Source of the DNA: Candidatus Dormiibacterota bacterium
GTDB taxonomy: Bacteria > Chloroflexota > Dormibacteria > Aeolococcales > Aeolococcaceae
Direction: 5' to 3'
NCBI GenBank assembly: GCA_963709585.1
Contig: CAVPXI010000006.1
Span: 128,001-192,000, forward strand
Length of the DNA: 64,000 nt
A program made the translations under genes and the position numbers. The notes beneath the pieces were generated by a model. The model saw only the letters and a program-made list of their open reading frames with translations. It was not told the origin of the DNA and searched no databases. Below are positions 1-64,000 of this stretch, in pieces. How positions within the stretch are numbered: position 1 is the first letter of the stretch; each line of letters opens with the position of its first letter.

Positions 1-1
1 C

Positions 2-202
2 GTCCTCGGGGCCGCCAGCCTGCTCATCATCGCCGGCACCCTCGAAACATTCGTCTCGCCGAGCGCGCTCCCGGACGCTATGAAGCTCGCGACCGGAGGG
101 CTGGTGGGGGTGCTCCTCTACTCTTGGCTCCTGCTCGCGGGACGGACCCCGCGCCGGCCTCGAGCGTTCAGGTTCGACCGTCCAGCGGAAACCCCCGCGT
201 AG
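2..202 (+). CDS. Stage II sporulation protein M (SpoIIM/DUF95)-like membrane protein, 3' end (partial)
   Basis: Frame 2 reads ...LLIIAGTLETFVSPSALP...RPAETPA*, resembling the family C-terminal motif. It lies near RDD and MoxR/DUF58 genes, its usual neighbours. Confidence 0.7.
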   Translation, partial: VLGAASLLIIAGTLETFVSPSALPDAMKLATGGLVGVLLYSWLLLAGRTPRRPRAFRFDRPAETPA

Positions 203-212
203 ACTGGAGTCT

Positions 213-1091
213 ATGGACGTCGTCCGGATCACGCCGCGTGGCTACTGCCATGGGGTGGTGGAGGCGATACGGATCGCCAAACGCGAAGGCGCTGCTCGCG
301 CGGGCAGCGAGCCGGTCACCATGCTCGGCTACCTCGTCCACAACGAGCACGTGACCCGCGAGCTCGAGGAATCGGGCGTCGCCCTGGTGGCCGAACCCGA
401 TCGCATGAAGGCGCTCGAACAAGTCACCGAGGGGACGGTCATCTTCACCGCCCACGGGATCTCCCCGGCCGTCGTCGATGCGGCCCGCGCCCGAGGGCTC
501 AACCTCGTCGACGCCACCTGCAGCGACGTCACCCGAACGCACGACCTCGTCCGCGAGCTGGTGGCGAGCGGCCACCACGTCATCTACATCGGCAAACGCG
601 GCCATCCCGAGCCCGCCGGCGTGCTCGGCATCGCCCCGGAGCACACAACCCTTATCGAGAGCATCGACGAGGTGGAAACGCTCGACCTGCCCGACCAACG
701 TCCGCTCGCGGTCACATGCCAGACGACGCTCAGCATGTGGGACACGCAGTCGATCATCGAGCGCCTCGTGGAACGCTTTCCAACAATCGAAGTCCACAAC
801 GAGATCTGCCGCGCAACTCAGGAACGGCAGGAGGCCGCGGTGCTCGCCGCCGACGATGTCGATTGCGTGGTCGTGGTCGGCAGCGCACGCAGCAGCAACA
901 GTCAACGCCTTGTGCAGGTGGTTCGTGAGAAAGGCCACCGTCCCGCGTACCTCGTCGACACCGCGGCGGACCTCGATCCCTCGTGGTTTCAGGGCGTTCG
1001 CCGGGTCGGCGTGACCTCCGGCGCATCGACGCCAACGCAGATCACGCGCGCCGTGATCGCCGCCGTGGAAGCGATGCCCGAAACCGGGTGA
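213..1091 (+). CDS. ispH: 4-hydroxy-3-methylbut-2-enyl diphosphate reductase
   Basis: PRGYCHGV, VHN, AHG, DATC, QTT, ICRATQERQ, SSNS and GASTP motifs. Confidence 0.97.
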   Translation: MDVVRITPRGYCHGVVEAIRIAKREGAARAGSEPVTMLGYLVHNEHVTRELEESGVALVAEPDRMKALEQVTEGTVIFTAHGISPAVVDAARARGLNLVDATCSDVTRTHDLVRELVASGHHVIYIGKRGHPEPAGVLGIAPEHTTLIESIDEVETLDLPDQRPLAVTCQTTLSMWDTQSIIERLVERFPTIEVHNEICRATQERQEAAVLAADDVDCVVVVGSARSSNSQRLVQVVREKGHRPAYLVDTAADLDPSWFQGVRRVGVTSGASTPTQITRAVIAAVEAMPETG

Positions 1092-1149
1092 GGTGACGTT
1101 TCGGCTGAAAGGGTCACAAACCCGGTCAGCCTGCTAGTGTCCTGAACCG

Positions 1150-1758
1150 ATGACCGCAGGAGGGCCGCCGCTTCCCCCGCCTCAGGCGCCCGGTCAATGG
1201 GACGGCGGCCAATCGTATCTTCCCCCGCCCCCTCCGACGTACCCGGTCGCGACGTACTACACCGGGCCGCAAACAGGTCCGGCGCCGGGGATCGCCTATG
1301 CCGGATTCTGGATCCGGGTCGGGGCCTCGATCATCGACAGCATCATCGTCTTGGTGCCGCTCGTGATCGCCTTCATCGTGATCGAGGGATCGGCACTCAG
1401 TGCCTACGCCACCTGCGTCAACAACGCTGCCGCCGCGGCGCTGCCGGCAACCATCTGCGGTTCATTCCTCAGCTCGGCCGGCTACTGGGAGCTGATCGCC
1501 CTCGTCGTCGAGCTCGCCTACTTCGTCATCCTGTGGTCGCAGTTTGGCGCGACCCTCGGCCAGCGGATGCTTGGTCTGCACGTCGTCGACGCGGCGACCG
1601 GCAGGAACATCGGCATCGGGCGCGCGATCGGGCGTTTTGTCGGCTACGTGATCAGCGGATTCGCACTGGACATCGGCTTCATATGGGTCGCGTTCGACGC
1701 CCGCAAGCAAGGCTGGCACGACAAGATCGCCAGCACATTCGTGGTCCGCAAAGTCTAG
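1150..1758 (+). CDS. RDD family membrane protein
   Basis: YAGFWIRVGASIID, GATLGQRMLGLHVVD and QGWHDKIAST motifs; Pro-rich N-terminus. Confidence 0.92.
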   Translation: MTAGGPPLPPPQAPGQWDGGQSYLPPPPPTYPVATYYTGPQTGPAPGIAYAGFWIRVGASIIDSIIVLVPLVIAFIVIEGSALSAYATCVNNAAAAALPATICGSFLSSAGYWELIALVVELAYFVILWSQFGATLGQRMLGLHVVDAATGRNIGIGRAIGRFVGYVISGFALDIGFIWVAFDARKQGWHDKIASTFVVRKV

Positions 1759-1814
1759 AATCCGGCAACCGACTTGCCGTCCGAGACGGCCGCCATTCGA
1801 GGAGGAGAGCGATC

Positions 1815-2471
1815 GTGGCAGCACTGCCGCCCCAGCCACCAGGGAGCCTACCCCCGCAACCGCCGGGCGTCCCTCCGCCCGGAGGTCCACAGCCCGCCGG
1901 GCCGCCCCAGGGCCCCTACTCCCCTGGCGGTGCGTACGCGGGCCAGATGCCCCAGCAGTACGTCTCGCAACCGATGCCGCAGCCCGTCGTGGTCAAGGTG
2001 CACAAACGAACCTTCTGGTTGACGATCGCGCAGATCATCATCATCCTCAAGGCCATCCTGATCATCCTGCTCGCAGCGGCGTCGGTCGCGATCGGCGTCT
2101 ACATCCTCGCTGCAGGGCACGCCGCGCTGCACAACATCCCCGGATACAGTAACTACCAGACCCAGTTCGGCAATTCGTTCGTGAATGCCGCCGGAGCGCT
2201 GTTCTTCGCGATCGCGATCGTGCCACTGATCGTCGGCATAGTGGATCTGATCCTGGGCATCGTTGTGGGCCGGCCGTCAAACGTGGCGCGATGGATCATC
2301 ATCGTGCTCGACGTCATCAGCATCATCATCGCGCTCGCCGATTTCGCCAACGCAAGGACGAGCATCGGTGCCCTCATCCTCGTCGTGTACCTCGCGCTCC
2401 AGGTGATCGTCCTCTACGCGTTGCTGATCGACCCGGCGACACGGAGAGACTTCGCCGGCACGAGCCGCTAG
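1815..2471 (+). CDS. Hypothetical membrane protein with Pro-rich N-terminus and about 4 TM helices
   Basis: GGAGGAG RBS before GTG at 1815; hydrophobic segments. Confidence 0.7.
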   Translation: MAALPPQPPGSLPPQPPGVPPPGGPQPAGPPQGPYSPGGAYAGQMPQQYVSQPMPQPVVVKVHKRTFWLTIAQIIIILKAILIILLAAASVAIGVYILAAGHAALHNIPGYSNYQTQFGNSFVNAAGALFFAIAIVPLIVGIVDLILGIVVGRPSNVARWIIIVLDVISIIIALADFANARTSIGALILVVYLALQVIVLYALLIDPATRRDFAGTSR

Positions 2472-2492
2472 GCTTCCGGCGAGCGCCAAGCC

Positions 2493-3782
2493 TTACAGCC
2501 GCGCTCGCCGCTTGAGGTCGAGGTAACGGTTCACGAGCCGCGGTGACAGCGTGCGCGCATCGGCGTCGATGGTCTCGACACCCGAGCTGCGCAGCAAGCG
2601 CAACGTGTCGTCGCGATCAGCGATGAGCCCGCCGGCGACCGCTCGCGCGTACGCCTCGTCACCGGTTCGCGGTGCCGCGTTCGCCGCGTCATCGAGCGCC
2701 GGGTCGCGCACCGTGACCACCAAAAGGAGATGCCGGCGGCGCAGGCGGACGCATTGCCGGATGAGCGCTTTCCCCTGGTCGGGATCGAGCACGTCGGTGA
2801 AGATCACCGCCAGCGATCGGCGCGTCTGCCACCTGCTGAAAAAGCCGAGCGCGTCGTCGTAATCGGCCTCGGTCTCCCCCGGCTGTATCGGGCGCGTGGC
2901 ATCGAGAAATCGTCGCAGCTGAGCCGTCCCGGCGCGCGGTGGCAACGTGTCGGTGACCGTGTCGGAAAAAGCGAGCATCCCGGCGCGATCGCCGCTGCGG
3001 AGCGCGACGTGCACGAGCAGCAGCGCCGCGTTGATGGCGTGGTCCAGCTTGGTGAGCTCGCCGGCACCGATCCCCATCAGGCGACCGTGATCCAGGCAGA
3101 TCACCAGCGGTTGGGCTCTCTCGGGGATGAGCTCGGTCGCCATCAAGCGCCCCGTCCGCGCGGTGGCGCGCCAGTTGATGGCGCGCAACGGGTCGTCGGG
3201 GAAGGCATCGCGCACCCGCTCGAACTCGCTGCCCTCGGTGCGCAGGCGCATGGTGCGCAACCCGAGCTCGGCCAGCTGACCGCGGCGCGCCAGGGCCTCG
3301 TACACGTCGATGGCTGCAAGATTCGGATCGACGCGCACCGGGCGCGTCATATCGACGGTCGTCTGTCGCCAGCCGAGCTGCCATGGACCACGGATGCGCA
3401 CGGTGGCGGGCCCGAGGACGACGTCGCCGCGCGCCACCGGGGTGACCGTGTATTCGACTTCAGCGGGAAGCTGCACGTTCCATCGCGTTCGCGAGGCATG
3501 CAGCCCCGGCGTGACCTGCTCGTGGACGATCGCGGTCGCACCCGCGGAGCGCGCGCTGATCCGGAGCGTCACGCGGTTGGCGACGCCCACCGAGAGGAGG
3601 TCGTTGGACACGCGCTCGACGCGCAACATCGACCTGCCCGGCGCGCGCCGTGAGTCGACAACGATCGTGCCGACACACGCGACGAGAAGCACGAGCCCCG
3701 CGAAGAACAGTCCCGCCACCGCCGCCCCGGTTGCGATAACGGCGACCGGCACCAGCAGCAGACCGGCCCCGCGCCAGGTCAT
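2493..3782 (-). CDS. DUF58 (vWA-like) protein
   Basis: GSEFERVRD...DPLRAINWRATAR and ICLDHGRLM; directly downstream of MoxR. Confidence 0.92.
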   Translation of the reverse strand: MTWRGAGLLLVPVAVIATGAAVAGLFFAGLVLLVACVGTIVVDSRRAPGRSMLRVERVSNDLLSVGVANRVTLRISARSAGATAIVHEQVTPGLHASRTRWNVQLPAEVEYTVTPVARGDVVLGPATVRIRGPWQLGWRQTTVDMTRPVRVDPNLAAIDVYEALARRGQLAELGLRTMRLRTEGSEFERVRDAFPDDPLRAINWRATARTGRLMATELIPERAQPLVICLDHGRLMGIGAGELTKLDHAINAALLLVHVALRSGDRAGMLAFSDTVTDTLPPRAGTAQLRRFLDATRPIQPGETEADYDDALGFFSRWQTRRSLAVIFTDVLDPDQGKALIRQCVRLRRRHLLLVVTVRDPALDDAANAAPRTGDEAYARAVAGGLIADRDDTLRLLRSSGVETIDADARTLSPRLVNRYLDLKRRARL

Positions 3783-3792
3783 CGCGGCGCGG

Positions 3793-4774
3793 TCACCTGG
3801 GAACCGGGACCCTGCCCACTGCGCGCTGCACGGCGGCGACCTCGGACACGCCCTGGATCTCCGCCTCGGGACGGCGAATCATCCGGTGCCGAAGCGCCGG
3901 GATGCAGACGTCCTTAACGTCGTCCGGGACCACGTAGTCGCGTCCCTGAATGGCGGCCATCGCCTTGCCGGCGAGGAGCAGGGCGATCGATCCCCGAGGG
4001 CTGGCTCCGAGCGAGAGGTCCGGGCTGGTGCGCGTTGCGGTGACGATCGCGGAGATGTAGCCGAGCACCTCGTCGGAGAGGCGGACCGCCGCCACCTCCG
4101 CGCGAACTTTCGCGAGCGCGGCGGCGTCGATGATCGCGGTCACCCCCGCGGCGGTGAGGTCGTGCGCATTGAATCCGCCGTCGACGCGGCGAAGCATCAC
4201 CATCTCGGTTGCCGGCTCGGGAACGTTCACCTCGAGTTTGAAGAAGAATCGATCCAGCTGAGCCTCCGGGAGTGGGTAGGTGCCCTCGTACTCCACGGGG
4301 TTCTGCGTGGCAACCACCAGAAAGCGGTCGCCGAGCGGGCGGCTCTCTCCATCGGAGGTGACCTGGCGCTCTTCCATCGCCTCGAGGAGCGCCGACTGGG
4401 TCTTCGCCGGCGCCCGGTTGATCTCGTCCGCAAGCAGGGTGTCGGTGAAGATCGGCCCTTCACGGAACTCGAACGTCCCAGAAGTCCTGGCGGTAGACGC
4501 TCGTCCCGACAATGTCAGACGGGAGCAGGTCGGGGGTGAACTGGATTCGGGTGAAGCGGGCGTCGAGCGCCGCCGCGAGCGTCCTCGCCATCAGCGTCTT
4601 CGCGGTGCCCGGGACTCCCTCCAGGAGCACGTGCCCACCACAGAGGACGGCGATGTACAGGCCGTCGATGACCTGGAGCTGGCCGACCACGGCGCGACCC
4701 ATGGTCTCGTGCAGTACCGCGCGCAAGGCGGCGGCGTCGCTCTGGCTTGCCACGGTGGGCATTGTGCCTGTCAT
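3793..4774 (-). CDS. moxR: MoxR family AAA+ ATPase (one frameshift near 4485, probably a sequencing error)
   Basis: [23 protein letters not shown] in ORF 4460..4795; [42 protein letters not shown] in ORF 3793..4512. Confidence 0.93.
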
Positions 4775-5922
4775 CTCACCGCCGCGCCGGTCCACTGGCG
4801 CTCGCAGGCGTCGACATCGCGCGCGAGCCGGAGCAGCTGGCTCTCCTCGGGTCGCCCCGACGCGAGTGAGCGAGCGTGGGCAAGCAACGCCGCCAGCGCC
4901 TGAGCTGATTGCGCGTTGGTCACCGATATCGCGGCGCAGAAGCCGGCGTCGTCGAGATGTGAGTCAACGCCGGTCGCGCTGCCGATTCTCCGTTTGAGCT
5001 CGTCGGCGTAGCGCGCCGCGATCGGTCCACGTTGCCGGCTGCGCGCAAACAGCTGCCCCATCGCGGTCACATAGGCGGTTGCGCTCGGCACCGCCTGGCC
5101 ACCATCTGCCGCCGGCTTGCCGAGGCGGCGACCGTTCAATGCGATGGCGAGTAGTCCCAACACGCCGAGCAGCAGGGTCGCCAGCCCGACCGGCCCGTCG
5201 AAGATCGCCCCCGCTCCGCTGCTCGCGGATGTTTCCCCGTGGTGGTATTCGTCAAATCGGATCCGGCCTCCGCGAGCGCGCTGCAGCAGGCTGAGCGCCA
5301 GGAACGAGGAGTCGCCGTGGCGGAGGCCGTCATTGGACAGCGGCGCGGTGTCGCCGAGGACGTAGGCGCGACCACCGGCGCCGACCCGCACCATCCCGGC
5401 CACCACGTCGTTCTTCTCCACCAGCATCGGGACCAGCGGACTCTGATTGGAGAACGTCAGGCCGCTCCCGACCGGGACCGAAGCGACGCGATCGGTGCTG
5501 TCGAACGGTTGCGCGAGGGTCGCGATGCCGCTCCCCAGCGAAGCGGACGGGTTCACCTCGAGCGTGCGGAGCAGCGGAGCCGCCGCCCCGAGGCTCCTGG
5601 GCGTGACCACGAGCACCAGGTCGCCACCGGAGCGCAGGAATGTCATCACCGCTTTGACGTCGGCATCGGTGAGCGCGACCGTGGGCTCGTAGCAGAAGAC
5701 GACGTCGCTTCCGGTGAGGTCGAAGGTGCCGCTGATCCTGCCGACATCGAGACCGAGGTTGGAGAACCACGTGTACAGAGCGAGCGTCCCCAGGGTGCCG
5801 GCGGATCGCGATGACGGGTTGAGCTGGTCGTTGGGAGGGATGGCGCTGCTGATCGCGATGACCGCGAGGATGCAGAGCGCCGCGATCAAGGTGAGCATCG
5901 CCGAGAGCGGCGGCCGGCGCAT
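4771..5922 (-). CDS. DUF4350 domain membrane protein
   Basis: N-terminal [23 protein letters not shown]-terminal TM plus RRLG; typical MoxR operon position. Confidence 0.85.
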
Positions 5923-6857
5923 CGGCTCGGGGCCCCGGCTCGACGCGCCACCCGCCGTACGGCCTCGCATCGGACCCGGGCGATGTCCCAGTCGTCGGGA
6001 CCGACCGGTGCGCGGCCGTACCAGGCCCTGTCGAAAGACGCCGCGGCGGGGGCGACCACGGCCAGCAGGTCGGCGTCGGTCGAGAGCGTCGCAAGCAGCT
6101 CCCGGGTGGTCCAGGCTCGATCGAGGTGAGCTCGCCGGTCGGCGACATCGAGAAGCGCCGAACGGAACGCCCGTCGCACTGCCTCGCGATGATCACCGCG
6201 CTGCGCGGCCGCCAGTGCGAGCCGCCACTCGTGGTCGGGATCGTCGCCGCGGGTCGCAGGCTCGTCGGATCCGAGCGCCCGCCGCCCGCCGGCGACGCCG
6301 CGCAGCCGGTAGATGACGAGTGCGGTGATGGCGCCGAGTACAAGCAGCCCGAGCAGGATCGAACCACCGTTGCCGAGCAGTCCGAAAAGATGCGAGAGGA
6401 TCCAGTTGATCGCGGCGCCGATGCGCTCGAGGATCGACGGTGGCTGGTTCTGGTCGAGATCGGCAAAAACGGACGACGCGTACACCTGGTGGAGGGCGTT
6501 CTCTGCCGCCCGGGAATCGACGTTGCACGCGGACCCGGCCGGCAACGCGAGCGTGGTCACGATGAGGTCGATGCGCTGCCGGCCGGCGGCGACATCGGGG
6601 GGCGACGCGGTGAGGCCGGCGATGATCGGAGCAAGCTCCAAGCTCGACGACGGTGCGAGGTTCTCGGCTTCGATGACCGAAGTCAGTGCCGCCGCCGGCT
6701 GCGCGGGAACCGCGCTCAGCGCGACGTCCGCACGTCCAAGCAAGGTGAGGTATTCGAGCGTCACGCATGATCCGGCAGCCAGCGCGCGGCCCGCCGCGGG
6801 CACGGCACCGGCCGTCAACGCGACGCTGATGACCACCCCGGCGAGCAGGCGCCTCAC
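5886..6857 (-). CDS. DUF4129 domain protein
   Basis: Signal peptide, TM, then GDHREAVRRAF...WTTRELL...FDRAWYG. Confidence 0.82.
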   Translation of the reverse strand: MRRLLAGVVISVALTAGAVPAAGRALAAGSCVTLEYLTLLGRADVALSAVPAQPAAALTSVIEAENLAPSSSLELAPIIAGLTASPPDVAAGRQRIDLIVTTLALPAGSACNVDSRAAENALHQVYASSVFADLDQNQPPSILERIGAAINWILSHLFGLLGNGGSILLGLLVLGAITALVIYRLRGVAGGRRALGSDEPATRGDDPDHEWRLALAAAQRGDHREAVRRAFRSALLDVADRRAHLDRAWTTRELLATLSTDADLLAVVAPAAASFDRAWYGRAPVGPDDWDIARVRCEAVRRVARRAGAPSRCAGRRSRRCSP

Positions 6858-7981
6858 AGCGACCGCGCGAGCATCTCGATATCGAATCCTTCCTTGCGGA
6901 TGCGGATGTCGTAATACAGGAGGGTCACCCCGATGTAGGTGATCGGTCCGACGAACACCGCTGCGAGCGCACTCGCCACCTGGTCGAAGACGAAGGTGTT
7001 GTTCGGATCGATGACCGCCCCGGGAATCTCGAAGATGGCGGCGACCACCGAGGAGATGATCGCGGCGATCAGCCCGAGCAGGGCCATCCGTCCGAACGTC
7101 GGCCAGAAGCGGCCGCTGATCAATTGCCAGCTGCGCTGTAGCCCGCGCCAGCCGGAGAGGCGCTCGAGAACGATCGCGGGCACGGCAACGACTGTGCGCA
7201 CGTAGACCATGATCAGTGTCGGAATCAGCGCAATGAACGCCACCACGGCGAGTAGCACGCCGAGCCCGCCGGCGCCAAGGGCGCTGAGCAACAGGACCAG
7301 CGCAAAGACCACCGCCAGGGAACCGGCGTAGGCGCCGATAAGGATGAGGATCATCCAGATCAGCGATCTGAGACGGCCCATCGCCGCTCGATACGCGGAC
7401 ATCAGCGAGCTCGGGCGGTCGAGGTAGCGATCACTGACAGCGCGCGTCGTCGCCGCCTCGCCGAGCGGGACGACGATCAGCAGGCTGACCAGCAACAAAC
7501 CGACCGAAACAGCGAGCACCCCCAGGGCCGAGTTGATGAGTTGCTGCGCCTGCGCCTGGGTGATCGTCTGCGTGCCCAGTGAGGCGAATGGCGAACGCAC
7601 GAATGTCGCGACCCCGGTGAGTTCGAAGAGCAGCCAGGTCAGCAGCGCGTATGGGATCTGCACCACCGCACTGATCGATGCGATCAGCGCGAAATTACGG
7701 CGATACATCGTGAAGGTGGCATCGAGCCACTCGCCCACCGACATGGACCGGAAACGTCCGGATCCGACCTGCGACGGCATGAACCCCGGGTTCCAACCGG
7801 GTTGTGGCGATCCCCAGCCCGGCGGTGACCCCCAGCCCGGCGGTGGTGACCCCCAGCCCGGCGGCGGCGACCCCCACCCGGGTGGCGGCGACCCCCAGCC
7901 CGGCGGCGGTGACCCCCAGCCCGGCGGTTGCGCTCCGAGATCGGCGGGTGGCGGGCTCGGAGGCGGTGGCTGGTCCGTCAT
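6854..7981 (-). CDS. Membrane protein (glycerophosphodiester phosphodiesterase membrane domain-like) with Pro/Gly/Trp-repeat N-terminus
   Basis: RSMSVGEWLDATFTMYRRNF, VLER..GLQRSWQL, LLYYDIRIRKEGFD. Confidence 0.85.
   Translation of the reverse strand: MTDQPPPPSPPPADLGAQPPGWGSPPPGWGSPPPGWGSPPPGWGSPPPGWGSPPGWGSPQPGWNPGFMPSQVGSGRFRSMSVGEWLDATFTMYRRNFALIASISAVVQIPYALLTWLLFELTGVATFVRSPFASLGTQTITQAQAQQLINSALGVLAVSVGLLLVSLLIVVPLGEAATTRAVSDRYLDRPSSLMSAYRAAMGRLRSLIWMILILIGAYAGSLAVVFALVLLLSALGAGGLGVLLAVVAFIALIPTLIMVYVRTVVAVPAIVLERLSGWRGLQRSWQLISGRFWPTFGRMALLGLIAAIISSVVAAIFEIPGAVIDPNNTFVFDQVASALAAVFVGPITYIGVTLLYYDIRIRKEGFDIEMLARSL
7810..7930 (-). repeat. About 5-6 copies of a 21-bp coding tandem repeat encoding PPPGWGS
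   Basis: Repeated GACCCCCAGCCCGGCGGCGGT-like units on the + strand. Confidence 0.9.
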
Positions 7982-8098
7982 CGGACCATTGTCAATGCTG
8001 TACCACAAGCGTGATCAAACGGTATCCTCACAACCTGAGGCGATGAGAGAGCTCACTGCCGCGCTAGTTCGCGGCCATTTCACTGTGCGGCGCGCTCG

Positions 8099-9490
8099 AT
8101 GCGGGCGCTAGTTGTCGACCCGACCCTGATCGACCCCGGCTCCGGCCGTCGGGGTCGGGGCCGGCGTCGCCACACGCAGGCGAACTCCTCGATTCCCGTC
8201 GAAGTACGCGACGTCCGGACCCCGGTTCCGCCCGGGCCCGGCTGGGTGCTCATCCGCCCCGCGCTGGCAGGGATCTGCGGCACCGATCTCGCCCTCGTGC
8301 ATCGTGACCCGATGCCCAACGTGCTCACGGCCTACGCCAACTCCGGCACCTTCATTCCCGGCCACGAGGTTGTCGGCGTCGTGGAGCGCGCGTCGTCGAC
8401 CCGCTGGGCCCATGAGGGCGACCGCGTCCTGGTGGAGCCGACCTTGCGCTGCGCTCACAAGGGGCTGGCGGAGTGCCGTCGCTGCCGATCCGGGGATACG
8501 CACCTGTGCGAGAACGCCGATCGCGGTGGGGCGCTGTGCTCCGGCCGGTCGGTCGGATCGAGCGAGAGGGCCGGCGGCGGCTGGAGCGAGGGTTTCCTCG
8601 TCCACGAAGACATGCTCGTCCGGGCCGACGGCATCTCCGATCAGCGAGGAGTCCTCGCCGAACCGGCGGCCACAGCCCTCCACGCGGTCATGCGATGGAC
8701 CCGCCGCGGCGACACCGCGGTCGTCATCGGAACGGGCGCGCTGAGCCGGCTCATCGTCGCAACCCTCCGGCGCCTCCACCCCGACCTCGACATCATCGTG
8801 CTCCATGACGCGCGGAGCGCAGCCCGCCCGCGCCTGGGCAGGCGTCACCGGGAGAGCGCCCCCCTCAACGGCGACCCCAACGCCGCCTTCATGGCGATCC
8901 GATCGATCGGCGCCAATCGCGTCTGGCACGGATCGTCCGACGAGATGCTCCAGAAGACCGCCGAGCACATGGAGGCGCGCCTCATGCGGCCGGCGGGCGG
9001 GGGCCTGCCGGTGCTCGACGGCGGGGTCGACGTGGTGTTCGACTGCCGGGCGTCGGCACTCAGCATCGACCTCGCGGTGCGCCTGCTCCGCGCCGACGGC
9101 ACGCTGGTGCTCTGCGGTCGCTCCGGCCGCCACGAGATCGAGTGGTCGCTCATCTGGGCACGCGAGCTCACCGTGCGCGGGGCCGCGTCGTACGGCCGCG
9201 AGCCGGACGGGAAGCGCACCTTCGGCACGATTCGTGAGTGGTTGAGCGACGCGAGCTTTCCGGTCGACGGCGTCGTGACCCATCGATTCCCGCTGGACGA
9301 GTACCAGGCGGCGCTGGCGATCGCCCAGGCGGGCACGGCCGCGGGCGCCGTGAAGGTGGTCTTCGAAGGTCCGGCGGCCACCAGCCTCCGGCCGTCGGCG
9401 GCGGCGATCGTCGTCCATCAGCCCGACGAGCCGGTGCTGCTCCAGTCGACCGCGGCTCGGGTTCGCGGCGGCCGGGTCAAAGTCTCTTAG
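8099..9490 (+). CDS. Zinc-binding (MDR family) dehydrogenase
   Basis: GICGTD, GHEVVG, Cys cluster C..C..C..C, VVTHRFPLDEY. Confidence 0.88.
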   Translation: MRALVVDPTLIDPGSGRRGRGRRRHTQANSSIPVEVRDVRTPVPPGPGWVLIRPALAGICGTDLALVHRDPMPNVLTAYANSGTFIPGHEVVGVVERASSTRWAHEGDRVLVEPTLRCAHKGLAECRRCRSGDTHLCENADRGGALCSGRSVGSSERAGGGWSEGFLVHEDMLVRADGISDQRGVLAEPAATALHAVMRWTRRGDTAVVIGTGALSRLIVATLRRLHPDLDIIVLHDARSAARPRLGRRHRESAPLNGDPNAAFMAIRSIGANRVWHGSSDEMLQKTAEHMEARLMRPAGGGLPVLDGGVDVVFDCRASALSIDLAVRLLRADGTLVLCGRSGRHEIEWSLIWARELTVRGAASYGREPDGKRTFGTIREWLSDASFPVDGVVTHRFPLDEYQAALAIAQAGTAAGAVKVVFEGPAATSLRPSAAAIVVHQPDEPVLLQSTAARVRGGRVKVS

Positions 9491-9595
9491 GGGACCTCGC
9501 GTGGTCCCGCGCCGGGCCGGCGCGTGCCCGCGTGATCCGAGCAGCCGGGCGCGCGCGTACCAACAGACGCGCAACCCCCGAGCGTGTGTCGGAGC

Positions 9596-10171
9596 ATGAG
9601 AGTGCACCTTAGTGACGACGACATTGTCCGCTCGATCTCTGACCATTCGCCCGAGGGGATCGAAGCCTTGTACGACCGATACGGTGGCCTCGCTCACACG
9701 GTCGCGCTGCGCATCCTCAGCGACCGGGGCGCCGCCGAGGACGTCGTCCAGGAGTCGTTCCTGGCGGTCTGGCGTCGCGGATCCACCTTCCAGCCCGGTC
9801 GGGGATCGCTTCGCTCCTGGATCTGCACGATCGTCCGCAACCGGGCCATCGACCGCTTGCGCGGCGATCGACACCGGACGCGGCTGGATACGCCGATCGA
9901 GGGGGAGTCCGTCGAGCCCGCGGTCACCGACCCCTGGGTTGCCGTCGCCGTCGAGTTGAGCGGCGAGGAGGTTCGCAAGGCGCTCGCCGAGCTTCCCGCC
10001 GAGCAGCGCCAGACCATCGAGCTCGCTTACTACGGCGGCTACTCTCAGTCCGAGATCGCCGCCGCGATGGAGGTGCCGCTCGGCACAGTCAAAGGGCGCG
10101 TCCGGATCGCCCTCGACAAGCTGCGCGCCAGCCTCGCCGATCGCCTGGAGACACCGTGGCAGCCGCAATGA
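9596..10171 (+). CDS. ECF sigma factor, SigK-like
   Basis: AEDVVQESFLAVW, IELAYYGGYSQSEIA, PLGTVKGR; overlaps the anti-sigma gene. Confidence 0.92.
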   Translation: MRVHLSDDDIVRSISDHSPEGIEALYDRYGGLAHTVALRILSDRGAAEDVVQESFLAVWRRGSTFQPGRGSLRSWICTIVRNRAIDRLRGDRHRTRLDTPIEGESVEPAVTDPWVAVAVELSGEEVRKALAELPAEQRQTIELAYYGGYSQSEIAAAMEVPLGTVKGRVRIALDKLRASLADRLETPWQPQ

Positions 10172-10866
10172 GCCACGACGAGGTGGCTGACCTCCTTGCG
10201 CTCGATGCCGTCGGTGCGCTCGATCCGTCGGAGCGGGATGCGATGGAGCGCCACCTCGTCACTTGTTCGGCGTGCAGGAAGTCGGCCGCCGACTACGCCA
10301 ACGTTGCGTCGTTGCTTCCGGGCGCGCTCGAGGTGGTACCGCCACCCGCGCGCCTGCGGCGCAGCCTGATGGCGCAGGTCTACGCTGAGGCGAGCGCTCC
10401 GCCGAGCGTGCCCTGGTGGCGGCGAGTGGTTGCCGCGATCCCTGCGAGCCGCGCCCTCACCGTGGTCGGAGCAGCCGCGGTGGTCGCGGCCATCGTATTC
10501 GGGATCTGGGGCGCATCCGGCAGGATGGGTTCGCAGATCCCGATCTCCGTCTCCTACGCCGTGTCGGGAACGACGGCCACCGGAGCCCTGGCCGTCGGCG
10601 GCGGCGAGACCCCGGCAGTGCTGACGGTGGATGGTCTCCAGCCGCTTCCCAGCACCAAGGTCTACGAGGTCTGGCTCATCCCGCCGCACGGCTCACCGAA
10701 AGGGGTGGCGTTTCTCAGCCCCAACCCGCATGGCGGCGTCTGGACGGCGGTCGTCCCGGGGAGCCTGGCTGGATACAAGAGCATCGCCGCGACCGTGGAG
10801 CCGGTCGGAGGCAGCCCGACCCCCTCGAACACCGAGGTCTTGAGCGGTCAGCTCACCGCGTCCTGA
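10168..10866 (+). CDS. Anti-sigma factor, RskA-like, with N-terminal ZAS motif
   Basis: HLVTCSAC, TM, YEVWLI, ATVEPVGGSPTPS. Confidence 0.9.
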   Translation: MSHDEVADLLALDAVGALDPSERDAMERHLVTCSACRKSAADYANVASLLPGALEVVPPPARLRRSLMAQVYAEASAPPSVPWWRRVVAAIPASRALTVVGAAAVVAAIVFGIWGASGRMGSQIPISVSYAVSGTTATGALAVGGGETPAVLTVDGLQPLPSTKVYEVWLIPPHGSPKGVAFLSPNPHGGVWTAVVPGSLAGYKSIAATVEPVGGSPTPSNTEVLSGQLTAS

Positions 10867-11021
10867 GGCGGCGGCTTCGCAGCCTTGCGCCGTTTCTCCG
10901 CAACCGCCGGGAGGACGCGCTTGATGCCGGCGTTGTCGACCACCATGCGTCGCTCCCGCTTGCGATCGCGCTGGCGGATGCGCTCCCGCTCGGCGTCGGG
11001 CACCTGCGGCTCGGAGTCCAT
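10848..11021 (-). CDS. Small basic hypothetical protein (57 aa), below the ORF-track cutoff
   Basis: Translated by hand: MDSEPQVPDAERERIRQRDRKRERRMVVDNAGIKRVLPAVAEKRRKAAKPPPQDAVS*. High GC3; starts 8 bp after the preceding gene. Confidence 0.55.
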   Translation of the reverse strand: MDSEPQVPDAERERIRQRDRKRERRMVVDNAGIKRVLPAVAEKRRKAAKPPPQDAVS

Positions 11022-11029
11022 GGCGAGGA

Positions 11030-11365
11030 TCAGCCGCTCAGCGTGGCGGGCTGGTGGCGCCGGCCCTTTGCGATCGCCACGCTGACCGCGGTCGCCGCGG
11101 CAAGCGTCACCACCACACCTCCGGCGACTGCCTGGACCCTGCGATCGAGTCCGATCGCCCGGATGCGGACGCCGAAACCGGAAGCGTCGACGATCGCCAG
11201 CGCCGCCGAATAGACGTCGGCTCGCTTACCCGGATCGAGCGTCCACCCCGCCAGTGCCCCCCCGACCTCGTCGCCGGTGTCGACCAGCCCGGGAACCTCG
11301 GGAGCTGCGGCGAATGCAGCCATGTTGCCCGCGAGCGCGGCATCGAGGCGATCCTCGATGTTCAT
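11030..11365 (-). CDS. Putative small anti-sigma-like membrane protein
   Basis: MNIEDRLD... 111 aa with a C-terminal TM; ATGA overlap with the ECF sigma stop. Confidence 0.65.
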   Translation of the reverse strand: MNIEDRLDAALAGNMAAFAAAPEVPGLVDTGDEVGGALAGWTLDPGKRADVYSAALAIVDASGFGVRIRAIGLDRRVQAVAGGVVVTLAAATAVSVAIAKGRRHQPATLSG

Positions 11366-11943
11366 GAGCCCGACCTCGAGAGCCGTTCTGCAGGCAACGG
11401 AGCGCCGAGGCTGCGCCGCAGCGCGGTCAACGCTCGGAAGGTGAGCAGCTTGACCGCGCCGTCGCTCCTCCCCATGATCTCGGCGATCTCCCGGTTTCGA
11501 AGGTCGCCGCCGAAGCGCAGCAGGATCGCCTGACGCTGGTCGTGGGGCAGGACCGCGACCGCGGCGCGCACCTCGTGGGCGCGGTCGTTTTCCTCGGCGT
11601 GCAGAGCGGGGTCGGCGCCGGCGTCGGGAAGCATCCGCGGTTCGAGCTCGATCCAGCCCGGCCGGCGGCGCTCCCTGGCGACCAGGTTGCCTGCAACGCG
11701 GTAGAGCCATGCCGAGTACGGAACCCCGCGCCACTGAAAGCGCGGAAGCTCCTCGATCGCCTTGGCGAAGGTTGCGGCGGTCACGTCGTCGGCCTGCTCC
11801 ATGTTGTGGGTGAGTGTGTAGACGTAGGCATGGATCTGGTCGACGTAGCGCTCGTAGAGCGGCGCGAACGCCGCCCGGTCGCGCTGCGCGGCCAGGACCT
11901 CCAGCCGCTCCTCCTCGAGCTCCGCAGCGGTGCGATGGGCCAT
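11362..11943 (-). CDS. ECF RNA polymerase sigma factor
   Basis: AFAPLYERY, SAWLYRVAGN, EIAEIMGRSDGAVKLL. Confidence 0.92.
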   Translation of the reverse strand: MAHRTAAELEEERLEVLAAQRDRAAFAPLYERYVDQIHAYVYTLTHNMEQADDVTAATFAKAIEELPRFQWRGVPYSAWLYRVAGNLVARERRRPGWIELEPRMLPDAGADPALHAEENDRAHEVRAAVAVLPHDQRQAILLRFGGDLRNREIAEIMGRSDGAVKLLTFRALTALRRSLGAPLPAERLSRSGS

Positions 11944-12003
11944 CTCTACCGCTGCCTTCCCTGCGAAGGACGCATTTCGCAGAAGCGTGTTGCTGCCATC
12001 GGG

Positions 12004-13236
12004 TTACGCCTGACGGCGCCCTCCGATCAGTCCGAGGCGCGTGCCAACCTCCTCGAAGGCGAGCAGCGCCCGGTCGAGCTGTTCGTGGGTGTGGGTCGCG
12101 CAGACGATCGTCCGCACCCGCGCCCTGCCTCGAGCGACGGTGGGAAACCCGATGCCCTGGGCGAAAACGCCGCGCTCGAGCAGCATGTCGGAGAGCTCCA
12201 TTGCCACCGGGGCTTCGCCGCACATCACCGGCGTGATCGGGGTCTCACTCTGGCCGATATCGAAGCCGAGCTCGCGGAGCCCGCTCTTGAAGTGGCGGGT
12301 ATTGCTCCAGAGCTGCTCCATGAGCTGGGGTTCCTGCTCGAGCACGTCGACGGCCGCGATGCACGCAGCGACCACGGCGGGTGGATGCGAGGACGAGAAC
12401 AGGAACGGCCGCGACTTGTGGATGAGATGGTCGCGAACAATCTGTGTCGAGGCGACATAGCCACCGACCACACCGACCGCCTTGCTCAGGGTGCCGATGT
12501 TCAGCGCAACCCTGCCGTGCAGGCCGAAGTGGTCGGTGGTGCCCCGCCCGTTGGTGCCGAGCACGCCGGTCGCGTGCGCATCGTCGACCATCACCGCGGC
12601 CCCGTACTGCTCGGCGCGCTCGACAAGGTCGGGCAGCGGAGCTATGTCCCCATCCATGCTGAAGACACCGTCGCTCACCAGTAGGATGCGCCGGTACCCC
12701 TTGTTTCGAGCCTCGCTGAGCGCGCGCTCGGCATCGTCCGGGTCGGCGTGCTCGTAGAGAATCCGATCCGCTTTGGTCAAGCGGATGCCGTCGATGATGC
12801 TCGCATGGTTCAGCTTGTCGCTGACCACGCAGTCACCCTGCTCGAGCATCGAACCGATGACACCGACGTTCACTGCATAGCCGCTCTGGAAGGTGAGCGA
12901 CGCTTCGGTGCGCTTGAACGCCGCGAGCCGGCGTTCCAACTCCTGGTGGAGCGTCTGCGTGCCCGCGATGGTGCGCACCGCCCCGGTGCCCGCGCCCCAT
13001 TCGAGCGCCGCGCGCGACGCCGCCTCGACCAGTCGCGGATGCGTGTTCAAGCCGAGATAGTTGTTGCTGGAAAGGCTGATCACCGCCTTGCCGGCGATAT
13101 CCACCTCCGGCCCCTGCGCCGATTCGAGGACACGCAGGGGACGGAACAGTCCGTCGCGCCGCAGCGCGTCAAGATCCTCGTTCAGGGATGCGTCGAGTGC
13201 CTGGACGGCTTTCGATGTGCCCGCGCTCGTCACCAT
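12004..13236 (-). CDS. kbl: Glycine C-acetyltransferase (2-amino-3-ketobutyrate CoA ligase; BioF/Kbl family)
   Basis: SSNNYLGL, NHASIIDG, DGVFSMDGD, DDAH, GTLSKA; adjacent to tdh. Confidence 0.9.
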   Translation of the reverse strand: MVTSAGTSKAVQALDASLNEDLDALRRDGLFRPLRVLESAQGPEVDIAGKAVISLSSNNYLGLNTHPRLVEAASRAALEWGAGTGAVRTIAGTQTLHQELERRLAAFKRTEASLTFQSGYAVNVGVIGSMLEQGDCVVSDKLNHASIIDGIRLTKADRILYEHADPDDAERALSEARNKGYRRILLVSDGVFSMDGDIAPLPDLVERAEQYGAAVMVDDAHATGVLGTNGRGTTDHFGLHGRVALNIGTLSKAVGVVGGYVASTQIVRDHLIHKSRPFLFSSSHPPAVVAACIAAVDVLEQEPQLMEQLWSNTRHFKSGLRELGFDIGQSETPITPVMCGEAPVAMELSDMLLERGVFAQGIGFPTVARGRARVRTIVCATHTHEQLDRALLAFEEVGTRLGLIGGRRQA

Positions 13237-13261
13237 GCGTTCAACGATACCCCGAGTGTCG

Positions 13262-14289
13262 CTACTCGGGCGTGAGGGTCACCTTCCCGCATTGCCCTGA
13301 CTTCATCAGCTCGATCGCGCCATCGATGTCGCGCAGCGCGAAGTGGTGGGTGATCAGCGTGCGCACGTCGATCACGCCGTCTTCGACGTATGCGGTCACC
13401 TGCTTCCAGGTCGCGGGGATGCGCCGCCGGCGATGCCGTACAGGCTCAGACCCTTCATAACCACATCGCTGGAGAGGTCGACGACGTCCAGTCCGTCGCC
13501 GATGCCGAGCAGGCTGATCCAGCCCCCGGGTCGCACGAGACGGGTCGCCGACGCGACCGCAACCGGTGACCCGCTCATCTCCAGCACGCAGTCGATGCCG
13601 GCGCCGGCGGCGCGACGCACGGCGTCATCAGAGGCGTCATCGGTCGCCCGGACGACCGCGTCGGCGCCCATACGCTCGGCGAGGTCGAGTCGATACGCAT
13701 TGCGGTCGACGCCGACGATGCGCGCCGCGCCCTGGACCCGCGCCACGGCGATCGCCGCGCAGCCGATCGGCCCGCAGCCGAACACCACGACCGTGCGTCC
13801 GAGGAGCTCGCCGTACGAGCAGGCGTGCACCGCGTTGCCGAACGGCTCCATGGCGGCGGCGACGTCGGCGGCGACCGCGTCGCTGACCGGCCACACGTTT
13901 TCCTCAGGCACCACGAGATGGGTTGCGAACGCCCCGTCGACGTCGACGCCGATGATACGGGTGTTCTCGCACACGTGGAAGTCGCCGCGACGGCACTCGT
14001 CGCAGTGACCGCACACGATGTGGGACTCGACCGCCACGCGAGTCCCGAGCGGCGGGCCGTGAACGCCGTCACCCCTGGCAACGACCTCGCCGCAGACCTC
14101 GTGACCGACCACGCGCGGCGGATGCACGCGTGCCGCGGCCCAGGGGTTCCAGTCGTAGAGGTGCACGTCGGTACCGCACACCGATGCCGCGACGACGCGG
14201 AGCAGCACCTCGCCGGCCGTTGGTGACGGCATCGGGACGTCGCCAACCACGAACCCGGGCGCAGGCGTCGGTTTGAGAATTGCGAGCAC
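13262..14289 (-). CDS. tdh: L-threonine 3-dehydrogenase (frameshift near 13425)
   Basis: VCGTDVH, GHE, VAVESHIVCGHC, EPFGNAVH, LEMSG. The C-terminus ...LITHHF...MKSGQCGKVTLTPE* is in a shifted frame. Confidence 0.9.
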
Positions 14290-14421
14290 GGCGCCGTGAT
14301 TATGCGTTCGAGCCCCGGAGCGCCGGGTCACCGTCTGCGCGGCGTCCGCCGAGCCCGGAGAGACTGCGGCGCATCGCGGCGATGCCTCGCCGCACAGACA
14401 GAGGCGCGGGAGGACACACGC

Positions 14422-14904
14422 ATGCTCGATGGCATTGACCGGCCGGCTCCAGGGCTACGACGCCCTCGCCGGATCCCGGTCGAGGACCTCAGCGTCTACG
14501 AAGGTCGGGGCGGGCACACCCTGCGCCGCCACGTCGACACCCGGCCCGGCGACGAGATGCGCCGCATCCTTCGCGAGGGCGTCGCGGCCGCCGGGCGATT
14601 CGTGAGTCGCGCCACCGCGCAGCGGTGCGTCGATATCGCGGTGACACGGCGCAGCTCGGACATCGCCGCCTGGCTCGGCGGCAGAGACCGCGGCGCCCCC
14701 TACAGCTTCGTCGAGGACATGGGCGAGGTGGTCGGTCACGTGCTGACCTACGCGGAGGTGAGCCGGGGCGTGGTCGTCCCCACCCAGGTGACCGCGGTCC
14801 GGCTGGTCCTGCGCCGCAACGACGAACTGCCCGGCGGGTTCACGCTGGTGACCGCCTACCCGACACGTTCCCCGTATCGGGACAAGAGACACAAGGAGCG
14901 CTGA
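14422..14904 (+). CDS. RNase A-like toxin domain protein (bacterial CdiA-CT RNase A family), stand-alone
   Basis: EGRGGHTLRRHV and terminal LVTAYP motifs; GGAGG RBS. Confidence 0.8.
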   Translation: MLDGIDRPAPGLRRPRRIPVEDLSVYEGRGGHTLRRHVDTRPGDEMRRILREGVAAAGRFVSRATAQRCVDIAVTRRSSDIAAWLGGRDRGAPYSFVEDMGEVVGHVLTYAEVSRGVVVPTQVTAVRLVLRRNDELPGGFTLVTAYPTRSPYRDKRHKER

Positions 14905-14906
14905 CA

Positions 14907-15248
14907 ATGAACGGCATCATCGATATCGACATCGCGATCGACAAAGCCGCGACCAACTATCCCGCACTCGCGCAGCTGCTCGCCGGCTACTACCACCAGG
15001 ATTGGCGCGAGGATCACGCCACTCCGGATGCCGCGTTGCATGCGTTTGCGGACGACGCGTCGCCGGACACGGTTGCTGCCGCGGCCGGTGATATCGATCG
15101 CCTGCTCAACGCGGGTTTCGACGACGCCGGCCTGGCACGCGTCCTCGCCGACGGATTCGACTGCAATTTCGTCCCGGTCGCGAACGGTCTCACGCCCGCC
15201 GGATGGCTGATCCACGTTCGCGACACGCTCCGCCCTTCGGGATCCTGA
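14907..15248 (+). CDS. CdiI-type immunity protein
   Basis: YPALAQLLAGYYHQDW...DIDRLL...GWL; AAGGAG RBS; directly after the toxin. Confidence 0.82.
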   Translation: MNGIIDIDIAIDKAATNYPALAQLLAGYYHQDWREDHATPDAALHAFADDASPDTVAAAAGDIDRLLNAGFDDAGLARVLADGFDCNFVPVANGLTPAGWLIHVRDTLRPSGS

Positions 15249-15257
15249 GCCTGCCGG

Positions 15258-16109
15258 TCACCGTGCCCGCGGCGACGCCGCGACCCGCTGGAAGAGGGCC
15301 GCGAAATGCACCAACGCCGTGGGCACGAGTGTCGGGATCCCGATGACCAGCGCGACGATGTCAACGGGCCCGCCGAAGAGTCGCACCCAGTAGAGAATGA
15401 AGAGCACGATCCCGGTGAGTCCCGTGTTGCGCCTGCCCCACACCGTGTGCACCAACTCCGGACGCCTGCCAGTCAGGAGCACCAACGGGGTCAACATCGC
15501 CGGTCCCGCGTAGCGCACGACGATCAGCACCGCCAACCAGAGGGGGACGATACCGAGCGCCAGGGACCCGATCGCTCCGACCACAAAGTACAAGGCGTCA
15601 CCGAACGGGTCCATCGCTTTCCCGAGAACGGTGACCGGACCGTATCGGCGGGCGATGAAGCCGTCGACCGCGTCCAGAAGGCCGACCGAACCGCCGATCC
15701 CGCCCCAGAGCGCGAGACCGAGGCGCCCCGGCAGCGATAGGGTTCCGATCAAGAGAACGGGGACACACGCATACCCGCGCAGTGCGGTCAGACCGTTGGG
15801 GATGCCGTAGCGATCCACCGGGTTCCCGTCCGGTGTTCGAAGCAGCGCGGCGCCGCCGACGACGCCGATCGTGACCGCGAGCCACCACACGGCGGTGGCG
15901 ACGACCGCGAGCGCGAGCGTGCCGTGGCCGTGCACCAGCGCGACATCGCTGCTCAGGGCTTCGGTGAGCACGAGCCCGAGCAGTGTCCAGAAGAGCAACG
16001 ATCGACGCAGGCGCGCGCTGCCGCGAAGGCGGGCGAGCGCCGTCCCGTAAAGGCCGGCTAGTCCACCCAGCCCCGGGCTCCGGTCGGCTGCCGCGACGTC
16101 GGGATCAGA
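15258..16109 (-). CDS. CDP-alcohol phosphatidyltransferase family protein (start uncertain)
   Basis: IPNGLTALR and DAVDGFIARRYGPVTVLGKAMDPFGD signature. Confidence 0.85.
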   Translation of the reverse strand, partial: SDPDVAAADRSPGLGGLAGLYGTALARLRGSARLRRSLLFWTLLGLVLTEALSSDVALVHGHGTLALAVVATAVWWLAVTIGVVGGAALLRTPDGNPVDRYGIPNGLTALRGYACVPVLLIGTLSLPGRLGLALWGGIGGSVGLLDAVDGFIARRYGPVTVLGKAMDPFGDALYFVVGAIGSLALGIVPLWLAVLIVVRYAGPAMLTPLVLLTGRRPELVHTVWGRRNTGLTGIVLFILYWVRLFGGPVDIVALVIGIPTLVPTALVHFAALFQRVAASPRAR

Positions 16110-16332
16110 CCGCGAGGCACGTGATCGTCTTGACCACGCCGTCCGCGGACTGGATCCGATCGAGGATGAGACGTCCGATACCGGGGACGTCCGCTGCCTC
16201 GACCTGGGCGATGACGTCGTATTCGCCGGTGATCGCGTCCACCAGGACGACACCGTCGCTGCCTCGCAGGGCGTCGGCCACGTGTTGTGCCTTGCCGGCG
16301 GTGGCGGTCACCAGCACATATGCACGAATCAT
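16105..16332 (-). CDS. Lrp/AsnC ligand-binding (stand-alone RAM) domain protein
   Basis: MIRAYVLVT...ITGEYDVIAQVE...DGVVKTITC, 75 aa. Confidence 0.88.
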   Translation of the reverse strand: MIRAYVLVTATAGKAQHVADALRGSDGVVLVDAITGEYDVIAQVEAADVPGIGRLILDRIQSADGVVKTITCLAV

Positions 16333-16380
16333 CTCGCTGCTCCCCACGGTTGAAACGCTCGGCGACTGTAGCATGGGTAC

Positions 16381-16791
16381 ATGCCGTGGGCCATCGTCAT
16401 CCGGCTCCTCGCCCGGCTCGCGGCGAGCCTGTTTTTCTGGCGGATAGCCACCAGCCGGAGAAGGGCCTTTGCGGGCGGTCAGGCAGTCCCCGGCGCCACG
16501 CCGAAAGCGCGCATCGACGCGCAGGCCGCGGTCATGGCGCTCCGGGCCTCGATCCTGTTGACGTGGCGAGCGCTGCTGGCTGCGACGTTCCTGGCGGCAA
16601 CCGTCGTTCTGGTCGTCGCCGGTGTGACTATCGTTGTCCTGACCCCACGCTGGCTCGGCGCGCTCCTGCTCGCCGGGGCGGTGGCGGCGGGCGCCGCAGC
16701 GTGGTTCGAAGGGCGCGTGGTCATCGTCGCGATGCGCATGCGCAGGCGCAGGCGCCGCGACGAGCGTCTCCGCAAAACAGCGACCTCCTAG
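16381..16791 (+). CDS. Hypothetical membrane protein
   Basis: 136 aa with 2-3 TM helices and an Arg-rich tail. Confidence 0.65.
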   Translation: MPWAIVIRLLARLAASLFFWRIATSRRRAFAGGQAVPGATPKARIDAQAAVMALRASILLTWRALLAATFLAATVVLVVAGVTIVVLTPRWLGALLLAGAVAAGAAAWFEGRVVIVAMRMRRRRRRDERLRKTATS

Positions 16792-16806
16792 GACCGCCGT
16801 GCGTGG

Positions 16807-16931
16807 CGGAGCGGGAGGGGTCACCCGCGCCACTGCTCAGCTTGTCAGCGCCCTCCTTCGCGCAAGCATATTGTCGCGCTCTCTCGGGCGCTGCCAAATT
16901 CGCTGTTTCGCGGGTGACCCCTCCCGCTCCG
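16807..16931. repeat. Intergenic element with a perfect 23-bp inverted repeat (MITE/REP-like or bidirectional terminator)
   Basis: CGGAGCGGGAGGGGTCACCCGCG (16807-16829) and its exact reverse complement (16909-16931); inner stem CAGCGCCC/GGGCGCTG; between convergent genes. Confidence 0.8.
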
Positions 16932-16940
16932 AGGCCTTGC

Positions 16941-18308
16941 TCAGCTCAGGTACGGAGCTACGCCTTCGCCCTGCTCGGCGGCGTCCATCATCAACTCGCT
17001 CACCGTGGGGTGCGCGTGAATGATCGAGCCGAGATCGTCCATCGACAAACCGTCACTGATCGCGACACCCACCTCGTGGATGATCTCCACCGCGTGGACT
17101 CCCATGATTGTGGCGCCCACCAGCCGGTCGGTGGCTGTGTCCGCGTAGAGCTGGGCGAGCCCGTCAGGCTCGCCTTCGCCGAGCGCTTTGCCGTTGCCGA
17201 GGTAGCGGGCTTGGCCGAGCTTGAGCTCGATACCGGCGGCGTTCGCTGCCTCTGGGTTCAGGCCAACCATGGCAATTTCTGGATGCGTGTAGATGCAGGA
17301 CGGCACCACGGTTCGGTCCATGGGCATCACGAAGTGACCGAGGGCATTCTCGACGGCGCGGCCGCCTTCTGCGCTGCCGAGGTGCGCCAGTTGCAGGCCA
17401 CCGATACAGTCCCCGGCTCCCCAGATCTTCGGGTTCGCGGTGCGCAAGAATGCGTCCACCTCGATGTGGTCGCGATCGTTGATGCCGACTCCCGCATCCT
17501 CGAGGCCGATCCCGCGGGTTTGCGAGCGACGGCCGACCGAGACGAGCAGCAGATCGGCGTCGATCGCGGTGCCGTCGTCGAGGTGGGCTTTGACGGCGTC
17601 CGTGGCGTAGTCGACTGATTCGACGCGACGCCCGGGAAGGAATGTGATCCCCTGCTTTTCGACGATGCGGCGCCACTGCTGGACGATGCGCGCGTCGACA
17701 CCGGCAAGGACCTGGGGGAGCACCTCGACCACCGTGATCCGCGATCCGAGCGCAGCGAACAGGCTCGCGAATTCGCAGCCGACGACTCCCCCGCCGATCA
17801 CGAGCATGTGGTCGGGGATACGCTCCAGCCGGAGAATCCCGTTGGACGTGACCACGCGGGGATGCTCCATGTCGATGCCGGGCAGCCCCGATGGCTCGGT
17901 GCCGACGCAGACGATGAGGTGATCGAACTCGTGGCGCTCCTCGCCGGTGACCACCGCGTCGCCATCGACCACGCCCTGGGCGCGAACCACTTTCACGCCA
18001 CGCCGCTTGCAGGCAGCCTCGACGCCCTTGCGCATGGTGAGCACGACCTCTTCCTTGCGTTCCATCATCCGCGGGAAATCCACCTCGGGTTCGGGGACGC
18101 GAATGCCGAACGAGGCGGCGTCGCGGATCTTGCGCAGCAAGTCGGCTCCCGCGAGCAACGACTTGGTGGGAATGCACCCCCAGTTCAGGCAGGTTCCGCC
18201 CAACTCGGCGCGTTCGATGAGAGTCACCTCCGCACCCAGTTGCGCGGCGCGAAGCGCGGCGACATCGCCGGCGGGTCCACCGCCGAGCACCACGACGCGC
18301 TGGGTCAT
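16941..18308 (-). CDS. lpdA: Dihydrolipoyl dehydrogenase (E3)
   Basis: GGGPAG, GGTCLNWGCIPTK, GGGVVG, HAHPTVSE. Confidence 0.96.
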   Translation of the reverse strand: MTQRVVVLGGGPAGDVAALRAAQLGAEVTLIERAELGGTCLNWGCIPTKSLLAGADLLRKIRDAASFGIRVPEPEVDFPRMMERKEEVVLTMRKGVEAACKRRGVKVVRAQGVVDGDAVVTGEERHEFDHLIVCVGTEPSGLPGIDMEHPRVVTSNGILRLERIPDHMLVIGGGVVGCEFASLFAALGSRITVVEVLPQVLAGVDARIVQQWRRIVEKQGITFLPGRRVESVDYATDAVKAHLDDGTAIDADLLLVSVGRRSQTRGIGLEDAGVGINDRDHIEVDAFLRTANPKIWGAGDCIGGLQLAHLGSAEGGRAVENALGHFVMPMDRTVVPSCIYTHPEIAMVGLNPEAANAAGIELKLGQARYLGNGKALGEGEPDGLAQLYADTATDRLVGATIMGVHAVEIIHEVGVAISDGLSMDDLGSIIHAHPTVSELMMDAAEQGEGVAPYLS

Positions 18309-21300
18309 GCCGTGGTCTGGGTGGCCGCAGGCGCGGCGGCAAGTGACCCGGTGCCGGCGCGCCGTGACGTGGCGAACGCGTCGGTGACGATGCGTTCCTG
18401 CTCGAGTTGATGAGAGCCCGCGTATCCCTCGGAGGGACTGGCGCGGCGCGACCTGCCGATGTAGTCCCACTGGATGTGCGAGGGTCGTGCAAGACCGAGC
18501 GCGCGCTCGAGGCTCCCCCACGCCCCCATGTTCTGCGGCTCCTCCTGAACCCAGTACAGACGCTCGAGCTTCGGATACGAGGCCACCAGCTCGAGGATTG
18601 CGTCGACCGGTAGCGGGTAGAGTTGCTCAACGCGTGCGATGGCCACGTCGGTGGCGTCCGCGCGTCGCGGCGACAGGATCAGCTCGTAGTAGATCCGGCC
18701 CGAGCAGAGCAGCAGCGAGCGCACCTCCTCGCGACGTTCGTCCCCGGTGGGATCGTCAATCACCGCCAGGAACCTGCCGGTGCTCAGGTCGGAGAGCTTG
18801 GAGGTCGATTCCTTCAGACGCAGCAGGCTCTTCGGCGTGAAGATGACCAGCGGCCGGGGGTCGTTGAGCAGTCCCTGGCTGCGCAACAGGTGGAAATACT
18901 GCGCGGGCGTCGTGCAGTTCGCCAAACGCATGTTGTCGTTCGCGCAGAGTTGCAGGAAGCGCTCGATGCGCGCGCTCGAGTGCTCCGGACCGCTGCCCTC
19001 ATAGCCGTGGGGCAGGAGCATCGTCAACCGTGAGTGCTGACCCCACTTGGCGCGGGCCGATGAGACGAACTGGTCGACGATCATTTCCGCGTTGTTGAAG
19101 AAGTCGCCGTACTGCGCCTCCCAGATGACCAGCGTCTCCGGGTCGGCGGCGCTGTACCCGTACTCGAACCCCAGGCACCCCACCTCGCTGAGCGGGCTGT
19201 TCAGCACCTCGAAGGTCGCCTGCGCATCGGTGAGGTGCTGCATGGGGATGAATACCTCGCCGTTGATCTCGTCGTGAAACGCAAGGTGGCGATGGCTGAA
19301 GGTGCCGCGAACCGTGTCCTGGCCGGTGAGGCGGATCGGATGACCCTGGGTGATGAGCGACGCGAACGCGAGCGCCTCGGCGGTCCCCCAGTCGATCGCG
19401 CCCTCGAGGATCGCCGACTTGCGCCGCTCCATCTGGCGGATCAGCTTGGCGTTGGGTGTGAAGTGCTTGGGGAAGGTGAGCAGCTGTTCGTTGAGCGCGG
19501 CGAGCTGACGGCCCGACACAGCCGTGCGCATCATCGGGTCGTCGGGCTCTTCGATCACCTGCTCGTGGGTGAGGTCGTCGAGCTCGGCGGCGAGGTGTTC
19601 CTTCACCCGCTTGTGCGCGTCCGCGATCCGTCCATAGATCGCTTTGGCCTGCGCTTCGGCGTCTTCGGGTCGGATCAGACCGTCGGCCACCAGTTGCGCG
19701 GCGAACAGCTCGCGGACGGTGGGGTGCTGACGGATCTTCAGGTACATGAGCGGCTGCGTGTACGCGGGTTCGTCGGCCTCGTTGTGGCCGAACCGCCGGT
19801 AGCCGATCAGGTGCACCATGACGTCGCGGCGATACGCCCGCCGGTAGTCGTAGGCGAAGGTGATCGCCGCCAGGCACGCTTCGACATCGTCGGCGTTGAC
19901 GTGCACGATCGGGATGTCGAAGCCCTTGGCCAGGTCGGACGCGTAGCGCGTCGACCGCCCCTCGAGCGGGTTGGTGGTGAAGCCCACCTGGTTGTCGGCG
20001 ATGAAATGCACGGTGCCACCGGTTGTGTATCCCGGGAGCGATTGCAGGTTGAGCACCTCCTGCACGATTCCCTGCCCGGCAAAGGCGGCGTCGCCGTGAA
20101 TCAGCACCGGGAGCGCCGCCATCGGATCGAGATGCAATGTCGTCGCGCGACGCTGAGTTTGCGCCGCCCGGCACCAACCTTCAACGACCGGGTCGATGGC
20201 TTCGAGGTGGCTCGGATTCGGCAGCAGGCGCACCAGGATCACCTTGCCGGTTTCGGTGTGGTATGTCCCGGTCGCGCCGACGTGGTACTTCACGTCGCCG
20301 GTCGAGTCGAAACGTGCGATGGCCCGCCGCGCCGAGGCGAGCTCGAATGCGTTGAGGATCGACTCGTACGAGTGATTGGCGACATGCGCGACCACCGCGA
20401 GGCGGCCGCGATGGGGCATGCCCATGACCACCTCGCCGATACCGTCATCCGCGACCCGGGTCATGAGGGTTTCGAGCATCGGCACGAGCGCGTCGAGTTC
20501 CTTCGAGTGAGAACGTTTTCTGCCCGAGGAACGCCGCGCGCTGGTATCGCTCCATGGTTTCGACCTTGGTGAGGCGCTCGAGGAGGCGGAGGCGGTCCTC
20601 GACCGTGAGCGCCGGCCGGTATTTGCCGGACTCGATGTGCTCACGCAGCCACACGCGCTGTTCATGGCTCGAGATGTGCTCGATCTCGAAGGCGATGGTG
20701 CTGCAGTACGTGCGCCGGAGATTCGGGAGCACCTCGGCCAGGTTGCGACCCGGGACATAGACGCGGAGCAGGTCGGCGGGGATCTGCTCCATCAACTCCT
20801 CGGTCAGGCCGTACGTCGACGGGTCCATCGCAGGATCGCCGATCGGCGGCGAGCCGAGCGGGTCGAGGTGGGCGCCGAGATGACCGTGAGTCCGGTGCGC
20901 CTTGACCAGCGACGTCGCCGCCTGCATCGCCGCGAGCAGGACGCGATCGGGTGCTCCTGCGGCAATCGATGCAGGCGATGCGAGCGGTGGCGAGGGTGGC
21001 GCGGTGGTGCGGAGCGGCGCCACCTCGAGAGCCGGCATGATCAGGCCAAGACTGGCGAAAACACGATCGTAGAAATCGCCGGCGCCGTCGAGCAGGGATT
21101 CGATGCGACCCAGGAACTCGCCGGACTCCGCCCCCTGGATGACTCGGTGGTCATAGGTGCTGGTCACGGTCATCACCTTGCCGACGCCGAGCTCGCGAAT
21201 GCTGTTCTCGGGAACGCCGCGCCACTCCGCGGGATAGCCGATGGCACCGACGGCGACGATCGTCCCCTGACCGGGCATGAGCCGCGGCACCGAGGCCACG

Positions 21301-22415
21301 GTGCCGATGCCACCGGGGTTGGTGAGCGTCAGGGTCGCGCCCTGGAGCTCGTCCGCGGAGAGCGCGTTGGTGCGAGCGCGTTCGATCAATCGCTCGTACT
21401 CGTCGCGGAACTCCTTGAACCCGAGTTCCGAGGCATTCCGGATGACCGGGACGACCAGCGAGCGCGACCCGTCCTTGCGGACGCTGTCCACGGCCAGGCC
21501 GAGGTGCGCTGCTCCGGCCACGCGTGCGGGTTTGCCGTCGTCGGTACGTGCGAAATGGGTCGTCATCGCCGGGCTCGCCTCGGCCGCCTGCGCGATCGCG
21601 TATCCGATCAGGTGGGTGAATGACACCTTGCCCGAGTTGCCACCGGCGGCGAGGGCACTGTTCAGCTGGCGCCGGCGGCTGTCGAGGACGTCGACACCGA
21701 CTGTGCGGAACGACGTCGCCGTCGGGATGTCGCGGCTGCGCTCCATGTAGTCGACCAGCGCCGCGGCCGGACCCCTGATCGGCTCGGCGTGCTCGCCGTC
21801 GACAACGCGCACGCTGGTGTCGTGTCGCGGTCCGCCCGTCCGGGCGACGAGCACATCCCCCTTGGTCACGATCCCGCCCGGGCCCGATCCGGGGACCGCG
21901 TGCAGATCGACGCCGTTTTTCGCGGCCTCGCGCCGCGCGAGCGGCGCGGCATCGACATCCGAGCTGTCCGAGGTGATGGTCGGTCTCGAGGCTACGGGGA
22001 CAGCCGGCGGCGTGGGTGGAGCCTGCGCGGGGGCGGGTTCCGGGACGCTGGGGGCGGGCGCCACAGCCTCGGTCCCAGCCGCTGCGGGCTCGGGCGCCAC
22101 GGCTTCGGTCTCCACCACTGCGGGCTCGGGTGGTGGCGCGGGCGCTGGCGCGGTTGCGGGAACCGCCGCGGGGCCCGGCGCGATGACCGCGAGCGTTGCG
22201 CCGACGGCGACCGTCTCGCCCTCGGCTGCGATGATCTCGGTGAGCCGTCCGGTTGCGGGCGCTGGCACTTCGATGTCGACCTTGTCGGTGGTCACCTCGA
22301 CAACCGGCTCACCCTCGTCGACGCTGTCCCCCACAGCCTTGAGCCAGCGGGACACGATCCCTTCCGAAACCGACTCACCCATCGCCGGGAGGGTCAGCGA
22401 AACAGGGTCAGCCAC
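18305..22415 (-). CDS. kgd: Fused 2-oxoglutarate dehydrogenase: lipoyl + PSBD + E2 acyltransferase + E1 (Kgd/OdhA-like; frameshift near 20500)
   Basis: TDKVD lipoyl motif, GSGPGG PSBD, YDHRVIQGAESG, GMPHRGRL, HGDAAFAGQG, WEAQYGDF, GPEHSSARIERF. Confidence 0.92.
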
Positions 22416-22440
22416 CCTTGAATCGTCTCACCTTCGCTCT

Positions 22441-22986
22441 TCAGCAGTGCGGCTGGCCGTTGACCGCCGGTGAACCAGGGGGAGCGGGGCTGGCGAGCGG
22501 CGGAGGCACCGGAGTTGGCGTGGCGTTCGGAGGCATCGACGGCGCCACCGCGGGCGGGTCGATCAGGGGAGCTCCGAGGGTGGAGTAGCACCCCACCGGC
22601 GGTGTGCAGCCGGTGAGCACGAGCCCCCAGTCCGGTAACTGGGCGAAGCTGGTGCACTGCCAGTCGAGCGCGGTGGTCTGCACGCTGTTGTAGTCGTAGA
22701 CGACGTAGTCGTCGATCCGGCAGTGGTCGTTGGGCGTGATGATGAAGTGCTCGTCGACCGAGTTCGAGAAACCGTTGCCGAGGACGTCCAGCTCCATGCT
22801 CCTGCAGTGCCTGGCGGCCGCCTCGAAGCACGCGACGGCGGGGTCGGCCGAGATCGCCGCGGTATGCGCGGGGTTCGGCATTCCGCATTCGGGGGCGGTC
22901 GGATACCCGCACGAGCTCAGGCTGAGCGCGAGCAGCACCAGTGCCGCCGTCTGGATCATTGCGAGCTTGCGGGCGACTCTCCTCAT
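22441..22986 (-). CDS. Cys-rich lipoprotein with Pro-rich tail
   Basis: Lipobox LSSC after a hydrophobic stretch. Confidence 0.65.
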   Translation of the reverse strand: MRRVARKLAMIQTAALVLLALSLSSCGYPTAPECGMPNPAHTAAISADPAVACFEAAARHCRSMELDVLGNGFSNSVDEHFIITPNDHCRIDDYVVYDYNSVQTTALDWQCTSFAQLPDWGLVLTGCTPPVGCYSTLGAPLIDPPAVAPSMPPNATPTPVPPPLASPAPPGSPAVNGQPHC

Positions 22987-23065
22987 TCGCCGCGAGTTTA
23001 AGGGGCGTGCAGGACCGGCCCGGTGGCCGGATGAGTTCGAGCCGCGGGCGGGAGAGCCGGCATGC

Positions 23066-23350
23066 TCAGCTCGCCTGCGGCTTGTGCCCGTCTCCGGACC
23101 GCCGGCGCCAAGCGGCTCGGAGCCACTGCCGGGTAACCGGGATGAACTCCTCGTCGAGCAGCGCACAGGCGATAAGGACCACGACCGCGCATGCCAAGCC
23201 GATCAAGCCGCTCTGCCAGACCGCGAACGTGGGTCGGCCGCCGGTGCACGACCCGGTGCAGTTGTCGGTGACCTGCGCCGTCGCCAGGCCGAGCAGGATG
23301 CCGACGACGCCACCAACGGCGTAAAGGAGGACCGTCCTGGCCGTGTTCAC
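23066..23350 (-). CDS. Small two-TM membrane protein
   Basis: Two TM helices flanking a CxxxC loop; GTG start. Confidence 0.55.
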   Translation of the reverse strand: MNTARTVLLYAVGGVVGILLGLATAQVTDNCTGSCTGGRPTFAVWQSGLIGLACAVVVLIACALLDEEFIPVTRQWLRAAWRRRSGDGHKPQAS

Positions 23351-23491
23351 GCGATGAATATAGGCGCCGGGTGTTGGGAGAACGGGCGCCGACGCCGCAG
23401 CCGGCGGCACGACGCGGTGGTCCGGCGACGCGGCGACCTACACAAATCCGGGCAATGATATACTTGACGCACCGCGCGAGGGCAGCCCAGA

Positions 23492-23728
23492 ATGGCTGAT
23501 CTTGAAGGTCGCACCATTGACATTCGGGCGTTCGGAGCCATCGGCGACGGTATGGCCGACGACGGCGCGGCCATTGCCGCAGCCTTTGAAGTAGCGTTCG
23601 GAAGTGATCCTCGCGTATCAGGTCCTGCGTCACCTATCCAACCTCCAGGGGGTGACGGATGCGAGCATCCAGACGACTTGCCCCCAATGCGGGGTGGCTC
23701 TGACACTGGCGGAGGCGACGGTCGCTGA
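23492..23728 (+). pseudogene. Fragment resembling the N-terminal cap of pectate-lyase-3/beta-helix proteins
   Basis: IDIRAFGAIGDGMADDGAAIAAAF; no beta-helix body follows. Confidence 0.45.
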
Positions 23729-23942
23729 GGAGCGCGAAGTGACCGTCTACCGTTGCCCCAGAGACAAGGCCATCGTGATGCTGGTCACGCCGACCGGGAT
23801 CGACCCGGTTCCGGGATCGGGCTACCGTATTGGTGCCGAGGTTCTCCGCAATCCTGCGGATATCTATCTGAGCGTCGTCGGATCAGCGAACAAGGTGGGT
23901 TTCCCGGCCTCTCCCCACGCCCTCGACGGCTGGAGCCAGTAG
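23652..23942 (+). CDS. Small Zn-ribbon-like passenger protein
   Basis: CPQC...YRCPRD; G-rich RBS before GTG. Confidence 0.5.
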   Translation: MTDASIQTTCPQCGVALTLAEATVAEEREVTVYRCPRDKAIVMLVTPTGIDPVPGSGYRIGAEVLRNPADIYLSVVGSANKVGFPASPHALDGWSQ

Positions 23943-23957
23943 CAGAATACTAGGTAC

Positions 23958-23986
23958 TTGACACACTGCTCATTAGGTAGTACACT
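23958..23986 (+). promoter_or_regulatory. Sigma70-type promoter of the transposase (probably leaderless)
   Basis: TTGACA-17 nt-TACACT; ATG 6 nt downstream. Confidence 0.7.
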
Positions 23987-23992
23987 CACCTT

Positions 23993-24937
23993 ATGAGTTC
24001 GGAGCGGTTCCCCACCACCCTCCTGGCGGCTGTCAGGTACTTCGAGGACGAGGCTGTGTGCCGCGAGTTCCTCGCAGGGCTGCGCTGGCCGGTCGCCGTG
24101 TCGTGCGTCTTCTGCGGCTCGGAGAAGGTCGGGCACATCGCCACGCGGGCGCTGTGGCGCTGCAAGGACTGCCGTAAGCAGTTCAGCGTCAAGAAGGGGA
24201 CGATCTTCGAGGACTCCCCAATCCCCCTCTCCAAGTGGCTGCCTGCGATCTGGCTCTATTCAGCCGGCAAGAAGGGCCGCAGCTCGCACCAGCTCGCCCG
24301 CGATCTCGGCATCACCCAGAAGTCCGCGTGGTTCATGAGCCACCGCATCCGGCTCGCCATGGAGACGGAATCCTTCGACGCGCCGTTGTCGGGTGAGGTC
24401 GAGGTGGACGAGACCATCATGGGTGGCCACGACCAGAACAAGCACTCCTACCTTCGCCGTGGCACCTGGGGCAAGCAGGTCGGGAAGGTGGCTGTCATGG
24501 GCCTCTTGGAGCGCGGCGGCGACGTGCGGGCGAAGATGGTCCCCTCGCGCACTAGCGCCCGTCTTCAAAAGGAGATCCGTAGCAACGTGGCCCTCGGCTC
24601 CATCCTGTACACCGACGCGTTCGCTTCTTACCGTCACGGGCTCGAAGCCGATTACATCCATGAGGTTATCGACCACTCCGAGGAGTACGTCCGTGGGCGT
24701 GTCCATACCAATGGCATCGAGAACTTTTGGAGCTTGTTCAAGCGCGTGATCTACGGCACCCACCATTCCGTCGAGCCTTTCCACCTTGACCGCTACCTCG
24801 ACGAAACGGTCCTTCGGTTCAACACGCGCAAGATGACCGACGCTGGTCGGTTCTCCCTTACCGCTGCTCGCACGACTGGCCGTCGCATCACCTACAAGCA
24901 ACTCACCGGGAAGCTCGAAGAAGGAGCCATCGCGTGA
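23993..24937 (+). CDS. IS1595-family DDE transposase
   Basis: LRWP..CVFC...CKDCRKQFSVKKGTIFEDS Zn ribbon, VEVDET, YTD, HTNGIENFWS, YLDE..RFN. Confidence 0.96.
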   Translation: MSSERFPTTLLAAVRYFEDEAVCREFLAGLRWPVAVSCVFCGSEKVGHIATRALWRCKDCRKQFSVKKGTIFEDSPIPLSKWLPAIWLYSAGKKGRSSHQLARDLGITQKSAWFMSHRIRLAMETESFDAPLSGEVEVDETIMGGHDQNKHSYLRRGTWGKQVGKVAVMGLLERGGDVRAKMVPSRTSARLQKEIRSNVALGSILYTDAFASYRHGLEADYIHEVIDHSEEYVRGRVHTNGIENFWSLFKRVIYGTHHSVEPFHLDRYLDETVLRFNTRKMTDAGRFSLTAARTTGRRITYKQLTGKLEEGAIA

Positions 24938-25101
24938 GCGCCGCCAAATCGAGGCCGCCTCCATCGCCGCCCGACGAAGGGCAGTTCAGGAGTTTCGTGA
25001 CACGGCTCCTCCGCGTGACCAAGAGCGAAATCGACGCGAAGGAAGCGACACGCAAACGTAGACCGCCGCGCAAGGGCGGTGATAAGGTCAAGCCCGACTA
25101 G
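24934..25101 (+). CDS. Small basic protein translationally coupled to the transposase (55 aa)
   Basis: GTGA overlap and AAGGAG RBS; MSAAKSRPPPSPPDEGQFRSFVTRLLRVTKSEIDAKEATRKRRPPRKGGDKVKPD*. Confidence 0.6.
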   Translation: MSAAKSRPPPSPPDEGQFRSFVTRLLRVTKSEIDAKEATRKRRPPRKGGDKVKPD

Positions 25102-25123
25102 GCTTCGGCCTCGTTTGGAGGGA

Positions 25124-25156
25124 CCCGGGGGGCTAGGCGCAAACCAAACCCCCGGG
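25124..25156. terminator. GC-rich hairpin between convergent IS genes
   Basis: CCCGGGGG...CCCCCGGG; no U-tract. Confidence 0.35.
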
Positions 25157-25272
25157 GCCTTCCTCGTATCTGGACAGATTCGCCGCATCGACCGCCCCGC
25201 GCTCCAGCGGTCTGCGAGCCAGCTAACTCATACGCGGTTCGGTTCTTCCACAGGCATCACATCGCTCCTTTG

Positions 25273-25704
25273 CTAACTCAGGTCTGCGGGCTTGGATAGC
25301 ATCTTGTTCGAGAGCTTCCAGATGCTCGGCGCCCACTGACCGTCGCCCTGGCGTTCTGCTACTAGAACGCTCTGCTTCTGAAGGTCATGGAGCGCTTGAC
25401 GCAAGGTCTCCTTTGACGCCTTGCCCTCCCTGTTGCCCCCGAGCCATCCTCTCTTGAACATCTCATTGGCAAGGTCGCTGAGCAGCCATCCACGATTGCC
25501 GCTCTCGCGAAGAACAGTAACCGCGCCCTCGCGGATGGACGGACGCGCCCCGTTGGTTGTTGGGTTCGCGTACGGGGCAGGCGGTCCCGCGTAGTCCTCC
25601 AAGCCGATTATCAGGTTCTGGATCTTCGCCGCCCGCTCATGCAGCGTGTTCAGCTCAGCTCTCAACTCAGCGAGCGCGATGGTCATATGCTCCGAGGTGG
25701 CCAT
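25273..25704 (-). CDS. Coiled-coil plus putative winged-helix passenger protein
   Basis: N-terminal heptads, then SIREGAVTVLRE..GWLLSDLANEMFKRGW...TLRQAL; AAGGAG upstream. Confidence 0.65.
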   Translation of the reverse strand: MATSEHMTIALAELRAELNTLHERAAKIQNLIIGLEDYAGPPAPYANPTTNGARPSIREGAVTVLRESGNRGWLLSDLANEMFKRGWLGGNREGKASKETLRQALHDLQKQSVLVAERQGDGQWAPSIWKLSNKMLSKPADLS

Positions 25705-25731
25705 TTCCTAACTCCTTGGCTAGAATGGACG

Positions 25732-25806
25732 AGCGCCCCCGTCCGGAGTTCGAACCGGAAACCCCGACCTTCGAAAGCTGGGTCCAGATCCTCTGGCGGG
25801 GGCGCT
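25732..25806 (-). ncRNA. tRNA-like cloverleaf (degenerate tRNA-Arg(TCG)-like) inside the IS
   Basis: 10-bp closing stem AGCGCCCCCG/CGGGGGCGCT, arm CCAGA-GGA-TCTGG, imperfect arm with TTTCGAA loop, T-arm TCCGG-TTCGAACT-CCGGA. Confidence 0.6.
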
Positions 25807-26121
25807 ACACATTCTGAACTCCTCCCTGTGTTCAGCGCAAGGGGGGCTGTAGGGGATACAGGGAACAGGCGTTCTATCACTACCCCCCATATAGCGCGAT
25901 ATGGCCCGAGTCACCCTCCCCCATAAGGGCTTTGGAACCCTACGGTGAATATGGGACTCGACGCGTGCGGTGCCCTCACACGGGTGCGTCAGGCTGAACG
26001 CTGGGGGCCGGGCAACGCCCCGGCGGACGTTCGGGGAATGTACGGCCCGATCGCCAAGAGGGTTTGAGTGGCTCGCCCGGCCCTCCCGATCAGCATAGAC
26101 AGTCGAGGCTTGCCGTGCGGG

Positions 26122-26307
26122 CTAGACCGACCCATATCGTCGGCACTCAGAGCATCGTCGTCGCCCACCCTGGCCTAGCGTCTCCCGGTGATCCTCAAGG
26201 ATCTTCTGCGCTCGCTGGCACTCGCTCCGGTCGTGGTAGACCGCGGTGGCGTCCTTCCCGTAGCGAGGGTTGTCGATGCCCGTGTGAAACGCTGGGAGGA
26301 TCGCCAT
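26122..26307 (-). CDS. Small His/Cys metal-binding passenger protein (61 aa)
   Basis: VYHDRSEC...GQGGRRRCSEC. Confidence 0.55.
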   Translation of the reverse strand: MAILPAFHTGIDNPRYGKDATAVYHDRSECQRAQKILEDHRETLGQGGRRRCSECRRYGSV

Positions 26308-26572
26308 GACCTATATCGAAGCTTTCGGCTTAAAGATCCGCGCGCCGCACCCGACGCACTTGTGAGCAGGGCGTTCCTCGGGCGGGATCAACTCGGCTTG
26401 GTCAAAGTTCAGCGGGATGATCCGCTTGCTTCCGCACCCCGCACAGGTCATCGCTAGGCGCTTAGGGCTACGAACCGCCACAGTGTGAGGACGGTACCGG
26501 GGGAGGGAGTGGCTGTCGGTGCGCTACCGAACCCTAGGAATGGTGTGTCAACTATATCGTTGCCCAAATCCG

Positions 26573-26648
26573 TATACTCTCGAGAAGCCGGGATCCACCC
26601 GGTGCGGCCGGTGGGGCGACTGTCAGAGCGAACCTTTGGAGGTAGCCC
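26573..26648 (+). promoter_or_regulatory. Conserved -10 box and structured 5' leader, copy 1 (upstream half displaced by the IS to 23435-23450)
   Basis: TATACT; CCGGG-ATCCA-CCCGG; CGGCCGG; GGGGCGAC...GGAGGTAGCCC-ATG. Collinear with 31085-31171. Confidence 0.75.
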
Positions 26649-27012
26649 ATGCTTGGTGTTCACCGGTTCCGCGCGCTGGTCGGCGTGGCCGCGGCGGTCG
26701 GCGTCGTGGCCTTCGCCGTCCATGCCGGAGCGCAGAACTCCGACGCCCGGCCGCTATGTGAGTTGGGCACCACCGGCCGTCGCCACCGCGACGCCGGGGG
26801 CGGGCCCGGCACTTCCGATGGCGAGCGCCTCGCCCGCCGCGAACGCCGGACCACTTGGAGGTCTGTCCACGCCGCTCTCGGGGCTGTTCAAGCAGTTGAA
26901 CGCGAACACGGCGGCGACGGCCGGCGGCGAATACTCGGTGCTGCAGGACCTCGAACGCGCCCTCGCGGCTCACATTCAGCAGTTCTTGCATTGGGTCACG
27001 GGCGGACGATGA
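26649..27012 (+). CDS. Hypothetical exported/membrane-anchored protein, about 120 aa (frameshift near 26735)
   Basis: MLGVHRFRALVGVAAAVGVVAFAVHAGAQ joined to ...TPTPGRYVSW...QFLHWVTGGR*; GGAGG RBS. Confidence 0.6.
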
Positions 27013-27036
27013 ACGTCGGGCGGTCAGAATCGAGGG

Positions 27037-28900
27037 GTGCCACCTCCTCTCGTGCCAGGCGAAAAGCGCCGGCCAGACATCCGCAACGTCGCGATCATCG
27101 CGCACGTCGACCACGGCAAGACGACGCTTGTCGACGCCCTGCTCAAGCAATCGCGAGTCTTCGCCGCCCACGAACAGGTCGGCGAGTTGATCATGGATTC
27201 GAACGATCTCGAGAGGGAGAAGGGAATCACGATCCTCGCCAAGACCACTTCGGTTCGCTACAACGGGGTCAAGCTCAACATCATCGACACCCCGGGCCAC
27301 GCCGACTTCGGGGGCGAGGTCGAGCGAAGTCCTTGGGATGGCGGACGGGTGCCTGTTGCTGGTCGACGCCGCCGAGGGCCCGATGCCGCAGACGCGGGTC
27401 GTGCTTCGCCAGGCGCTCGCTCTCGGCCTGCAGCCGATCATCGTGGTCAACAAGATCGACCGCACCAACGCCCAGCCGGCCGAGACGGTCGAGGCCACGC
27501 ACGACCTGCTGCTCGAGCTTGCCAAGGAGTCGTGGCAGCTGGACGCGCCGATCCTCTACACCGACGCTCGCGAGGGCACCGCGACCGCCGACCTCACGCA
27601 CGCGGGCGTCACGCTCGAGCCCCTCCTCGACGCCATCCTCGAGCACGTGCCGCCGCCCCTCGCGGACCCCGACGGCCCCCTGCAGATGCTGGTGAGCAAC
27701 CTCGACCACGACAACTGGAGCGGCCGGCTCGCGCTCGGGCGGATTCAGCGAGGCACCGTGCATCCCGGACAGAGCGTCGTCTCCTGCACGGCGTCGGGTG
27801 CGGGGCGGATCGAACGGATCGCGACGGTGCTCACCGTCGAGGCGCTCCAGCGCCTGTCGGTGGAGTTGGCGTCCGCCGGCGAGATCGTCTACCTCTCTGG
27901 ACTCGCGGCGGTTGCCATCGGCGACACCATCGCCGACGCCGAACATCCCGAGGCTTTGCCGCGCCTCGAGATCGGCGAGCCGACGCTGCGGATGCAGTTC
28001 TCGGTCAACCAGTCACCGCTCGCCGGGCGCGAGGCAACCGTGAGCAGCACGTCACGACAGCTGCGCGCGCGCCTGGAACGGGAGTTGCTGACCAACGTCG
28101 CGTTGCGGGTCGAGGACGGGCCGACCGCCGACATCTTCGACGTGAGCGGACGCGGCGAGTTGCATCTCGCGATCCTCATCGAGACGATGCGCCGCGAGGG
28201 GTATGAGTTCGAGGTGTCGCGACCGGCGGTGATCACCAAGGAGGTCGACGGCGAGCGCGTGGAACCCGTCGAGGATTGCGTCATCGACTGCTCGGCGGAC
28301 GTGGTCGGCGCCATCACCGATGCACTCGGCAGTCGCGGGGCAAAGATGACCGCGATGCGAACCGACGCCGGGGGCGGTGTGCGCCTGACCTACCACGCGC
28401 CAACTCGCGCGCTCATCGGTTTGCGCAGCCAGATCCTCACACTGACACGCGGCACCGGCGTGATGGCGACACGGCTGCTCGGCTGGGAGCGCACCTGGGC
28501 GCTGCCCACGACGACGCGCGGCGGCGTGCTCACCGCGAGCCAACCGGGAACGGCTGTCGCCTACGGGCTGGTGACCCTCCAGGAGCGAGGGCAGCCGCTG
28601 ATCGCGCCGGGCACGCCGGTCTACGAGGGCATGATCGTCGGGCTCAACCGCCGGCCTGGGGACATCCACCTCAACGTGACCAAGCAGAAGCAGAAGACCA
28701 ACATCCGGTCGTCCACCGAGGACATGACCATCCGCCTGGTACCACCACGCAAGATGTCGCTCGAGGAGTGCCTCGACTTCATCATCGACGACGAGCTCGT
28801 CGAGGTCACGCCCGTGGGCATCCGCATGCGCAAGCGCGTGCTCAACGCGGACGAGCGCAACAAGCTCCGTAAGCGCTCGATGGCGACCGAGGCCGGTTAG
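27037..28900 (+). CDS. typA: Translational GTPase TypA/BipA (frameshift near 27328)
   Basis: [63 protein letters not shown]. Confidence 0.95.
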
Positions 28901-28924
28901 CGGAGGCGCCGACCCCTAGGGCGG

Positions 28925-29050
28925 TCAGCGCTCGGCCGGCGACTGCGCGGCGGTCTGAGCGGCGGCCTTCTTCGCCGCCTTGGCGATTGCGGCAGCCTTG
29001 GGCTTCTTGGCGTTGCGCTTCGGGGCTCCGCGGGTCTTCTCACTGGCCAC
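28925..29050 (-). CDS. Small Lys/Ala-rich basic protein (41 aa)
   Basis: AAGGAG 6 nt before GTG at 29050; MASEKTRGAPKRNAKKPKAAAIAKAAKKAAAQTAAQSPAER*. Confidence 0.55.
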   Translation of the reverse strand: MASEKTRGAPKRNAKKPKAAAIAKAAKKAAAQTAAQSPAER

Positions 29051-29326
29051 GGCCGTCTCCTTGTCAGTGTTGTCAGCTGATCCTGAGATTAGAACAAGTT
29101 CTGCTGCGAGCGACTCGAGGCTCGAGATCGAGGTGGCGGCGATGACGTATGGCGGCGGAACCCCGAAGATCCCGCGCTCGCTGAGCAACTTGATCGGCAC
29201 CGCGACAGCGCCGCTCGGGACCGTGGCAGGAGTGTACGTGGGCATCGGGTAGCAACCGGCAATGAGCGCGCCGAACCCAAATGCTGTCGCGATCCAGGCG
29301 ATGCTGCGCGCCACGGTCTCCATCAC
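29051..29326 (-). pseudogene. Lipoprotein-like N-terminal segment, in frame with the small basic ORF
   Basis: Lipobox IAGC; reads through an AT-rich stretch into 28925..29050. Confidence 0.35.
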
Positions 29327-29372
29327 TGCTCGCTACGCGCCCGGCCCCGGTAGGTTCCGGCGCACTCCCGAA

Positions 29373-30380
29373 TCAGGAGAACAGCGAGCTGTACCCGTTG
29401 AGCGCCGGCTGGCCACCGAGATGGGCGTAGAGCACCTTCGACCTGGGGTCGATCTCATTGCGCGAGATCATGTCGATCATGCCCGCCAGTGACTTGCCCT
29501 CGTACACGGGGTCGGTGATCATCCCTTCCAGCCGCGCGCCAAGCCGGATTGCATCGACAGTCCGCTGGTCCGCGAGCCCGTACGTCCCGGCGTGATAGCG
29601 AGCGTCAAGCACGATTTCGTCGCTGCGCAGGTTACGGCCGATCTCTATCAGCTCGGCAGTCTGTCGAGCAATCCGGGTGATCTGGTCGAGAGTTTCCTCG
29701 GGCTTCGCGGACGCGTCGATGCCGATCACCCGTCGCGGTCGCGCCTGGGCCGCGAAACCGGCGATCATTCCCGCCTGCGTGCTTCCCGTGACCGAGCACA
29801 CGATGACGGTGTCGAAGAAGACGCCAAGCTCTCGCTCCTGATCCTCCACTTCCTGCGCCCATCGGGCGAATCCCAGACCCCCAAGTGGATGATCGGACGC
29901 GCCGGCTGGTATCGGGTACGGCTTACCGCCTGCTGCTTCGACCTCGGCAAGCGCCTGCTCCCAGCTCGCTTTGAAACCGATGCCGAACCCCTCCTTCACC
30001 ATTCTGATGTCCGCGCTGAGGATGCGACTCAGCAGGATATTGCCAACCTTGTCATAGACCGAATCGTGCCAGTCGACCCAGCTCTCCTGGACGAGGACGC
30101 AGCGCAAACCGGAATGTGCGGCCACCGCGGCAACCTGACGAGTGTGGTTGGACTGAACACCGCCGATGGAGACCAGCGTGTCGCAGCCCTGGGCGATGGC
30201 ATCGGCGACCAGGTACTCGAGTTTTCTGGTCTTGTTGCCTCCGAACGCCAGTCCGCTGTTGCAATCCTCGCGCTTTGCCCACACCTCGGCGCCGCCCAGC
30301 GACCTGGTGAGTCGTTCCAGCGGATGCACCGGAGACGGACCGAACAGCAACGGCTGGCGAGCGAAGGCAGCGAGCTTCAT
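29373..30380 (-). CDS. acdS: 1-aminocyclopropane-1-carboxylate deaminase
   Basis: [37 protein letters not shown] and HLGG (the Glu/Leu pair that distinguishes ACC deaminase from D-cysteine desulfhydrase). Confidence 0.95.
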
Positions 30381-30445
30381 GAGCCTCCAGGAGAGCCGAC
30401 GGCTGCGAGTCTATAGTTTGACGACGCAGCGAGAGGGCGGGCCGT

Positions 30446-31048
30446 ATGCTCGGCGTCGTGGCCATAGCCGTGCGGCCGGCGACCGCGGATCGGTGGAGCG
30501 ACCTCGTCACGGTCTTCGGTCGGCGTGGCGAAGATCCTTCATGGTGCTGGTGTCAGCGCTTCCTCAACCCGGAACGTCAGAACTCCTCAGCCGCAGGAGC
30601 GGCACCGCACAATCGCGACGCGTTGTACCAGGAGATCACCCATGCTGCGGCACCGCCGGGGCTCATCGCCTATGTCGGTGATCATCCAGTCGGATGGACC
30701 AGAGTAGGACTCCGCTCTGCGTTTCCAGGGGTACGCGGCAACAGGGCTCTCGCAAGAGTGCTCAATGAGGATGACGCCGGAGTTTGGTGGGTGACGTGCA
30801 TCGTGGTCGACGGCCGGCACCGTCGATCCGGGGTCGGATTGGCCCTCCTGCGAGCCGCAGTCGAATTCGCCCGCGACCACGGTGCGACTGCGGTCGAGGG
30901 ACATCCAGTCGATGTCGCCGCCCTCAAGGCCGCACGAGTGGCAGGATCCGCCATCTACACCGGAACCGTGGCGATGTTCGTCGCCGCGGGTTTCGTCGAG
31001 GTCGCTCGCACGTATCCCACCCGGCCGGTGATGCGGCTCTTGATGTGA
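30446..31048 (+). CDS. GNAT family N-acetyltransferase
   Basis: CWC, PVGW, HRRSGVGLALL, VEGHPVD, FVAAGF. Confidence 0.9.
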   Translation: MLGVVAIAVRPATADRWSDLVTVFGRRGEDPSWCWCQRFLNPERQNSSAAGAAPHNRDALYQEITHAAAPPGLIAYVGDHPVGWTRVGLRSAFPGVRGNRALARVLNEDDAGVWWVTCIVVDGRHRRSGVGLALLRAAVEFARDHGATAVEGHPVDVAALKAARVAGSAIYTGTVAMFVAAGFVEVARTYPTRPVMRLLM

Positions 31049-31062
31049 ACGTCGGACGACAC

Positions 31063-31171
31063 TTGACAGACATACACAAATCCGTATAGTCTGCTCGCTG
31101 TCCGGGTACTCACCCGGAACGGCCGGAGGGGCGACCGATCACCGAACGACGTCTATCGGAGGTCGCCCATC
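31063..31171 (+). promoter_or_regulatory. Conserved sigma70-type promoter and structured 5' leader, copy 2
   Basis: TTGACA (31063)-16 nt-TATAGT; TCCGGG-TACTCA-CCCGGA; CGGCCGG; GGGCGACC/GGTCGCCC stem overlapping the GGAGG SD. Confidence 0.8.
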
Positions 31172-31411
31172 GTGGTTCAACTCAAGGCACTGATCGATAA
31201 CTGGATCCTCATCGCGCAGGGCCTGCTCGCGAGCGTCGGCGCGCTGGCGTTCCTGATCGCGTTCATGTACAAGATCGTGGCCGTCGACCCCGCCAGTGTC
31301 GCCCAGGCGAAGAAATGGATCGGCCGCATCGTCTTCGGAACGATCGGCGTCGAAGTGGCAGGCACGCTGACCCACGCGCTTATCGCCAGCGTCCCAGCCA
31401 CGATTCACTGA
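31172..31411 (+). CDS. Pilin-like (TrbC/VirB2-type) small two-helix membrane protein
   Basis: 79 aa; TM-loop-'AQAKKWIGRIVFG'-TM pattern; precedes a VirB6-like gene. Confidence 0.65.
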   Translation: MVQLKALIDNWILIAQGLLASVGALAFLIAFMYKIVAVDPASVAQAKKWIGRIVFGTIGVEVAGTLTHALIASVPATIH

Positions 31412-31416
31412 GCGGG

Positions 31417-32358
31417 ATGCAGTCGCTCCCTGGAATCGTGCAGGGGATCCGTGATCCCCTCGGCTCGATCCTCCAACTGCTGACCGGCGTGCTGTCGCAC
31501 TTCATCGCGACCGCGCGTGCCGACCTCAACTCTGAGCTCGGTCGCTATCTGTTCACGACCGTCGACCCGACGGGCGGAGGCACCCGCGCATTGACGGCCA
31601 ACCCGGTGATCGCCCATCTGAACGGCTCGATCGCGCTGGTCGCGGACGTGCTCGTCGGCGCCGTCGTGCTCTATGCCTCGCTGCGGAGCATCTTCGAGCA
31701 CTCGATTCGCGCGCGCTACGCGCTCCATCTCGTGATCCCGCGCGTCATGGCGGCGATCGTGCTGGTGCATGGATCGATCTATTTCGTCCAGATGGCTGTC
31801 GACCTGAACAATGCCATCGGCGGCGTGGCCGAGTCGCTTGGCGGCCCCTTGACCATCGACACGCTTCCGTGGTCGGGGTCGATGAGCGCGGCGACAGTGT
31901 CGATCATCCAGGGCTCGCAGGACCTGTTCCACGCGGTCTTCGCGCTCGGCGTTGTCGTCGCGGTGGTGATCCTCGTGCTCTCCTACGTCATCCGCACGGC
32001 GATGCTGGACATCCTCGTCGTGCTCGCCCCGCTGGCGGCGTTGTGCTCGGCGCTGCCGGACACACGCCGCTATGCCGCCACGTGGCTCCGTCTGTTCATG
32101 GTTGCCGTATTCATGCAGTCCATCCAATTGATCATTCTGCGGGTCGCGATGTCGGTCGGCTTCGGTACCGGGAGCGGTATCGCCGAGAGTCTGTTCGCGC
32201 TGGCGATACTCTGGATCGTTCTCAAGGTACCGGGAACGCTGCATGCGGCAACCCACGTCGAAACCAAGGCGCACACAGCGATGCGGCATGTGCAACGGTC
32301 GATGCACAGGGCGCTGGCGCCGGCACATCACGTCGTGCGCCACCGGACCGCGCTGTGA
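31417..32358 (+). CDS. VirB6/TrbL-like polytopic membrane protein
   Basis: IPRVMAAIVLVHGS..VDLNNA, YVIRTAMLDILVVLAPLAALCSALPDT..ATW, LKVP. Confidence 0.75.
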   Translation: MQSLPGIVQGIRDPLGSILQLLTGVLSHFIATARADLNSELGRYLFTTVDPTGGGTRALTANPVIAHLNGSIALVADVLVGAVVLYASLRSIFEHSIRARYALHLVIPRVMAAIVLVHGSIYFVQMAVDLNNAIGGVAESLGGPLTIDTLPWSGSMSAATVSIIQGSQDLFHAVFALGVVVAVVILVLSYVIRTAMLDILVVLAPLAALCSALPDTRRYAATWLRLFMVAVFMQSIQLIILRVAMSVGFGTGSGIAESLFALAILWIVLKVPGTLHAATHVETKAHTAMRHVQRSMHRALAPAHHVVRHRTAL

Positions 32359-32862
32359 TTCGCGCTTTCGCGGCACTCACCGCGGTGATCGCCGTCGGCC
32401 TCGGCGGCGGCACTGCTCTCGCGAGCGGTGCGAGCAGTGAGGCGGCAGGCGTTGCGTTCGTCAAACCGCTGACCCACGCATGGATCTCGCAGGGGTTCGG
32501 ATGCACGAGCTTCGCGTTCGAACCCGTCGACCGCGCGTGTGCCGGTGGGCACTGGCACTCGGGGATCGATCTGGCAGCGGCCCGCGGCACTCCGGTGATG
32601 GCAACGCTCCCCGGCATCGTCACGGTCATCGTGTCGCCAACGGCATACGGGCTCCACGTGGTCATCGATCACGGCGGCGGATCTGAGCAGCCTCTACGGT
32701 CACCTGGACACGGTGGTGGTCGCCAGTGGCGACGTCGTCGCCGCCGGCCAGGTGATCGGAACCGTCGGATCGACCGGCAACGCGACCGGACCGCATCTGC
32801 ACTTCGAGATCCGGCGCGATGGGATCGCCGAGGATCCGCGCCTGGACCTCGCGCTCCCGTGA
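32355..32862 (+). CDS. Secreted M23 metallopeptidase (frameshift near 32682)
   Basis: Signal peptide, HSGIDLA, YGHL, GSTGNATGPHLHFEIR. Confidence 0.88.
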
Positions 32863-32867
32863 GGCTC

Positions 32868-33494
32868 CTATCCGGTGGGCACGCTCGTCGCGCTGCGGGT
32901 CTCGGCGGCGCTGCGGCGCGCCTGCTTCCACACGACCCAGATCCGCTGCACGGCGGTGACGTTGGTGAGGATGGCGAGGATCCAGAGCGCCCAGATGAGC
33001 AGTGGCGAGATGACCAGCCCGATGACGGTGATCACGACCCGCTCAGGGCGGGCCAGGAGTCCGCCGTCACCGTTGAATCCCAGGGACTGGGCGCGTGCGC
33101 GCACGTAGGACACGAGCAACGATCCCGTCAGCGCGAAGACAACGAGCATCGGCTCGAGCGTGTGATGACCGTGAAAGACGAAGTAATAGAGAAGCGCGAT
33201 GGATGTCATCGCCTCCGCGTAGCGGTCCACGGTCGAGTCGAGAAACGCTCCATAGCTCTGCTCGCGGCCGCTGACGCGAGCGAGCGCACCATCGAGGATG
33301 TCGAATCCGCTGGCGATCAGCAGGAGCACGCCGCCCGGCAGGAGAAACCCCAGAGCGATCAGGACCGCGGAGCCGGCGCAGATGCACAGCCCGAGCATCG
33401 TCAGGATGTTCGGAGTCAGGTGCAGCGCATGAAGGGCAGGAACGACGCGACGCGCGCCGTTCCTAACCCAGTCCTGGAGCCTGGACGTGAACAC
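32868..33494 (-). CDS. pgsA: Phosphatidylinositol(-phosphate) synthase-like CDP-alcohol phosphatidyltransferase
   Basis: TPNILT, DILDGALAR..GAFLDSTVDR, VSYVRARAQ, RPER. Confidence 0.85.
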   Translation of the reverse strand: MFTSRLQDWVRNGARRVVPALHALHLTPNILTMLGLCICAGSAVLIALGFLLPGGVLLLIASGFDILDGALARVSGREQSYGAFLDSTVDRYAEAMTSIALLYYFVFHGHHTLEPMLVVFALTGSLLVSYVRARAQSLGFNGDGGLLARPERVVITVIGLVISPLLIWALWILAILTNVTAVQRIWVVWKQARRSAAETRSATSVPTG

Positions 33495-34632
33495 CGGATG
33501 CCACCGTGCTCGCGCCGGCGCGTTCACGCGCCACGCGATACACGTCGAGGACCTCGTCGACCACGTGCTCCCAGTCATACAGTTGCGCTTTGGCGAGCCC
33601 ACGCTCGCTCATCGCCACACGTCGTGCCGGGTCATCGATCAGCGCGCCGAGCGCCGCCGCCCACTCCTTGGCATGGCGCGGCGGGACGAGCACCCCGTCC
33701 ACGTCATGCAGGATGACGCTGCTGAAGCCGGGGATCGACGATGCGATCACCGGAACGCCGCTGGCCATTGCTTCGAGCAGCACGATGCCGAAGCTCTCGC
33801 CGCCGGTTGCCGGAGCGCAGAAGATGTCCGCAGACGCGTAGTACCTCGGGAGCAGTTCAGCGGACACCCTGCCCGCGAACTCGACGTCGGGGATGCCCAT
33901 CGCGGCGACCTGACTCTCATACCCCCAGCGCATCGGACCGTCGCCGACCACGACCAGCCGCGCGTCATCGCGAACGCGGCGCAGCTGGCCGTAGGCCTCG
34001 AGCAGCGTCGGCAGCCCCTTGCGCGACTCGAGACGCCCCACGAAGAGGATCGTCGTCTTACCGGGCGCGCGCAGCTCATCGAGCTGGGGATGCCTGGGAT
34101 TGAACCGGGCGCAGTCGATGCCGTTGGGAACGACCCGATACTCACCCTCGAAGTACCGCGCGATGAAATCGCGCGCGGGCGCGCTCACGGCAACGTGGAC
34201 GTGGAGGCGGTTGAAATAGCGCTTGAGAAACGGCCGGCCGTAGTAGTAGCCGAGGTTGCGTCGCGCCATCGCGTGGAATGTGCCGACGTTCGCGCCGCTG
34301 TGGAAGCGCAGCACGGTTATCGGCAACGAGGGCACGAGCGGCTCGTGATAGTGCACGACGTCGAAGTGATTCTCGTCGAGCAAGGCCCGCACGCGCCGCA
34401 CCAGGTGGAACGACAGCGCGATACGGGCCACCGACCCATTGGTTCGCACTGGCACGCTCCGTCCGATCCGTACGTACCCGGGGATGCCGTGGTCGTCTCC
34501 GACGCGGCTCGACGGCGCGAGCACGGTCACGTCGTGGCCGCGCGCCCGCAGCTTTGCCGAGAGGTGCCGGACGTGCTCGGTCACTCCCCCCGGGTGCATG
34601 AAGTCGTACGGGGAGACGAGACAGATCTTCAT
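33463..34632 (-). CDS. pimA: GT4 glycosyltransferase, PimA-like mannosyltransferase
   Basis: VSPYDFMHPGGVTEHV, NGSVARI, HEPLVPSL, GGESFGIVLLEAMA. Confidence 0.8.
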   Translation of the reverse strand: MKICLVSPYDFMHPGGVTEHVRHLSAKLRARGHDVTVLAPSSRVGDDHGIPGYVRIGRSVPVRTNGSVARIALSFHLVRRVRALLDENHFDVVHYHEPLVPSLPITVLRFHSGANVGTFHAMARRNLGYYYGRPFLKRYFNRLHVHVAVSAPARDFIARYFEGEYRVVPNGIDCARFNPRHPQLDELRAPGKTTILFVGRLESRKGLPTLLEAYGQLRRVRDDARLVVVGDGPMRWGYESQVAAMGIPDVEFAGRVSAELLPRYYASADIFCAPATGGESFGIVLLEAMASGVPVIASSIPGFSSVILHDVDGVLVPPRHAKEWAAALGALIDDPARRVAMSERGLAKAQLYDWEHVVDEVLDVYRVARERAGASTVASGVHVQAPGLG

Positions 34633-35606
34633 TGCGTCGCGGGAGCCGTCCAGATGCGGTCGAGGACGTGCCATTGCTCGGGATGCTCGCGGATCGCCTC
34701 CTCGAAGATTCGCAGCAGCATCTGCGCAGTCTTGCGCACCTCGGCATCCCTTGGAGCATCCGGGGAATAGCGGATCTCGGGATGCACCATGGCAGTGACC
34801 CGATAACGGTTGCGGAATAGCACGATCGGGACGATCGCGGCGCCGGCTCGAATGGCGATCTCGACCGTCCCAATGGGGATCGGCGCCGGCTGGCCGAAGA
34901 ACTCGAGCGGCTCGCCGTTGCCGATGAGGTCGCGGTCGAGAGCCATCGCCACGACACCGCCGGAGCGGAGCACCTTGAAGACCTCGCGCATCGACGCGGC
35001 GCCGAGCCGGCGGGCGACCTGGGGATCGCCTTCGCGCATTGCCTGGGTGTCGATCGGGATGATCTGGACCCCCTGGGCCCTCCGTGCTCCGACGACCCGG
35101 TCGAAGAGCTGTTTGGGACGGAGCACCTCGGCGAGCAGCGCCATCTTGCCGCCCATCTTGTTCCAGCCCGCGAGACCGACCTCCCACGACCCGAAGTGCA
35201 TCGACGCGACCACGACGCCATTGCCGCGCGCGATGGCATTCTCGAAGTGGTACAGGTCTTTCATGTCGATCCGCGACGGCAGGTCGGTTCGTCGCGACGA
35301 CATCTCCATCACGTCCACCCAGCAGTGGGTGAGATTGCGGACGTTGCGGCGAATCAGGTGCTTGAGGTGCCGGTCGCCGATGGCGGGAACGATATGGCGG
35401 AGGTTGTCGCGCAGGCCGTCGAAGCGGCTCGGCACTGTGGCCAGCAGCGCGTCGGCGGCGCGGTCCCCAAGCCAGTACGACACCGATTGCGGGAGCGCAC
35501 CGACCAGGGCCTCGGCACCGCGGTAGGCGTAGTACGGCAGCATCGGGTCGCGCGCAACCCGCTGGCGGGCGCGCGGCTCCACCGTCATGTCGCCGGCCTG
35601 CGTCAA
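34629..35606 (-). CDS. Lysophospholipid/PIM acyltransferase (PatA / lipid A acyltransferase family)
   Basis: HFGSWE, DRD, FFG, IREHPEQW. Confidence 0.85.
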   Translation of the reverse strand: MTQAGDMTVEPRARQRVARDPMLPYYAYRGAEALVGALPQSVSYWLGDRAADALLATVPSRFDGLRDNLRHIVPAIGDRHLKHLIRRNVRNLTHCWVDVMEMSSRRTDLPSRIDMKDLYHFENAIARGNGVVVASMHFGSWEVGLAGWNKMGGKMALLAEVLRPKQLFDRVVGARRAQGVQIIPIDTQAMREGDPQVARRLGAASMREVFKVLRSGGVVAMALDRDLIGNGEPLEFFGQPAPIPIGTVEIAIRAGAAIVPIVLFRNRYRVTAMVHPEIRYSPDAPRDAEVRKTAQMLLRIFEEAIREHPEQWHVLDRIWTAPATQ

Positions 35607-35633
35607 CGCCGTTGGCTCCCGATCGCCCGGCGG

Positions 35634-36794
35634 TTAATTCGTCGCGGGTGTGGCGGGTTCCGCCTCCGCAGCTTCGGGCAGCACGGCGGCAACGCGGCCG
35701 TTGCGCCGCCCTCCCCCCGTCTCGACGCCGGCGATGAACTCCTCGGTCGCCCGGTGGGCGTCGTCGTCGGAGACCTGGCGTGGCGGCGACTTCATGAAGT
35801 ACGACGCCGGACCCTCGAGCGTGCCGCTGAGGCCGCGATCGAGCCCGAGCTTGCAGCAGCGCACCGCGTCAATGACGATGCCCGCACTGTTTGGCGAATC
35901 GTGCACCTCGAGCTTCAACTCGACACTGAGCGGCACGTCGCCGAAGGACTTGCCTTCGAGGCGGATGAACGCCCACTTGCGGTCGTTGAGCCAGGGCACG
36001 TAGTCCGACGGTCCGATGTGGATGTGATCCTTCTCCATCGGCGTCGCCAGCTGCGACTGCACGCTGTTGGTCTTGCTGATCTTCTTGCTCATCAAACGCT
36101 CGCGCTCGAGCATGTTGAGGAAGTCGGTGTTGCCGCCGAAGTTGAGCTGGTAGGTGTTCTCGAGCTCGACGCCGCGCTCACGAAACAGGTGGGTGAGCAC
36201 GCGATGGACGATCGTGGCGCCGACCTGCGACTTGATGTCGTCGCCGATGATGGGTACGCCTGCCTTGCGGAAACGCGCCTGCCAGTAGTCCTCGCGGGCG
36301 ATGAACACGGGCATGCAGTTCACCATCGCGCACGGCGCCTCGAGGATCTGCTCGGTGTACCAACGGGTTGCAGCCTCGCTGCCGACCGGCAGGTAGTTGA
36401 CCACCACGTCGGTGCCGGTGTCCTTGAGCACCTGGGCGATGTCGACCGTGGATCCGGGAGCCTTGGTGATCACTTCGGACAGGTACTTGCCGAGCCCGTC
36501 GTGGGTCATGCCGCGCAGAACCGGAATGTTCAGCTTCGGGACGTCGCTGAATTTCACGGTGTTGTTGAGCCCACTGAAGATCGCTTCGGAGACGTCCTTT
36601 CCGACCTTTTCCCTGTCGATGTCGAAGGCCGCCGAGATCTCGATGTCCGAGATGTGGTAGCCGCCGAGGTCCACATGCATGAGACCCGGGACGGTGTCGT
36701 CCGGATCCGCGTGCTTGTAAAACTCGAGCCCCTGGACGAACGACGAGGCGCAGTTGCCCACGCCGATGATCGCGACTTTGACTTTCTTGCTCAC
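35634..36794 (-). CDS. ino1: Inositol-3-phosphate synthase
   Basis: [45 protein letters not shown]. Confidence 0.96.
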
Positions 36795-37177
36795 GACACG
36801 CCCTCGTGTACCGGTGTTGTTGATGTGATCTCGGCGGGCACCCCTGCGGAGGAGATCAGCCGAGCGAAGCTCTTGAAATGAGAGGCGATGGCATCGCGGT
36901 CGAGGCGGCAGAACACCTCTCGACCTTCGCGCCGGGTCCGGATCACCTCGGCCTTGCGGAGGATGCGCAGATGCCAGCTCATGCGCGGCTGGCTCACCTG
37001 GCAGAAATCGGCGAGCTCGGAGACACGCATCTCGGCGGTGGTCGCGAGCCGCTCGACGATGAGCAGCCTCGTGGGGTTGGCCAGCCCCTCGAAATGGACC
37101 GAGAGGTCACTCGCTCCCTTGGCGATGCTCCCCGGAAGTGCGCGGCGTGGCGGCCGCGCCGGTGTGTCAGAACTCAT
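36791..37177 (-). CDS. ArsR/SmtB family transcriptional regulator
   Basis: [29 protein letters not shown]. Confidence 0.9.
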
Positions 37178-37187
37178 AAAGGAACCT

Positions 37188-37209
37188 TTCATAAAGGATT
37201 GCTTATGAA
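37188..37209. promoter_or_regulatory. Palindromic operator candidate upstream of the ArsR-ino1 operon
   Basis: TTCATAA-N8-TTATGAA, plus CATAAAGGA direct repeat at 37175 and 37190. Confidence 0.6.
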
Positions 37210-37248
37210 TGGTAAACGACCCGGGCCGCCGAGCGCAACCGGGGTGGG

Positions 37249-37476
37249 TTAGGCCCGGGGTTCCTCGTCCCCGTCGGGCACCCGCGTCTCGCCGATCGGA
37301 GCCGCTATCTCCTCGGCAATCGGGTCGTCCGGCGCGACCTGGGCCTCGCGGTCCTCGTAGGACGGGAGGATCGCCGCGAGCAGACGGAGGATGACGACGC
37401 AGACGAGGATCACGACCACGAAAGCGACGACCGCCAGGCCGATGCCGCCGAGCACGGATCCGATGTCGAGGAGCAT
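37249..37476 (-). CDS. Small membrane protein with acidic tail
   Basis: MLLDIGSVLGG... single long TM, 75 aa. Confidence 0.6.
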   Translation of the reverse strand: MLLDIGSVLGGIGLAVVAFVVVILVCVVILRLLAAILPSYEDREAQVAPDDPIAEEIAAPIGETRVPDGDEEPRA

Positions 37477-37485
37477 CCGGGAAGG

Positions 37486-38049
37486 ATGGCAGGCACGACT
37501 ACGATCGATCCGATGACCGAGGTGCCCGGCCCCGCCGAACTTCCCGCGTCGCTGACCATTCGGCGCGGCAGGATCGTGTTCCGTGCCCGGAGGCCGGTCG
37601 CGCTCGTCCTGCCGCTGCTGGCGGTGACCGAGATCGCCGGCGTGATCTGCCTGCTCATCGGCGCCACGATCGGCTGGTTCATCATGGCCGCCCCGCTGAT
37701 CGGACTGGCGACCACCGCAGTCGTCCTCCGTCCGGCCTTGGAGCTGACCCGCGACGGCCTCGTCCAGCGCCAGTACCCCTACAGCAGCCTCACGCGCTGG
37801 GACGTCATCGCGGAGGTCGGCATCGCCAGGGCGGGAAACCGCGTGATCCTCGCGTACAAGCTCGTCCCCGACATCCCTCCACCCCGCCATCAGCCCGCGG
37901 CGGATCTGCTTCGGGCGGTCAACGCGCCCTACGACGGTGGATGGTTCGCGGATTCGCTCGCCGGTGGTCCCGACGAGGCGCTCGCCGTGGTCACCCGCTA
38001 CCTCAAGGACCCGGGCCTTCGGGCGATGCTCCCGGTCACGCGTCGCTGA
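37486..38049 (+). CDS. Hypothetical membrane protein (2 TM plus PH-like domain)
   Basis: LELTRDGLV...TRWDVI pattern. Confidence 0.6.
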   Translation: MAGTTTIDPMTEVPGPAELPASLTIRRGRIVFRARRPVALVLPLLAVTEIAGVICLLIGATIGWFIMAAPLIGLATTAVVLRPALELTRDGLVQRQYPYSSLTRWDVIAEVGIARAGNRVILAYKLVPDIPPPRHQPAADLLRAVNAPYDGGWFADSLAGGPDEALAVVTRYLKDPGLRAMLPVTRR

Positions 38050-38980
38050 CCGGTCGGCGCGCCCGAGTCCTCGATCGTCGCGGCGAACGGTCCCGACGAG
38101 GTTGGTGGCATACGGCGGCGAGGCCGACGGCTCGGTCCATGTCCACGCTGGGGTCGTCGGGCAGCGCCCAGACGATATCCGAGGCCAGCCACTCCCTCGT
38201 GGCCGCAACCGGAGCCGGGGCTGGGGCTGCAGGCGCAGCCGATGGTTCGGGCTCGACAGCGCGCTTGATCCGCTCGACGGCGCCCGGGGCGACTCTTCGA
38301 ACCAGCGCGGCTGGGACTCGAATCAGTTGCGACCGGGAGGGCCGAGCCGGGAGTGGTTCGGCCGGCATCACCGCCGGCGGCTCCGTGGCCATCGCCCCCT
38401 CAGGGAAGACACGGACCATGAGGCTGACCTGGTCGAAGACGGTGCGGAGCAGCGCGATCAGTGCCGGCGGCGTGAACTCCATGAGGTGGGATCGGGCGAG
38501 GAGATGTCCGTCCGGGACGTGGTCGATCGACCACAGCCGGTTCGGGGTGCCGACAAACGCGACGCCGCCGTCATTGAGCAACTCCGCCATCCCTCGGACG
38601 AAGGCGAATGGATCGACAACGTGTTCGAGGACCTCGGAGCTCGCAACCAGGTCATATGACCTGGGCGCGCAGACGTCCGGCAACGGCTTCATCAGGTCCG
38701 CGACGAAGAATCGAACGCCGGGTGCGCCGAAGTTTTCGGTGGCATACTCGATGGCCGCGGGGGAGTTGTCGATGCCGTCGACGGTCGCGCCGGCCCGAGC
38801 CAGCAGCGCGGCGCCGTAGCCCGTCCCGCAGCCGAAGTCAAGCGCGCGCATCCCGTCGGTGACAAGGTTCTCGGCGATCCACTCGTAGACGCCCTCGTGG
38901 CCTGCCGATGTGATGTCTCTCGTCGCCGACGGAACGTATCTGTCCTGCCCGTCGGCGGTCGCGAGATCAACTTCGGTCAT
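38036..38980 (-). CDS. Class I SAM-dependent methyltransferase
   Basis: LDFGCGTGYG, YDLVASSEVLEHV, GTPN. Confidence 0.9.
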   Translation of the reverse strand: MTEVDLATADGQDRYVPSATRDITSAGHEGVYEWIAENLVTDGMRALDFGCGTGYGAALLARAGATVDGIDNSPAAIEYATENFGAPGVRFFVADLMKPLPDVCAPRSYDLVASSEVLEHVVDPFAFVRGMAELLNDGGVAFVGTPNRLWSIDHVPDGHLLARSHLMEFTPPALIALLRTVFDQVSLMVRVFPEGAMATEPPAVMPAEPLPARPSRSQLIRVPAALVRRVAPGAVERIKRAVEPEPSAAPAAPAPAPVAATREWLASDIVWALPDDPSVDMDRAVGLAAVCHQPRRDRSPRRSRTRARRPVSDA

Positions 38981-39141
38981 GGCGCCGGAAGCTTACCTGC
39001 CGAGGTGCGTCGTCGAAGGTTGTCCTGGCTACTATTGGCAGGCTCGGCTGGCAGACACCGCGGCCATACGCGGCTCTCGGTCGCTGGGGGTATCACCCTC
39101 GACGTCAGGGAGGCCGGCGACAAGGCCAAAACCCCTTACAT

Positions 39142-39218
39142 CCCAGGGTAGCCAAGTGGTCAAGGCAGCGGTCTGTAAAACCGTGTACCGATGGTTCGAA
39201 CTCCATCCCCTGGGACCA
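39142..39218 (+). tRNA. tRNA-Tyr(GTA), atypical: C1-G72, A73, short variable loop, encoded CCA
   Basis: CCCAGGG/CCCTGGG acceptor, GCC/GGC D-stem, GCGGT-CTGTAAA-ACCGT, GATGG-TTCGAACT-CCATC, ACCA. Confidence 0.88.
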
Positions 39219-39273
39219 CCACATACCCCGAGACGACTCCTGCGCCGTCCGGCCGGTGCGGAGTCCGCGGTTA

Positions 39274-39849
39274 CTAGGGTCCGCCGTCGTATTGGACCTC
39301 TTGCGCACTGTTGCGGACGTAGAGGAAGACGTGTTGCCCAGGAGGGACATCGCCTCCTGCGAACTGCCCCGTCGCGGGATCGCGCAGAAGTATCTGGCTG
39401 CCCCCGATGAGCTTTCGGATGTGCGCGATTCCGCCGATCGTCCATGTGACGATGGCGCCCGCGTGCGCGTGGCTCAATGCGGCGAGCGGGCCCGTGGCAC
39501 TCCCCGCAAACGCATACCACCCGGTGCCACCCGGACCCGTGAAGTTCCAGTAGCAGATGGTGTTCCCGGCGGGGACGTAGCTCTGCTCGTCGCCGCACGA
39601 CGCCGTGAACGCGACGTTGATTTCCAGCGACGCGATGACGATGTGGCCGGCAACGGGAAACGCTGTGGGAATAGGCGTTGGGGTTGGAGCCGGTGTCGGG
39701 GTCGGAGTCGGAGCAGCGGTGGCTGTCGGAGTGGGAGTTGGCGTCGGGGTTGCGGTTGGCGTCGCCGAGGGAGTCGTGCTGCTCGCCCCGCAGCCCGCGA
39801 GGATCATCGCGCCACCGACTGCAAGTCCCTGGATTGCGCGCCCGTTCAT
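39274..39849 (-). CDS. Lipoprotein with PT repeat linker and degenerate sortase-like domain
   Basis: Lipobox LAGC, (PT)n, then GPGGTGWYAFAGS...GPLAALSHAHAGAIVTWT. Confidence 0.65.
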   Translation of the reverse strand: MNGRAIQGLAVGGAMILAGCGASSTTPSATPTATPTPTPTPTATAAPTPTPTPAPTPTPIPTAFPVAGHIVIASLEINVAFTASCGDEQSYVPAGNTICYWNFTGPGGTGWYAFAGSATGPLAALSHAHAGAIVTWTIGGIAHIRKLIGGSQILLRDPATGQFAGGDVPPGQHVFLYVRNSAQEVQYDGGP

Positions 39850-39971
39850 CGACAGGACGACATGATCCTGAAAGATCCGGTTACGAAGATGGCGCCGCAG
39901 CCGAGCGCCAACGTGCGACTGATCGCGTTGGTCCCTCGCCGGTGCGACGACCGGTGCGGATGAAACGCATG

Positions 39972-40637
39972 TCAGGGACAATTCCACGGTCCATCGACGC
40001 TGAGCGTGGCACCCGGCACCGTTGCGTTGTTACCCGCGGAGAGCTGGAGGATGGCAGACACCGTGCCCGACCGGCCGTCGCTGCCAGTCACCGTCAGGAC
40101 GCCCGCGACTGACTGCCAAAGCGCGGCGGTGTCGTACTGCTCGACCGGGACTCCGTCGACCAAACGGCGGAATGCGCTCGTACCGTCCTGCTGGACGGCA
40201 AGCTTCGGCACATCGCCTGTCGTACCGAGTGGGTGAGGCCACGGTGGCAAGTCGTACGTACCGGGGTTGACAAAGGCGCCATTGAGTTCGATGTAGAGGA
40301 AGAACGCGTCCGAGCTTTGGCCGGCCAGTCGGACTACCGCCTCGAGGACATGGCCAGACACCGAACACGTGGAACTCGCATCCGGAACCGGGCCGGCGCA
40401 TTCGTTGAACGCGCCGGCCAGCTCAAGCTGATGCAACGAGCAGTTCAGCGGTGTTGGTGTCGGACCTGGCGCGGCGCCGGCCCGATGGCTTTGAATCGGT
40501 GGAACGTCATGGCGACCGATGCCGGTCAGAATCCACGAGACGCCGCCAAAGACCACCACCAAGCCGACGAGCCAGACCAAGGCCGAGCGCCGAGCTGAAC
40601 CGCCGCGCTCACCGCTGTCGCGCGCTGTGCCTGTCAT
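39972..40637 (-). CDS. Hypothetical membrane-anchored exported protein
   Basis: N-terminal TM, four Cys, ends GPWNCP. Confidence 0.65.
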   Translation of the reverse strand: MTGTARDSGERGGSARRSALVWLVGLVVVFGGVSWILTGIGRHDVPPIQSHRAGAAPGPTPTPLNCSLHQLELAGAFNECAGPVPDASSTCSVSGHVLEAVVRLAGQSSDAFFLYIELNGAFVNPGTYDLPPWPHPLGTTGDVPKLAVQQDGTSAFRRLVDGVPVEQYDTAALWQSVAGVLTVTGSDGRSGTVSAILQLSAGNNATVPGATLSVDGPWNCP

Positions 40638-40756
40638 TGCGGAGCGTGAATACCCTCAGTTGACCGGCCGTAAGGTAGCGCTGACCGGCCTGGGACGCGT
40701 ACGCCGAGTGTTCGACGTAGACACTGTTGACTCGGGTCGGTGCCGTTTGGCGGACT

Positions 40757-41518
40757 TTAGGAGATCTTGCGGCGGTAGATGCCTATGGCGAGGGTGTACG
40801 CGACAATGAGGATGCCGACACACCAGGCAAGTGCGATCCAGATGTCATTGCCGACCGGCTGCTGTGTGAACACAGCGCGGATCGCATTGACGATGGACGT
40901 CACCGGCTGGTGCTCGGCGAAGGCGCGCACCGGGCCGGGCATGGTGGCGGTCGGCACGAATGCCGAGCTGATGAATGGCAGGAAGATGAGCGGGTACGCG
41001 AATGCGCTCGCACCGTCCGCGGACTTCGCGGAGAGACCGGGGATTACGGCGATCCACGTCAACGCAAGGGTGAACAGGATCAGGATGCCGGCGACCGCGA
41101 GCCACGCCAGCACTCCCGCCCCCGAGCGGAAGCCCATGAGGAGGGCGACGAGCACGACGACCACAATCGAGATCAGATTGGCGACGAGCGAGGTCAGCAC
41201 ATGCGCCCACAGCACCGACGACCGTGCGATCGGCATGGACTGGAATCGCTCGAAGATGCCGCTCTTCATGTCCAGGAAGAGGCGGAATGCGGTGTACGAG
41301 ATGCCCGATGCGATGGTGATGATGAGAATGCCGGGCAGCAGGTAGTTCACATACGACGCCGACCCTGACTTGATCGCGCCGCCTAACACGTAGACGAACA
41401 GCAGCATGAAACCGATCGGCATGACCGTGGTCGTGATGATGGTGTCCACGCTGCGCGTGATGTGGCGCAGGGATCGTCCCAGCAGGACGGCCGTGTCGCC
41501 GAAGAAATGCTTGGTCAT
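40757..41518 (-). CDS. ABC-2 type transporter permease
   Basis: FERFQSMPIAR, SSAFVP, HQPVT. Confidence 0.93.
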   Translation of the reverse strand: MTKHFFGDTAVLLGRSLRHITRSVDTIITTTVMPIGFMLLFVYVLGGAIKSGSASYVNYLLPGILIITIASGISYTAFRLFLDMKSGIFERFQSMPIARSSVLWAHVLTSLVANLISIVVVVLVALLMGFRSGAGVLAWLAVAGILILFTLALTWIAVIPGLSAKSADGASAFAYPLIFLPFISSAFVPTATMPGPVRAFAEHQPVTSIVNAIRAVFTQQPVGNDIWIALAWCVGILIVAYTLAIGIYRRKIS

Positions 41519-42390
41519 CGTTGTTTCTCTCTCGTTGGTGCCGACGCCCCGGTCATTGCCGGAGGGGCTTCCTGGCCGTTGTCACCGACGATCGCGAAGA
41601 AGACGTCCTCGAGGGTCGGCTGCTTCTCGATGTATTCGACTTTGGCGGGCGGGAGCAGTTGCTTCAGCTCGAGCAGCGTGCCGTTCACGATGATTCGGCC
41701 CTCGCGAAGAATTGCGATCCGGTCGGCGAGGTGTTCGGCCTCCTCCAGATACTGCGTCGTGAGCAGAACGGTCGTGCCCTGCTCGGCAAGTTCCTTGACG
41801 GCCTGCCACACCTCGATTCGCGCTTGTGGGTCGAGCCCGGCAGTCGGCTCGTCGAGAAAGATGACCTGCGGTTCTCCGATGAGGCTCATCGCGATATCGA
41901 GGCGGCGGCGCATTCCACCCGAATACGTCGACACCTTCCGATCGCCCGCGCCAGTCAATGAGAAACGCTCGAGCAGCGCACGCGCGATCGTGCCCGGGTC
42001 GTTGAGGTGCCGCAATCGCGCGACGAGCGCGAGGTTCTCCCTCCCGCTGAGGATTTCGTCGACGGCCGCGAACTGTCCGGTGAGGCTGATGGATTCCCGC
42101 ACCTCTGCAGCTTGCGTGACGACGTCGAAGCCGTTGACGCGGGCAGTTCCCGCGTCGGCCTTGAGCAGCGTGGACAGGATCTTCACGATCGTGGTCTTGC
42201 CCGCCCCGTTCGAGCCGAGCAGGGCGAAGATGCTGCCCCGCGCAACGTCGAAGTCCACGCCACGCAGCACCTCCAGCGTCTTGTACGACTTCTTCACGCC
42301 TTGCACGTGGATCGCCAACCCCCGGATGTGGTCTTCCGTGACGCCCTCGGGAATCTCGGTCACGCTCCCCACGGGCGTGGCGGCGTTCAC
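41515..42390 (-). CDS. ABC transporter ATP-binding protein (DrrA-like)
   Basis: GSNGAGKTT, YSGGMRRRLD, FLDEPT. Confidence 0.95.
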   Translation of the reverse strand: MNAATPVGSVTEIPEGVTEDHIRGLAIHVQGVKKSYKTLEVLRGVDFDVARGSIFALLGSNGAGKTTIVKILSTLLKADAGTARVNGFDVVTQAAEVRESISLTGQFAAVDEILSGRENLALVARLRHLNDPGTIARALLERFSLTGAGDRKVSTYSGGMRRRLDIAMSLIGEPQVIFLDEPTAGLDPQARIEVWQAVKELAEQGTTVLLTTQYLEEAEHLADRIAILREGRIIVNGTLLELKQLLPPAKVEYIEKQPTLEDVFFAIVGDNGQEAPPAMTGASAPTREKQR

Positions 42391-43265
42391 AGCGCGCCCG
42401 CTGGAGCGATGCTCGCGACCGCCCGCCGGATGGTGATATCGCCGAACGAGGTGCGGGCACGGATCTCAACCGAAGGTTCACCCGCCTGCGGCCGCGTCGC
42501 GTCCTCGAGTTCATTTAGCACCCTCCCGAAACTCGTGTGGAGGTCCAGCCACGCGGCGACACCCCGATGGATACCGATATCCACCCTGCCCATCGACGTC
42601 TGCGCCGCAACGGTGCCGCGCTCCACCTCGCCGAGGCGAACGTCGCCATTGGCGGTCTTGGCAACCACCGTCGCGCGCGAACGGTCGACGGAGATCGAGC
42701 CGTTGGCCGTGACCACTCGTAGGTCTCGTACGACGTCGCCGATCCTGGCGTCTCCATTGCCGCTCTTGATGACTGCGGTGCCATCGACGGCGCCGATCCG
42801 GACCGCACCCGCACCGGTGAAGATCTCCGCGTCGCCCGACACGCTGTGCACGAGGATGTCGCCCGCACCGGTGCTGAAGCGCGCAGGGCCGGATTGCTCA
42901 ACCTCGATGTCACCGACCCCGATTCCGAAACGGCATTCCCCGAGCGAGCCGGCGCAATGCAGGGCGGCGACGCCGACATCCCCGCGAAGCTGCGAACCCG
43001 TCGGCAACTCGACGCGGACGTCGATGGACTCGCCGCCGCCACGCGGCGTGTAGCGGCGCCACCCTTTCGGCGACTTGATGAGCAGTCGACCGTCGGAATA
43101 CTCCACACGCGTCTGCTCGGCGGCCGCCACATCCGACTGCTTGTCGGGGTTGGTGGGAAGGATCTCGACACTCGTGTCCGACCGGTCGCTGGCCATGACC
43201 CGGACGTCGCCGACGCCGATCTCAATGGTCACTGTGATCGGGTTGGGGGTGGTGAAGGTAGGCAC
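42387..43265 (-). CDS. DUF4097 beta-strand repeat protein
   Basis: MPTFTTPNPI, repeated T.nGd motifs, RARTSFGDITIRR; AAAGGAG RBS. Confidence 0.85.
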   Translation of the reverse strand: MPTFTTPNPITVTIEIGVGDVRVMASDRSDTSVEILPTNPDKQSDVAAAEQTRVEYSDGRLLIKSPKGWRRYTPRGGGESIDVRVELPTGSQLRGDVGVAALHCAGSLGECRFGIGVGDIEVEQSGPARFSTGAGDILVHSVSGDAEIFTGAGAVRIGAVDGTAVIKSGNGDARIGDVVRDLRVVTANGSISVDRSRATVVAKTANGDVRLGEVERGTVAAQTSMGRVDIGIHRGVAAWLDLHTSFGRVLNELEDATRPQAGEPSVEIRARTSFGDITIRRAVASIAPAGAL

Positions 43266-43287
43266 GAATTCTCCTTTGACTGGCGGA

Positions 43288-43815
43288 CTAGCGAACCCAG
43301 CCCGTGAAGCGACCGGCACCGCTGGCCGCGCGCCCACCCGGGCGACGACCGGGATCGGCTCGATCCAGAGCGGAGCCCGCCGCACGGACGAGCCAGGCGT
43401 TGACTGAAAGACCCTCGCCGTTCGCGGCCCGCTCCACCCGCACCTTCAGGGTGTCAGGTATGCGCAGGTTGATCCGCGAGACGCCACCATCGTCGGTGTC
43501 GTCCGCGCTCCGCTCAGGGGAGGCGGGCGTGTCATAGGTGAGGTCCGCGAGATCGTCGCCCGCGGGCTCGACGGGCGCGGCGGTCACCACGAACTCGAGG
43601 TTGCGTCCGCGGAGGCGCAATTCGACCGACCCCGGCGCGAGCTCCACGGTGATCTCCGCCGCTGCCGCCCCGAGTGCGTCCTGCAATGCGAGGCGGATGG
43701 CTGCATCAAGCGGAGCAGCGAGGCGTTCGGCAAGGGCGCGCGCCTCGTCTCCCCCGGCCTCGGCGGTCTCCGCGAGCTGTTGGTGAATGCTCTCGATATA
43801 GGGGCGCAGGTCCAC
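43288..43815 (-). CDS. Ribbon-helix-helix (HicB/Arc-like) regulator
   Basis: SRINLRIPDTLKVRVERAANGEGLSVNAWLVR. Confidence 0.82.
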   Translation of the reverse strand: MDLRPYIESIHQQLAETAEAGGDEARALAERLAAPLDAAIRLALQDALGAAAAEITVELAPGSVELRLRGRNLEFVVTAAPVEPAGDDLADLTYDTPASPERSADDTDDGGVSRINLRIPDTLKVRVERAANGEGLSVNAWLVRAAGSALDRADPGRRPGGRAASGAGRFTGWVR

Positions 43816-43821
43816 GACGCC

Positions 43822-43851
43822 ACTATGGCACCACGAGTGATGCCATGTCAA
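43822..43851 (-). promoter_or_regulatory. Promoter with overlapping palindromic operator
   Basis: Minus strand TTGACA-18 nt-CATAGT; inverted repeat ATGGCACCAC-GA-GTGATGCCAT at 43825-43846. Confidence 0.7.
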
Positions 43852-43897
43852 GCCTATTTGAGCCAGATTGGCGCCCAACGTGGCGCCACAGGGTGCT

Positions 43898-44941
43898 CTA
43901 CGGCGTCAGCACGACCTTGAGGGCCTCGCGCCGGTCGAACAGCTCGTAGCCCAGCACCGCCGCGTCCAGGCGCATGCGGTGCGAGATGATCGCGTCCGGC
44001 TCAACCGCTCCACTCGACACCATGGCGAGCGCGACGTCCCACCGGCCGATGATGTTCGCGGTGCCGCAGAACTTGAGGTCGATCGCCTTGACGAACATGG
44101 TGCTGAGGGGGAGTTCGACCTCGTGGTCGGCATGCACTCCGATGATGCTGATTCGCCCACCGGCGCGGGCGATGTCGATCGAATCGATGAGGGCGGCCAC
44201 CTGCCCCACGCACTCAAGGACGGCGTCGGCGCCGCGACCGCCGGTCCGATCCTGCACGAAGCTCGGGACGTGCACCGCGTTCGCGTCCACCGCTACGGCG
44301 CCGAGTGTCTGCGCCATCTCGAGTCGCTGCGACACCGTGTCGACCGCATAGATCGTCGACGGCTCGAATGTGCGTAACCCGAGGATGGCCATGAGGCCGA
44401 CAGGGCCGCAGCCGACAACGGTCACAACGTCTCCTTTTTCGATTCGTGCCTCGCTGGCGCAGTCGAAGCCGGTCGTGAAGATGTCGCCGACGAAGAGCGC
44501 CCGCTCGTCGCTCATCGAGTCGTCGATGGCATGGAGAACGAGGTCGGCGTTGGGGACACGCACGTACTCCGCCTGAGCGCCGGCAACGTCGCCGAAGAAC
44601 GATCCGTATCCGAAGACACGCTGGTCGGGACAGCGGCTGAAGAGCCGCCGGCCGCAGTACCAGCACTCGCCGCACGGAATCGTGAACGAGCCGACCACCC
44701 GATCGCCCTCCACGAAACGACGCACACCGCCGTCGACCGCCTCGACCACCCCGACGAACTCGTGCCCCAGGACGCTGCCGGGGCTCATGCCCGGGATCCT
44801 TCCGTGCACGACGTGGAGGTCGCTCCCGCAGATCGCGGCTTTGGTGACGCGGACCAGCGCGTCACCCGGCTGCTCGATGCCCGGCTTCGGCACGTCGACG
44901 ACCTCGACCGCACCGAAACCCTTGAAGACAAGGGCGCGCAT
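43898..44941 (-). CDS. Zinc-dependent alcohol/formaldehyde dehydrogenase family protein
   Basis: ICGSDLH, GHEFVG, CGECWYC, QAEYVRVP, GCGPVG. Confidence 0.92.
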   Translation of the reverse strand: MRALVFKGFGAVEVVDVPKPGIEQPGDALVRVTKAAICGSDLHVVHGRIPGMSPGSVLGHEFVGVVEAVDGGVRRFVEGDRVVGSFTIPCGECWYCGRRLFSRCPDQRVFGYGSFFGDVAGAQAEYVRVPNADLVLHAIDDSMSDERALFVGDIFTTGFDCASEARIEKGDVVTVVGCGPVGLMAILGLRTFEPSTIYAVDTVSQRLEMAQTLGAVAVDANAVHVPSFVQDRTGGRGADAVLECVGQVAALIDSIDIARAGGRISIIGVHADHEVELPLSTMFVKAIDLKFCGTANIIGRWDVALAMVSSGAVEPDAIISHRMRLDAAVLGYELFDRREALKVVLTP

Positions 44942-44966
44942 CCTCAGCGTTCCCCGCGAGCGCTGA

Positions 44967-45260
44967 TCAGTGCGCCTCTTCCTCGGCGGCGCGACGCTGG
45001 ATCACGCGATCCCGCAGCTCATCCTCGAGCTGGCCGGCGTGCTCGACGTCGCGCCGGAGCCAGAAAGGAATTCGCTCGGGCTCGCCTGCCGCAAGCGCCT
45101 TCGCCTGAGCGTCGAGGTAGGCGCGGAGCGCGGCGTCGACAGCGGTCGAGAGGTCGGCGCCGCCCGCGGTCAGAGGCTGGACGAGGTCGCTCGCGACGAC
45201 CACGCTGTTCGCCGGCGCGGTCGGTGGCCTCGACCCGAAAAGACGCCCGAGCCACGACAT
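44967..45260 (-). CDS. Small hypothetical protein
   Basis: MSWLGRLFG..., 97 aa, upstream of the dehydrogenase. Confidence 0.6.
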   Translation of the reverse strand: MSWLGRLFGSRPPTAPANSVVVASDLVQPLTAGGADLSTAVDAALRAYLDAQAKALAAGEPERIPFWLRRDVEHAGQLEDELRDRVIQRRAAEEEAH

Positions 45261-45326
45261 GCGCCGAGTGTACGCAGTCGCGAGCTTGTTCCTCAGCACC
45301 GGGGTGCTCCGCGCTACCGTACACGC

Positions 45327-45962
45327 GTGGCCGAGACCGTGGAGACGACCCTGCGACTCGAATGGACGGGGGATCCTGACGCGGATCGGCTCATCAGCGA
45401 GAACCCCACCGCGCTCCTGATCGGCTTCTGCCTCGATCAGCAGGTGCCGATCGAGTGGGCCTTCCAGGGTCCACTGCGCATGCGGGAGCGGTTGGGGACC
45501 ATCGATCCGGTCGAGGTCGCGCGCATGGACCCGGCCAAAGTCGAACGGGCGTTCCAGACGCCGCCCGCGCTCCACCGATTCCCGGTGAGCATGGCGCAAC
45601 GGGTCTACGGGCTCTGCCAGGTCATCGCATCCGAATACGGCGGCGACACCCCGCGGATCTGGACCGAGGCTCAGGACGCGAAGGAGTTGCAGCAGCGATT
45701 CGCCGCGCTGCCCGGTTTCGGTGCCGCCAAGGCCCGGATCATGGTCGGCGTCGTCGCGAAGCACCTGGGCGTTCGGCCCGCGGGATGGGAGAGTATCGCC
45801 CCGGACTGGCCCACCCTGGCGGACGTTCGCACGGTCGCGGAACGCGAGCAGTACCAGGCGCAGAAGCGTGCCTTCAAAGCCGCGCTTCGGGCTGAGGCCG
45901 CAACCAAGGGAGACACGGGGAGGAAGCGGCCCGCGAAGGCGGTCGGTGGTGGCCGGCGCTGA
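45327..45962 (+). CDS. HhH-GPD-type base-excision repair family protein
   Basis: TGDPDAD, LDQQVPIEWAFQGP, HRFP, LPGFGAAKARI. Confidence 0.88.
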   Translation: MAETVETTLRLEWTGDPDADRLISENPTALLIGFCLDQQVPIEWAFQGPLRMRERLGTIDPVEVARMDPAKVERAFQTPPALHRFPVSMAQRVYGLCQVIASEYGGDTPRIWTEAQDAKELQQRFAALPGFGAAKARIMVGVVAKHLGVRPAGWESIAPDWPTLADVRTVAEREQYQAQKRAFKAALRAEAATKGDTGRKRPAKAVGGGRR

Positions 45963-46605
45963 GATCACCGTCTTCGAGGACGGCGGTGTCCGCGTCGTCA
46001 AGATCGGTCCGATGGGACCGTACGGGAACAACGCGTACGTGGTCCGCGACGTGGCGGCCGGAGCAGCCGTGCTCGTCGACATGCCGCTCGACGAGGAACC
46101 GTTGCTCGCCGCAATCGCGGCCGAGGGCGGTGTCCAGACGGTCATCGCAACCCACTGGCACCCCGATCACTGGATGACCTACGACGCCGTCCGTGCAGCC
46201 ACCGGCGCGCCGGTTCTGGTCGGCAGCAGCGAGGTCAGGATTCCTAAGGAGCGCATCGACGGCCGCCTCGATGACGGCGCGGAGGTCACGGTCGGCAGCG
46301 CGCGGATCGGCGTGGTGCACACGCCCGGCCATACGCCGGGCAGCATCTCGCTGCGCATCGGCCGCGCCGTGATCACGGGCGACACCCTGTTCGACGGCGG
46401 CCCGGGCAGGACGAGCGCGCGCGGCGACCTGGAAACGATCATGGCGAGCATCACCGCCAGGTTGCTGCCACTGCCGGAAGAAACCGTCGTGCTTCCCGGT
46501 CACGGCACGACCACGACGATCGCCGCCAGTCGCGCCGGCGTCGCGGCGTACCAGCGCCACCCCAAGCCCGCCGGCTACTTCGGGGACGTCGAGTGGGGTG
46601 ACTGA
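45946..46605 (+). CDS. MBL-fold metallo-hydrolase
   Basis: THWHPDH, HTPGHTPGS, GDTLF, PGHG. Confidence 0.92.
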   Translation: MVAGAEITVFEDGGVRVVKIGPMGPYGNNAYVVRDVAAGAAVLVDMPLDEEPLLAAIAAEGGVQTVIATHWHPDHWMTYDAVRAATGAPVLVGSSEVRIPKERIDGRLDDGAEVTVGSARIGVVHTPGHTPGSISLRIGRAVITGDTLFDGGPGRTSARGDLETIMASITARLLPLPEETVVLPGHGTTTTIAASRAGVAAYQRHPKPAGYFGDVEWGD

Positions 46606-48115
46606 AACGGGATCCTCACCCGGCGGGGTCACCTCCGCCGACTCCGAGGGCCTGCACCTGGGCACGGCCCGTGGGCGGTGGGTGCTCACCGCGACGGTGC
46701 TCGGCAGCGCGATGGCGCAGCTCGACGCCACCGTCGTCGGGATCGCGCAGCCGGCGATCGGCAAGGAGTTCCACGCTCAGATCTCCGGCTTGCAGTGGGT
46801 GTCCGCCGGATACCTGCTCACCGTCGCCGGCCTCATCCTTCTCGCCGGCGCGCTGACCGATCGTTACGGACGCCGGCGCATCTTCGTCATCGGGGTGACG
46901 TGGTTCGCAATCGCATCATTGATCTGCGCGACCGCACCCAACATCGGCCTGCTCATCGCAGCACGCGCTCTGCAGGGTGTCGGCGGCGCGCTGCTCACGC
47001 CGGGAAGCCTCGCCATCCTCGAGGCATCGTTCGCCCAGCAGGAGCGCGGCCGCGCCATCGGCGCCTGGTCGGGCCTCGGCGGTGTGGCCACCGCACTGGG
47101 ACCCTTCGTCGGCGGGTTTCTGATCACGGCGGTGTCGTGGCGGTTGATCTTCCTGATCAACTTGCCGATCGCCGCCGCCGTGATCATCATCGCGATGCGC
47201 CACGTTCCCGAATCGCGCGATCCAAACGCCACCGGTTACATCGACTTCGCCGGGAGCGCGCTCACCGTGGTCGCGCTCGTCGGGATCTCCTATGGGCTCA
47301 TTCAAGGGTCGAGCGGCAACTGGGCGTCGTCCGTGGTTCTTGGAGCTCTTCTCCTGGGAGTCGTCGCGGCCGTCGCCTTCGTCATCGTCGAGTTGCGCGT
47401 GCGCGCCCCGATTGTGCCGCTCGACATCTTCAAGTCCCGCCAGTTCAGCGCGACCAACGGGGTGACGCTGCTGATCTACGGGATGCTCGGGGGGATGTTC
47501 TTCCTGCTGCCCATCGAGCTCCAGCAGGTTTCGCACTACGGTCCGACCGCCGCGGGCGCGTCCCTGCTGCCCATCACATTCATGCTCTTCGCGCTCTCGT
47601 CGCGGTCGGGCGGGCTCTCGGCGCGCATCGGCCCGCGCCTGCAGATGTCGGTGGGGCCGATCGTGGTCGCCGCCGGACTGGCGCTCTTCGCGCGAATCAA
47701 TGCCGGGGGAAATTACCTTCTCGAAGTGCTGCCCGCAGTGCTGGTGTTCGGCTTCGGGTTGGCGATCACGGTCGCACCGCTGACCGCCACCGCCATGTCA
47801 TCGGCGCCTCCGGAGCGCAGTGGCCTGGCCTCGGCGGTCAACAACACCGTGGCTCGCACCGGGAGCCTGCTGGCGGTGGCGCTGCTCCCGGCGGTCGCCG
47901 GGATCACCGGCGACAGCTACCTGCACCCTCCGGTGTTCGAGACCGGCTTCCAGCACGCCGCCCTCATCGCCTCGGTGATCTGCGCGGCCGGCGGTTTGCT
48001 CGCCGCAGCCACGATTCGCAATCCACGCCGGCCTCCGGCACCTCAGGCGCGTCTCACCCCCGAGTATCACTGCGCCGCCGACGCGCCACCCTTGCGCGCC
48101 CACACTCGAAGCTAG
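46598..48115 (+). CDS. MFS transporter (DHA2/EmrB-QacA)
   Basis: LDATVV, DRYGRRR, ARALQGVG, WRLIFLINLP. Confidence 0.94.
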   Translation: MTETGSSPGGVTSADSEGLHLGTARGRWVLTATVLGSAMAQLDATVVGIAQPAIGKEFHAQISGLQWVSAGYLLTVAGLILLAGALTDRYGRRRIFVIGVTWFAIASLICATAPNIGLLIAARALQGVGGALLTPGSLAILEASFAQQERGRAIGAWSGLGGVATALGPFVGGFLITAVSWRLIFLINLPIAAAVIIIAMRHVPESRDPNATGYIDFAGSALTVVALVGISYGLIQGSSGNWASSVVLGALLLGVVAAVAFVIVELRVRAPIVPLDIFKSRQFSATNGVTLLIYGMLGGMFFLLPIELQQVSHYGPTAAGASLLPITFMLFALSSRSGGLSARIGPRLQMSVGPIVVAAGLALFARINAGGNYLLEVLPAVLVFGFGLAITVAPLTATAMSSAPPERSGLASAVNNTVARTGSLLAVALLPAVAGITGDSYLHPPVFETGFQHAALIASVICAAGGLLAAATIRNPRRPPAPQARLTPEYHCAADAPPLRAHTRS

Positions 48116-48150
48116 CCTCGGCGCGTTGACCCCGCTCCCCGGTACCGTGA

Positions 48151-48795
48151 CTACGGGAGCAGCACTCGAATCAGCGTTCTTGACAGCCATTGTTGATAGC
48201 GCTGCGACGACCAGCCGCGGACATCGCGAAGGAGCCGGTTGACCTCCGGGCTCGTGAGCGTCCAGACGATCGTCGCCGCTTCATCGACATTCATGTGCTG
48301 ACGGAGCGCGCCGTTCGCCGCGAGCCACTCGGTGAACGTCCGAAGCTTGCCGAACCGGTTCTCCTGCATGCGCGTACGCAGATCCGCGACATCCGGGTCG
48401 ATCACCGCGGCACTCTGCATCACGTCGTCGATCGGACGGACGCGTTCGATACGCGCCACGATGTCGGCGGCAAAGCCGGCGAGCATCTGGCGCCGGTCCG
48501 ACATCGTGCGCAGGGCGCGTGGACCCTCGCCCGCGAGAACGTCAGATCCCTCGGTGCTGCCGGTGACCCGAAGGTCAATGAGCGCGGAGAGCATGCCTTT
48601 CTTCGTGCCAAAGATGGCGTAAATGGTGTCGACGGCGACGCCGGCACGCGCCGCGACGGCGTCGATGGTGGTCGCCACGTATCCGCGCGCTGCGAACAGA
48701 TCTCCCGAGGCTTCGAGTATCCGCAGCCGCGTCTGCGCTGCCTGCTCGGCGCGTACCCGAGACCGGTAGGGACGGCGGCTCTTGACAGATGCCAC
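48151..48795 (-). CDS. TetR/AcrR family regulator
   Basis: GYVATTIDAVAARAGVAVDTIYAIFGTK. Confidence 0.92.
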   Translation of the reverse strand: MASVKSRRPYRSRVRAEQAAQTRLRILEASGDLFAARGYVATTIDAVAARAGVAVDTIYAIFGTKKGMLSALIDLRVTGSTEGSDVLAGEGPRALRTMSDRRQMLAGFAADIVARIERVRPIDDVMQSAAVIDPDVADLRTRMQENRFGKLRTFTEWLAANGALRQHMNVDEAATIVWTLTSPEVNRLLRDVRGWSSQRYQQWLSRTLIRVLLP

Positions 48796-48801
48796 AGGTT
48801 T

Positions 48802-48840
48802 ATCCTAGCATTGGTGTATTCATCCTAGGTTGACTAGGAT
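48802..48840. promoter_or_regulatory. TetR operator candidate in the divergent promoter
   Basis: ATCCTAG-GTTGA-CTAGGAT (48822-48840) plus half-site ATCCTAG at 48802. Confidence 0.6.
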
Positions 48841-48866
48841 CAGACTACGTCCGGGAGGAACCATCG

Positions 48867-49172
48867 ATGTATGCGTTCACACAGGATCTGCCGATCACGA
48901 CTGATGTCTATGCACGGATCATGGAGGGCATCGGGCCGGCGCCGGCTGCCGGATGCGTGATACACGCGGTGGTCCGCATCGATGGTGGCTTGCGGTACAT
49001 CGACATCTGGGAGTTGCGGGAAGCATGCGATCGCTTCCTCGAGGAGCGCGTGCATCCCGTGCTGCAGGCAGCGTTCACTGCCGCCGGGTCAAGCCTGCCG
49101 CCGGAGCCGGCCCGAAACGAGATGGAGCTTGTCGACGTGAACGTCTTCCCGCAGACGGTCGACGTCGCCTGA
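48867..49172 (+). CDS. Small hypothetical protein (dimeric alpha-beta barrel-like)
   Basis: GGAGG RBS; GGLRYIDIWE..CDRF.EERVHP. Confidence 0.7.
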   Translation: MYAFTQDLPITTDVYARIMEGIGPAPAAGCVIHAVVRIDGGLRYIDIWELREACDRFLEERVHPVLQAAFTAAGSSLPPEPARNEMELVDVNVFPQTVDVA

Positions 49173-49180
49173 CCAACACG

Positions 49181-49252
49181 TACCCGCACGGGGAGTTGAA
49201 CCCCGGTTACCACCTTGAAAGGGTGGTGTCCTGACCGCTAGACGATGCGGGC
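49181..49252 (-). tRNA. tRNA-Glu(TTC), CCA not encoded
   Basis: GCCCGCA/TGCGGGT, CCACC-CTTTCAA-GGTGG, CGGGG-TTCAACT-CCCCG; near gltX. Confidence 0.95.
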
Positions 49253-49331
49253 GCGAGCGCCAATCTTAGGTTCGCGCGAGGACGCCGTCGCCGGCAGCGA
49301 AGCGAACTCGGTGCGCCGGTATACTCGCGGC

Positions 49332-49790
49332 ATGCCTGTCCGAGAGATCGTCGGCAAGACGGTGGGCTTCGGCCTCGTGGCCGCCGCGCTGATCGTCGGC
49401 GGGATCCTGGACCTGCTCGGCGGCCATGTCTACAACGATTATCTGAACACCGCGCTCGGGATCATCCTGATCGCCATGGGGCTGGCCACGGGCGGTCTTG
49501 GCACCTTCCTGATCGCCGGCATCCTCTATGAGGACAAGCTGCGCAGACAGGACGAGGCGGTCCACATCACGCCGCGCGGGACGCCGCCCGCGCCGCCACC
49601 GCCGTGGGGAATGGCCGACGTCGGCAAACCACCTGGGGTGGTCCGTGTTGGTGATGCCGCCACGTCGTCAGGTGGCGGAGGAGCTCCACGAGTGATGGCA
49701 GTTGCGGTCTCGAACCTCGACGCGCCGATGCTCATCGTGGGGCTGCTGGCGTGGACGATCCTGACTCTGGTGCTGTTCGCGCCGCGCTGA
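49332..49790 (+). CDS. Hypothetical membrane protein
   Basis: MPVREIVGK..., three TM segments. Confidence 0.65.
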   Translation: MPVREIVGKTVGFGLVAAALIVGGILDLLGGHVYNDYLNTALGIILIAMGLATGGLGTFLIAGILYEDKLRRQDEAVHITPRGTPPAPPPPWGMADVGKPPGVVRVGDAATSSGGGGAPRVMAVAVSNLDAPMLIVGLLAWTILTLVLFAPR

Positions 49791-49800
49791 GCTCGCCCTA

Positions 49801-51234
49801 GTGCCCGATGCGCGGGTCCGCACCCGCTTTGCGCCCTCGCCCACCGGCGCGCTGCATTTCGGCTCGGTTCGCACGGCCCTGTTCGCTTGGCTCGCCGCCC
49901 GGCATGCAGGCGGCGATTTCATCCTCCGGATCGAGGACACCGACCAGGAGCGCTACATCCCCGGCACCGAGGCGCTGATCCTCGAGACCCTGAGCTGGCT
50001 CGGGCTCGACTGGGATGAAGGCCCCGAAGTCGGCGGCCCGTATGCGCCGTACATCCAGTCGCTGCGCATCGCCGCCTATCGCGAGCATGCGGACCGGCTC
50101 GTCGCCGGCGGCAAGGCCTACTGGTGCACGTGCACGCCCGCACGCCTCGCCGCGATGCGCGACGCGCAGCGTGCCCGGTCGGAGCCGACGCGCTACGACC
50201 GTCGGTGTCTCGCGCGGCAGGCTGAGGTTGCCGTGGAGCGCGCCGCCGGCATGCCCGCGGTGGTCCGGCTGCGGATGCCCGACGGCGTCACCGAATGGGA
50301 CGACATCGTTCGTGGCCATGTGAGCTTCGCCAACGCGGACATCGATGACCAAGTCCTGCTCAAGTCCGACGGCTTTCCCACCTATCACCTCGCCGTGGTT
50401 GTCGACGACCACGACATGGAGATCAGCGACGTGATCCGCTCCGACGAGTGGATCCCGTCGACGCCCAAGCACCTAGCGCTGTACGCGGCGTTCGAGTGGG
50501 ATGCTCCGCGCTTCGCGCACGTTCCGGCAGTGCTCGGCCCGGACCACCAGAAGCTCAGCAAGCGTCGCGGCGCTCGCAACGTCCTCGAATACGGCGAGCT
50601 TGGCTATCTCCCCTCGGCCATCGTCAATGCCATAGCGCTTCTCGGGTGGTCATCGGGCGACGAGCAGGAGGTATTCACCCTCGACGAGCTGCGCGAGCGG
50701 TTCACGCTCGAGCGCGTCAACGCCGCGGCGGCCGTGTTCGACCCGAAGCGGCTCGACGATCTCAACGGCATTCACATCCGGCGCATGACCACCGACGAGC
50801 TGGTCGAGGCACTCGAATATCACCTGCCCGGCACCAGCAAGGAGACGCGCCGGTCGCTGATACCGATGCTCCGCGAGCGGATGGTGACCCTTGCGGACGC
50901 AACTCGCCTCTGCGCGCCGCTGCTCGGGGAGGTCGCGCTCGACCCAGACGTCGAGTTCCCGCCGAAGAAGGTCGATCAGGCAACCGCGGTCGCGATGATC
51001 GACGCCTGCATCGCCGCGGTGAACGACGGAGGTCTCGAGAACCACGACGCGATGCTCGAGCGGATTCGCACCGTGGCCGACGGTGCCGGCGTGAAGTCGC
51101 GGGACGCCTTCCGCGTCCTCTACGTCGCCATTCTCGGTGCGCCCGCCGGACTGCCGGTGATCGAGGCTATGGCGTTTCTGGGCAAGGACAGATCGCTGCA
51201 GCGACTCCGCGAGGCTCGCGCCCGGCTCGGCTGA
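49801..51234 (+). CDS. gltX: Glutamate--tRNA ligase
   Basis: RFAPSPTG, RIEDTD, PTYHLAVVVDD, KLSKR, C-terminal anticodon-binding region. Confidence 0.95.
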   Translation: MPDARVRTRFAPSPTGALHFGSVRTALFAWLAARHAGGDFILRIEDTDQERYIPGTEALILETLSWLGLDWDEGPEVGGPYAPYIQSLRIAAYREHADRLVAGGKAYWCTCTPARLAAMRDAQRARSEPTRYDRRCLARQAEVAVERAAGMPAVVRLRMPDGVTEWDDIVRGHVSFANADIDDQVLLKSDGFPTYHLAVVVDDHDMEISDVIRSDEWIPSTPKHLALYAAFEWDAPRFAHVPAVLGPDHQKLSKRRGARNVLEYGELGYLPSAIVNAIALLGWSSGDEQEVFTLDELRERFTLERVNAAAAVFDPKRLDDLNGIHIRRMTTDELVEALEYHLPGTSKETRRSLIPMLRERMVTLADATRLCAPLLGEVALDPDVEFPPKKVDQATAVAMIDACIAAVNDGGLENHDAMLERIRTVADGAGVKSRDAFRVLYVAILGAPAGLPVIEAMAFLGKDRSLQRLREARARLG

Positions 51235-51247
51235 CTCGCTCGGCGGA

Positions 51248-51768
51248 TCAGAGACCGCCGCCGTCGATGCTCGACCCCACGCGGTGCTCTTCGGTTTTGG
51301 GATGGCGACTCCGGGCGGCTCGATGCGCTGTGGGCGCATGGGCGTGAGGATCGCGGCGGGATCGCGCTGCCGGGGCAGCAGGACCGTGCGCCTGGCGTCG
51401 AGGCGCTGAAGGGACGGGGGCTGAGGGTGCAGGAGCTGAGGGCGCAGGAGCTGAGGGCGCAGGAGTGGACGGTTCCGGCGCCGCCGGCCCGGTGCCGTGG
51501 GCCCCGGTTCGGCATGGCCGTGATGGTGCGCGGACGAGCTGATCCGAGCGGCAAGGCGTTCCGCCAGGAGCACGGCCGCACGATCCAGGCCGGTTGCGTG
51601 GCCCGCCACCGCGACGGCGATCACGATCGCGCTCACCGGCCAGAGCGCCGAGAGCAACGAGAGCCCGGAGAGCACACCGAAGGCGGCAAGAATCGGATGG
51701 CGGCGAACGTAGGAAGGCGGAGCGGCAGCCGGCGCCGGGGTTGAGGAACGGTCGTCTGTAATGGTCAT
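51248..51768 (-). CDS. Hypothetical membrane protein with APAPS repeats (probable frameshift near 51490)
   Basis: Two N-terminal TMs; 15-bp repeat CTGAGGGCGCAGGAG x3 at about 51421-51465. Confidence 0.5.
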
Positions 51769-51983
51769 GTCACGAGGCTACGTGGCGGCGCAGGACAGCT
51801 CGCGGACCAACATCAATTCAGGTCTGACGGTCCCGTTCCGGGGTCGTTACCACGCTGTGACGCTCTCGTGGACAGAGTGAGCGCGATGTCGCGACACAAT
51901 CGAGCTGCCGGTCGTGGGGGCTGACGTCGATGTGACAGGAGGTCATTGCCAGTGTTCAGGGGACAGCCGCTTCGTGACGTGAC

Positions 51984-53837
51984 ATGAGTGAGATGACGGT
52001 GGCGCGTCCGCCGGTTCTCATGACACGAGCACGCGCCCAGATCGACCGGTGGAGCGGTCCCCAGCGGCTCTTCGTCTTCTCGGTCTGTCTCGGCCTCGTC
52101 GGCGCGGCGCTGTGGTTGCTGCCTCTCCGCGACGTCCAGCGTGTGACGATCATCGGCGCGATCCCGTGGTGGGCCGAGCTGGCCACCTGCTACGTCACCA
52201 GCCTGCTGTTTGTCCAGGTGCACGTGCATCGAGAGGTGTCCACGCTCTCGCTGACAGAGATCCCGGTCGCGATGGGACTGTTCCTCATCGATCCCCATCA
52301 GCTGCTCGGCTGCTACGTGGTGGGCGTGCTGCTCGCGAGCTGGACGCGGCAGCGGCGGATCCGCTGGGTCAAGGATTTCGCCAACGCGACACTCGACGTT
52401 GTCTACATCGGGGTCGCCGTGCTCGTCTTCAATGCGGTGGGGCCGGTTCCGGGCGATCCGCTCGCGGTGCACAGCATCGTCGCGTTCGCGGCGGCGATGA
52501 TTGTGGCCGGCTGGCTCGTCTACCCCATCGCCCTCAACGCGGGCACCACGATCGCCCAGGGCCGGCTCAATGTTGGTGAAGTGGTGCGCGCGTACCTCTT
52601 CCAGGTCATCGCGACCACGTCGAATGCTTCGCTCGGGATCGTGGCGCTGATGATCCTGACGACGCGCCCAGTGCTCGCATTCGCCCTGGTGGCACCGGTG
52701 ATGCTCGTGCTCGCCGGACAGATCGCCGCGGGCGAGAGCCAGCGTCGTGCCGATCGCAATGAGTTCCTCTACCGCACCACCGAGATCCTGCACTCGACGC
52801 GTCAGGTCGGCGAGCGTGCCGGCGAGCTGTTGAACGGCATCACCAAGATGTTCGGCGTCGAGCGAGCCGAGCTCGTGGTCATCCCCGAGGTGCGCGGACC
52901 GGCGGTCCGTTTCAACTCCACCGGAGATGACGACCACGCGCGGGCCACCACATCCGATCTGACCTTCGCGGAGCAGGAGGTGCTCAACGAGTTGCGCACC
53001 ACGGCGATCCTCAGCGGCCCGGTGACCAGCGATCAGTCGCTCGGCCTTGCGCTTGCGGAACGCTCCGCGAGCGCCGGGACCGTGGTCGTGCTCCGCGGAC
53101 TCGAGGGCCCGCAGGGGATGCTGCTGCTGCTCAATCCGAGACGTGGCGTCACGCTCGGAGCCCACGAGCAGAGCCTGCTCAGCACCGTTGCCGGACTCAT
53201 CAGCGTGGCGCTCGAAAACGGACAGCTCGCCGAGGCCATCAAGGCGATGTCGGTCGAAAAGGCGGAGCTGGCACGCAGGGCGTTCTACGACCCGCTGACG
53301 CAGATCGCGAACCGGTCGCTGTTCATCGAGACGGTCACCACCTCGCTGGCGCAGCTGGCCAGCTCGCAGCGTCCGATTGCCGTGATGTTCATCGACCTCG
53401 ACGGTTTCAAGGAGATCAACGACACCTTCGGGCATGCCGTGGGCGATCGCGTGCTCAGCGCGGTGGCCGCGCGCCTGCGCGTACAGGTCCGCAAACTCGA
53501 CATGGCGGCGCGCATCGGCGGTGATGAGTTCGGCATGCTCCTCGACGGCATGCGCCACTTCAGCGACGCGGCCGTGGTCGCGGAGCGGATCATCGAAACG
53601 CTGCGGCGGCCGATCCCGATCGGCGATGCGATGGTGACCATCGGGGCGAGCGTCGGTGTCGCGGTCGTGGAGGATGCCGCGGATGTGCTCGATCCCGAAG
53701 AGCTGATGCGCCGCGCGGACATGGCGATGTACCTCGCCAAGCGACAGGGCAAGGATCGCTTCGTCGTGTTCGACGAAACGGCTCGGACCCCGGTGATCGC
53801 GAGAGTCCCCGAGCCGGCGCGGCTGGCCACGGGCTGA
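51984..53837 (+). CDS. Membrane-bound diguanylate cyclase (TM sensor + GAF-like + GGDEF)
   Basis: DPLTQIANR, DLDGFKEINDTFGH, RIGGDEF, ADMAMYLAK. Confidence 0.92.
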   Translation: MSEMTVARPPVLMTRARAQIDRWSGPQRLFVFSVCLGLVGAALWLLPLRDVQRVTIIGAIPWWAELATCYVTSLLFVQVHVHREVSTLSLTEIPVAMGLFLIDPHQLLGCYVVGVLLASWTRQRRIRWVKDFANATLDVVYIGVAVLVFNAVGPVPGDPLAVHSIVAFAAAMIVAGWLVYPIALNAGTTIAQGRLNVGEVVRAYLFQVIATTSNASLGIVALMILTTRPVLAFALVAPVMLVLAGQIAAGESQRRADRNEFLYRTTEILHSTRQVGERAGELLNGITKMFGVERAELVVIPEVRGPAVRFNSTGDDDHARATTSDLTFAEQEVLNELRTTAILSGPVTSDQSLGLALAERSASAGTVVVLRGLEGPQGMLLLLNPRRGVTLGAHEQSLLSTVAGLISVALENGQLAEAIKAMSVEKAELARRAFYDPLTQIANRSLFIETVTTSLAQLASSQRPIAVMFIDLDGFKEINDTFGHAVGDRVLSAVAARLRVQVRKLDMAARIGGDEFGMLLDGMRHFSDAAVVAERIIETLRRPIPIGDAMVTIGASVGVAVVEDAADVLDPEELMRRADMAMYLAKRQGKDRFVVFDETARTPVIARVPEPARLATG

Positions 53838-53868
53838 GGCACAGGCCGGCTGCATCTACGATGGGCGG

Positions 53869-54663
53869 GTGACACCTCCACGCTGCCTGTCCATCGCCAC
53901 ATCGGATTCCGGTGGTGGCGCGGGGATTCAGGCGGACCTGAAAGCGTTCGCCGCCGCCGGCTGCCACGGGATGACCGCGATCGTCGGGGTCACGGCGCAG
54001 AACACCACGGCGGTCCTAGCGACGTACGCGCTGCCCGCGTGGGTCATCACCGCGCAACTCCAGGCCGTGTACGACGACATCGGTGTCGATGCGGCCAAGA
54101 CCGGCGCCCTGCTGTCGGCTGAGGTGATCGTCGCGGTCGCGGACTTTCTCGGGCGCCACCCCACAACGCTGGTCGTCGATCCAGTCCTCCGCGCCAGCAC
54201 CGGGGCGGCCTTGCTGGACCCCGAGGCGTTCGAGGTGCTGATCGGATCCCTGCTGCCGCTGGCGACGGTCGTGACTCCGAACCTCGTCGAGGCGCGTGCC
54301 CTCGCCGGCGCCGACGGCGATCGCCGGACGCTCGCCGAGCGGATCGTCGCTCGCGGAGCGCGCGCCGTGCTCATCACCGGTGGCGAGGGTGAGGGCTCAG
54401 ACCTGCTCTTCGACGGCGCCGAGCACCTCGAGATCCCCGTCGCGTGGGTGGCGGGGACGGCGACCCACGGGACCGGGTGCACGCACTCGGCGACGCTCGC
54501 CGCGGAGCTCGCCCTCGGCACACCGCTGGCCGACGCCGCCCGTAGCGCCGCCGCGGTCACCGCTGCGGCGATCGCTCAGGGGCTGGTGGGGATCGGTGCG
54601 GGCCGTGGACCGGTCGCCGTCGCTCAGGCCTCGGGGACCAGCCAGCGGGTGCGGACGAGGTAG
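53869..54663 (+). CDS. thiD: Hydroxymethylpyrimidine/phosphomethylpyrimidine kinase
   Basis: SDSGGGAGIQADLK, TAQNT, VTPN, HGTGC. Confidence 0.93.
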   Translation: MTPPRCLSIATSDSGGGAGIQADLKAFAAAGCHGMTAIVGVTAQNTTAVLATYALPAWVITAQLQAVYDDIGVDAAKTGALLSAEVIVAVADFLGRHPTTLVVDPVLRASTGAALLDPEAFEVLIGSLLPLATVVTPNLVEARALAGADGDRRTLAERIVARGARAVLITGGEGEGSDLLFDGAEHLEIPVAWVAGTATHGTGCTHSATLAAELALGTPLADAARSAAAVTAAAIAQGLVGIGAGRGPVAVAQASGTSQRVRTR

Positions 54664-55346
54664 ACGAGCAGGCCGATTCCGACCAGGTCGACGAGGAGCA
54701 GGATGGGTCCGAGATTCAGCCCGTTACCGAACGCAAGGCCGTTCAGCGGCGTGAGGGCTTCGACGGGGGGGATCCGGGCCGCGTCGAGACCCTGACCCGA
54801 GTTGACTGCGGCCACCGCGTTCGCAAGCGGCGCGAACGGCGGCGGATCATCCGATGTCTGGGTATGGATTGCGCCGGTGGCGCCCGACGGGCCGGTGGCG
54901 CCGGTTGCATTCCCGCCGCTCGGGTGGCTGCCCGCTGAACCGCCAGAGGACGCGACCGGCGGTGAAGTCGGGGTGCTCGTCGGCCCTGGGGTTCCGGCCG
55001 GGGTCGGCATAGGCGTGGGCTTGGGCGCGGGCGCGGGCGGGGGTTTCGAGCCGCCGCCACCACCGTTGTTGCTACTGCTGGGCGGGCCCGACGACGGATT
55101 CGAAGCGGTGCACCACTTAGTCGGTTTGGGGCAGCAGGTCGCACTCGTGGTGAAGTAGACGCATGGCGTCGGTGATGGCGGCGTCGCCTTGAGGGTTCCC
55201 GTGACTAGGGGAGCCGGGTTGCCGGCCGCAGCCGCACCCGAAACCCCTGCAAGCACGAGCGCGAAAACGCCCGGAAGCAGCGCCATCGCCGCCCGGCCCC
55301 TCGGGCGCGGTGGTCGTGTCAGCTTGCTCAGTACGTTTGCATCCAT
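54624..55346 (-). CDS. Pro/Ser/Thr-rich surface protein with signal peptide and C-terminal TM anchor
   Basis: Signal peptide, short Cys cluster, low-complexity linker, terminal TM plus RTR. Confidence 0.7.
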   Translation of the reverse strand: MDANVLSKLTRPPRPRGRAAMALLPGVFALVLAGVSGAAAAGNPAPLVTGTLKATPPSPTPCVYFTTSATCCPKPTKWCTASNPSSGPPSSSNNGGGGGSKPPPAPAPKPTPMPTPAGTPGPTSTPTSPPVASSGGSAGSHPSGGNATGATGPSGATGAIHTQTSDDPPPFAPLANAVAAVNSGQGLDAARIPPVEALTPLNGLAFGNGLNLGPILLLVDLVGIGLLVYLVRTRWLVPEA

Positions 55347-55472
55347 TGACGTGCTCCAACAGTGGTCTTAATACCTCCCATCCGAGATGGGAGTCGGCGT
55401 GTCGTCACGGTGCCGCGAGGCCCCGTTCACAGCGTTCACATCGGAGCGGGGCATCCGCATACGATTCGGCCG

Positions 55473-56216
55473 GTGTGCACGATCCTGCTGGCCTGGCGAT
55501 GCCTCCCCGGCGCGCCGGTCGTGCTCGCGGCGAATCGAGATGAGCTGATCGCCCGTCCGAGCGCGCCCCCCGGGATCCTGCAGGCGAGCCCGCTGATCCT
55601 CGGCGGCCGGGACCTGGTCGCCGGAGGCACCTGGCTCGCGGTGGCCGAGGACGGCAGGATCTGCGCCGTCACCAACCGGCACCCTGGCGACGGGCCGCCG
55701 GTCGCGCCCGACCCGTCGCGACGGTCGCGGGGAGAGATCCCGGTCATGCTGCTCACCGCCGATCCTGCCGACATCCCGGCTCGCCTCGCCGGCCTCGGGC
55801 CGGGGGTCTACAACCCGGTCAACGTGCTCTGGCTGGATGCGGATCGCGCGCTGGTCGCCCATGTCGACGACTCGGGGCCGGTGCGGGTCGTCGACCTCGC
55901 CCCAGGCCCGCACGTGCTCACCACCCGCGATGTCGACGACGCGACCGATCCCAAGGTCGCGATGCTGTCCGCTGGAGTGGATCGCGCGCTGGCTGCAGGC
56001 GGCGATGCTGACGGCATCTTGAAGGGGTTGCGCGCGATCCTCGCCGACCACACGTCGGCGACCGATTCGCCGGTCGATGCGGCGTGCATCCACGGCGATG
56101 TCTACGGGACGGTGTCGGCGTCGACGGTGATTGCCGGAGCCAACCGCATCACCTATGAGCACGCACCGGGTCGTCCCTGCGTCACACCCTTTGCGACGGT
56201 GACGGCGCCCTTCTAG
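55473..56216 (+). CDS. NRDE/TANGO2 family protein
   Basis: MCTI, AANRDE..RP, GRDLVAGGTWL, SRG, YGTVS. Confidence 0.92.
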   Translation: MCTILLAWRCLPGAPVVLAANRDELIARPSAPPGILQASPLILGGRDLVAGGTWLAVAEDGRICAVTNRHPGDGPPVAPDPSRRSRGEIPVMLLTADPADIPARLAGLGPGVYNPVNVLWLDADRALVAHVDDSGPVRVVDLAPGPHVLTTRDVDDATDPKVAMLSAGVDRALAAGGDADGILKGLRAILADHTSATDSPVDAACIHGDVYGTVSASTVIAGANRITYEHAPGRPCVTPFATVTAPF

Positions 56217-57873
56217 TGACTGCCGTGGGACGCGAGGATCGTCTTGATGAGCAAGCTGACCATCGCGATGATCGCGTAGCCGCGCACCGTCCAGAGTGCA
56301 ATCAGGCGACCGCGCGACTTGACGGGTTGGGTGAGCAGGGCGAGTGATGGCATCCGCCAGGTCTCACGGTCCTCGAGCATTCGCGGATCCGGCGGCATCG
56401 CTCGCCGAGCTCGAAGGTTGATGGCGATGGCGATCACCAGTCCGACCACCATGAGGGCCGCGAGCACCAGGAACAGTCGCGCGACGTCGATGTTCGGGAG
56501 GATCGTCGATACCACGAGGATGACCGAGAGGATCAGGAGCACGCCCAGGATCAGCGAGGCGAGCAGGTTGAACCACGTCTTGTTGACCCAGGGACCGAGC
56601 ACGTCTCGGTCGTTGCACAGGAACAGAAGGAAGAGGCACGCGCTCGGAAGCATGACGCCCGCCAGAGCCTGCACCGCGGTGGTGACCAGACCGAGCGGCA
56701 CACCGGGGAGGAGGACGAACACAGCCGCCAGCACCACGAGCCCGTGAACATCGCGTAGAACAGCCTGGCTTCGCGCCACGACCTGTGCAGCGAATTGCGG
56801 ATCCCGAAGGTGTCGCCGAACGCGTACGACGTCGAGAGCGTCACAGCGCTCGCACCGACGATCGACGCGTCGATCAGCAGGATCGAGAAGATCGCGCCCA
56901 CCGCCGGGCCCACATGATCCTTGAGGCTCCTGGCGAGTTCGTATGCGTTGCTGAAGGCATTGACATTCCCAGCCCCCATACCGCTGCGACTGAACGCGAA
57001 CGCGGTGGCGATCATGATCGCGGACGCGCCGATGACGACGACCAGCGCGCCGATCACTGTGTCTGCACGCTCGTACGGAATCCATCGTGGTGTGATGCGC
57101 TTGTCGACGACGTTCGATTGCTGGAAGAACAGCTGCCACGGCGTGATCGTGGTTCCCACGATGGCGACGATGAGGAGCACGCCATCGGATTTGAAGCCAC
57201 CCTGCACACCGGGGACGATGAAGTGCTGCACGACCGGACCCAGCGTCGGATGACAGAGCAGCATCAACGGGATGCACAGCAGGTTGCCGAAGAGGATCAC
57301 GAACATCAGCCGTTCCCACGTCTCGAAGCGTCCGGTGACCGTGATGCCGACAAGGAGCAGGCCGGCGAGCGGGACCGCGACCCAGGCGGGAACCCCGAAG
57401 TACTGAGCGCCCAGCGATATGCCGATGAACTCCGTGGCGATCGTGAGGAAGTTGAGCACGAAGAGATCGCTAACGGCGAAGCGACCCCAGATCTTGCCGA
57501 AACGCTCGAAGATGAGCCGGCCATGCCCGACGCCGGAGACAGCACCGAGGCGAACCACCATCTCCTGGTTGACGACGAGCACCGGGATGAGCAGCAGCAA
57601 CGTCCAGAGTAGGCTCGTGCCGTAGTCCTGTCCGGCTGCCGCGTACGTCGAAACGCCGCCTGCGTCGTTGTCCCCGACCATCACGATGAGACCGGGACCG
57701 ACGATCACGGCGAGCGCGAGGAGCCTGCGACGCCACGAGCGCGCACCGGACGGGTCGTGCTCTCCGATGGTCCCGAAGGCGCCGCGGATGTCGCCGTGAT
57801 GTGCGTCGTCCAGTATCACCTTCGGACGGCGCGCCACCTTGGCGGCCGCCTTGCGAGCCTTCTCCTGCGCCAA
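56213..57873 (-). CDS. NRAMP-family divalent metal transporter (Mg-type subgroup; frameshift near 56742)
   Basis: GPGLIVMVGDNDAGG, QEMVVRLG, GTTITPWQLFFQQS. Confidence 0.9.
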
Positions 57874-57879
57874 TTCGGA

Positions 57880-58020
57880 CCTCCCACCGTCGATGACGGC
57901 AAGACTGAGCGGGCCTGTCCGCTCAGGAGGTCACGAGTGCTTCGCTACCTCGACGCGGGCCGGCCCGTGCGTTGCCGGGACTGGGGACTGTCGCCGCCGT
58001 CCATGTACTAGTGGATACAC
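57880..58020 (-). promoter_or_regulatory. Structured leader with a 19-aa uORF upstream of NRAMP
   Basis: uORF 58004..57945 MDGGDSPQSRQRTGRPASR*; hairpin CTGAGCGG-N6-CCGCTCAG (57905-57926); GCCGTC/GACGGT hairpin abutting the GGGAGG SD. Confidence 0.5.
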
Positions 58021-58081
58021 CCCAAAAATGTGGTTGCCGTGCCCGAAGTGTACAACCCGCGCATGACCCGAAGGCCAGGGG

Positions 58082-59350
58082 TCAGTCTCCGTCGGCCTCG
58101 GCGCGACGCCGCCACGCGTTGGGCAGCATCGCCCCGAGCACATCATCGACGGTGATGACGCCGATGACCCGATTGTCGTCGTCGAGCACGGCGACGACCG
58201 TGAGGTTGAAGTCGGCCATGCGTCGCGCCACCTCTGGGAAATCATCGTCGACGCTCACCGACGCATTGCTGTGCTCGACAAGCTCCGAGATCCGCATCGT
58301 GCCATCGGCGCGGAGTAACTCGATGAGCGCAACCGAACCTGCGAGGTGTCCGTCGTCGAGCAGGAAGACATCGGCGACGACCTGCGGCAGCACGTCGGCG
58401 GCGCGCACCGCCGCGAGCGCGTCCGACACGCTTGCATCGGGGGCGACCGACACGAAGTCGGGGCTCATCAGTCCGCCCGCGCTGCTCTGTCCATAGCTGA
58501 GCAGCGCGCGCACCTTCGCCTGCTGCGACGGCGGGAGCAGCGACAGGATCGGCGCACGTCGCGGCTGATCGAGCTCGGTGACCAGGTCGGCGGCGTCGTC
58601 GGGACCCATCTCCGCCAGCACCGCGGCCGCTTCCGCGTCGGACTTGTCGCGAAGAAACTCCACCTGGTGCTCGGTGTTGAGCTCCTCGAACACATCGGCC
58701 TCGAGTTCGGGATCGCCGTGCACGGCCGAGATGATCTCTTCACCCTCGTCATGGGACGCGGCTTCGACGAGGTCTGCGATCTGCGCGGGGTGCAGGCGGC
58801 GCAGACGCCGAAGTGGCATGAGCAACCGCGACGTGGGCACGTGGCCGACGAAGGGCTCGACCGCCGCCCAGTCGACGAATCCCTGATTCTCGACGCGACC
58901 ACCGAGGAACCGGGCGCGCAGACCACGGGCGCGGGTGTCGACGCCGGCGACCACCCATCTCGAGTTCTCGTAGCCGAGCTCGATGTCGTGGGCGACCACA
59001 AGCCGGCCGGCATCCACCGCGATCAGCCGGCGGCCGAGCACGTCGTCACCGAGCAGGACCTCGCCCTGGCGTCGCTCGAAGTGGGCAAGGTTGAGGTCTT
59101 CCCCCGCGAGCTGGACGCTGCCCGGTCGCATCGCGGCGATCCGGTCGCGAGGGATGAACAACTTGCGCCCCGCGATGCGCCCGACGAGACCGGTCACCGG
59201 CGGGTAGCCGCCCTCCGCGAATCGTGCGATGACGTCGTCCACCCGGCCGAGCCGGCCACCCGCTCGATCGACAAGTGGGCGGTGCAGGATTCCCGTAAGT
59301 GCCAGCCGGACCGTTTCGGTGGCTGGCTCCCCGGCGTCTGAGGTCGACAT
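58082..59350 (-). CDS. MgtE-like cytosolic protein (PRC barrels + MgtE_N + CBS pair, no TM domain)
   Basis: LHPAQIADLVE, MGPDDAADL, SAGGLMSPDF, GVITVDDV. Confidence 0.88.
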   Translation of the reverse strand: MSTSDAGEPATETVRLALTGILHRPLVDRAGGRLGRVDDVIARFAEGGYPPVTGLVGRIAGRKLFIPRDRIAAMRPGSVQLAGEDLNLAHFERRQGEVLLGDDVLGRRLIAVDAGRLVVAHDIELGYENSRWVVAGVDTRARGLRARFLGGRVENQGFVDWAAVEPFVGHVPTSRLLMPLRRLRRLHPAQIADLVEAASHDEGEEIISAVHGDPELEADVFEELNTEHQVEFLRDKSDAEAAAVLAEMGPDDAADLVTELDQPRRAPILSLLPPSQQAKVRALLSYGQSSAGGLMSPDFVSVAPDASVSDALAAVRAADVLPQVVADVFLLDDGHLAGSVALIELLRADGTMRISELVEHSNASVSVDDDFPEVARRMADFNLTVVAVLDDDNRVIGVITVDDVLGAMLPNAWRRRAEADGD

Positions 59351-59547
59351 ACCGCGCTCAGTCTGCCATGTCGCGAGCCGCCCCGTCTGTCCGCGCGATG
59401 TCCGGACCCGCCGACGATGCTTCCAGGGTGTCTGTGTCCGCCTGGCTGGCCCGCCACCCTGCCCCCGTCACCCCTACACTGGCTGAGGCCGCCCGCGGGC
59501 ACGGACCATTCCGTTCCCTCACGAGGCCTGGCCGGGAGGGATGTTTC

Positions 59548-60153
59548 GTGGGGGTGACCGACGCTCCGTGGACGCTGGGCGTGTGCGCCCCGGACCGCAG
59601 CCGCGCCATTCTCGTTGTGACCGTGGACGGCGAACTCGCCGTGGCGGTGCGCGACGTCGTGCCCCGAGGCATGGCCGTGGTTCGCGACGCTCGTGCCGAG
59701 GACGCCGGCGATATCGCCGCAGCCTGCCTGCCCTGGCCCTGGATGGTGATCGGCAACGCGGTCTCGCTGACACCCGCCCTGGCCACCGTCCTGCGCGAAC
59801 GGCCGGTGCTCACCTACTGGCTCGGCAGGGCGCCGGCCGGGCTGCCGGAACACGCGCGCTGCTTCGACCGGCCTGCCGTGCTGCTCGACGTCGTCCGAGG
59901 TGCGTTCGCCGCGAACGTCGGCGGGATGCACCTCGCGCCGGGAAGCGGTGTCGAGCTCGGCGACGGCACGCTGCTTCGCGGTGCGGCGCTCGAGTCGCTG
60001 GTAGCGGCGTACCCGGGCGGATTCGCCCTGCCCGCGCGCAACTTCCGGGCGGTCGCCGATGCGCTCGCCAGGCATGACGCCGGGTGGGCCACCGAGCGTG
60101 ACCACAACGATCGCATGACACTGGTCCCGTCGGCTGTTGCGGTGCGGCGGTGA
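59548..60153 (+). CDS. Hypothetical protein, pseudo-receiver-like
   Basis: AILVVTVDGELAVAVRD...PWMVIG; GTGA overlap with the response regulator. Confidence 0.55.
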   Translation: MGVTDAPWTLGVCAPDRSRAILVVTVDGELAVAVRDVVPRGMAVVRDARAEDAGDIAAACLPWPWMVIGNAVSLTPALATVLRERPVLTYWLGRAPAGLPEHARCFDRPAVLLDVVRGAFAANVGGMHLAPGSGVELGDGTLLRGAALESLVAAYPGGFALPARNFRAVADALARHDAGWATERDHNDRMTLVPSAVAVRR

Positions 60154-60818
60154 GAGCCAACCCGGAGGTCCTGATCCTCGAGGACGACGCCGAGACGCTC
60201 GATGAGCTGCAGAGTCACTTCACCCGCAAGCTGTTCCACCCGCTCGGCGCGCGCAGCGCGTCGCGTGCGCTCTCCTTGCTCGAACACAACCGATACTCGA
60301 GCAGACCGGTGCTCGCGATCATCGACTGGGATCTCGGCAAGGCTCCCGACCGCAGCGCGAGCAGTGGCGACGTCCTGTCGCGACTCGCCCGCGAGCTTCG
60401 CGAGTGCCCGGTGATCGTGTACTCCCAGAACATCGACGCGTTCAACGTCCGGAGCCAGATCCAGCGCTCGCATCCCCGCGCCCTGCTCCATGACAAACGC
60501 GACGGTGACGCGTCATTGCTCGAGCGCATCGACAGGATGCTCGACCGCACCGTCGGCGACCTCCGCATTCACGACGGGACCGTGGTCGTGCATCTCCCGA
60601 CCCGCGATCAACACCACCACCGCGAAGCGATCCGGCTGGTGGTGCACCACCCCGACATCGTGACCTTCCATTCCGACACCGCGACCAAGGCGGTGCGCCG
60701 CTTCGGTGAATGGCTGCACAGCCACGGCTCGGCGGTCCGGCTCGTCAGTCACGGCAACCGTAAATACCGCCTCAACGTGACCCCGACCGAGGGAGCCGCT
60801 CCCGACATCGAAGCGTGA
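60150..60818 (+). CDS. Response regulator (REC plus divergent winged-helix-like output)
   Basis: VLILEDD, AIIDWDL, PVIVYS, HDK; C-terminal VGDLRI...GNRKYRL. Confidence 0.8.
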   Translation: MRANPEVLILEDDAETLDELQSHFTRKLFHPLGARSASRALSLLEHNRYSSRPVLAIIDWDLGKAPDRSASSGDVLSRLARELRECPVIVYSQNIDAFNVRSQIQRSHPRALLHDKRDGDASLLERIDRMLDRTVGDLRIHDGTVVVHLPTRDQHHHREAIRLVVHHPDIVTFHSDTATKAVRRFGEWLHSHGSAVRLVSHGNRKYRLNVTPTEGAAPDIEA

Positions 60819-62126
60819 ATCTCAGCCTGGCCGAGATCGCCGAGCTGCCGCTGGCCGCGGCCCTGGTCGACGCCGCTGGAGCGGTGATCGCGCGCACCCC
60901 GGAGTGGGACGGGCCGGGGCCGGGCGCGGTCTCGTACCCGGTGCGCAGCGTGCGCCTGGTGGTTCGGACCCAGCCCGCGTCCCCTCAGTGCGATGAGCTG
61001 CTCAGCCGCCTGCTCGACTCGATCGAACTCGGCGGCCCTCGCGCTCAGCGGCGCCCAGGCACAGCGCGTACGCATGCTCGGAGGATCCCTGCGACTCGTT
61101 GCGGGTCGTGAGCCCGGTGGGTGCGGGAGCACCGATGACGTCATCGAGCTGGCCCGCGCGGGGATCACCGCTCGCACCGGCCTTCGCGTCGATGCGAGCA
61201 CCGGACCCGCCCGTCCGGTGCTCGGTCCCGAGGTCGCCGCGTTGGTGCTCGTCCAGTTCGCGGTCAACGCGGAGCGTCATGACGGGGCGACCGCCGTCCG
61301 GATCGAGGTCGACCGCACGACCTTCCGTGTCGTCTGGCACCACGCCGGGCTGGCGCCGCGGATCGCGACGGCGCGGCGCAGGGCCAACCGCGAGCGGTGG
61401 GGCCTCGGCTTCGCGCGGATCGCGGCCGACGCGATCGGGGGCACGGTCTACCCGCCCAGGGCCACCGGTGACGAGTTCCTGGCCGCGACCCTCGAGCTCG
61501 GCGTTCGCCGCCTGGCGCTGCCCCTCGCGGCCGTCCGAGCGGGTCTGGTCTGCCGTGCCACGCGATCCTGGGACGAGGAGACCGGGCTGGCACCGGGCAG
61601 CGCGACCGGACCGGGGTCGAAGCTCGCGACCATCCAGGCAGCGGCATGCTCGGTGCCGGGACGGATCGTCGCCGATGCCGGCTTCAGCGCACGCGCCGGC
61701 CTCGGCGCGCTCTGGGTGGCTGTGCCGCCAGACGACTCCGCGGTGCGGGCCCGCGAGGTGGTCACCGGCCTGACCCACGAGCGGGCGCTCTCCGAGCACA
61801 TCGACGAGCCCGCTCGGTCGACCATCGGCGGCCTGGCTTTGCTGCTTGCAACCTTGCTGGGTGAACCGATGCCGCGGCTTCCGCTCGCCGCCTGGACGCG
61901 ACGGATGCTCGAGCTGGGTCCGGCGTTTGGAATCGGCGGCGCGATTCCCGAATTCGACGGCGTCGGCGCGATCGACCCGCAGGTCGTCGCCCTGCTTGCG
62001 GCGTCGAGTGACGGATTCGAGGTCGACGGCGACCGCCTCTGGCTCCGGGTCCGCGAGCGGTGCCGCGAAGACGCTGCGGTACGGGTGCTGCTCAGGCCAG
62101 GTGAGAGTCGGATCCTGCTGGGCTGA
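60815..62126 (+). CDS. Degenerate histidine-kinase-like (HATPase) protein (frameshift near 61025)
   Basis: PAS-like start LPLAAALVD, N-box-like QFAVNAERH, G2-like WGLGFARIAADAIGG. Confidence 0.6.
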
Positions 62127-62829
62127 TCATCGGCGTGGCCGGGGACCGCAGCAGGAGCGACGTGATCGCCGCGAGGAGCGGGTGCGCTGCGCGTTCGGGG
62201 GCACTGGCGCCCGCCTCTTCGAGCGCCGCGTCCAACCTGAGGAGGTCCGCCGCCAGCACCCGCACCGCGGCGTGGATGATCGCCGCCGGGTCGCCGGCGT
62301 CCGCCGCCTCCCAACCGTTGTCGGCAGTCGCCGGGGGAACCTCCGGTGCGTACTCCACGCCGTCACGCGCTCCGGTGAGGTATGCGGTCGCCCAGACGTC
62401 GTAGCCGAGTGCCTCCGGGTGGCGGATGCGCGCGGCGAGACGCCGTAACGGGTCGGGCTCGCCGCCAATCAGCGCGGCCTGCTCGACGAGCCGGAACACG
62501 AGCAGCTTCTGATACCGGGCCACCCAGTATCGAGAGACACCAGCAGTGAGCAGCCGGGAGAGCCGTACCTGGGCAATGCTCACCCTGGTGATCGCCGTAC
62601 CGCCGCCATCGGGAACGAGCACTTCGACATCGCGGCCAACGTCCCAGACGCCACCAAGGAGGCGGACGATCGACGTCGGGCGCCAGACTTCCGCGGACCC
62701 GTCCCACCAGTCGACCGGGACATCACCGAACGACCGCTCACCAGTACTCGTCAGGAGGGCCTGGTGCAGCTCCTCCCGCGGGCGCGTGGCCAAGAGCGAC
62801 CAGCCGTCGGGAAGTGCGTGTGTGGTCAT
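62092..62829 (-). CDS. Hypothetical protein (245 aa)
   Basis: ATG at 62829; plausible globular sequence, no family recognised. Confidence 0.55.
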   Translation of the reverse strand: MTTHALPDGWSLLATRPREELHQALLTSTGERSFGDVPVDWWDGSAEVWRPTSIVRLLGGVWDVGRDVEVLVPDGGGTAITRVSIAQVRLSRLLTAGVSRYWVARYQKLLVFRLVEQAALIGGEPDPLRRLAARIRHPEALGYDVWATAYLTGARDGVEYAPEVPPATADNGWEAADAGDPAAIIHAAVRVLAADLLRLDAALEEAGASAPERAAHPLLAAITSLLLRSPATPMISPAGSDSHLA

Positions 62830-63350
62830 CGAAGTTGGTACTGGGATGTGGAGGGAACGCATGCTGTGAAGCGGCGCGATGCCGTGACCTGGCGTGCAGT
62901 ATGCCCCGGATCCTCCAAAAACGGTGTACTGCAGCCGACATATCCGCGCCGCGAGCGGCTCCTCGTTCTCTGGCGGCCGGCGACCTCGTGTGCGGCAGAG
63001 GCTGGAGGCGGTGCCAGCCTCTGTAGAACAAGCATATCGTTGCGCTCGACCTCGGGTGACGGGCTCCGCGGCCGACGCACGCGGCCACAGCACTCCGATC
63101 CTCAGCAAGCGACAACAAGCGCCGCCGGTGCCGGGCCTCAGTGAGCCACTGAAGAGCGCGCCATGTGCGCGGCGGCGCGACGCCCGTGGACGACGGCGCA
63201 TCCGCTACGAGCACAGGCGGTGCCCACTACCGGCAGAGGTGGTGGTGACGCCGGCTCACCGCGAATCTCGCAGCGAGCGCAGCGAGCGAACGCTGAGCGA
63301 GGGAGCCGGCGTCCGCCGCCGCCTCTGCCCACCGCGTGCGGCGCAAGTGG

Positions 63351-63780
63351 CTAAGCAGGCGGAGGCGCCGTCGTCCACCACGCGTCAACGTCGCCATGCC
63401 ACGTCGTCGCGCGATGCAGCGCGCGAACGACTGTTTTGATGTTGCCGCGAACGTTGAAGTCGCCGACGACTTCGCAGTACCGAGGGTCGAGGAGCGAGAC
63501 CAGGTCGGTGAGGACGATGTTCACGACGTCCTCGTGGTAGACATGCTGATCGCGGTACGCGTTGATGTAGAGCTTCAAGGATTTTTAATTCCACGCAGCG
63601 CGGACCCGGCACATAGCGGATGTGCAGGGTGGCGAAGTCCGGGAATCCCGAAATCGGGCAGAGGCACGTGAACTCGGGGATCGTGAACTGGATCGTGTAG
63701 TCGCGCTCCGGGGTGCGGTTGTCGAACGCCTCGAGTCTCGCCTCGCCGATCGCGCGCGTTCCGTACAGCTCCTCGCTCAT
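63351..63780 (-). CDS. queF: NADPH-dependent preQ0 reductase (frameshift in an A-run near 63585)
   Basis: [35 protein letters not shown]. Confidence 0.93.
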
Positions 63781-64000
63781 TGCTCGGCCCCGCGCAAGCG
63801 TGCGCGCAGCGCCGCGAGCGGAATCGGCGCGAACTTGGTGTCCCGGTCGAAGGTGTCCACCCCCTCGACGCGCTTGAGGGCGGTGACCAGCGCGTAGGTG
63901 ATCGGCGTAGCGATGACTTCGTACAGCACCTTCACGATCCACACATCCCGAATGATGATGATCAGCACCGACCAGGGCTGGATGCCGGCGAACGCCAGCG
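63777..64000 (-). CDS. Queuosine precursor transporter (YhhQ/VUT family), 3' end (partial)
   Basis: [27 protein letters not shown]; overlaps the queF start. Confidence 0.85.

Follow-up and report, generated by a model that had tools for sequence, protein, structure and literature searches.

A promoter, spacer palindrome and Shine-Dalgarno-sequestering leader duplicated before two neighbouring units of envelope genes in a Dormibacteria family: a candidate two-layer control module

Occlusion of the Shine-Dalgarno sequence (SD) by a helix that competes with another is a textbook principle of gene control. In translational riboswitches, such as the thiM TPP riboswitch of E. coli, a sequestor helix is set against an anti-sequestor; rpoS-type leaders are opened by anti-antisense sRNAs; leaders bound by CsrA are a further known kind, and ROSE and fourU elements are RNA thermometers. 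At the level of transcription, operators located in promoter spacers are known for spacer-binding repressors and for MerR-type activators with long spacers. Here we consider a stretch of 64,000 nucleotides from Candidatus Dormiibacterota (the window, in whose numbering all positions are given), where, as we think rather probable, a module controlling both transcription and translation stands duplicated before two neighbouring envelope-gene units.

How does the leader of this module compare with the described systems? Like the translational riboswitch platforms, thiM among them, it lies in a 5' UTR with no terminator after it (a sequence scan of the window gave no terminator-like site there), it buries the SD in a helix, and a mutually exclusive helix upstream shares one arm of the first. 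It differs in that no aptamer or ligand is evident; the leader is about 75 nt long, and none of its conserved bases is left over once the helices and the SD are accounted for. With the rpoS-type and CsrA-bound leaders it has in common self-inhibition by pairing over the SD and a conserved 5' arm that could be a docking site, but neither a conserved complement of at least 12 nt nor, in the source assembly (G000), a csrA gene was found. As in ROSE and fourU elements, the SD is hidden by a 5' UTR hairpin. Here, however, that hairpin has an inner stem besides 8-9 pairs, most of them G-C, whole-leader folds lie at -25 to -46 kcal/mol and the open form costs a median of 10.75 kcal/mol, so that the leader is far too stable for melting in the physiological temperature range, and we rejected a thermometer. 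A gathering scan of the window with Rfam 15 passed only a tRNA, and E-value scans of the leaders returned nothing for copy A and for copy B no more than Guanidine-III, which lies on the other strand and scores 16.9 bits where the threshold is 36 (E 0.18), in keeping with the initial annotation, which had recognised no known family. We found no paper describing the module in the literature.

Two copies and the genes they precede

Both copies lie on the forward strand, as do all features below. Copy B (31063-31174) is intact, and copy A (23435-23450 plus 26565-26651) is one unit in two pieces. Over 59 nt their identity is 78% (E 1.7e-4), by itself weak evidence of a shared element. With R1, a covariance model trained on 50 relatives' copies, B reaches 87.2 bits (E 1.8e-20) and A 66.4 bits (E 1.1e-14), and a search of the whole genome found nothing besides these two at E<=0.01. 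The scan of related genomes proposed in the initial annotation did yield more copies, with covariation, upstream of a pilin-like gene. All 42 genomes of the genus have R1 matches (35 have two, two have one and five have three), and nearly all have an A-type and a B-type copy. In the order sample R1 finds copies in 73 of the 106 genomes of the family, representing 14 of 22 genera, and none in the 44 genomes of the sister family. Diverged copies of the same plan stand upstream of the same gene in six genera, two of them (g11, g13) with no R1 match at all and four (g12, g16, g17, g19) with matches absent or marginal (E 0.002-0.008).

Behind copy B comes the single-copy gene of a 79-aa membrane protein with two helices (31172-31411), which is nearly universal in the order: it is present in 95 of 106 genomes of the family and in 42 of 44 of the sister family, or 137 of the 150 in the order sample, and those of its 252 homologues that carry source names are Dormibacteraeota. 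Pfam and NCBIfam searches gave no match to this protein, and that it may be pilin-like is a lead only, taken from a language-model likeness of 0.89-0.93 to TrbC/VirB2 clusters. Next is a TrbL/VirB6-like polytopic membrane protein (31417-32358; Pfam TrbL_4, E 7.5e-10), the only copy in G000, with 69% identity to the orthologue in one relative (G088) over 31417-32346, and then an M23 peptidoglycan hydrolase (32373-32862). The hydrolase gene is in two frames, split near 32683, probably by an assembly error; in the contigs from other runs one base is missing at 32683. Copy B always precedes this set of pilin-like protein, TrbL/VirB6-like protein and wall hydrolase, and outside the genus the order after the 79-aa gene is again TrbL_4 and then M23 or CHAP.

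Copy A precedes the gene of a signal-anchored, Pro/Ala-rich exported protein of about 120 aa (26649-27012), for which Pfam and NCBIfam searches gave no match. It runs out of frame after codon ~29, there is one extra base at 26736 relative to the closest relative (G033), and residues 31-120, read in another frame, are 96.7% identical to the G033 protein; the extra base is probably an assembly error. In this genus typA/bipA follows (27037-28900), a Pfam-supported gene present once in the genome, whose orthologue in G003 matches TIGR01394 at E 7e-244; the gene is split into two frames by an extra base at 27327 that is absent from the contigs of other runs.

The initial annotation saw the two copies as members of a dispersed regulon in front of two unrelated genes. 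The A- and B-linked proteins indeed show no relationship in sequence, but their genes keep a syntenic neighbourhood throughout the family. At the 20 loci measured, A and B share a strand and are separated by 3.3-7.6 kb; in genus g18 the distance is 0.9 kb. All 28 R1 matches outside the genus precede the 79-aa gene or the gene of the ~120-aa exported protein; this counts three where the 79-aa gene is truncated or frameshifted, and one that is followed by a more distant, secreted protein of 110 aa. Because there are about two matches per genome (exactly two in 35 of the 42 genus genomes) and the genes behind them are neighbours, A and B are two adjacent gene units and not a dispersed regulon. 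Nor does any copy lie upstream of a VirB4 or VirD4 gene, a position that the initial annotation would have taken as support. A type IV secretion or conjugation set, with a VirB4-type ATPase and a coupling protein beside pilin, VirB6 and hydrolase genes, was not found, as only pilin-like, TrbL_4 and M23 or CHAP genes follow the leader; AAA_10 matches elsewhere in G000 are marginal. We note separately an AAA_10/TraG-like gene upstream in one genus (locus L087).

Promoter, spacer palindrome and insertion element

The B-type promoter (31063-31092) has TTGACA at -35 (31063-68), and its -10 may be read as TATAGT (31085-90), with a 16-nt spacer, or as TAGTCT (31087-92), with an 18-nt spacer in the register kept in other genera. 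TTGACA-16-TATAGT makes 11 of 12 matches to the consensus, and the promoter scan found this one site against 0.2 in shuffles. From CTTGACA to the leader the sequence is invariant in 29 of 29 genus copies, and the DNA upstream of the -35 is random and unconserved. Between the hexamers, which are 16-18 nt apart, and overlapping the -10 lies a 16-bp palindrome found family-wide (consensus TACACA-N4-TGTGTA; TACACAAATCCGTATA, 31073-88, in copy B). With at most four mismatches it occurs upstream of 76 of 78 distinct leaders against one of 78 control windows, and with at most two in 69 of the 78, the control windows having 4-8 mismatches. The TAC-N8-GTA operator first proposed for the spacer is the degenerate local form of this palindrome, and the proposal of a protein operator there is supported.

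The arrangement recalls both known kinds of spacer operator, and the 18-nt spacer, in a register kept across genera, brings to mind the long spacers of the MerR type. The palindrome nevertheless moves 4 nt relative to the -35 between genera, and no conserved regulator gene was found in the neighbourhoods of the A and B units. As the first layer of control we propose a sigma-70-type promoter at which a dimeric DNA-binding protein, most likely a repressor, would occupy the spacer palindrome.

In copy A this putative operator is split. The left piece (23435-23450) holds GACC, the left operator half TACA and a first CAAATCCG (23443-23450); the right part (26565-26651) begins with a second CAAATCCG (26565-72) and continues with the -10 region, TATACT/TACTCT (26573-80). 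The intervening 3,114 bp (23451-26564) are an insertion, since in G033 (locus L032) the sequences corresponding to window positions 22005-23450 and 26565-29097 join directly, sharing exactly the 8 bp CAAATCCG, which is the empty site; two collinear copies, one of them composite, are thereby borne out. The element has all the marks of the IS1595 family: a transposase (23993-24937) with DDE_Tnp_IS1595 (Pfam, E 4.6e-38) and a zinc ribbon (Zn_ribbon_IS1595, E 1.3e-11), terminal inverted repeats (23451-23472 and 26543-26564, 19 of 22 matching) and the 8-bp target duplication. By BLAST it is present once in the source assembly. The identical 8 bp within the operator are occupied by three unlike elements in three genomes, and we know of no description of such a site preference for the IS1595 family.

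The leader helices and their competing explanations

In copy B the leader (31093-31174) starts with the hairpin P1 (31101-06 with 31113-18), followed by an 18-nt core, CGGCCGGAGGGGCGACCG (31120-31137). Within the core, GGGCGACC (31129-36) pairs with the 3' arm GGTCGCCC (31161-68) over the SD, GGAGG (31158-62), and an inner stem (31142-45 with 31156-59) lies inside this helix. The start codon is GTG (31172), three bases past the CCCAT common to both copies, which corrects the earlier placement. Copy A has the same plan: P1 at 26587-26603, core CGGCCGGTGGGGCGACTG at 26605-22, inner stem at 26623-28 with 26634-39, SD GGAGG at 26638-42, 3' arm at 26641-48 and ATG at 26649. The pairing of GGGCGAC with GT(C/A)GCCC over the SD, noticed at the outset, is part of the minimum-energy fold of both copies. 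Single-sequence z-scores (-0.5 to -2.4) are unremarkable and not clearly better than those of shuffles. The leader is not coding, because B leader lengths (85, 88, 89, 90 and 91 nt) differ by non-multiples of three.

P1 and both of the competing helices covary, which supports the SD-sequestering leader with alternative pairing of the initial annotation. In P1, 97% of cells are paired, and in the sequestering helix 94%, counts that are inflated, since A6, the alignment behind them, had been fitted to these two elements of the model. Four of the six P1 pairs show double changes (pair 20-39 is GC in 23, UA in 22, CG in 9, UG in 7, GU in 4 and AU in 3), and shifting the partners lowers pairing to 35-57%. 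In the sequestering helix pair 56-99 is A-U in 66 leaders and G-C in three, and cores with G56 in the family scan have GGAGGC opposite in 14 of 15 cases.

The competing hairpin, in copy B GGCCG (31121-25), loop GAGGGG and CGACC (31132-36), shares the 5' arm of the sequestering helix. Among 74 aligned leaders its pair 47-54 is formed by G-C 70 times and by A-U four times and is never broken, and the double change recurs in further genomes of g15, g18 and g12; two other copies do break the pair (G146, C.U; G083, G.A). Pair 45-56 is a C.A mismatch in 66 of the 74, and changes only to C-G (four) or U-A (four). In G072 (CGGCCAGAGGGGTGGCC ... GGCCACCCC) both helices are perfect; L108 has A44-U57 and L115 has U45.G56. 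Since few lineages (g15, g18, g12, g14/g17/g22, g7, g11 and g16) account for the A-U, U-A and C-G variants, the independent events perhaps number five to eight.

As a second layer, then, we envisage a leader of about 75 nt with P1 a few bases from the predicted 5' end. At rest it would be OFF, the 8-9-bp helix and inner stem burying the SD; to turn ON, the 5' arm CGACC would pair with the upstream GGCCG into the 5-bp hairpin with loop GAGGGG, freeing the SD. The competing hairpin cannot win unaided, because forcing it lifts the leader a median of 10.75 kcal/mol (range 3.4-21.6, 74 leaders) above its minimum-energy fold.

Does the leader switch at all? It might be static, with P1 protecting the 5' end, the SD helix keeping translation of membrane proteins low, an exposed upstream GGAGG perhaps serving as a ribosome standby site, and the operator protein doing all the regulation. 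We judge this the less probable account. In its favour, the energy difference just given prefers the sequestered fold, nearly all B copies have an SD-like GGAGG in the linker, no sign of a ligand pocket is seen, with free variation in the P1 loops and inside the helix, and pairing to a fixed SD explains the invariance of the core. What a static leader does not predict is the behaviour of two positions. Position 47, which is outside the sequestering helix, changes from G to A together with C54 to U, and position 45 changes only towards pairing with 56. These changes argue for the two-helix switch.

A riboswitch proper, in which P1 and core form an aptamer whose small-molecule ligand switches translation on by stabilising the competing hairpin, seems to us improbable. 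In its favour stand the mutually exclusive helices at the SD, the near-invariant 18-nt core across genera, the 5' UTR position before two unrelated genes and the lack of an Rfam match. The near-invariance needs no ligand, however, because positions 54-58 have to pair with two partners, and one of these is tied to the fixed SD. For an aptamer the element is very small, and each conserved base is accounted for by helices or SD. A-type copies differ at loop positions 49-50 (GTGGGG, GATGGG, GAAGGG), which argues against a loop-based pocket, and, with the P1 loop and the inner region also varying, no conserved unpaired bases resemble one. The element is confined to one family, and the controlled genes (pilin-like, TrbL-like, hydrolase and exported protein) suggest no metabolite.

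Gating in trans, by an sRNA pairing with the 5' arm in the rpoS manner or by a CsrA-like protein binding a GGA loop and the SD, could exploit the conserved, partly single-stranded core and the two CGGAGG motifs ~35 nt apart, one in the hairpin loop and one at the SD, but we consider it very improbable, as G000 (89% complete) has no antisense match to the core at <=2 mismatches and no CsrA (PF02599) was found there, 12-nt complements outside the leaders in the 42 genus genomes occur at the rate of a reversed-pattern control, and the GGA of most copies is lost in g15 B copies (CAGAGGGG). The complement search covered matches of at least 12 nt, shorter or imperfect pairing being beyond its scope, and in many genus genomes (including G003, G008, G012, G014, G016, G017, G021 and G035) the leaders themselves are the only such sites. 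Within one g15 genome, moreover, three core positions distinguish the A leader from the B leader and the helices are kept in both, which points to cis pairing rather than a common trans partner.

Meaning for the Dormibacterota

A bolder proposal, which we regard as doubtful, would make the leader a new, very small riboswitch or protein-gated switch that senses an envelope or growth signal and controls a near-universal, single-copy pilin/VirB6/hydrolase module of the Dormibacterales, the operator being a preferred landing site of the IS1595 family and mobile DNA repeatedly rewiring a core operon. The stripped-down set occurs once per genome, in 137 of the 150 genomes sampled in the order, which suggests a secretion-like machine that has been domesticated and plays a core part in the envelope.

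The module itself is undescribed and its working principle is familiar, so its worth is chiefly that of a new family and of a way into an unknown system, and not that of a new mechanism. Dormibacterota are abundant and uncultured in soils, and to our knowledge nothing is known of their gene regulation. For these bacteria the module offers a defined promoter architecture, a palindrome that is a candidate operator for fishing out its regulator, and a small structured leader, backed by comparative evidence, that could join the RNA family databases.

The two copies and their relatives

The initial annotation had described two collinear promoter-leader units, and that description was borne out when the three stretches were read and aligned. 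In copy B, the intact unit, the -35 element TTGACA (31063-68) is followed by the palindrome TACACAAATCCGTATA (31073-88) and the -10 element TATAGT (31085-90), for which TAGTCT (31087-92) is an alternative; a promoter scan gave 11 of 12 matches here, at one site versus 0.2 in shuffles. Then come the 5' hairpin P1, TCCGGG/CCCGGA (31101-18), an 18-nt core, CGGCCGGAGGGGCGACCG (31120-37), a variable stretch containing a small inner stem, the Shine-Dalgarno (SD)-bearing CGGAGGTCGCCC and, at 31172, the start codon GTG. The parts of copy A follow the same order between 26565 and the ATG at 26649, and the upstream half of its promoter, at 23435-50, lies 3.1 kb from the remainder. BLAST and covariance-model searches of the source genome (G000) found A, B and one degenerate relic, and no others. 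The relic, at G000:C7:524697-524761 outside the window, was missed by the covariance model. It is 87% identical to copy B across the promoter and P1 only, is without a gene, and past P1 diverges and extends into a convergently oriented gene at that gene's 3' end.

Source names of protein homologues assign the organism to Candidatus Dormibacteraeota; an actinobacterial origin, suggested by its PIM and inositol genes, was rejected on that evidence. BLAST against 60 relatives detected copy B, at 84-97% identity, in every one of the 36 congeneric genomes; a weaker second copy was located a few kb from it, in the same orientation. Forty loci were fetched, from which 29 B-type and 21 A-type copies were aligned. 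Across the B-type copies, the stretch from CTTGACA through the core shows little or no variation and the DNA immediately 5' of the -35 is unalignable, the pattern expected when selection acts on promoter and leader as such. The covariance model built from the 50 aligned copies, R1, matched all 42 genomes of the genus (35 with two matches, two with one, five with three), 73 of 106 genomes and 14 of 22 genera of the family f1 in a sample of the order, and none of the 44 genomes of the sister family f2; in a phylum-wide sample of 151, matches fell in f1 only, plus a single marginal one (E 8.6e-4). Where R1 matched marginally or not at all, the region 5' of the pilin-like gene was inspected, and this revealed diverged leaders of the same plan in six further genera (g11, g12, g13, g16, g17 and g19). 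In genus g8 and in f2 the leaders of the pilin-like gene are unrelated; those of f2 (L097-L106) are about 80 nt of unrelated sequence before the same pilin-like gene, and four of the five tried fold no better than shuffles. In g3, a genus of f2, pairing is possible between an upstream CCCCAG and CUGGGGG at the ribosome site. Some genome tallies include the unpublished G039, G044, G048, G056, G073, G076, G105 and G119, and sequence-level claims rest on none of these alone.

The spacer palindrome and its insertions

Across genera the promoter spacer is a palindrome, TACACA-N4-TGTGTA, for example TACACAAGTCTGTGTA. Among 78 distinct leader upstreams, 69 have at most two mismatches to it and 76 at most four, versus four to eight in control windows 300 nt upstream, of which one in the 78 reaches four. 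Because the palindrome lies between -35 and -10 and touches the -10, the simplest reading is that it would be bound by a repressor, with a MerR-type activator as a possible alternative. No regulator gene is conserved near the units, the upstream genes varying between genera, and a genome-wide scan found no enrichment of the operator elsewhere in the source genome (13 sites versus 23 in the reversed control). One promoter look-alike, TGACAG, TACACATAGATGTGGT, TATAGA, stands directly 5' of a TlyA-like rRNA methyltransferase gene at G000:C23:178736-178790, outside the window; as a single site with two mismatches it may be due to chance.

The element between the halves of copy A carries a DDE_Tnp_IS1595 transposase (E 4.6e-38) with a zinc ribbon, its inverted ends match at 19 of 22 positions, and CAAATCCG flanks it on both sides. 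In G033, the closest relative, the flanks are contiguous and their overlap is exactly the 8 bp of CAAATCCG, so that 23451-26564 is an IS1595-family element that has inserted midway along the copy A operator. Three unlike elements of this family occupy the identical 8 bp, at the palindrome centre, each with both junctions and an 8-bp duplication: the 3,114-bp element of the window (23443-26572, A-type promoter), one of 2,707 bp at L077 2739-5461 in genome G142 (B-type), and one of 3,763 bp at L117, G015:C7 12171-15949 (B-type). By blastn, the first resembles neither of the others. A further site, L079 in G129, has the right junction only, G015 has an extra left junction at 11365, and an exact junction in the unpublished G119 was left out of the evidence. 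Such repeated insertion suggests that the operator is targeted site-specifically, as an IS hot spot.

Relative to G033, the gene of the small exported protein and typA carry one-base insertions (26736 and 27327, respectively). Decay of the A operon into pseudogenes, following the IS insertion, was considered and rejected, since similar shifts, again relative to relatives, split the M23 hydrolase gene (~32683) and a fused E2-E1 2-oxoglutarate dehydrogenase gene (~20510). Because the same kind of shift strikes these genes too, and because the extra bases at 27327 and 32683 are missing from contigs of other runs, the simpler reading is that all four are indel errors of assembly and not gene decay; their rate, about one per 3.5 kb, points the same way. 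The four public RNA or possible-RNA runs consist of contigs only, of at least 88% likeness, and carry no starts, strand or level.

Helices of the leader and its possible gating

RNAalifold on the 50 genus copies returned P1 and a sequestering helix over the SD. In A6, an alignment of 74 distinct leaders from 12 genera, P1 is 97% paired with double changes in four of its six pairs, and the SD helix is 94% paired, its pair between columns 56 and 99 switching from A-U to G-C; when partner columns are slid by 1-3, pairing falls to 35-57%. The leader is not coding, because lengths differ by non-multiples of three, and no terminator is found 3' of it.

A new point is a predicted competing hairpin, GGCCG-GAGGGG-CGACC, in which columns 43-47 pair with 54-58. 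Its pair 47-54 in A6 is G-C in 70 leaders, A-U in four and broken in none; at 45-56 a C.A mismatch stands in 66 leaders, and the other eight have C-G (four) or U-A (four). A core pattern scan of all 117 family genomes matched in 83, with four matches in the reversed control. Among cores with G56, 14 of 15 face GGAGGC, and in G072 both the SD helix and the competing hairpin are perfect; the exceptions to the pattern are G146 (C.U) and G083 (G.A). The core variant of genus g15 is present also in G115, G137 and G149, and the diverged genera have A44-U57 in L108 and U45.G56 in L115. Since 54-58 have two pairing partners, and the fixed SD is part of one of them, no ligand has to be invoked to account for a core that is nearly invariant.

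What might gate the ribosome site? The SD-closed fold is favoured over the open form by a median of 10.75 kcal/mol, so the open form would require help or would act only during transcription. We consider it probable that the units combine a real promoter-operator with a two-state, SD-occluding leader. A leader that is static, perhaps offering ribosomes a standby site at the GGAGG upstream, is a possible but rather doubtful alternative. Improbable is a riboswitch that binds a ligand, since the loop is variable in the A copies and conserved unpaired bases are lacking; a classical aptamer is disfavoured on the same grounds, and an RNA thermometer was rejected because the SD helix is too strong. 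Least credible, and very unlikely, is a gate by RNA or protein in trans: no antisense partner was found, no long one is conserved, and CsrA was not found. The earlier impression that the leader belongs to no known Rfam family held up, with 0 matches in Rfam 15, and in the literature library searched no paper joins Dormibacter with a riboswitch or with TrbL.

Genes downstream and their arrangement

Outside the genus, the 28 R1 matches each end at one of two start codons. The first opens an extremely conserved 79-aa two-helix membrane protein, the second a protein of ~120 aa that has a signal anchor at its N-terminus and is rich in Pro/Ala in the middle. Three matches (L078, L080 and L085) precede a truncated or frameshifted copy of the 79-aa gene, and one (L088) a more distant 110-aa secreted protein. 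A language-model search places the 79-aa protein near TrbC/VirB2 pilin clusters (0.89-0.93), a likeness that is a lead only. Its gene is single-copy in 95 of 106 f1 and 42 of 44 f2 genomes, and next in order are the genes of a TrbL_4 (VirB6-like) protein, which occurs once in the source genome, and of a hydrolase of the M23 or CHAP type. Genes for VirB4 or VirD4 do not adjoin these 79-aa/TrbL_4 units.

Several features of the surroundings deserve mention. L087 4385-7128 (G066, genus g7) is the one locus observed in which a secretion ATPase adjoins the module: AAA_10/TraG-like P-loop and EccE-like proteins are encoded immediately 5' of the B-type leader and in the same orientation. On the opposite strand, the fused E2-E1 2-oxoglutarate dehydrogenase of 1,328-1,448 aa is a regular upstream neighbour of the A-type unit (L072, L073, L084, L090 and window 18305-22415). 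In four genera, the source genus not among them, a conserved protein of ~145 aa (DGYG..RLLED.RTLSPAGIER), which belongs to no known family, diverges from the A promoter. In genus g12 (L111, L112) the leader's start codon opens a reading frame of ~20 codons 5' of the pilin-like gene, stopping in L112 4 nt before that gene's ATG; it may be a coupling uORF inserted between leader and gene.

The initial annotation took the units for parts of a dispersed regulon, which was not borne out: R1 finds only A and B in the source genome, and these are neighbours. Since in genus g18 the A unit immediately precedes the B unit (L073), and in the source genus the two are separated by typA plus two or three further genes, A and B are two neighbouring units of one locus and not a dispersed regulon.

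Follow-up and report, generated by a model that had tools for sequence, protein, structure and literature searches.

Organisation of the pilin operon

The genes described here lie within a window (the whole stretch of DNA that was analysed, 64,000 nucleotides from a Candidatus Dormiibacterota genome) and encode a VirB2/TrbC-like pilin, a TrbL/VirB6-like polytopic membrane protein and a secreted M23 peptidase (Table 1). As the original prediction had it, the three plus-strand genes are tightly coupled: only 5 nt separate the stop codon of the pilin gene from the start of the TrbL-like gene, and the GTG start codon of the M23 gene overlaps the TrbL stop codon in a shared GTGA. The strong promoter that had been proposed is also present, TTGACA-16-TATAGT being the only such site within 6.8 kb (shuffled sequence gives a mean of 0.7); it is kept across the genus, and the sequence 5' of the -35 box varies between genomes. 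The operon is host-like in composition, with a GC content of 0.64-0.68 compared with 0.61-0.74 over the window, and its flanks are ordinary, with genes for GNAT, ACC-deaminase-like and TypA proteins upstream and for PgsA, PimA, an acyltransferase and Ino1 downstream. A search for att-like exact direct repeats around the operon found none, in agreement with the earlier claim.

Table 1. Features of the pilin operon, of the gene X locus and of the VirB4 locus (window coordinates unless a contig is given)
Feature	Coordinates	Strand	Description
VirB2/TrbC-like pilin gene	31172-31411	+	79 aa, two-helix hairpin, signal peptide absent
TrbL/VirB6-like polytopic membrane protein gene	31417-32358	+	313 aa; Pfam TrbL_4
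Secreted M23 peptidase gene	32355-32862	+	168 aa when intact; HxxxD and HxH motifs
Sigma-70-type promoter TTGACA-16-TATAGT	31063-31090	+	11/12 consensus matches
5' leader of the pilin operon	31097-31171	+	Two hairpins; RNAalifold
Second promoter and leader copy	26545-26648	+	ACAAATCCGTATAC box, hairpin 1, CGGCCGGtGGGGCGAC, GGAGGTAGCCC before ATG
Small membrane-anchored protein gene X	26649-27012	+	~120 aa; frameshifted in the window, intact in relatives
PrgI-ParA fusion and VirB4 genes	G000:C7:353122-356613		Another contig of the same genome
VirB4 gene	G000:C7:354526-356613		Pfam P-loop_TraG 36.2 and AAA_10 36.2 bits, above cut-off

The M23 gene reads as split by a frameshift in the window, a point that is absent from the original prediction. 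The split is caused by one extra base at position 32683, which is absent from contigs of two public runs, one of them identical over 1077 bases save this gap, and the gene is in a single frame in 18 of 19 relatives of the genus. Because neither these independent short-read contigs nor the 18 relatives have the break, the extra base reflects either an error of the assembly or a rare variant. Run X2 leaves 32407-32808 uncovered. Both halves match Pfam Peptidase_M23, at profile positions 3-44 and 45-96, so that together they span the full-length domain (3-96), and the zinc motifs are present as HSGID and HLH. The M23 gene is missing from the locus in f2 and in 7/17 loci of other genera of the window's family, f1 (we denote the five families of the class that were compared f1 to f5). 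Contigs of the RNA-library run X19 have 92-99% likeness over parts of the operon, a match that cannot show transcription or a transcript start.

A conserved leader shared with gene X

The "conserved leader" of the original prediction is real, since it is found in 19/19 genus relatives and in a second copy within the window. Hairpin 1 pairs 31102-31107 with 31112-31117; hairpin 2, formed by 31129-31136 and 31161-31168, overlaps the GGAGG Shine-Dalgarno sequence at 31158-31162. RNAalifold, applied to 20 sequences of the genus, gives 20 pairs, two of which have compensatory changes, and a 19-nt stretch is invariant in 20/20. Using a covariance model (R1), we found the leader directly 5' of the pilin gene or gene X in 9/17 loci of other f1 genera and at no locus in f2-f5. 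Rfam returned nothing at the leader, either at gathering scores or at E <= 1; its sole row, sR45 at 30518-30571, scored under its gathering score and was taken as a chance match.

The second copy, which was detected by nhmmer with the genus leader alignment (E 0.0022) and by model R1 (23.3 bits, E 0.11), precedes the small gene X, and the same leader lies 5' of the orthologous gene in 11/11 loci of the genus (R1). Gene X is present in 24/24 genomes of the genus, on the same strand as the TrbL-like gene and 3-6 kb upstream of it, and encodes a protein with one N-terminal TM helix, a Pro/Ala-rich linker and a C-terminal helix, for which Pfam gave no family. In loci of f3 and f5, an iterated HMM finds its homologues immediately 5' of the pilin gene. 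In the MAG analysed here, frameshifts are also seen in gene X and in the TypA gene. Because hairpin 2 of the leader covers part of the ribosome-binding site, the promoter box and leader shared by the pilin operon and gene X suggest that, in the window's family, the two are under joint translation-level control.

Relationship to type IV secretion proteins

The TrbL-like protein links the operon to type IV secretion systems (T4SSs): it matches Pfam TrbL_4 with 39.5 bits against a cut-off of 27, its f2, f4 and f5 orthologues also score above that cut-off, and the f3 orthologue matches only PF04610, below the cut-off of that family. The VirB6/TrbL membrane protein of a monoderm T4SS is hence represented. 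Its AlphaFold2 (AF2) model (pLDDT 57.6, pTM 0.40) did not have the quality needed for a fold search.

The pilin of the window itself scores 14.2 bits with Pfam T4SS_pilin, under the cut-off of 26.6, and its assignment as a VirB2/TrbC-type pilin comes from the family profile. The alignment of pilins from five families has 18 invariant columns. The corresponding profile, A4, matches library protein P0125 (E 1.5e-30), which passes Pfam TrbC (31.5 against a cut-off of 27.9), as well as P0228 and P0227, which pass the T4SS_pilin cut-off; in the Atlas, the pilin adjoins a Dormibacterota cluster automatically named TrbC/VirB2 (score 0.93). The T4SS-derived nature of the operon is thus supported both by TrbL_4 and by these profile links to TrbC and T4SS_pilin proteins. 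The AF2 model of the pilin is a hairpin (pLDDT 75.5). With this model, Foldseek gave nothing at E <= 0.001, and VIA-align gave generic helical hairpins only (Z <= 9.6, designed proteins at the top) and listed no T4SS pilin, a result that is uninformative either way. When PDB sequences were searched with profiles of the pilin and TrbL alignments, nothing matched at E <= 10. An hhalign comparison of the pilin and TrbL profiles gave a probability of 0.3%, so that the relation seen between CedA1 and CedA was not observed.

Distribution and selection within the class

The TrbL-like gene is present in 61/61 genomes of the order and in 141 of the 151 genomes of the class (Candidatus Dormibacteria), nearly always as a single copy. 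Outside the class, matches were found in only 22 of the phylum's 223 genomes, with weaker scores (<= 101 bits), often in multiple copies and in longer ORFs. The TrbL-like tree follows taxonomy: the 7 groups require 6 label changes, which is the minimum, compared with a mean of 62 in shuffles. The pilin gene lies 5' of the TrbL-like gene in 60/60 further loci, and the ancestral order is (small membrane protein)-pilin-TrbL-M23-SSB. Values of dN/dS range from 0.04 to 0.16 over the operon, compared with 0.09 for the neighbouring PgsA gene, and are lowest for the pilin (0.040), followed by the TrbL-like protein (0.091) and the M23 peptidase (0.12-0.16). The synteny and dN/dS comparison across relatives that had been proposed as a check therefore came out in favour of the operon, and class-wide single copy, purifying selection and a taxonomy-following tree support the view that it is domesticated. 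Instead of the att repeats and patchy distribution of a conjugative element, we found class-wide, single-copy occurrence and housekeeping genes as the operon neighbours examined in relatives and in the genome itself.

These data bear on the possibility, named in the original prediction, that the operon is absent from relatives or decaying, that is, an ICE relic. The M23 gene that reads frameshifted, and the lack of an ATPase, a relaxase and an integrase at the locus, would be in line with decay. However, the frameshift is a single base that independent contigs and relatives lack, the same MAG is also frameshifted in TypA and gene X, and a single-copy operon that spans the class, evolves under purifying selection and keeps in step with taxonomy contradicts this possibility, which we consider extremely unlikely.

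A VirB4 ATPase elsewhere in the genome

It had been proposed that the ATPases of the system lie elsewhere under the same leader. The first part of this claim holds: another contig of the genome, C7, encodes a fusion of a PrgI-like and a ParA-like protein followed by a VirB4-family ATPase, which matches VirB4 (4ag5, E 2e-20) and TrwK (E 1e-10) in the PDB and has readable Walker A and B motifs. The VirB3/PrgI-like assignment is based on the f4 orthologue, which scores 30.1 against a cut-off of 27; the protein of the genome itself scores 20.6, below that cut-off, and has the same position beside VirB4 and the same N-terminal TM hairpin. The second part does not hold, as the leader is found only before the pilin operon and gene X, plus a truncated relic on contig C7; fuzzy motifs, whole-genome nhmmer and direct reading of the upstream sequence detected none 5' of the VirB4 operon.

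In closed relatives the VirB4 locus is about 0.5 Mb from the pilin operon, and the distance is 1.5-2.4 kb in f2 and 10-14 kb in f4. The 198-aa gene located between the VirB4 and pilin genes in f2 was dropped as a candidate component, as on contig C15 of the genome analysed here it travels with Dtd, away from both operons. With the VirB4 of the genome analysed here as query, VirB4 was found in 131/151 genomes of the class; the other 20 mostly belong to the f3 genus g22, and four of five that were rechecked had a sub-threshold P-loop ORF only. In three f1 genomes (G069, G077 and G177) TrbL is absent and VirB4 matches are weak only.

Among the gene neighbourhoods examined, the conserved set contains neither a relaxase nor a coupling protein, and no VirB8-like part was recognised among the neighbours scanned. 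The genome does encode a VirD4 coupling protein (PF02534), but only in a separate cluster on contig C18 (TrbL-VirB4-M23 ... CpaF-like ATPase ... VirD4), which raises the possibility that the pilin operon is an accessory of this second T4SS and that the two together perform true conjugation. In favour of this, a search of the genome with the pilin profile turned up no further pilin gene, and VirD4 is present in 9/9 genomes of the genus and 14/15 of f2, where 13-22 kb separate it from the pilin operon. We regard this arrangement as improbable, given that TrbL, VirB4 and M23 genes of its own are found in the second cluster, that three f1 genomes keep VirD4 without a TrbL-like gene, and that VirD4, found in 60/151 genomes of the class, is not part of the conserved set: it occurs in 3/43 f3, 14/48 f4 and 4/11 f5 genomes, against 40/43, 44/48 and 11/11 for the TrbL-like gene.

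A dedicated SSB paralogue

In 57 of the 60 other loci, covering four families, an SSB gene follows the operon on the same strand. It is the second SSB copy in 4/4 genomes checked, and all nine operon SSBs that were read lack the DDIPF acidic tip of the housekeeping protein. That it might be the housekeeping copy was rejected, as the checked genomes hold two SSBs, and the genome analysed here has a separate rpsF-ssb-rpsR copy. The operon SSB has been lost in the window's genus (with genome G162) and in f2, so that, in the window's genus at least, the housekeeping SSB would have to serve for ssDNA handling. The genome also encodes ComEC and DprA, which are common to most bacteria and hence prove nothing here. 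As far as sequence can tell, the dedicated SSB paralogue makes a DNA-exchange function of the operon more likely.

Two other functions should be weighed against this view. The cargo of the machine could be protein rather than DNA, secreted or injected for contact-dependent antagonism or to interact with other cells, a role that has been put forward for the relaxase-less T4SS on Patescibacteria chromosomes. The conserved set without relaxase and coupling protein would be consistent with this, as would the window's genus, which runs the operon without SSB, and the closest bacterial precedent, the Patescibacteria T4SS, is thought to be co-opted for non-conjugative functions (PMC12102498). However, the dedicated SSB is present in 57/60 loci of four families, no effector-like or immunity-like genes were seen beside the operons examined, and protein-secreting T4SSs normally need VirD4, which only 3/43 f3 genomes have; we therefore consider protein secretion rather unlikely. 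Less likely still is a role in envelope biology without transport, for instance as an adhesion filament or in peptidoglycan remodelling: the set includes a wall hydrolase and membrane proteins, and conservation is strongest in the pilin (dN/dS 0.04), but the genes were lost together with the VirB4 ATPase in three f1 genomes and are linked to an SSB.

Discussion

The genes studied here are very probably a working part of a chromosomal membrane machine of the conjugation type, passed from parent to offspring in soil Dormibacteria, the likely task of which is to move DNA over the envelope. That they belong to a domesticated T4SS-derived machine is very probable, and the chances that this machine moves DNA appear even. 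The reading as a whole, a monoderm-type T4SS-derived chromosomal module that has been vertical since the origin of the class, is relaxase-less and handles ssDNA, is in our judgement moderately probable. Of the domesticated DNA-exchange or cell-contact apparatus originally proposed, the domestication, the T4SS-derived nature and the ATPase encoded elsewhere stand, and the common leader falls. Because the conserved set comes without a relaxase and a coupling protein, the likeliest job would be the uptake or cell-to-cell exchange of chromosomal DNA, not the transfer of a mobile element.

The three window genes make up the membrane and cell-wall module; further parts identified are the fusion of a VirB3 (PrgI)-like membrane protein with a ParA/MinD-like domain, the VirB4 ATPase encoded after it, the small membrane-anchored protein and, in most lineages, the second SSB without acidic tip. 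In the mechanism that we propose, VirB4 would dock via VirB3 on the VirB6 channel, where it would power ssDNA passage as well as the extraction or assembly of the pilin; the M23 wall hydrolase, a putative functional stand-in for VirB1, would open the peptidoglycan, and the dedicated SSB would coat ssDNA in the cytoplasm.

The closest known systems appear to be the chromosomal T4SS of Patescibacteria (CPR), the archaeal Ced/Ted systems and ComB. Most Patescibacteria clusters are without relaxase and related to MPF-FATA (Microb Genom 2025, PMC12102498). As described there, they resemble the Dormibacteria set in being bacterial, chromosomal, broadly conserved in their lineage and of monoderm type, and in combining VirB4, VirB6 and VirB2-like pilins with M23/LysM-type hydrolases that replace VirB1 (PMC12102498). 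In contrast to the epibiotic Patescibacteria, the Dormibacteria hosts are free-living soil bacteria with genomes of 2-4 Mb, their genes are scattered over two to three loci, their operon holds a tip-less SSB paralogue and, in the window's family, VirB3 is fused to a ParA-like domain.

The Ced/Ted DNA-import systems are described as domesticated and relaxase-less, with a VirB2-like pilin, a VirB6-like channel and a VirB4-like ATPase (Nat Commun 2023, PMC9905601), and by gene content, not by sequence comparison with Ced/Ted, the same chromosomal triad without relaxase is found in Dormibacteria. Further likenesses to that description are that the pilin has no cleaved leader, as in CedA1, that MinD/ParA-family genes accompany Ted loci, and that the ATPase gene can sit a few genes away (PMC9905601). 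The systems differ in that they belong to different domains of life, that Dormibacteria have three further components (an M23 hydrolase, a PrgI-like protein and an SSB), and that a pilin resembling the TrbL N-terminus, as in CedA1/CedA, was not found in Dormibacteria.

ComB of Helicobacter pylori, reportedly described by Hofreuter et al. 2001, is said to be a T4SS-derived DNA uptake apparatus without VirD4 or relaxase. It resembles the Dormibacteria set in these respects and in occurring together with ComEC and DprA, but is a diderm system with VirB7-10 homologues, of which no equivalent was seen in the Dormibacteria set. SsbB is the competence-induced second SSB of Firmicutes and, like the operon SSB, a second, shorter paralogue beside the housekeeping SSB that is tied to a DNA-transport apparatus; the Dormibacteria paralogue, in contrast, is absent from the window's genus, and its ssDNA binding and induction are only putative.

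A more specific and tentative view is that the machine is a bacterial counterpart of Ced/Ted that was captured by the host at the root of the class and serves to import chromosomal ssDNA or exchange it between cells, with an SSB of its own that has no tip, a module of VirB3 and ParA for positioning and a translation-gating leader not described before. A common ancestry with the chromosomal T4SS of Patescibacteria, the sister lineage, would be possible. In the literature searched, we found no description of a Dormibacterota T4SS. Domestication of conjugation machines has precedents in archaea (Ced/Ted), in Helicobacter (ComB) and, since 2025, in Patescibacteria. If our view is true, a class-wide, vertical version in abundant free-living soil bacteria would show that captures of this kind happened repeatedly, or very long ago, in Terrabacteria. 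It would also provide a compact part list (pilin, VirB6, VirB3, VirB4, hydrolase and SSB) for heterologous tests, and a candidate mechanism of gene flow in an uncultured phylum.

The operon in the window and its pilin

Three tightly coupled genes of host-like composition behind a strong promoter, flanked by ordinary genes without att sites, had been described in the original prediction, and this observation was confirmed. The pilin stop codon and the start of the TrbL-like gene are spaced by 5 nt, the GTG start of the M23 gene overlaps the TrbL-like stop codon in GTGA, and the promoter is the sole site of its kind within 6.8 kb. The GC content of the operon is like that of its surroundings, which contain a GNAT gene, an ACC-deaminase-like gene and TypA upstream and a PgsA-PimA-acyltransferase-Ino1 cluster downstream, and no att-like repeats bracketing the operon were found. 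At NCBI, the TrbL-like protein is named 'conjugal transfer protein TrbL family protein', and the names borne by its close homologues put the genome in Candidatus Dormibacterota. It was also observed that the minus-strand cluster at 32868-36794 of this Dormibacterota genome, with genes for a CDP-alcohol phosphatidyltransferase (the gene covered by the Pfam scan), a PimA-like glycosyltransferase, a lipid-A-type acyltransferase and inositol-1-phosphate synthase (named from their translations), is similar to the actinobacterial phosphatidylinositol-mannoside pathway.

Features of the operon and related loci of the same genome, a MAG (G000; C7 and C18 are its contigs, and other coordinates are those of the window)
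Feature	Location	Strand	Evidence or content
Promoter TTGACA-16-TATAGT	31063-31090	+	11/12 positions match
Pilin-like gene, 79 aa	31172-31411	+	Pfam T4SS_pilin, 14.2 bits, sub-threshold (cut-off 26.6)
TrbL-like gene, 313 aa	31417-32358	+	Pfam TrbL_4, 39.5 bits (cut-off 27)
M23 peptidase gene	32355-32862	+	Pfam Peptidase_M23 match
Second leader copy	26545-26648	+	nhmmer E 0.0022
434-aa protein	C7		PrgI-like N-terminal TM hairpin and ParA/MinD-like domain
695-aa VirB4	C7		matches solved VirB4 structures 4ag5 and TrwK
Second cluster	G000:C18:8324-22682		TrbL (539 aa), VirB4 (894 aa), M23, CpaF/T2SSE-type ATPase, ParA-like gene, VirD4

The pilin has 18 positions that are invariant across five families (f1-f5) of the class Candidatus Dormibacteria, among them residue 61, a glutamate in the second hydrophobic helix (GTxGVE). 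A search of 1.84 billion representatives with the pilin profile retrieved no more than 124 proteins at E <= 0.001. One of the matched proteins, P0125 (E 1.5e-30), lies above the Pfam TrbC/VirB2 cut-off and two others, P0228 and P0227 (both ~E 2e-4), lie above the T4SS_pilin cut-off, which ties the pilin family to VirB2/TrbC by sequence. The Atlas points the same way, and the two-helix hairpin predicted by AF2 is compatible with, and not diagnostic of, the VirB2/TrbC family.

Distribution and descent

The TrbL-like gene is present in all 61 genomes of the order and, according to a profile search, in 141 of the 151 genomes of the class (82/87 of the high-quality ones), where it is nearly always single and its scores drop as taxonomic distance grows. 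Elsewhere in the phylum, matches were found in only 22 of 223 genomes and were weaker (at most 101 bits, versus 125-504 inside the class), often multi-copy and in longer ORFs; such weak, multi-copy matches are as expected for mobile elements. A quick maximum-likelihood tree was built from 98 TrbL-like sequences, with the second TrbL of the window's genome as outgroup; in it, every taxonomic family lies on one side of a branch, the support for f4 being weak. The tree requires 6 label changes for 7 groups, which is the minimum (shuffle mean 62, 0/200 as low); because kin have common labels, this test demonstrates only that the sequences cluster by descent. Within the genus, the pilin has a median dN/dS of 0.040, TrbL one of 0.091 and M23 one of 0.12-0.16; the neighbouring PgsA has 0.092.

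The M23 gene of the window is split over two frames, the halves joining exactly at positions 44 and 45 of the Pfam profile. Among 19 loci from other members of the genus, 18 have the halves contiguous and in one frame; the nineteenth (L010) is broken at a different place. Contigs from two public soil runs of different studies have one letter missing at 32683, and the contig of one run, X1, is otherwise identical to the window over 1077 bases; without the extra letter the gene reads ...IDHGGGLSSLYGHLD..., the same as in the nearest relative. The same MAG is also frameshifted in the housekeeping gene TypA and in the small gene that starts at 26649. The M23 break is peculiar to this assembly and, given the in-frame relatives, the independent contigs and the other frameshifts, is to be read as a rare variant or an error in the assembly, and not as decay. 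The TypA/BipA GTPase gene (27037-28900) lies in two frames, with ORFs at 27037-28206 and 27338-28900, which is a further sign of single-base indel errors in the MAG.

Relatives and dN/dS indicate that the operon is neither missing from related genomes nor decaying. The alternative that it is an ICE relic was rejected on the basis of the class-wide, mostly single-copy TrbL-like gene, the tree that follows taxonomy, the dN/dS values of 0.040-0.16 and the assembly-private M23 break.

Genomes marked unpublished (G039, G044, G048, G056, G089, G104, G131, G139, G148, G149, G166 and G168) are included in the order, class and phylum tallies of the TrbL-like gene and in the f2 locus, VirB4 and VirD4 tallies. 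Alignments A1, A2 and A4 (the pilin alignment) each have one row from unpublished G048 (locus L027), and the tree includes L027 and L035. The 60-locus operon count leaves these genomes out, and no claim depends on unpublished genomes alone.

Composition of the operon across the class

All 14 f2 loci have the pilin gene next to the TrbL gene, and M23 is absent there. Another 60 loci were inspected as well: 17 belong to f1, the family of the window, but to genera other than its own, 14 to f3, 22 to f4 and 7 to f5. The pilin gene is directly upstream of TrbL in all 60, M23 follows TrbL in 52 (f1 10/17, f3 14/14, f4 21/22, f5 7/7), and a same-strand SSB gene, confirmed with Pfam, lies downstream in 57; in two of the three misses fewer than 600 bases of downstream contig are left. 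Each of five genomes checked has two SSBs, with one copy inside the operon in four (f3, f4 and f5). The operon SSBs are ~113-137 aa long (L046, L047, L050, L064-L123) and those read (9/9) are without the C-terminal acidic DDIPF tip, which the own housekeeping SSB has; in this they are reminiscent of the competence SSB paralogue SsbB. The rpsF-ssb-rpsR copy is the only SSB in the window's genome, and the operon SSB has been lost in the genus of the window and its sister G162.

The leader and the small membrane protein

The conserved leader that had been proposed was borne out, since the sequence from promoter to start codon is conserved in 19/19 relatives of the genus; the DNA upstream of the -35 box varies. 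A 19-nt stretch of the leader is invariant in 20/20 sequences. RNAalifold predicted two hairpins, the first with two compensatory pairs and the second formed by GGGCGACC pairing with GGTCGCCC, which would cover the last two bases of GGAGG. No matching family was found in an Rfam search.

The second leader copy precedes a gene for a membrane-anchored protein of ~120 aa, which is present in 24/24 genomes of the genus, 3-6 kb upstream of TrbL. A covariance model detected the leader before this gene in 11/11 loci of the genus and before the pilin or the small gene in 9/17 loci of other f1 genera, and in no f2-f5 locus. An iterated HMM placed homologues of the small protein immediately before the pilin gene in f3 and f5 loci; drift of the profile through the protein's low-complexity linker is possible, but the gene position fits. 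The promoter and first hairpin also recur, truncated, at G000:C7:524703-524790, 22/22 identical in the promoter box and with no ORF behind them. This copy adjoins the gene found before the operon in relatives L005, L013 and L014, and therefore marks an old breakpoint, probably a rearrangement scar; run X1 contains both junctions.

ATPases and coupling protein

In one closed genome of f2, a gene for a VirB4-like protein of 671 aa, with a membrane-protein gene upstream of it, precedes the pilin gene by 1.2 kb; a 198-aa gene and Dtd lie in between. In the window's genome, the orthologues of this pair are on contig C7, where an aldehyde dehydrogenase gene and NrdJ flank them. The expectation that the ATPase would be encoded elsewhere under the same leader therefore held for the location of VirB4, but not for the leader, which is absent before the VirB4 operon in this genome.

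A VirB4 orthologue is present in 131 of the 151 class genomes. Its distance from the pilin operon is ~0.49-0.52 Mb in three genus members with nearly closed genomes and 10-14 kb in f4, where housekeeping genes lie in between. Three f1 genomes that are 85-92% complete, G069 and G077 (genus g9) and G177 (genus g21), are without the TrbL-like gene, have only weak VirB4 matches and have kept VirD4, as if the parts of the conserved system had been lost together. Counting against a strict link, 20/151 genomes, mostly of f3 genus g22, have no VirB4 match with the query from the window's genome; a recheck of five found in four only a sub-threshold P-loop match, in an ORF of 576-783 aa. Separately, f2 loci L048 and L032 (G049:C1:97172-120132) contain a second VirB4 paralogue (~30% identical) and VirD4 13-22 kb from the pilin operon, in the same relative place in G049, G043, G050 and unpublished G039.

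VirD4 (PF02534) was found in 60/151 class genomes, including 9/9 of the genus and 14/15 of f2, and is scarce elsewhere (f3 3/43, f4 14/48, f5 4/11). It is single in eight of the nine sampled genomes of the genus, the ninth, G137, having four matches. The VirD4 of the window's genome is part of a second, separate T4SS-like cluster (L043). The order of VirD4 relative to the other two loci is preserved in three nearly closed genomes, so that the C18-type cluster may also be chromosomally inherited. No relaxase or integrase was found in the operon neighbourhoods scanned.

Relation to known systems and probable role

ComB is among the closest known systems. So are the chromosomal T4SS of Patescibacteria (PMC12102498) and the archaeal Ced/Ted systems; Ted loci likewise carry MinD/ParA genes, and their VirB4 gene lies at a distance of a few genes (PMC9905601). 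A literature search found no paper on a T4SS of Dormibacterota. ComEC and DprA, which are found in most bacteria, are encoded in the window's genome.

We have shown that homologues of VirB2, VirB3, VirB4 and VirB6, together with a wall hydrolase, form a class-wide, vertically inherited and dispersed set, usually with a dedicated SSB and with no conserved coupling protein. The set would move ssDNA across the envelope, and its most likely purpose is the uptake or exchange of chromosomal DNA.

Follow-up and report, generated by a model that had tools for sequence, protein, structure and literature searches.

Textbooks give the first base pair of tRNA-Tyr, C1-G72 or G1-C72, as what keeps tyrosine charging in bacteria apart from that in archaea and eukaryotes, and the orthogonal pair in widest use for genetic-code expansion is built on this difference. 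The locus considered here, a tRNA-Tyr gene of the C1-G72 kind in a bacterial chromosome, raises the question of which enzyme charges such a tRNA and what has become of the bacterial pair. The gene lies in a 64,000-nt stretch of DNA (the window, G000:C6:128001-192000) from the genome of a member of the Dormibacteria (Chloroflexota), which amounts to 3.52 Mb in 24 contigs, with 66.6% GC and a completeness of 88.8%. An initial annotation, made from the sequence of the window, left two alternatives: either the lineage uses an archaeal-type TyrRS, or the gene encodes a second, specialised tRNA that accompanies a canonical pair.

The explanation that best fits the material assembled below, and to which we give a probability of roughly 0.87, is that this is the only working tRNA-Tyr of the cell, that it is charged by the only TyrRS, an enzyme of archaeal type, and that the two together displaced the bacterial pair once, early in the history of this Dormibacteria family. 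The features of the tRNA and their conservation, the type of the enzyme, the mutually exclusive distribution of the two tyrosine systems and the occurrence of a tRNA-tyrS cassette were all computed directly.

The tRNA-Tyr gene and its identity elements

Of the two tRNA genes that ARAGORN calls in the window, one is a tRNA-Tyr(gta) at exactly 39142-39218 on the forward strand, and the same stretch scores 63.3 bits against Rfam RF00005 (gathering score 29; E 8.6e-13). The parts of the gene are as follows, with the source of each in brackets.

39142..39218, + strand: tRNA-Tyr(GUA) gene, class I, 77 nt with encoded CCA (ARAGORN; Rfam RF00005; family homologues)
39142..39148, + strand: 5' acceptor strand CCCAGGG, with C1 at 39142 (sequence; partner strand 39208-39214)
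39151..39166, + strand: D arm with a 3-bp stem GCC/GGC, weakly tRNA-Cys/Gln-like (sequence; D-stem pairs invariant in the alignment)
39168..39184, + strand: anticodon arm, loop CTGTAAA, anticodon GTA at 39175-39177, A37 at 39178 (sequence)
39185..39189, + strand: variable loop of 5 nt, without a long arm (sequence; Rfam alignment)
39190..39207, + strand: T arm with an 8-nt loop, TTCGAACT, at 39195-39202 (Rfam alignment)
39208..39218, + strand: 3' acceptor strand CCCTGGG, with G72 at 39214, A73 at 39215 and CCA at 39216-39218 (sequence)

Read from the sequence, the first pair joins C 39142 to G 39214, and the archaeal/eukaryal identity set is complete in this tRNA: C1-G72, A73, the anticodon GUA and no long variable arm. 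The archaeal tyrosine set, as tabulated in PMC9976931 (Table 1), consists of C1-G72, A73, G34, U35 and A36. The description from which the analysis started, a tRNA-Tyr with GTA, C1-G72, A73 and a 5-nt variable loop, is thus borne out by sequence, ARAGORN and Rfam alike. It had also called the D and anticodon arms tRNA-Cys-like. The likeness is present, with 33/37 positions shared with the genome's tRNA-Cys, but it is weak, because an unrelated tRNA-Thr, the next most similar, already matches at 30/37.

Over the whole genome ARAGORN reports 49 tRNA genes, and the gene at 39142-39218 is the one tRNA-Tyr among them. The same run calls a tRNA-SeC (tca) at G000:C8:56340-56434, outside the window, which suggests selenocysteine decoding in this genome.

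Conservation of the cloverleaf

When the 77 bases were searched by BLAST in 61 genomes from the window's family, near-full-length homologues (E <= 1e-19) turned up in 50. Twenty homologues (19 distinct rows), two of them from Anaerolineae-type genomes, were aligned. Standard pairs fill 380/380 stem cells of this alignment, and nine pairs, three of them in the T stem, show compensatory changes on both sides. The pairing signal was matched in 0/500 shuffles, nor did any slid register come near it. The positions C1, C2, G72, A73, G34, T35 and A36 are invariant in 20/20 aligned tRNAs, the C1-G72 pair standing in 19/19 distinct rows. Conservation of the tRNA-Tyr cloverleaf exceeds chance.

One feature had escaped the initial annotation. 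The T loop in the window has 8 nt, one inserted base relative to the Rfam model, and that of most relatives has 7 nt (TTCGACT, TTCGAAT or TTCGAGT). The longer loop is limited to the window, G321, G316 and, in another form, L103; all four are assemblies of few contigs, and their near relatives have 7 nt. The extra base is probably a homopolymer assembly error, an error suspected because the 8-nt loops all occur in few-contig assemblies and because the same genome holds a tRNA with a 6-nt anticodon loop. If real, a loop of 8 nt would be unusual for an elongator tRNA. The other tRNA just mentioned is a 70-nt ARAGORN call at G000:C6:54303-54372, outside the window, with a two-letter anticodon 'tt' and the anticodon loop CTTTAA. 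It may be a tRNA-Lys(UUU) from which one homopolymer T is missing; the genome has no other tRNA-Lys(TTT).

Partial copies of the tRNA also occur among the relatives. Three genomes carry a 5'-half copy (positions 1-42, 92-98% identical), at G330:C24:105933-105974, G316:C2:550668-550709 and G310:C2:549528-549566, each on the same strand as the full tRNA-Tyr and 2-32 kb away from it; none is found in the window genome. These copies may be the ends of elements inserted at tRNA-Tyr.

The letters of the gene were also compared with public data, by setting positions 38700-39700 against Logan contigs of four runs (two metatranscriptomes and two runs labelled RNA-Seq that are probably DNA). Over 39142-39218 the sole difference is one base missing in the T loop. 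The anticodon and the discriminator base are unchanged, and the combination GCA/U73, which the annotation had named as the sign of a tRNA-Cys, is not seen in contigs of these four runs. Contig depth is higher over tRNA-Tyr; it sums many related organisms with different flanks and is uninformative on transcription, because it pools their contigs. Equally uninformative was a promoter and terminator scan of 38800-39500, with 0 sites of either kind.

These data bear on the idea that the gene belongs to a tRNA-Cys (GCA/U73), or to a tRNA specific for another amino acid, and that a wrongly sequenced anticodon or discriminator base disguises this. Such a misreading would agree with the 33/37 D and anticodon arm positions common to the genome's tRNA-Cys, and signs of homopolymer error do occur in the assembly, in the 8-nt T loop and in the 6-nt anticodon loop elsewhere. 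However, GTA and A73 are invariant in 20/20 homologues of separate assemblies, contigs of the four runs show no other letters there, a separate and normal tRNA-Cys lies at C8:3572, and a likeness of which 30/37 positions are already found in the next tRNA is weak. A misread identity is scarcely credible against this background.

The only tyrosyl-tRNA synthetase found is of archaeal type

Class Ic synthetases are covered by a single Pfam model, PF00579, which matches two genes in the genome, one TrpRS and one TyrRS. The TrpRS is bacterial (TIGR00233, 306.1 bits). The TyrRS gene is the following.

G000:C14:309292-310419, outside the window: tyrS, archaeal-type, 375 aa (PF00579, NF006330)

Against the archaeal equivalog NF006330 the enzyme scores 396.1 bits (cut-off 220), whereas it reaches 88.4 bits against the bacterial tyrS model TIGR00234 (cut-off 113.8), covering profile positions 10-210 of 406; the bacterial TyrRS of sister genera cover positions 17-404 of that model. 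Among solved structures the closest is the P. horikoshii enzyme 2cyc_A (375 aa; E 3.5e-118), whose residues 4-363 align with 4-362 of the window-genome TyrRS at an identity of ~53% (189/359 columns, hand count). The sole Pfam domain is PF00579, at residues 32-351 of 375, and the enzyme therefore has no S4-like tail. The annotation had proposed to look for that domain, and both Pfam and the end-to-end alignment with 2cyc_A find it absent. Its first alternative, an archaeal-type TyrRS in the lineage, is likewise supported by the profile scores and by the match to 2cyc_A, and the listing of tRNA-Tyr and tyrS genes that it called for yields one class-I tRNA-Tyr and one archaeal-type TyrRS in the genome.

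The archaeal-type tyrS and the bacterial trpS stand tail to tail, 4 nt apart, at G000:C14:309292-311596 (L001:147-2451), and this neighbourhood recurs in the same-genus genomes G321, G336, G340 and G344.

Residues that could read the first base pair were located by transferring M. jannaschii numbering through a representative aligned to 1j1u_A. On this alignment R148, R191 and K192 of the window-genome enzyme equal R132, R174 and K175 of M. jannaschii, and H335 and D338 equal H283 and Asp286, the last likewise a residue with a role in that enzyme. All five equivalents are invariant in 79/79 clade TyrRS sequences. In the M. jannaschii enzyme, according to Tsunoda et al. (2007, PMC1934993), C1 is read by Arg174 and, through water, by Arg132, G72 is read by Lys175, and His283 stacks on G34.

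The mechanism that these findings point to can be put simply. The tRNA at 39142-39218 would be the one working tyrosine tRNA of the cell, and the 375-residue archaeal-type enzyme, as the only TyrRS of the genome, would charge it. The enzyme would do so without the S4-like domain by which bacterial TyrRS hold the long variable arm, the first base pair being read instead by the conserved Arg/Arg/Lys patch of archaeal TyrRS. We infer the charging and the expression of the tRNA from the genomes, and in the same way the horizontal transfer and the sequence of steps discussed below.

Distribution of the two tyrosine systems

The 61 family genomes were sorted by the tyrosine system that they carry, with E <= 1e-40 as the threshold for archaeal-type TyrRS.

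Archaeal-type TyrRS at E <= 1e-40: 50/61 family genomes (49 over the NF006330 cut-off)
Class-I tRNA-Tyr: 50/61 family genomes
Archaeal-type TyrRS and class-I tRNA-Tyr together: 49/61 family genomes
Bacterial tyrS over cut-off: 9/61 family genomes, plus one partial at a contig end
Class-II tRNA-Tyr: 8/61 family genomes, all among the ten with bacterial tyrS
Both systems in one genome: 0/61 family genomes

The archaeal-type enzyme is common to at least 18 genera of the family. One part only is found in two genomes, both fragmented: G329 (69% complete), in which the tRNA was not found, and G320 (85% complete), with a fragment only of TyrRS. The counts take in three unpublished genomes, G272, G173 and G341, all with both archaeal-type parts; without them each part is present in 47/58 genomes and both parts in 46/58. 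Among the carriers of the archaeal-type system are the single-contig genomes of the window's own genus, G321 and G336, which are 88-90% complete.

What the archaeal-type pair would have replaced can be seen in sister genera. Two of them with bacterial tyrS (G083 and G224) have an 84-85-nt class-II tRNA-Tyr with G1-C72 directly upstream of tRNA-Thr(GGT). At the tRNA-Thr(GGT) site of the window genome an ORF ends just upstream, and there is no tRNA-Tyr. A pattern for class-II tRNA-Tyr, CTGTAAAN{18,32}GGTTCRANTCC, gave 0 matches in five genomes and proved too strict, and an RF00005 scan and ARAGORN were used instead. Descent of the window's tRNA from the class-II tRNA-Tyr of the family by loss of the arm was considered and rejected: acceptor, anticodon and T stems, compared by eye, all differ, and the new tRNA-Tyr is therefore not simply the old one minus its arm.

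The window genome is 88.8% complete, so the absence of a second pair there is by itself no proof. A specialised or relic tRNA, standing beside a canonical pair that an incomplete assembly in 24 contigs had missed, would accommodate that figure. The rest of the family speaks otherwise: neither class-II tRNA-Tyr nor bacterial tyrS was found in the 51 family genomes with either archaeal-type part, the single-contig G321 and G336 included; bacterial tyrS over cut-off occurs only in genomes without class-I tRNA-Tyr; and the canonical site upstream of tRNA-Thr(GGT) is empty in the window genome. The second alternative of the annotation, a specialised tRNA beside a canonical pair, thus fails to find support for want of a canonical part in any of the 51 carriers, and a missed canonical pair, already largely refuted, is very improbable.

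In an even sample of 301 genomes across the phylum, NF006330 was over cut-off in 12, all from the window's family (14 family genomes sampled). A search of species-representative genomes for relatives of the TyrRS returned 187 stretches, of which the best 80 were kept. Among these best 80 of 187, the closest loci, from 95% identity downwards, belong to Candidatus Dormibacterota/Dormibacteria, and loci at 56-65% identity to Anaerolineae, Aggregatilineales or Chloroflexota. The best 120 homologous proteins listed for the enzyme are close Dormibacteria relatives only, with no archaeal names. Bacterial tyrS was not found in five other Chloroflexota carriers of archaeal-type TyrRS, and four of these five have a class-I C1-G72 tRNA-Tyr, namely L078 (G348), L080 (G349), L136 (G351) and L135 (G352), one of the four with an ordinary 4-bp D stem. 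In still other Chloroflexota (e.g. G251:C102, G228:C1, G045:C6) bacterial-type TyrRS matches lie in frames of 650-730 aa, some 250-300 aa (approximately) over the usual length.

A tRNA-tyrS cassette and its relics

In 17 loci among the best 80 of 187, a class-I C1-G72 tRNA-Tyr lies directly upstream of tyrS on the same strand. The gap between the two genes is ~12-30 nt in the loci checked (L044, L046 and L050), and the loci with this cassette include L078 (Aggregatilineales) and L080 (Anaerolineae). In the window's genus and in other relatives with TyrRS at least 71% identical, again among the best 80 of 187 loci, no tRNA stands within 3 kb of tyrS, and in the window genome the two genes are on separate contigs.

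Traces of the cassette persist in some genomes. In both G164 and G335 the tRNA is present in full at one site, while only its 3' half (88-92% identical) remains beside tyrS, ~50-140 nt upstream; the linked copy would seem to have decayed after a duplication. G335 holds two cassette copies in opposite states of decay (G335:C4:183665-184899 and G335:C19:2139-3414), one with a full tRNA and a broken tyrS, the other with a tRNA 3' half and an intact tyrS. No T-box or other Rfam element reached its gathering score next to tyrS in nine loci of the clade.

These arrangements suggest how the pair may have come in. It probably entered as a two-gene cassette with tRNA-Tyr directly upstream of tyrS, and the native bacterial TyrRS and class-II tRNA-Tyr would have been displaced once, early in the family. 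Later, in the window's genus, the tRNA and tyrS would have drifted apart.

The linkage also bears on a different use for a C1-G72 tRNA. Streptomyces carries anticodon-mutant tRNA-Pro genes, a model for a mistranslating tRNA. By analogy, the window's tRNA might be a tRNA-Pro-like C1-G72/A73 body that is charged by ProRS and places proline at Tyr codons. The three kinds of tRNA-Pro in the genome do have C1-G72 and A73, and bacterial proline identity includes A73 and G72 according to PMC9976931 (Table 1). The same table has bacterial ProRS needing G35 and G36, which are absent in the window tRNA. The gene at 39142-39218 is, moreover, the only tRNA in the genome able to read Tyr codons, and the genome also has its cognate archaeal-type TyrRS, whose gene stands next to the tRNA in the 17 loci (best 80 of 187). 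Proline charging accordingly ranks as highly unlikely, a shade behind the missed canonical pair and ahead of a misread anticodon. Because the tRNA-Pro share C1-G72 and A73, discrimination between Tyr and Pro would rest on the anticodon, judging by the published identity sets (PMC9976931).

History of the proposed replacement

The frame for the two systems was an RpoB tree (IQ-TREE, quick mode) with 21 rows: 17 genera of the family contribute 18, and other Dormibacteria families the three outgroup rows; the RpoB ORFs were chosen by likeness to the RpoB of the window genome. The tyrosine-system label needs one change on this tree. A single clade (SH-aLRT 94) holds 13 of the 14 archaeal-system rows, and the genera with the bacterial system are basal, beside the outgroups, all of which are bacterial-type. 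One early replacement in the family is the simplest reading; it falls short of proof because the branch that decides for a single replacement has a support of 70 and because of the uncertain placement of G164. The RpoB sequences themselves differ in length, ~1129 aa in genera g1, g177 and g179 vs ~1173-1176 aa in other family genera, a difference that corresponds to a ~45-residue indel near profile position 550 and marks a subclade.

A tree of the enzyme was built from 76 rows, a sample without Thermococcales and most named archaea. The 32 Chloroflexota rows form one clade (SH-aLRT 96), in which 6 Anaerolineae-type rows (SH-aLRT 99) group apart from 23 Dormibacteria rows (SH-aLRT 99). Closest to this clade from outside are a Pacearchaeota MAG contig (2.3 kb, 47% GC) and metagenome representatives; also near are sequences labelled 'archaeon', Micrarchaeota and Daviesbacteria (CPR), the three named among the 10 nearest representatives. 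The TyrRS phylogeny proposed by the annotation thus places the enzyme with Anaerolineae-type relatives, among DPANN, CPR and metagenome TyrRS.

Neighbours of this kind, DPANN archaea and Daviesbacteria, are what one would expect if the tRNA and the TyrRS lay on misbinned contaminant contigs of an archaeon or a CPR bacterium. But the contigs concerned measure 337 kb (tRNA) and 493 kb (tyrS), the one-contig genome G321 has both (tRNA at C1:2628254, tyrS at C1:105120), the GC content of tyrS loci in close relatives (64-69%) resembles that of the genome, and the pair recurs in 49 family genomes. Contamination is accordingly about as improbable as the misread tRNA-Cys.

Since 289/301 sampled genomes are without the enzyme and its spread is patchy across classes, the distribution suggests that the cassette was transferred within the phylum. 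A fuller scenario, which we rate at about even odds, begins with a self-contained cassette, archaeal in ancestry, that passed between Chloroflexota classes (Anaerolineae-type, Dormibacteria); close to the base of one Dormibacteria family it would then have assumed the decoding of tyrosine and ousted the native pair, all in one event. If this is true, it would be a natural orthogonal-pair takeover in free-living soil bacteria, with the basal genera as its before state, the intact cassettes as its intermediate, and the tRNA relics and separated genes as its outcome.

Comparison with known systems

The kind of system described here is already known, because it has been published for CPR bacteria: Mukai, Reynolds, Crnkovic and Soll (2017, Life 7:8, PMC5370408) described archaea/eukarya-type TyrRS and C1-G72 tRNA-Tyr in CPR phyla, and stated that such TyrRS were known from no other bacteria. 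The remark of the initial annotation that the C1-G72 form occurs in CPR bacteria was right on this point (Mukai et al. 2017, PMC5370408). A literature search, conducted outside subscription journals and bioRxiv supplements, found no report of archaeal-type TyrRS or C1-G72 tRNA-Tyr in Chloroflexi/Chloroflexota or Dormibacter, and the portion of a 2026 preprint on TrpRS/TyrRS history that was available makes no mention of the system in Chloroflexota/Dormibacter. What appears to be new is the occurrence of the system in a phylum other than CPR, together with the contrast between genera of a single family, the cassette and its relics.

Natural crossings of the tyrosine barrier have been published only for CPR, with their unusual small symbiotic genomes; a crossing is now found in ordinary-sized, widespread soil bacteria. 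Genera with the bacterial pair and genera with the swapped pair stand side by side in one family, which amounts to a natural before-and-after comparison, and the linked tRNA-tyrS cassette suggests a route by which the swap could proceed without a lethal intermediate. An archaeal-type TyrRS and tRNA that have long worked in bacterial translation may also interest the engineers of orthogonal pairs.

The closest parallel is with the CPR systems (PMC5370408), in which a bacterium likewise has an archaea/eukarya-type TyrRS together with a C1-G72 tRNA-Tyr and the enzyme groups with DPANN-like TyrRS; the Daviesbacteria TyrRS falls near the window-genome clade in the tree. That said, the host here is a non-CPR bacterium with a 3.5-Mb, 66.6% GC Dormibacteria/Chloroflexota genome, and sister genera of the same family still have the bacterial pair. 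The tRNAs of the window's clade that were read are, moreover, all without a variable arm, whereas many of the CPR ones keep the arm (PMC5370408).

The TyrRS pairs of M. jannaschii (PDB 1J1U) and P. horikoshii (PDB 2CYC) resemble the present one in domain make-up, length, C1-G72-reading residues and tRNA identity set. The differences are the bacterial host, an identity of ~53% to 2cyc_A, a 3-bp D stem of the tRNA-Cys/Gln kind, and A37 where archaeal tRNA-Tyr has G37.

A laboratory counterpart also exists, in that E. coli has been engineered with an archaeal or eukaryotic TyrRS-tRNA pair in place of its native one (cited as refs 17 and 18 in PMC5370408). In those strains, as in the Dormibacteria, a C1-G72 pair, enzyme and tRNA together, has taken the place of the bacterial one entirely. 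Unlike the engineered strains, the replacement in the Dormibacteria is natural, it is old enough to be common to at least 18 genera of the family, and its two genes later became separated.
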